A DNA stretch of 12,043 nt from Gemmatimonadota bacterium (lineage in GTDB: Bacteria > Gemmatimonadota > Gemmatimonadetes > Longimicrobiales > Gaopeijiaceae). The notes under the pieces are model-generated. The model searched no databases, was not told where the DNA came from, and saw only the letters and a program-made list of their open reading frames with translations. The DNA is taken from NCBI GenBank assembly GCA_039589315.1, contig JBDHHQ010000142.1:1-12043 (forward strand). Reading direction: 5' to 3'. Positions 1-12,043 of the stretch are shown one piece after another (position 1 is the stretch's first letter; each line of letters starts with the position of its first letter). Position numbers and translations under genes: made by a program.

Positions 1-259
1 CTCCTTTCCGGTTCCGGTCCTGCTCACGCAGGCCTCGGACTCCCGGGTTCATGTGACGATGAACAAGGAGCTTCCTCTTTCTCTTCCGGGCTGTCCACCC
101 CTCCGGACGCCCTCTGGTCGCCACAGTTCGCTTGGCGAGACTCGGCCAAGCGAGGCAGACGCCGGGGTGTGTCAGTCTGCGGGTTGGACCAGGGGTGAAG
201 GCGACGGGGCGGCCAAGGTCTCGCCCCGACCGCCCGCGTCACTCAACCTGCGGTGCCTG

Positions 260-715
260 CTATGCGACGCTGACCGTGATCTGCCGCGGCTTGGCTGCCT
301 CAACCTTCGGCAGCAGGACCGTCAACAGACCCGAATCGAACTTCGCGACGATGTCGTTTGCATCAATCGTCGCCGGCAAGGTGAACGAGCGTTCGAACAT
401 ACCGTAGGTGCGCTCGAACCGGTACACGTTGTCGTCCTGCCGCTCCTCTTCCTTCTTCTCGCCCCGGAGCGTGAGCACGTTGTTCTCCAGCGAGATGCTC
501 ACGTCTTCCGGCTTCACTCCCGGCAGCTCGGCCACGAGGCGGATCGTATCCCGCTCTTCTATGACGTCCACCGGAGGTATCCCGTGCCCGAACAGCGAGC
601 GGTCTTCATCCCGCTGGACCGCGGACTCGAGCATGTGCTCGTAGAGCTGGCCGAGGCGGTTCGGACGACGTGCGTCCAGAACCGGCCACGTGGGATTGAA
701 TCTCGTGATTTGCAT
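260..715 (-). CDS. Hsp20/alpha-crystallin family small heat shock protein
   Basis: 151 aa ORF with typical alpha-crystallin motifs (PPVDVIE, AELPGV..EDVSISLENNVLTLRGEK, ERTYGMFERSFTLP, I.AKFDSGLLTVLLPK). SD-like GGGAGGG at 729-723, 7 nt before the ATG. Confidence 0.96.
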   Translation of the reverse strand: MQITRFNPTWPVLDARRPNRLGQLYEHMLESAVQRDEDRSLFGHGIPPVDVIEERDTIRLVAELPGVKPEDVSISLENNVLTLRGEKKEEERQDDNVYRFERTYGMFERSFTLPATIDANDIVAKFDSGLLTVLLPKVEAAKPRQITVSVA

Positions 716-744
716 GGTCTTACCCTCCCTGGGGTGGGCCGCGC

Positions 745-1062
745 TTACCTGCGCGCGGCCGCTATGTTGTGGAATGTCGAGTTGGACACTTGGTAGGCAC
801 TGAGCTTGGGAGTCCCCTCGACCATGTTGCCCAGACTCTTCAGCACCTGAGGATACGTGTCGCGGCCATACGCATCCGCGTCTTCCTTCCTATCCCACAG
901 GCTGATGGCCACCGCTTCGTTGCGGTCGGCGTCGACGAACGTGATCTCGTCCTTGAAACCGCTCTGCTTGCGCAGCACGGGCAGGACGTCTGTTTCGACC
1001 CTGCGGGTGAAGTCAGCACCCGTTGCGGACCTGAGGTGCATCGTGACGTTTCGAGCGTACAT
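745..1062 (-). CDS. Small ABM (antibiotic biosynthesis monooxygenase)-like dimeric alpha/beta barrel protein, 105 aa
   Basis: ORF 745..1161 re-started at ATG 1062 (MYARNVTMHL...), which has GGGAG at 1073-1069; the longer start would overlap the promoter. Pattern VLPVLRKQSGFKDEITF...AVAISLWDRKEDADAY fits ABM-like folds. Ends 29 bp upstream of hsp20, so probably an operon. Confidence 0.8.
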   Translation of the reverse strand: MYARNVTMHLRSATGADFTRRVETDVLPVLRKQSGFKDEITFVDADRNEAVAISLWDRKEDADAYGRDTYPQVLKSLGNMVEGTPKLSAYQVSNSTFHNIAAARR

Positions 1063-1126
1063 GTGCGACTCCCGTGTGAAACCTACAAGAACCCTGCGAT
1101 GCCTACTGGTGATTTCCAGCTTGCCT

Positions 1127-1155
1127 AACCTAAGTGACTTTACTAAATTTGTCAA
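1127..1155 (-). promoter_or_regulatory. sigma70-type promoter for the ABM-like/hsp20 operon
   Basis: Minus strand reads TTGACA (1155-1150), a 17-nt spacer, then TAGGTT (1132-1127), within an AT-rich intergenic patch. Confidence 0.7.
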
Positions 1156-1228
1156 GTGCAATCCCAGGAAGATTACGCGTCTTTACATCATGAGTTAAGC
1201 ATAGTGAATCCCTTGGTGAGGACCTCCC

Positions 1229-2083
1229 ATGGACGTCTCATTCGCGATTCGAAAGCGGCTCGAGCTGCTGGGCTTCGGGCAAAAGGACCTCGCCCAGGCG
1301 GCTTGTGTGACCGAGTCATACATCTCCCAGTTGCTGACGCGGAAGAAGGCACCTCCGGCGCCGGACCGCACGGACATATATGACCGGATGGACAGCTTCC
1401 TGAAGCTGCCGCCCGGAGAGCTGGCGAGGCTCGCAGACTCCCAGCGGAAGGCCGAATTGAAGCGCCAGCTGGGGGACGAGCCGGCCCCCCTATTCTCCGA
1501 CGTCCGCGCGTTGATCCTGCGTAAATGCCGTCCCGAACGTGAACGAGAGGTCCGCGCGGTGTTCGAGAAGCAGCCCTTCGGCGAGCTCGAGCGCCTCGTG
1601 ACCCAGAAGCTGCTGGACGTCGTGAAGCGCGTGGCTGGCGTGGAGCTGCAGAATGAGCATTGGCTCCGTGACGTGGCGCGCCTGTTCGGCCGCAGCTTCG
1701 AAGAGATGCGCGTGATCGTGCTGGAGTTCCTCGATACCGACATCTTCCACCTGTCGGAGGAGCACTGCGTGTCCTTCCTGGAGCCGCTGATCGTGTCCTG
1801 GGACATCGACCTCGAGACGTTCGGACTCGAAATCGTCCTAGACCATCAGGTCGCTGCAGAACACATGCGACGGTTCGAGTTCCTCGAGCGTGGGCCCGAA
1901 GGCCCGGCCGAAGAGCCAGGGCTCCGCGAATTCCTGCAGGACCCGGCACTGAGCGGCGACGCCACGGCGGAGGAAGTGGAGTTTCTCGAGAAGCTGCGCT
2001 TCCAAGACAAGCGGCCCACGGCGCTCTATTATTACCGCGAGCTCCAGAGTTTGAGGGATCCACTCCACTTCCGAACTGCGTAA
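1229..2083 (+). CDS. XRE-family helix-turn-helix regulator with a long uncharacterised C-terminal region
   Basis: 284 aa; N-terminal HTH (IRKRLELLGFGQKDLAQAACVTESYISQLL). GAGGA SD at 1218-1222. Divergent from the ABM-like gene. Confidence 0.88.
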   Translation: MDVSFAIRKRLELLGFGQKDLAQAACVTESYISQLLTRKKAPPAPDRTDIYDRMDSFLKLPPGELARLADSQRKAELKRQLGDEPAPLFSDVRALILRKCRPEREREVRAVFEKQPFGELERLVTQKLLDVVKRVAGVELQNEHWLRDVARLFGRSFEEMRVIVLEFLDTDIFHLSEEHCVSFLEPLIVSWDIDLETFGLEIVLDHQVAAEHMRRFEFLERGPEGPAEEPGLREFLQDPALSGDATAEEVEFLEKLRFQDKRPTALYYYRELQSLRDPLHFRTA

Positions 2084-2259
2084 CGGCCCGTCATCAGCTT
2101 CGGGTTCGCCGGGGACCCCGCCGTACCGGCGGTGCTGTTCCGCACGTCGCTCGAAGACGATGGTTTCGGGCCGGAGGCGACCACGTCCTTCGACGTTCGA
2201 GAATGAGGGCAGGAGGTCTCCGGCCAGGCGAAGAGGCCGGCCGGGGGTCAGCCGTACCG

Positions 2260-2301
2260 GGACCAAGGTCGAGATCAACGGCCCATCGATCTCCTTGGTC
2301 C
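2260..2301. other. Stem-loop just distal (minus-strand downstream) to the tRNA-like 3' end of the rtT-like repeat; possible terminator
   Basis: GGACCAAG(2260-2267)/CTTGGTCC(2294-2301) plus GAGATC(2271-2276)/GATCTC(2288-2293). No U-tract. Confidence 0.4.
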
Positions 2302-2314
2302 TCGACCGGGAGAA

Positions 2315-2467
2315 CGGAGGGGGCGGGATTGAGCTGCGGGCGGGCTTCGCCCGTCCTCGCTCGTCTCGCGGAGAACCCGACGGACCGCTTGCGCGGACGC
2401 CATTTGGGCCGCTCGGCTCGGACCCGCTCCCGCGATCTTCTGCTAAGATCGCGCGCGGGTTCGAACG
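2315..2467 (-). repeat. rtT-like tRNA-linked structured repeat, copy A
   Basis: On + it begins CGGAGGGGGCGGGATT, the reverse complement of the tRNA-Ser 3' end. It diverges inside the T-loop (GATT-GAG), runs through several hairpins and ends GCGGGTTCGAACG. Homologous to 11871-12008. The layout recalls the tRNA-linked rtT repeats of E. coli tyrT. Confidence 0.65.
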
Positions 2468-2496
2468 TCTTGATCTCGTGCTCGCCCAAGACCTCG

Positions 2497-2584
2497 GAAC
2501 GGCTTGGGTCATAATAACGGAGGGGGGTGGGATTCGAACCGAACGGCTTGGGTCATAATAACGGAGGGGGGTGGGATTCGAACC
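2497..2584. repeat. Exact 44-bp tandem duplication containing the tRNA-Ser 3' end
   Basis: GAACGGCTTGGGTCATAATAACGGAGGGGGGTGGGATTCGAACC at 2497-2540 and 2541-2584. Confidence 0.95.
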
Positions 2585-2614
2585 CGCGTGGGCTTGCGCC
2601 CGCCGGTTTTCAAG
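2562..2614 (-). pseudogene. 3' half of tRNA-Ser(UGA), displaced att remnant 1
   Basis: Minus strand: CTTGAAA (anticodon loop, UGA), ACCGG, C, GGGC-GCAA-GCCC (long variable arm), AC, GCGGG-TTCGAAT-CCCAC, CCCCCTCC, G (G discriminator). The 5' half and CCA are absent. It has one T-stem mismatch and one extra C relative to copy 2. Confidence 0.88.
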
Positions 2615-2750
2615 TTCCGTCAGGTTTTCTGCGTCTGGTTGCGTCTGGTTGTATCTGGCTGCGGGGATTGACCTTTTCGATGTTGTCAGCGGTCGAGGCT
2701 TTGCGTCTGGTTGCGTCTGTTCTCATGGGGCGTTGGCAAAACGTTGGCAA
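2615..2750. repeat. Putative att arm, copy 1 (tyrosine-integrase arm-type and RDF-type repeats)
   Basis: GCGTCTGGTT x2 + GTATCTGGCT (2631-2660), two more decamers (2703-2721), and CGTTGGCAAAACGTTGGCAA (2731-2750). Homologous to 6662-6796; 2621-2667 is identical to 6668-6714. Confidence 0.75.
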
Positions 2751-3031
2751 ACGACGGGTGACGCTGCGCCCGATTACGGGAGCACAAGGAGTACCGCACC
2801 GGACTCGACGCCACGCTGACACGCAACCCACCAGGTCTCCGATGATCCCGGGGCGGTTCATGAGTGCTTAACACGAAGCACCGGAGGACATGCGTATGGT
2901 CCTGCCTCTTCCTCATGCTCGAGTCATCGCCCGGGCTTCCACAACTGCGGCATAGGTGACGTGTGCGCGCGGAGTCTACGGGGTAGCGATCGCCTGGTCG
3001 TCTACGTCGTCTTCGGCGGACGGTCCGGTGA

Positions 3032-3240
3032 ACACGAGAGCTCGACCATCTCGAGGCCCGGGAGGTGGTCGACGGCGAGCGGCATTACCGGCTGGTCCAC
3101 TTCTCGGCGTATCTGGGCGACGCCGACCGTATCGTGCAGCACCTCCGGGCATCGGTGGACGGAGGCTTCTTCAACGCGCCCTACATCGAGCGCGATCTCT
3201 TGCTGGACGGGGTCCGAGACGCGCCGGGCTTCGACGACGG
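3032..3240 (+). pseudogene. C-terminal fragment of a TPR-containing signalling protein
   Basis: Frame of ORF 3065..3289: DGERHYRLVHFSAYLGDADRIVQHLRASVDGGFFNAPYIERDLLLDGVRDAPGF. It resembles the terminal TPR + 'DPLL..LR..P.F' cap of TolB-like/TPR proteins (compare GPEFDLVRDHPRIQAL at the end of the neighbouring cyclase). In-frame stop at 3029 and no N-terminus. Confidence 0.55.
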
Positions 3241-3246
3241 TAGAAC

Positions 3247-3350
3247 ACCACGTAGTACAGAAGACCGGCCGCCTCACCCGAGTCGATGAGCGAGAGGATG
3301 TTCGGGTGGTTGAGCCGCGCCGAGATGCGGATCTCCTGCAGGAAGTGCTC
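3247..3350 (-). pseudogene. Internal fragment of a Hanks-type (Pkn2-like) Ser/Thr kinase, subdomains III-V
   Basis: EHFLQEIRISARLNHPNILSLIDSGEAAGLLYYV inside ORF 3171..3452. No Gly-loop, HRD or DFG motifs nearby. Confidence 0.85.
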
Positions 3351-3528
3351 GCACCGAGCGACTCCCCGATCGACAAGGACAGCGCAGAGGAGGAGGAGGA
3401 TGGACCCGTGAGATCGAGACGAGGTGTCCATCCGACCGCGTCCCTCGATCAATCTGTCCTCCTCTGGCCGGGCAGCGACGGTGAGCGCGATAGGGTTGAA
3501 CCAGCACTCACCCGGCGGCGGCCGTGAG

Positions 3529-5964
3529 TCAAGGATCCTCGGGCAGGACGTGGGCCCGGTCGATCAGCGCCTGAATGCGCGGATGGTCACGAACCAGGTC
3601 GAATTCGGGGCCCATGAGGGTAACCATGGGACGCACACCGGGAACGGAGAACACCCCTTCCATGGCGTCGGCGGCCTCCTCGGCCATACCCAGCTCGGCA
3701 TAGATGATCGAGCTGATCTCGAGCAGATCCCGACCGAAGGTGGGGTCGACTGTGATGGGCAGAATCTCCACCACCCGCTGCGCCTCCCGTATCGCTTCAA
3801 CCCTCCGGCCTAGCGCGGCGTAGGCCCGGCCCAGAGAGGCGTGGATGCGTGGGTCGCCCGGCGCAGCCTCCAGGGCATCGAGGCAGGCGTCCACGGCCCC
3901 CTGGAAGGCCCTTTCTGCCCGGCCCGGGTCGACGATCTTGTACGTCCAACCCTCGAGGAGGTCCCGGGGGGCCCACCAGAAGCCACCGAAGTCCAGCGTC
4001 GGCTGCTCGATTCTCTCCAGCGCCGCGATCTTGGCCTCGGGATCCTCAGTCATCAACCACTCGAAGAACCGCCTGAGTCCGAAGACCTCGACCTGCGGCG
4101 GCACCCTGGCCAGCGCCGCCAGCCCCGCCTCTCCCTCTCCCGTTCGGCGGTAGTTCAGCCACCCCCGGACGAAGGCGGCCTCAAAGAAAGTCGGATGGAC
4201 CTCCATGATGCGGTCGAAGACCACGTTCGCCTCGTCCCATCGTCCCAACTCTGCGTACGCACCGGCCAGATTCATGGCCATTTCGGGATTCATGGGGTCC
4301 AGGAGGGCGGCTCGTTCCCGGACGGCCAACGCAGCGTCCCACTGCCGCTGCCTGAGCAGAAGCTCGCTCTTCAGGGTCAGCACGTTGGCTGAGCCGGGCA
4401 GCCCCGCCTCGGCCACGGCGAGGGCCCGGGTCGCCTCCTCGGTCTCGTAGCGGTGGTAGTGGTAGAAGGCCCTGGCGAGATGGCCCTCTGGGAGCCCTGG
4501 ATTGAGGCGCAGCGCTTCTTCTGCAGCCTCCCGCGCTTGCACCAACCTGGCCTCGGTACGGTCGTACAAGAGGTAGACGAAGCTCTGGGTGATGGACAGC
4601 CAGGCATGGGCCAGGGCAAACTCGGGGTCCGCATCGGTCGCTGCCGTGAACATCGCGGCGGCGAACTCCAGGTCTGCAGGCTCGAACCCTCGCCGGGTGT
4701 GGGCTTCGATTCCCTGAAGGTGCAGCGTGTAGGCGTCCAGGTTCTCCGTGGGCACTTCTGCGATCAGGGCCTGTTCCGCGGGGACCGCCCGGGCCTGAAG
4801 GGCCCGGACGACCTGTTCGGCCAGGTCGCTCTGAATGTCGAATACGTTGGCGACCGTGAACTCCCGGTCGTAGATCTCGGCCCACAGATGTGTGTCCGTC
4901 TCCGCGTCGATGAGCTGAACGTTGAGTCGAACCTGGTCACCTGCACGCATTAGGCTGCCCTCGAGGACCGTCTGCGCACCCAGTTCCCCGCCGATCTCCG
5001 ACACGGTCTTTTCCGTTCCCGCGTACTGCATCACCGATGTGCGGGCGATCACGTCGAGGCTCGCGATCTTGGAGAGCTGGGTCAGGATCTCGTCATGAAG
5101 GCCCGCTGCGAGAAAGGCGGCTTCCCCTTCTTCCTGGGCACTCATGTTGACTAGCGGCAGGACAGCGATGACCGGTCGCTCCGAGGCCGCTGCGGCCGCG
5201 CCTTCCCCGGGGCCGAGGGAATCGACTGCCCGGCTTCCCGATGAGAAGACGGTGTACGCTCCGGCGGTGACGGCCAGCAGGAGGACGATTAGGAGGAGGC
5301 CGGCGCGCTTCTTGATGCGGTCGAGGAAGCGAGCCCCCGTCTGAGCGTGACTGGATTTCGGCCGGCGCGCCCCGTCCATCGGGGCTGTCGCGGCCGAACC
5401 CGGAACGACGCTCCTCCCCTCGGCCTTGGCACGCACGTACTCCTCGGTGGGAACGCTCAGACCCTCGTTGGCGACGGCGAAGACCGGTGTCAGTCGCTCA
5501 ACGTTCTTGAGGCGCACGGCTCCTAGGGGCACCGTTACGAGCTCGGGGTGATTCTTGATCTCGTCGAAGACCTTGTCCGAGATCACCACGCCGCCGGGTG
5601 CAGCGAGCCCCTCGACCCTGGACGCGACGTTCACACCGTCCCCGTACACCCCTTCCTGATCATGGACGATGTCACCGGTATGGACCCCGATTCGCAGCGG
5701 GATCAGCTCTTCATCCCTGAGGTTCGCCTGGATCTCAACTGCGCATTGCACCGCCTCGACGGCGCTGGGGAAGACGCTGAGGGTGCCGTCCCCGTAGTAC
5801 TGGAGGATTTCACCGTGGTGCGCATCCACGGCGGCATTCTGGATGGCTCGGTGCCGATCCCGTTGGACGCGGGCGCCCTCCTCATCCGACTGCATGAGGG
5901 CCGTGTACCCCACCATATCGGCGAACACGATGGCGGCGAGCCGCCGGGTGGGCGCATCTGGCAT
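3529..5964 (-). CDS. Class III nucleotide (adenylate/guanylate) cyclase domain + TM helix + TolB-like domain + TPR repeats
   Basis: 811 aa. Cyclase motifs FADMVGYT, YYGDG, LRIGVHTGD, YGDGVNVASRVE. Hydrophobic helix AGLLLIVLLLAVTAGAYTVF. TolB-like IAVLPLVNMS..GLHDEILTQLSKI..LDVIARTSVMQY..HLWAEIYDR. Many TPR units (e.g. DPEFALAHAWLS, LRLNPGLPEGH). Confidence 0.93.
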   Translation of the reverse strand: MPDAPTRRLAAIVFADMVGYTALMQSDEEGARVQRDRHRAIQNAAVDAHHGEILQYYGDGTLSVFPSAVEAVQCAVEIQANLRDEELIPLRIGVHTGDIVHDQEGVYGDGVNVASRVEGLAAPGGVVISDKVFDEIKNHPELVTVPLGAVRLKNVERLTPVFAVANEGLSVPTEEYVRAKAEGRSVVPGSAATAPMDGARRPKSSHAQTGARFLDRIKKRAGLLLIVLLLAVTAGAYTVFSSGSRAVDSLGPGEGAAAAASERPVIAVLPLVNMSAQEEGEAAFLAAGLHDEILTQLSKIASLDVIARTSVMQYAGTEKTVSEIGGELGAQTVLEGSLMRAGDQVRLNVQLIDAETDTHLWAEIYDREFTVANVFDIQSDLAEQVVRALQARAVPAEQALIAEVPTENLDAYTLHLQGIEAHTRRGFEPADLEFAAAMFTAATDADPEFALAHAWLSITQSFVYLLYDRTEARLVQAREAAEEALRLNPGLPEGHLARAFYHYHRYETEEATRALAVAEAGLPGSANVLTLKSELLLRQRQWDAALAVRERAALLDPMNPEMAMNLAGAYAELGRWDEANVVFDRIMEVHPTFFEAAFVRGWLNYRRTGEGEAGLAALARVPPQVEVFGLRRFFEWLMTEDPEAKIAALERIEQPTLDFGGFWWAPRDLLEGWTYKIVDPGRAERAFQGAVDACLDALEAAPGDPRIHASLGRAYAALGRRVEAIREAQRVVEILPITVDPTFGRDLLEISSIIYAELGMAEEAADAMEGVFSVPGVRPMVTLMGPEFDLVRDHPRIQALIDRAHVLPEDP

Positions 5965-6081
5965 GGGCGGGTGCCCTCGTGGAAACGGGAATGGCTCGAT
6001 GCGGGCACGGAGGGCGATGAAGACCGTCGACCCGTCCCGCCCTCAAAGATGCCGACCCCGATGAGAAAGCGGCAAGGCCAT

Positions 6082-6479
6082 CGAACCTGTCGTTAACCGA
6101 TGACGGGCTTGTCAGTCGCCGTTCGTGAATCCTGAAACGGGATGGTGCCGCAGCCACGGCCCGGGAGCCAAGGAGCGGCTCGTGGCGAAGGGGTGCTGAG
6201 GCGACCGCGCGAAAGCTGCGGGGGTCTGGGTTGGATCCCAACGACCTCCCTTCCCTACAGACTCACGAGGACGCCAATACGTGGCTCGAACGCAAAGGAC
6301 GTGCGGTGGCCACCCGGAAGGTGCCCCACAACGGGGCCCGTGCAGCCATCCAGCCTGTTGAGGCGTGGCTTTGGGCCGAGGGGGAGCGCGTAACGATGTC
6401 GATGATCGACGAGCTAAGGGCGGAGGTCGAGCGGCTAAAGGGGAAGACCGGGAACGGTGCGCCGCTTCGGCTGGGCTAA
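6082..6479 (+). pseudogene. Frameshifted relic of a Cys/His (HGGxSTG-like) N-terminal domain protein with a helical C-terminus; phage/satellite-like
   Basis: Joining frames gives RTCR*..DG/RACQSPFVNPETGWCRSHGPGAKERL/RRGAEATARKLRGSGLDPNDLPSLQTHEDANTWLERKGRAVATRK...IDELRAEVERLKG. One stop and at least two frameshifts. Confidence 0.5.
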
Positions 6480-6589
6480 CGACCAGGAACGTCCCCAGGA
6501 CGTTTGGCGTCGCCGGACGCCTGGCGAACCGCGCTGGGCGGGTAACATCTCCGCCGACCGAACAGGCAGGGGACATTGTCGTAGATGTG

Positions 6590-6599
6590 TAAGTCGTTG
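6590..6599 (-). promoter_or_regulatory. IHF-like core site next to the att core
   Basis: Minus strand CAACGACTTA matches the CAANNNNTTR core of WATCAANNNNTTR, 10 bp from the tRNA-half 3' end. The WAT part does not match. Confidence 0.4.
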
Positions 6600-6609
6600 T
6601 CCCACAAAA

Positions 6610-6661
6610 CGGAGGGGGTGGGATTCGAACCCACGTGTCCTTTCGGACGCCGGTTTTCAAG
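6610..6661 (-). pseudogene. 3' half of tRNA-Ser(UGA), displaced att remnant 2
   Basis: Minus strand: CTTGAAA, ACCGG, C, GTCC-GAAA-GGAC, AC, GTGGG-TTCGAAT-CCCAC, CCCCTCC, G. Perfect T arm and variable arm. The sequence 5' of the anticodon loop is non-tRNA arm DNA. Confidence 0.9.
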
Positions 6662-6796
6662 TTCCCACAGGTTTTCTGCGTCTGGTTGCGTCTGGTTGTA
6701 TCTGGCTGCGGGGACGGGGTTTTCGGGGTTGATCGCGGTCGGGGCTTTGCGTGTGGTTGCGTCTGTTCGCGGCGGGCGTTGGCAAAACGTTGGCAA
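6662..6796. repeat. Putative att arm, copy 2
   Basis: Decamers at 6678-6707 and 6749-6767, CGTTGGCAAAACGTTGGCAA at 6777-6796. Similarity to copy 1 stops abruptly after the last repeat. Confidence 0.75.
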
Positions 6797-6937
6797 GATG
6801 AAGGTGGGACAGCTGCGGGTCCAGCCCCTTCCTGAGTCGCCCCCGCCCACCGCGTCGGCAGCCGTCGCTGAGAGGGTAACCTCCGTGCCAGGCAGACGGC
6901 TGGTCCGCACTGGGCGGCAGGAGCTCCGGTCGGACGA

Positions 6938-6979
6938 CGTTAGGACGCGGTAAGAGTCAGGTTAGAGCCTCTGGGTAAG
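6938..6979 (+). promoter_or_regulatory. Phased direct repeats (C/G)GT(T/A)AG; candidate SARP/OmpR-type winged-helix binding site
   Basis: CGTTAG 6938, GGTAAG 6949, GGTTAG 6960 (11-bp period) and GGTAAG 6974, upstream of the Kelch gene. Confidence 0.45.
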
Positions 6980-7040
6980 CTGGTTCCGAGATCTTTCGAG
7001 GCGCCGCCTTCGACTCGTCGTCCACGCAGGAGGTCTACCC

Positions 7041-8093
7041 GTGTCACCGCCAGCCTTTCACACGACTTCATCTGGGCATCGACATTGCTTCAAGGGGCCG
7101 GCCGCCACCCTCCTGAGTGTGGCTACGTTCGCCATCGCGTTGGCCTGCGCCGGCGATTCGGATGGCACGCCGACCGAGCTGGCGGCGGATCCGCCAGGGG
7201 CGGCCTTCGACGAGCTAGGCACATGGTTCCGAGTGGCGCCGCTCCGGGTGCCGGTGAACGCGGCGGCCGCCGCGGCTTACCGCGGACAGATCTACGTCAC
7301 GGGCGGATACCCAGACTCGCTCAATTCGCCGCCTCCCACCGCCGCCGTCCAGCGATACGATCCAGCCGCAGATCAATGGACACGTCTGAACGACCTACCC
7401 AAGCCAGTAGGCCGCCACACCATGGCGGTGTTCCACGACGAACTGCTCCTGATCGGTGGCAACATCACCCGGGACGAGCGAACGGAGTTCGGAACGGGCT
7501 ACCTGCCCAGCGGTGAGATCCTCGTCTATGATCTAACTTCGGATACCTGGAACGTGTGGGCTCACTTGCCGGAGCCGCGTGTCGGTGCGGAGGCCTTAGT
7601 CGCGGGTGATCAGCTCGCGGTGGTAGCTGGGGTGAGCGCACAGCAAAGAGCACCCTTGGGTGACTCCGTCGTCATCTTCACGGATCGTGAGACCTGGCGC
7701 CACGTCCCTCCTCCACCAGACGGCCTACCCGGGTTCCCCCTGACGGCTGCGACCCGTGATCGGGCATTCGTGGTGACCTCCTCCGTACGCGGACCCCTGT
7801 TTGAGCTCGACCTACCCGTGGGGGCATGGAGTGCCGTTGGCGCAGAGAACCTCAACCTCGACAACCTGGACGAGGGCTTCGGTGTTGCCGGTCGATTCCA
7901 CGCCATCGGTAGGCACAAGCACCGTGCGTGGACCCTGGATACCCAATCGTGGGCATCGCTTCCACCGGCCCCGGAACACCGCCTTGGGGTTGCCCTGGCC
8001 GCAATCGGCGACAGCCTGTTCGTCGTTGGGGGCGGCGACGAGCGCAGCAACCGTTCAGTCGCGACCGTGGACGTATACGTGCCGCCACGGTGA
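7041..8093 (+). CDS. Kelch-repeat beta-propeller protein, probable lipoprotein
   Basis: 350 aa; AGGAGGT SD (7028-7034) before the GTG. Kelch motifs IYVTGG..VQRYDPAADQW, LLLIGG..YDLTSDTW, LFVVGG. Hydrophobic stretch ending in ALA-C. Confidence 0.9.
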   Translation: MSPPAFHTTSSGHRHCFKGPAATLLSVATFAIALACAGDSDGTPTELAADPPGAAFDELGTWFRVAPLRVPVNAAAAAAYRGQIYVTGGYPDSLNSPPPTAAVQRYDPAADQWTRLNDLPKPVGRHTMAVFHDELLLIGGNITRDERTEFGTGYLPSGEILVYDLTSDTWNVWAHLPEPRVGAEALVAGDQLAVVAGVSAQQRAPLGDSVVIFTDRETWRHVPPPPDGLPGFPLTAATRDRAFVVTSSVRGPLFELDLPVGAWSAVGAENLNLDNLDEGFGVAGRFHAIGRHKHRAWTLDTQSWASLPPAPEHRLGVALAAIGDSLFVVGGGDERSNRSVATVDVYVPPR

Positions 8094-8116
8094 TGTCCCG
8101 TCGCCACCCCATGCGT

Positions 8117-8944
8117 CTAGGGTGTGATGGTATCGAGAATGGTCATCGCAAAGCTGGCCACCCAGACCGATCCCTCCTCACCCGGCGCTGCGTCGCCGAC
8201 ACGGAACAAGTTGACTTGGTCGTCCACTCCGGGGCAGGCCACAGCATCGACCAGGGCGGGATCGTTCGTGAGTCTCCACGCGGACCCATCGTAGCTGATG
8301 CAGAAGCCGTTGTCCGTGATTCCGGTTCCGGTTCGGGCCTCGTCGAAGATGAGCCGCCACCTCCATGTGGTCTGCTGGTCGTCGAAGGCCGTAAGGACGA
8401 TTTTGCCACCGTCGCTCAACACGTCACCGGGGGACATGGCGATCAGCGATGCCTCACTGCTGCGCGTCTGGAAGTGGATCGCTGTGCAGAGCGGATCGCC
8501 GCCTGGTGTCACGCCGCTGACGGCTTGAAACTCGGTCCAGTGGTCCGGGCTCAGAACAGTGGCATCGGCCGGGAAATGGACGCACACGTCACGAGCAGCA
8601 TCCTCTTCGACGATGAGTTGGTAGCGATCGTTCAGGGTGGAGGTGAGCGCGCCGTTGTTCCTCTTCTTGCGGATGGTGGTGTACTCACCGAGTCCGTCAC
8701 CCGTGACGCCGTATCCTGAGGCGAGCAAGGTGGTCACGTCACCGCCGGGAAACGAACCGTCGTCGTCTCCGCCGCACTTGGGGTGCGACGGATCGGTCGT
8801 GCAATCCGGCTTTCCGAACTGGGCAGTCAGCCCCGTCGGATTGCTGTCCGACGCAGTTCCGTCGCAGCCCATGGCAACGACGATAAGACTAAGCGCCACA
8901 ACAAGCGTGTCGAACCTGTGGGGCCTCCGAAGTTGCGTCATCAT
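8117..8944 (-). CDS. Hypothetical secreted protein, probable lipoprotein
   Basis: 275 aa; GGGAGGT SD at 8955-8949. Basic N-terminus + LVVALSLIVVAMG-C lipobox-like signal. KPDCTTDPSHPKC mini-motif and six further Cys after the lipobox Cys. Confidence 0.78.
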   Translation of the reverse strand: MMTQLRRPHRFDTLVVALSLIVVAMGCDGTASDSNPTGLTAQFGKPDCTTDPSHPKCGGDDDGSFPGGDVTTLLASGYGVTGDGLGEYTTIRKKRNNGALTSTLNDRYQLIVEEDAARDVCVHFPADATVLSPDHWTEFQAVSGVTPGGDPLCTAIHFQTRSSEASLIAMSPGDVLSDGGKIVLTAFDDQQTTWRWRLIFDEARTGTGITDNGFCISYDGSAWRLTNDPALVDAVACPGVDDQVNLFRVGDAAPGEEGSVWVASFAMTILDTITP

Positions 8945-9067
8945 GCCGACCTCCCGGTGTGTACTTCAATCACTCGTTTCAGCGGTGTTGTTGGCCAATC
9001 CCGCTCTTCCGCTACTATCTTGGCCGGGGCCCCTCACTCCGGTCTTACCTAGGTCTGTCGGCAGGTC

Positions 9068-11716
9068 ATGATGCAGTTGTCCTCACCCTCCACCCCCACG
9101 CTGCGGACGCTCGGTAGCATCGAACTGATAGGACCGGACGCCCGGTCCGCGGCCGCGATCATCTCGCAACCGAAGCGGCTTGCACTACTGGTCATTCTCG
9201 CCGCCGAAAGCGGACTGGTCCGTCGAGACCGCCTGCTGCCGCTGCTCTGGCCCGAGCTCAGTGAGCCCCGGGCTCGCGCGGCCCTCAGCACCTCCCTGTC
9301 CTACCTGAGGCGCTTTCTCGGCGATGGTGTGATCACCAACCGTGGAGCCCAGGAGGTCGGGGTGGACCCCCGCTCGCTTCAACTGGACGTGAACCTGTTC
9401 CAGGCGGCACTTGCCGAGGGACGAGACGCCGACGCGGTAGAGCTCTGCCGGGGAGAGTTCCTTCCCGGGCTACATCTTTCGGCGAACGGTGCGTTCGCTG
9501 AGTGGCTGGACGATCGCCGACGTGGATTGAAGGCTGACGTCGTGGCCGCCTCCAAGCGTTGGGCCCATACCTGTCGCTCGGCCGGCGACAAGACCGGCGA
9601 GGAGGCCGCCATCCGCGGAATCCTGTCTCTCGCTCCTTACGACGAAGGAGCGATTGGCGAGTTGGTTCGACTGATGGCCGCTCGCGGAGATCGCGCTGGC
9701 GCGCTGGTCGAGCTCGATGCCTTCGCCGCCCGGATGCTCGCTGATTTGGACCTGGAGGTCTCTAGCGAGCTGGCGGCGGTCGCTGACCTGATCCGGAACT
9801 CGAACGCCACTGGGGGCGCTGGAGAGGTCCCCGACCGCGGCTCTCAACGAGCGGAGATGGGTGTGGAGCTGGCGCGTGAAGCCGCGGCCGCTGAGGCGCT
9901 TGGACTGCCCAGCCACTCCACCACCGCGGACCGCCCGATCTCGGAACGTGTAGTCTCGAATCACCGGTCCGCCTTACTGTGGACAGCTGTCGCGGCAGTG
10001 ATTGTTACTGTCCTAGCACTGAACTGGGGTGGGTCAGGCTCGCCGCCGCCTTCGCGTCCCGTCGTTATCGTTGTGCCCCTGGCTAACGAGACCGGTGATC
10101 CAGAGCTAGATGTCGTGGGGCGCGTAGCGGCGGACTGGATTACCACAGGACTCTCCCGGACCACGCTTGCCGACGTGATATCCCAGTTTACGCTTCTGGG
10201 CCGAAGCCTCGGATACGAGGAGAACCCGCCTGGAGCCCGGAGCCCCACACCCATTGACCTGGCCCGGGACTACCGGGCCACACACCTGATTTCGGGGAGC
10301 TTCCGGCCGAACGGTGAGGAGCTTGTTTTTCAGGCGACCGTGACGCACGTCCCGTCAAGCGCAGTCGTCCGTGCCGTGGATGGCATCATGGGTCCTCGGG
10401 ACGATCCCTTGGAAGCAGTGGACGCACTCGGGAGGCGCATCACGGGCGCATTGGGCACTGCGATCGACGAGCGACTCGAGAGTTGGTCTCACCTGACCGG
10501 TAGGCCGCCAACGTTCGACGCATATCGACTGTTTGCGCGTGCAATGGACTTGTTCACACGGGCGCCGAACGCCGCGGCTAGGCTCCCCGCCGCCCAGCTT
10601 TTCGCCGCCGCTGCGGAGGCGGATTCTACCTTCGTCATGGCTCAGATCTGGCAGGCCTTCGCTCTCGCCGCGGAACCCGAGGCACGCAAATCGGTCCTCG
10701 CTGCGATCCTGGCACGGCATGATCTGACCGCATTCGAGGAAGCTGTGGCCCGCCATCAATGGGCGGGAATGCACGAACATCCTCGAGAGTGGTATGCGTG
10801 GACCCGACGAATCGTCGATATGGCACCCGAGACGGAATGGCGATACAAGCTGGCTTTGGCCGCGCGGTGGGCTGGGTATCCGGCCGAAGCCGCGTCCGTC
10901 CTGGAACAGGTTCAACCCGAAGGCTGGCTGGCCGGAGGCTGGGGTGAGGTAACCGTTCGAGATGTGCTGGGTCTGTCGTACTTGAACCTCGGCCGGTTCG
11001 ACGACGTCTGGGATTTGTATCGCGAACGCCCGGTGCGCCCTGAGGACCATGATGCTTATCTGCCAGCGTACACTGCCGCGGCTCAGGGGGATTCGGCCCG
11101 TTTGGGCCAGTGGCTACATCAATACGATCGGTGGCTTGCCGAGGATCGCATCGACATCGCCCGGGTGGCTGGCATTCGCACGTCGGTAGCACAAGTAGCG
11201 AACGTGGTCGGGCATGCTGTACTGGCCGAGGAGCAACGACGTGCCAACCGGGACTGGTTCGAGGCTTGGCTAGCGAACGAGAACCAACACTGGCCGGATC
11301 TCCAAGGTCGGATCCTGTACGAGGCCGGTGAATACGATCTAGCAGGTAGCAAGCTGGAGGAGGCTTACTGCGTCGGAAAGTCGCCCGAGGGACGAGAGTG
11401 CTGGCTGTGGCGTGGTCTTATCGCTGCCAAGCACTCTGACGAGTCAACCGCCCGAGCGGCCCTGGGCCAACTCGAATACATCAACGAGGTCGACGGCCTG
11501 AGGGACCGAGCTCGGATCCGCGTCGCGCTGGGGGAGGTGAGCGAGGCCCGGGCGCTGCTGCATCGCTACTTGTCGGAGGGGGGAAAGGGAGTCGGATTCC
11601 AGAGTCCTGAGTGGCGCCCTCTCTGGCCTTCCGCCCCCTTCGAGCCCGAACCTGGGTTCGAGCGGCCCATGGACGCTTGGACGGCTTGGATCCTTCAAAT
11701 GCGCCGGGGTCTGTAG
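9068..11716 (+). CDS. SARP-like (winged helix + BTAD) regulator with TM helix, TolB-like domain and TPR region
   Basis: 882 aa. LRTLGSIEL..QPKRLALLVILA..RRDRLLPLLWPE..ARAALSTSLSYLRR (wHTH). DVNLFQAAL..AVELCRGEFLPG..FAEWLD..APYDE..GDRAGAL (BTAD). TM ALLWTAVAAVIVTVLAL. VVPLANETGDPELD..AADWITTGL (TolB-like). TPR-like helices follow. Confidence 0.92.
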   Translation: MMQLSSPSTPTLRTLGSIELIGPDARSAAAIISQPKRLALLVILAAESGLVRRDRLLPLLWPELSEPRARAALSTSLSYLRRFLGDGVITNRGAQEVGVDPRSLQLDVNLFQAALAEGRDADAVELCRGEFLPGLHLSANGAFAEWLDDRRRGLKADVVAASKRWAHTCRSAGDKTGEEAAIRGILSLAPYDEGAIGELVRLMAARGDRAGALVELDAFAARMLADLDLEVSSELAAVADLIRNSNATGGAGEVPDRGSQRAEMGVELAREAAAAEALGLPSHSTTADRPISERVVSNHRSALLWTAVAAVIVTVLALNWGGSGSPPPSRPVVIVVPLANETGDPELDVVGRVAADWITTGLSRTTLADVISQFTLLGRSLGYEENPPGARSPTPIDLARDYRATHLISGSFRPNGEELVFQATVTHVPSSAVVRAVDGIMGPRDDPLEAVDALGRRITGALGTAIDERLESWSHLTGRPPTFDAYRLFARAMDLFTRAPNAAARLPAAQLFAAAAEADSTFVMAQIWQAFALAAEPEARKSVLAAILARHDLTAFEEAVARHQWAGMHEHPREWYAWTRRIVDMAPETEWRYKLALAARWAGYPAEAASVLEQVQPEGWLAGGWGEVTVRDVLGLSYLNLGRFDDVWDLYRERPVRPEDHDAYLPAYTAAAQGDSARLGQWLHQYDRWLAEDRIDIARVAGIRTSVAQVANVVGHAVLAEEQRRANRDWFEAWLANENQHWPDLQGRILYEAGEYDLAGSKLEEAYCVGKSPEGRECWLWRGLIAAKHSDESTARAALGQLEYINEVDGLRDRARIRVALGEVSEARALLHRYLSEGGKGVGFQSPEWRPLWPSAPFEPEPGFERPMDAWTAWILQMRRGL

Positions 11717-11870
11717 ACTCCGAGCGAATCTGGCCACGCGCTACAGTCCGACGCGCGCTCTTCCCACCTTTGATCTCGTCTTCATCGTTGCCGCCGGCCG
11801 CACGGCTCCACGGCACTCGGGCCGCGGCGCCTCCTCAGACAATACTTGGAGGTCCTGTAGCGCCTTGAGC

Positions 11871-12008
11871 GTGGGATTGAGCTGCGGTCGCTCTGCGCTC
11901 CTCGCTCGTCGCGCGGAGCTTCTGGGTCGCATACGCGGACGATCATCTCGGCCGCTCGGCTCGACCCCACTTCGCGCTCTGCTTCGCAGATCGCCGTGGG
12001 TTCGAACG
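11871..12008 (-). repeat. rtT-like tRNA-linked structured repeat, copy B
   Basis: Shares blocks with copy A: GGGATTGAGCTGCGG, TCCTCGCTCGTC.CGCGGAG, CGCGGACG, GGCCGCTCGGCTCG, AGATCGC, GGGTTCGAACG. Lacks the acceptor-like CGGAGGGG part. Confidence 0.65.
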
Positions 12009-12043
12009 CGGTGATCGATGGGCGCTTGAACCCTGGGAACGCC

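Follow-up and report, generated by a model that had tools for sequence, protein, structure and literature searches.

Integrase-less gene units stacked at a tRNA-Ser(UGA) gene of a Gemmatimonadota bacterium point to probable delivery by passing satellites

How can gene units accumulate in tandem at a tRNA gene when none of them carries an integrase? This question is raised by a 12,043-nt stretch of DNA from an uncultured Gemmatimonadota bacterium (hereafter the window; the entire contig C142), in which one module occurs twice, at 2562–2750 and 6610–6796. Read on the minus strand, each copy consists of a 135–136-nt arm (136 nt in module 1, 135 nt in module 2) that runs precisely up to the 7-nt anticodon loop, followed by the 3′ half of tRNA-Ser(UGA) (Table 1). 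Both the recurrence and its precise boundary had been described in an earlier note on this DNA, and both were confirmed: the two modules, 4047 nt apart, share 86.8% identity over 189 nt (E 3e-58) and an identical run of 47 nt; a repeat scan resolves them into two direct repeats, one of 101 nt (92%) and one of 77 nt (86%), at spacings of 4047/4046 nt. Their tRNA 3′ halves differ in the variable arm.

Table 1. Coordinates of the features within the window.
Position	Strand	Feature	Remark
2315–2475	−	Second hairpin element (2325–2475), ending in a further tRNA 3′ end copy (2315–2330)	
2497–2584		44-nt tandem duplication	Sits at an assembly-graph junction
2562–2614	−	Displaced tRNA-Ser(UGA) 3′ half including 7-nt anticodon loop (2608–2614)	Putative crossover core
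2615–2750	−	P arm, module 1	Arm-type direct repeat pair, 10-nt-phased repeats, variable spacers
2751–6609		Cargo of the 4047-nt unit, without recombinase	
3171–3452	−	Broken fragment of a family with long paralogs at other sites of the genome	C21 has an 890-aa frame matching at 76% over 38 aa
3529–5964	−	811-aa adenylate/guanylate-cyclase-domain and TPR protein, main cargo of the 4047-nt unit	Pfam
6231–6479	+	82-aa ORF	Sole relative is its own copy
6520–6609	−	Left (P′) arm of the 4047-nt unit, C27/G010-type integrase family	
6610–6661	−	Second tRNA-Ser(UGA) 3′ half, anticodon loop at 6655–6661	
6662–6796	−	P arm, module 2	
7041–8093	+	Kelch-repeat protein, cargo of the 5.5-kb unit	Pfam
8117–8944	−	275-aa protein, no Pfam family	Lipoprotein-like N-terminus (sequence reading)
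9068–11716	+	882-aa BTAD-type regulator	Weak Pfam match, E 0.007
11871–12043	−	Hairpin element, T-loop-associated family	Final 84 nt shared without mismatch by both C184 ends

The arm of module 1 comprises an arm-type direct repeat pair (2732–2750), of the type found next to the integrase of the relatives G276 and G438, and repeats phased at 10 nt in two blocks, which may be excisionase sites, alongside variable spacers. Arm, core and 3′ half are all whole, length is fixed and motifs are conserved. The note's reading of the modules as junctions of a tyrosine integrase crossing over in the anticodon loop, here of attR/attI type, is supported. Arm motifs are 95–96% conserved vs. 60–74% for the spacers, with the phased repeats conserved as well as the arm-type repeats; overall, copies differ by 10–25%. 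Arm-to-core length is 135–136 in seven of the eight full copies of this genome (146 in the remaining one, which has an extra 10-mer) and ~136 in G276. Selective conservation of the arm motifs is thus supported, as judged from sequence. The earlier description of conserved arms amid decayed DNA holds for the arms but less for their surroundings, as all four main cargo ORFs remain open, apparently at full length, and only the fragment near 3170–3360 is broken. Scans for the arm pattern returned no loci in metagenome contigs and none in viral contigs; a looser repeat pattern hit 61 of 314 genomes, a rate of similar size to that of the control, and serves as a lead list only. A structured-RNA reading was dropped, no Rfam family scoring above its cut-off.

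A whole parent element was found in one relative, G276, where a 15.7-kb phage-satellite-like island at tRNA-Ser(UGA) is bounded by the same arm type. Its order is tRNA-Ser(UGA), P′ repeats, a 398-aa integrase, HTH, terS, a primase fragment, DUF3987 helicase, excisionase, cargo, P arm, core and 3′ half. With its integrase, regulator, excisionase, primase/helicase and small terminase, the island matches the 10–20-kb tRNA-island satellites of PICI/tycheposon-like type. None of its 16 ORFs scanned belongs to a relaxase or secretion-system family (PHROGs; 11 also by Pfam); the only whole parent found, a single example, thus has satellite genes and gives no sign of derivation from an integrative and conjugative or mobilizable element (ICE or IME). 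As its arm shares only 46–51% column identity with those of our genome, G276 is a cousin and not the direct donor. In G438, an integrase 78% identical to that of G276 sits behind the same P′. More generally, the arm repeat tracks the integrase family: it is shared by two Ser(UGA) integrases and one Cys integrase; more distant integrases and the C27/G010 family have other arm repeats alongside. Together, we infer a strong case for cognate pairing of arm and integrase. Among viral contigs, the only match to the cognate integrase was at 29%.

Neither block of the window encodes a recognisable recombinase, just as the note had stated: Pfam detected none among 11 of 11 ORFs tested, and translated searches of C142 gave no match, whether the query was one of the ten PF00589 ORFs of this genome, a profile of a second integrase family or the cognate integrase. 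The block sizes given there, 4.0 kb and >5.3 kb, became 4047 nt and, for the second, ~5.5 kb from core to core. As for cargo, the 811-aa protein has 76 related frames in the genome, and in other genomes none of the seven loci that carry its nearest relatives contains an arm or a tRNA piece. The fragment at 3171–3452 has no Pfam match and would be kinase-type by our own reading of its sequence; the next unit has a BTAD protein to which the 882-aa regulator is 34% identical. The 82-aa ORF was considered as an integrase or satellite remnant, which Pfam, PHROGs and near-length comparisons did not support. The third tRNA 3′ end and the two hairpin elements had gone unmentioned in the note. The 44-nt duplication is missing from a near-identical second assembly and probably represents a contig-joining artefact.

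Across the genome, ~13 whole or decayed module copies close units of 1.3–8.4 kb, which contain 1–8 genes on both strands. The note suggested looking right of position 12,043 for the intact tRNA and an integrase; the next unit there is C184, another integrase-less unit of 5.3 kb, and the intact tRNA-Ser(UGA) is on C1, adjoined by its own 3.0-kb arm-closed unit. General tyrosine-integrase searches found no integrase between this tRNA and the first arm, nor in the window. Each member of the array carries its own tDNA fragment and none its own integrase. C27 bears seven modules in a single orientation, and three modules share one contig in the second assembly. In the assembly graph, two different units lead into identical downstream DNA, a possible hint of recent change, and three pairs have the same right side but different arms. 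The assembly (288 contigs, 95% complete, 5% contaminated) is fragmented, so an integrase may have remained unassembled and copy number may mix strains. Two unpublished genomes, G037 and G056, entered only the tallies of the searches among relatives and across the order, and support none of the claims made here.

Most arm-closed units are small, and 16 of the 17 with both ends visible lack a cognate integrase. This enzyme was not found in the present assembly (G000), nor in G001, G022 and G452, and the array contigs gave no match to 25 satellite proteins at E≤1e-3. The note's refuting condition, homologous arms always flanking integrase-bearing islands, is borne out in part, since the arm also closes the full integrase-bearing satellite of G276. 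The only integrase adjoining a module, on C27, was rejected as a shared enzyme; it is broken (~110 N-terminal residues missing relative to its G010 relative, the frame running into the att site without a stop) and is of another arm family, with a different arm repeat. Integrases on C93, C119 and C68 sit at Ile, Val and Pro halves, respectively. The left side is incomplete as well. The cognate two-repeat P′ is absent from the flanks listed for this genome, P′ is cut after the first arm repeat in six units (among the window features, at 6520–6609, where the 4047-nt unit has half a P′ of the C27/G010 type), and the window units retain the left-side core and 3′ half without cognate P′ repeats. Because the matching left arm is missing, the window units cannot form a full attP circle, which argues against movement in trans, the central proposal of the earlier note, and for delivery in cis.

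Relatives show the same design in several states. Integrase-less units directly adjoin the intact tRNA in G000 itself as well as in G022, G409, G218 and G450, and unit cargo differs among relatives, in line with the note's expectation that it is not invariant. G273 has a P′ with an integrase fragment, that is, erosion in progress, and C27 has truncated arms. A full cognate P′ without an integrase behind it occurs in G425, G440 and G456, and both arms are kept in G409, which fits trans movement in those genomes.

Building on the observed anatomy, arm conservation, parent island and missing enzyme and left arm, we favor (at a probability of roughly 0.58) that the units are packets left by passing satellites, an accretion of the kind described for cis-mobilizable elements (CIMEs) or tycheposons with later shuffling of arms. 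The module would be the right-hand attachment site (P arm and core) of satellite-like islands, joined to the displaced 3′ half, and the satellites would bring the tyrosine integrase that crosses over in the tRNA-Ser(UGA) anticodon loop. Units would shed left arm, integrase and satellite core, while cargo and right arm would stay. A satellite arriving at the restored tRNA could then provide attL and enzyme, and by excision from its attL to a distal attR could mobilize the stranded unit in cis; once transferred, the satellite would excise precisely by itself and leave a clean integrase-less unit next to the tRNA. Such a cycle would keep the right arm under selection and render the left arm dispensable. 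The repeats may also swap arms among themselves. Our confidence is moderate for cis-delivery and its timing, and likewise for arm exchange; no case was seen of a satellite and an integrase-less unit of this arm type standing in tandem, and the near-total absence of satellite remnants in 11 units could mean that these never were satellites. Similar delivery models are published for CIMEs (PMC7563491, PMC5704250) and tycheposons (10.1101/2020.12.28.424599).

Alternatively, the array might be a graveyard, each unit being the eroded stump of an independent satellite, unmoved since, with arm conservation dating from its autonomous phase. Arm decay series on C27 and C66, core mutations (in C184 and in two modules of C27), the mismatched ends of the 4047-nt unit and the missing cognate enzyme would all suit this idea. 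So would the hairpins inserted into the T-loops of at least five 3′ halves, since a tRNA rebuilt from such a half by re-integration would be broken. We nonetheless consider it unlikely, if worth keeping in mind, given array contigs free of satellite gene remnants, arms that differ between tandem units otherwise 89–98% identical, two different units joining identical downstream DNA and, in five genomes, a tRNA-adjoining unit that is already minimal. For the earlier note's proposal of non-autonomous cassettes, excised as attP circles and re-inserted by an integrase in trans, C184 offers the 84-nt terminal repeat expected of a circle or tandem copy, but its core is mutated and it continues into the window in the second assembly. 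Small units with conserved arms and varied cargo, and the integrase-free pair of arms in G409, favor such cassettes; with cognate P′ and integrase absent as described above, they are improbable here.

The phased repeats are required for the excisive reaction in lambda-type systems. Their conservation on a par with the arm-type repeats, and the dispensability of P′ in the units, would favor circles of a different make-up, comprising only P arm, core and 3′ half (attR). These would recombine with the attL of a resident satellite and exit by attB × attP, the visiting satellite with its integrase and excisionase acting as a temporary integron platform. As no such circle was seen and no G000 junction pairs a whole P arm with a whole cognate P′, we regard this scheme as quite improbable. 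Finally, the array could be inflated by assembly or binning, with alternative islands of several strains merged. The graph junction at 2540, the 44-nt artefact, small indels between assemblies, 5% contamination and the occurrence of the same contigs in G452, a genome labelled as another genus, are grounds for caution; however, three modules on a single contig, seven in the same orientation on C27, 10–25% difference between copies and the same design in G022, G409, G440 and G450 make such inflation very improbable.

Among known systems, the CIMEs of the ICESt1/ICESt3 family come close: they are 1.2–13-kb, att-bounded units without recombination genes, stacked at one target and moved only with an incoming element (PMC7563491, PMC5704250). 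Our units likewise lack integrase and transfer genes and, at the sequence level, retain attR. In contrast to CIMEs, they have lost the cognate left arm (attL) and show no ICE or IME origin, their likely helper being a phage-satellite-like island, and they form series of at least three consecutive units (seven modules on C27) vs. composites of two to three elements in Streptococcus salivarius. Tandem Dehalococcoides islands at ssrA show over a dozen target repeats behind one gene, with a conserved motif next to each, and 15 islands without an integration module were proposed to be cis-mobilizable; however, 16 islands retain the module (none of our units does), and a serine recombinase acts on the tmRNA T-loop instead of a tyrosine integrase on the anticodon loop (PMC3146451). 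Prochlorococcus tycheposons resemble the satellites invoked here in transient satellite-like visits to tRNA genes, including Ser-UGA, and captured DNA was proposed to be left behind after precise excision; these leftovers are described without clear boundaries, whereas a conserved 136-nt arm closes every unit here (10.1101/2020.12.28.424599). G276 also fits the Islander type with an anticodon-centred site A, defined by tRNA, displaced 3′ fragment and tyrosine integrase; integrase-less candidates being rejected there, our units would be unlisted (PMC4383910). A search of largely subscription-free literature retrieved nothing on this array, nor on satellites of Gemmatimonadota.

The array resembles integrons in its polarity, small and varied gene units being stacked from a single point of entry. 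Integrons have IntI beside attI, attC sites are imperfect inverted repeats that fold as single-strand hairpins, and cassettes are mostly single promoterless ORFs in one orientation. Here, by contrast, general integrase searches found no resident IntI, and there is no attC hairpin; the junctions, double-stranded and arm-type, combine arms of direct repeats with half a tRNA, and the units are multi-gene and in both orientations. The array is not an integron, and the note's term 'integron-like' survives only as a loose picture.

A bolder reading, which we hold to be rather doubtful, is that, in this Gemmatimonadota lineage, right-arm-only units form an actively maintained gene-collection system to which satellites lend integrase, excisionase and left arm, with units entering and leaving one at a time (including attR circles meeting a resident attL), arms being swapped and several tRNAs per genome being served; if true, this would amount to an analogue of the integron whose platform is borrowed and transient. 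On the reading we favor, delivery in cis by passing satellites, the array is an extreme case of a gene-collecting process already known in general. What it adds is a link between a stack of integrase-less units and a satellite integrase that has been identified. It also shows that the right arm is kept while the left is lost, an asymmetry that sets cis-delivery apart from movement in trans. Such units escape island finders that demand an integrase, so gene gain by this route is probably under-counted in a little-studied phylum.

The two tRNA-Ser(UGA) 3′-half modules proposed for the window proved to be real, sharing 86.8% identity over 189 nt (E 3e-58) with an identical run of 47 nt. Spaced by 4047/4046 nt, both run on the minus strand from a right-hand (P) arm (136 nt in one, 135 nt in the other) through the 7-nt anticodon loop (core) to the tRNA 3′ half. 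Their cargo lacks a recombinase, as claimed: no integrase search matched contig C142, all of which the window covers. Seven loci in other genomes with the nearest relatives of the 811-aa gene show neither arm nor tRNA piece in the vicinity; this cargo is therefore not a fixed cassette. The genes beyond the last tRNA 3′ end include one for a 284-aa HTH protein with no paralog in the source genome, G000, and the 2.5-kb block containing them may itself be a unit (a cargo block closed by an arm).

BLAST of the arm against G000 (6.67 Mb, 288 contigs, 67% G+C, completeness 95%, contamination 5%) returned ~13 whole or decayed copies. Contig C27 carries seven modules in common orientation, delimiting units of 1.3–8.4 kb (sizes measured from a 3′ half whose arm is of a different type; decayed-module positions approximate). 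The single intact tRNA-Ser(UGA), which the earlier note proposed to look for right of 12043, lies instead on contig C1, adjoining a unit of 3028 nt that carries a single sulfatase gene and is closed by the same arm as in the window. This tRNA is 8 nt shorter in its variable arm than in the near-identical second assembly, G452, probably through an assembly error. In G452, contig C184 joins the window's right end, placing three modules on one contig at spacings of 5504 and 4047 nt; C184, whose core is mutated, has no other predecessor among contig ends. Its identical termini are those expected of a circle or of a tandem copy. Arm, core and 3′-half junctions also exist for other tRNAs in G000.

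Location of modules, cargo and associated features
Feature	Location	Details
Arm-bearing copies (BLAST)	window; C184; C1; C93; C27	2; 1; 1; 1; 8
Window modules	2562–2750; 6610–6796	
Cargo, 4047-nt unit	window	811-aa cyclase/TPR gene
Cargo, next unit	window	Kelch protein, lipoprotein-like protein, BTAD-type regulator
Genes beyond last tRNA 3′ end	window 260–2083	Hsp20, 105-aa protein, 284-aa HTH protein
Intact tRNA-Ser(UGA)	C1:164791–164868	
Identical termini	C184 (L007) 1–84; 5301–5384	84 nt
Module pair 1	window 2614; C1	
Module pair 2	C93; C27:6161	half 100%, downstream 96%, arm 85%
Module pair 3	C27, two tandem units	upstream 89%, downstream 95–98%, arm 75%
Lys junctions	C72:17347, 24762, 28138	three modules, common arm; tRNA-Lys 47829–47901
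Val junctions	C119, C207, C46, C39	
Pro junctions	C42, C151	
Ala junctions	C11, C118	
Ile junction	C93:18986	
Hairpin element	window 2325–2475, 11871–12043; G000 C27, C184, C68; L110:9080–9734	100–130 nt
Two-armed integrase-less unit	L065:14677–17127 (G409)	LanC/kinase (class III lanthipeptide synthetase-like) gene
Second, unrelated satellite-like element	L120:512–10780 (G273)	own integrase; occupies tRNA-Ser(UGA)

Both the C1 unit and the 4047-nt unit lead into position 2540, each overlapping by 114 nt, as is typical of contig overlaps in this assembly (188/218); thus, either the last unit differs between two strains or the 2.5-kb segment occurs twice. G452, which is not independent biological evidence, has window 1–2540 as a separate contig, without the 44-nt duplication at 2497–2584. 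Its contigs C104, C168 and C209 are nearly identical to G000, though it is labelled as another genus; similarity drops to 67% in the neighbouring housekeeping genes, and mis-binning in one of the two assemblies is likely.

The only integrase adjoining a module, on C27, was rejected as partner, being N-terminally cut, reading through the att site and having a different terminal repeat; its family was found in 5 of 301 genomes of the order. Broken members of this C27/G010 family lie 5′ of tRNA-Ser(UGA) and point at it in G218, G251 and G428 (L039, L041, L118), a mirrored version of the usual arrangement. A pattern search located 395–398-aa tyrosine integrases, 78% alike, in the relatives G276 and G438, behind a repeat pair of window-arm type 66–67 nt past tRNA-Ser(UGA). 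The 15.7-kb, phage-satellite-like G276 island continues with HTH, terS, a primase fragment, a DUF3987 helicase and an excisionase to P arm, core and 3′ half. More distant integrase relatives at E≤1e-15, with five candidates per genome scored, turned up in 30 of the 314 genomes of the family; they sit at tRNAs for Lys, Cys, Leu and Gln, with repeats mostly of other types. Arm and integrase therefore co-vary, and comparison at the sequence level makes the pairing of the window arm type with the G276/G438 integrase well supported. In G273, a P′ (left-hand arm) with integrase fragment and IS elements lies downstream of the second satellite-like element.

Among 17 units with both ends visible (11 own plus G022, G218, G409, G440, G450 and G276; C93, C27:6161, G001, G035, G273, G438:C19, G431 and others, with one end unseen, were excluded), 16 are without a cognate integrase, with lengths of 1.3–8.4 kb. 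The exact junction pattern was matched in 15 of 314 genomes, some matches carrying other arms: G000 has seven, and no other genome except G452 more than two. The two-repeat cognate P′ is absent from all own flanks listed. At its left end the 4047-nt unit has the P′ of the other integrase family, cut after the first repeat, and hence mismatched ends; P′ stops at this point in six units. In G409 and G455, P′ repeats run directly into a small satellite gene. The same gene is preceded by a repeat pair of its own in G438 and G276, which would fit deletion of the integrase module between repeats. Against a strict rule of left-arm loss, G425, G440 and G456 have a whole P′ without integrase behind it, and G409 kept both arms.

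In lambda-type systems, the excised circle requires both P and P′. P-only units would be unable to form attP alone, yet could be used as distal attR by a satellite integrating upstream; co-excision with it, transfer and later precise satellite loss would leave the tRNA adjoined by a clean unit, the arrangement observed in five genomes. Such delivery in cis by transient satellites, to which we assign a probability of just under 60%, accounts for right arms kept, left arms lost and satellite remnants missing. Movement of non-autonomous cassettes in trans by a shared integrase, favoured by the earlier note, now seems improbable, given the missing cognate P′ and a cognate integrase not found in G000, nor in G001, G022 and G452 (best E 2e-7 to 3e-5, 28–37% identity). 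Searches with 25 proteins from the two parent islands gave no match on the array contigs at E≤1e-3. Three module pairs have the right side in common and different arms: pairs 1 and 2 are what crossover at the core would give, and the tandem C27 pair suggests arm exchange. Among the other readings of the array, a pure graveyard is rather unlikely and exchange through attR circles very improbable.

The arm is constrained. Across the eight complete copies in G000, pairwise identity averages 95% for the arm-type repeats and 95% and 96% for the two phased-repeat blocks, compared with 74% and 60% for the spacers and, deeper in the cargo, 47% and 37%; arm lengths differ by whole 10-mers. Truncated arms, mutated cores and T-loop hairpin insertions in at least five 3′ halves speak against present arm function. 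The identity pattern shows that the arms diverged while functional, which is no proof of function at present. The hairpin element, for which we know of no enzyme, is located within the T-loop of tRNA-Ser copies or immediately after it and duplicates the tRNA 3′ end; G440 has five tandem copies.

A literature search brought up no paper on this system. Accretion-mobilisation has been described for cis-mobilizable elements (CIMEs) of 1.2–13 kb (PMC7563491, PMC5704250), tandem islands without integrase for ssrA (PMC3146451), transient satellites leaving material at tRNAs (10.1101/2020.12.28.424599), and the tRNA-island signature with its integrase filter (PMC4383910). The window units work like CIMEs, but lack a cognate attL and an ICE/IME origin; nor do they show integron features. 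The array is real and well delimited, its parent integrase is identified, and it is a variant, itself new, of already known tRNA-anchored accretion.
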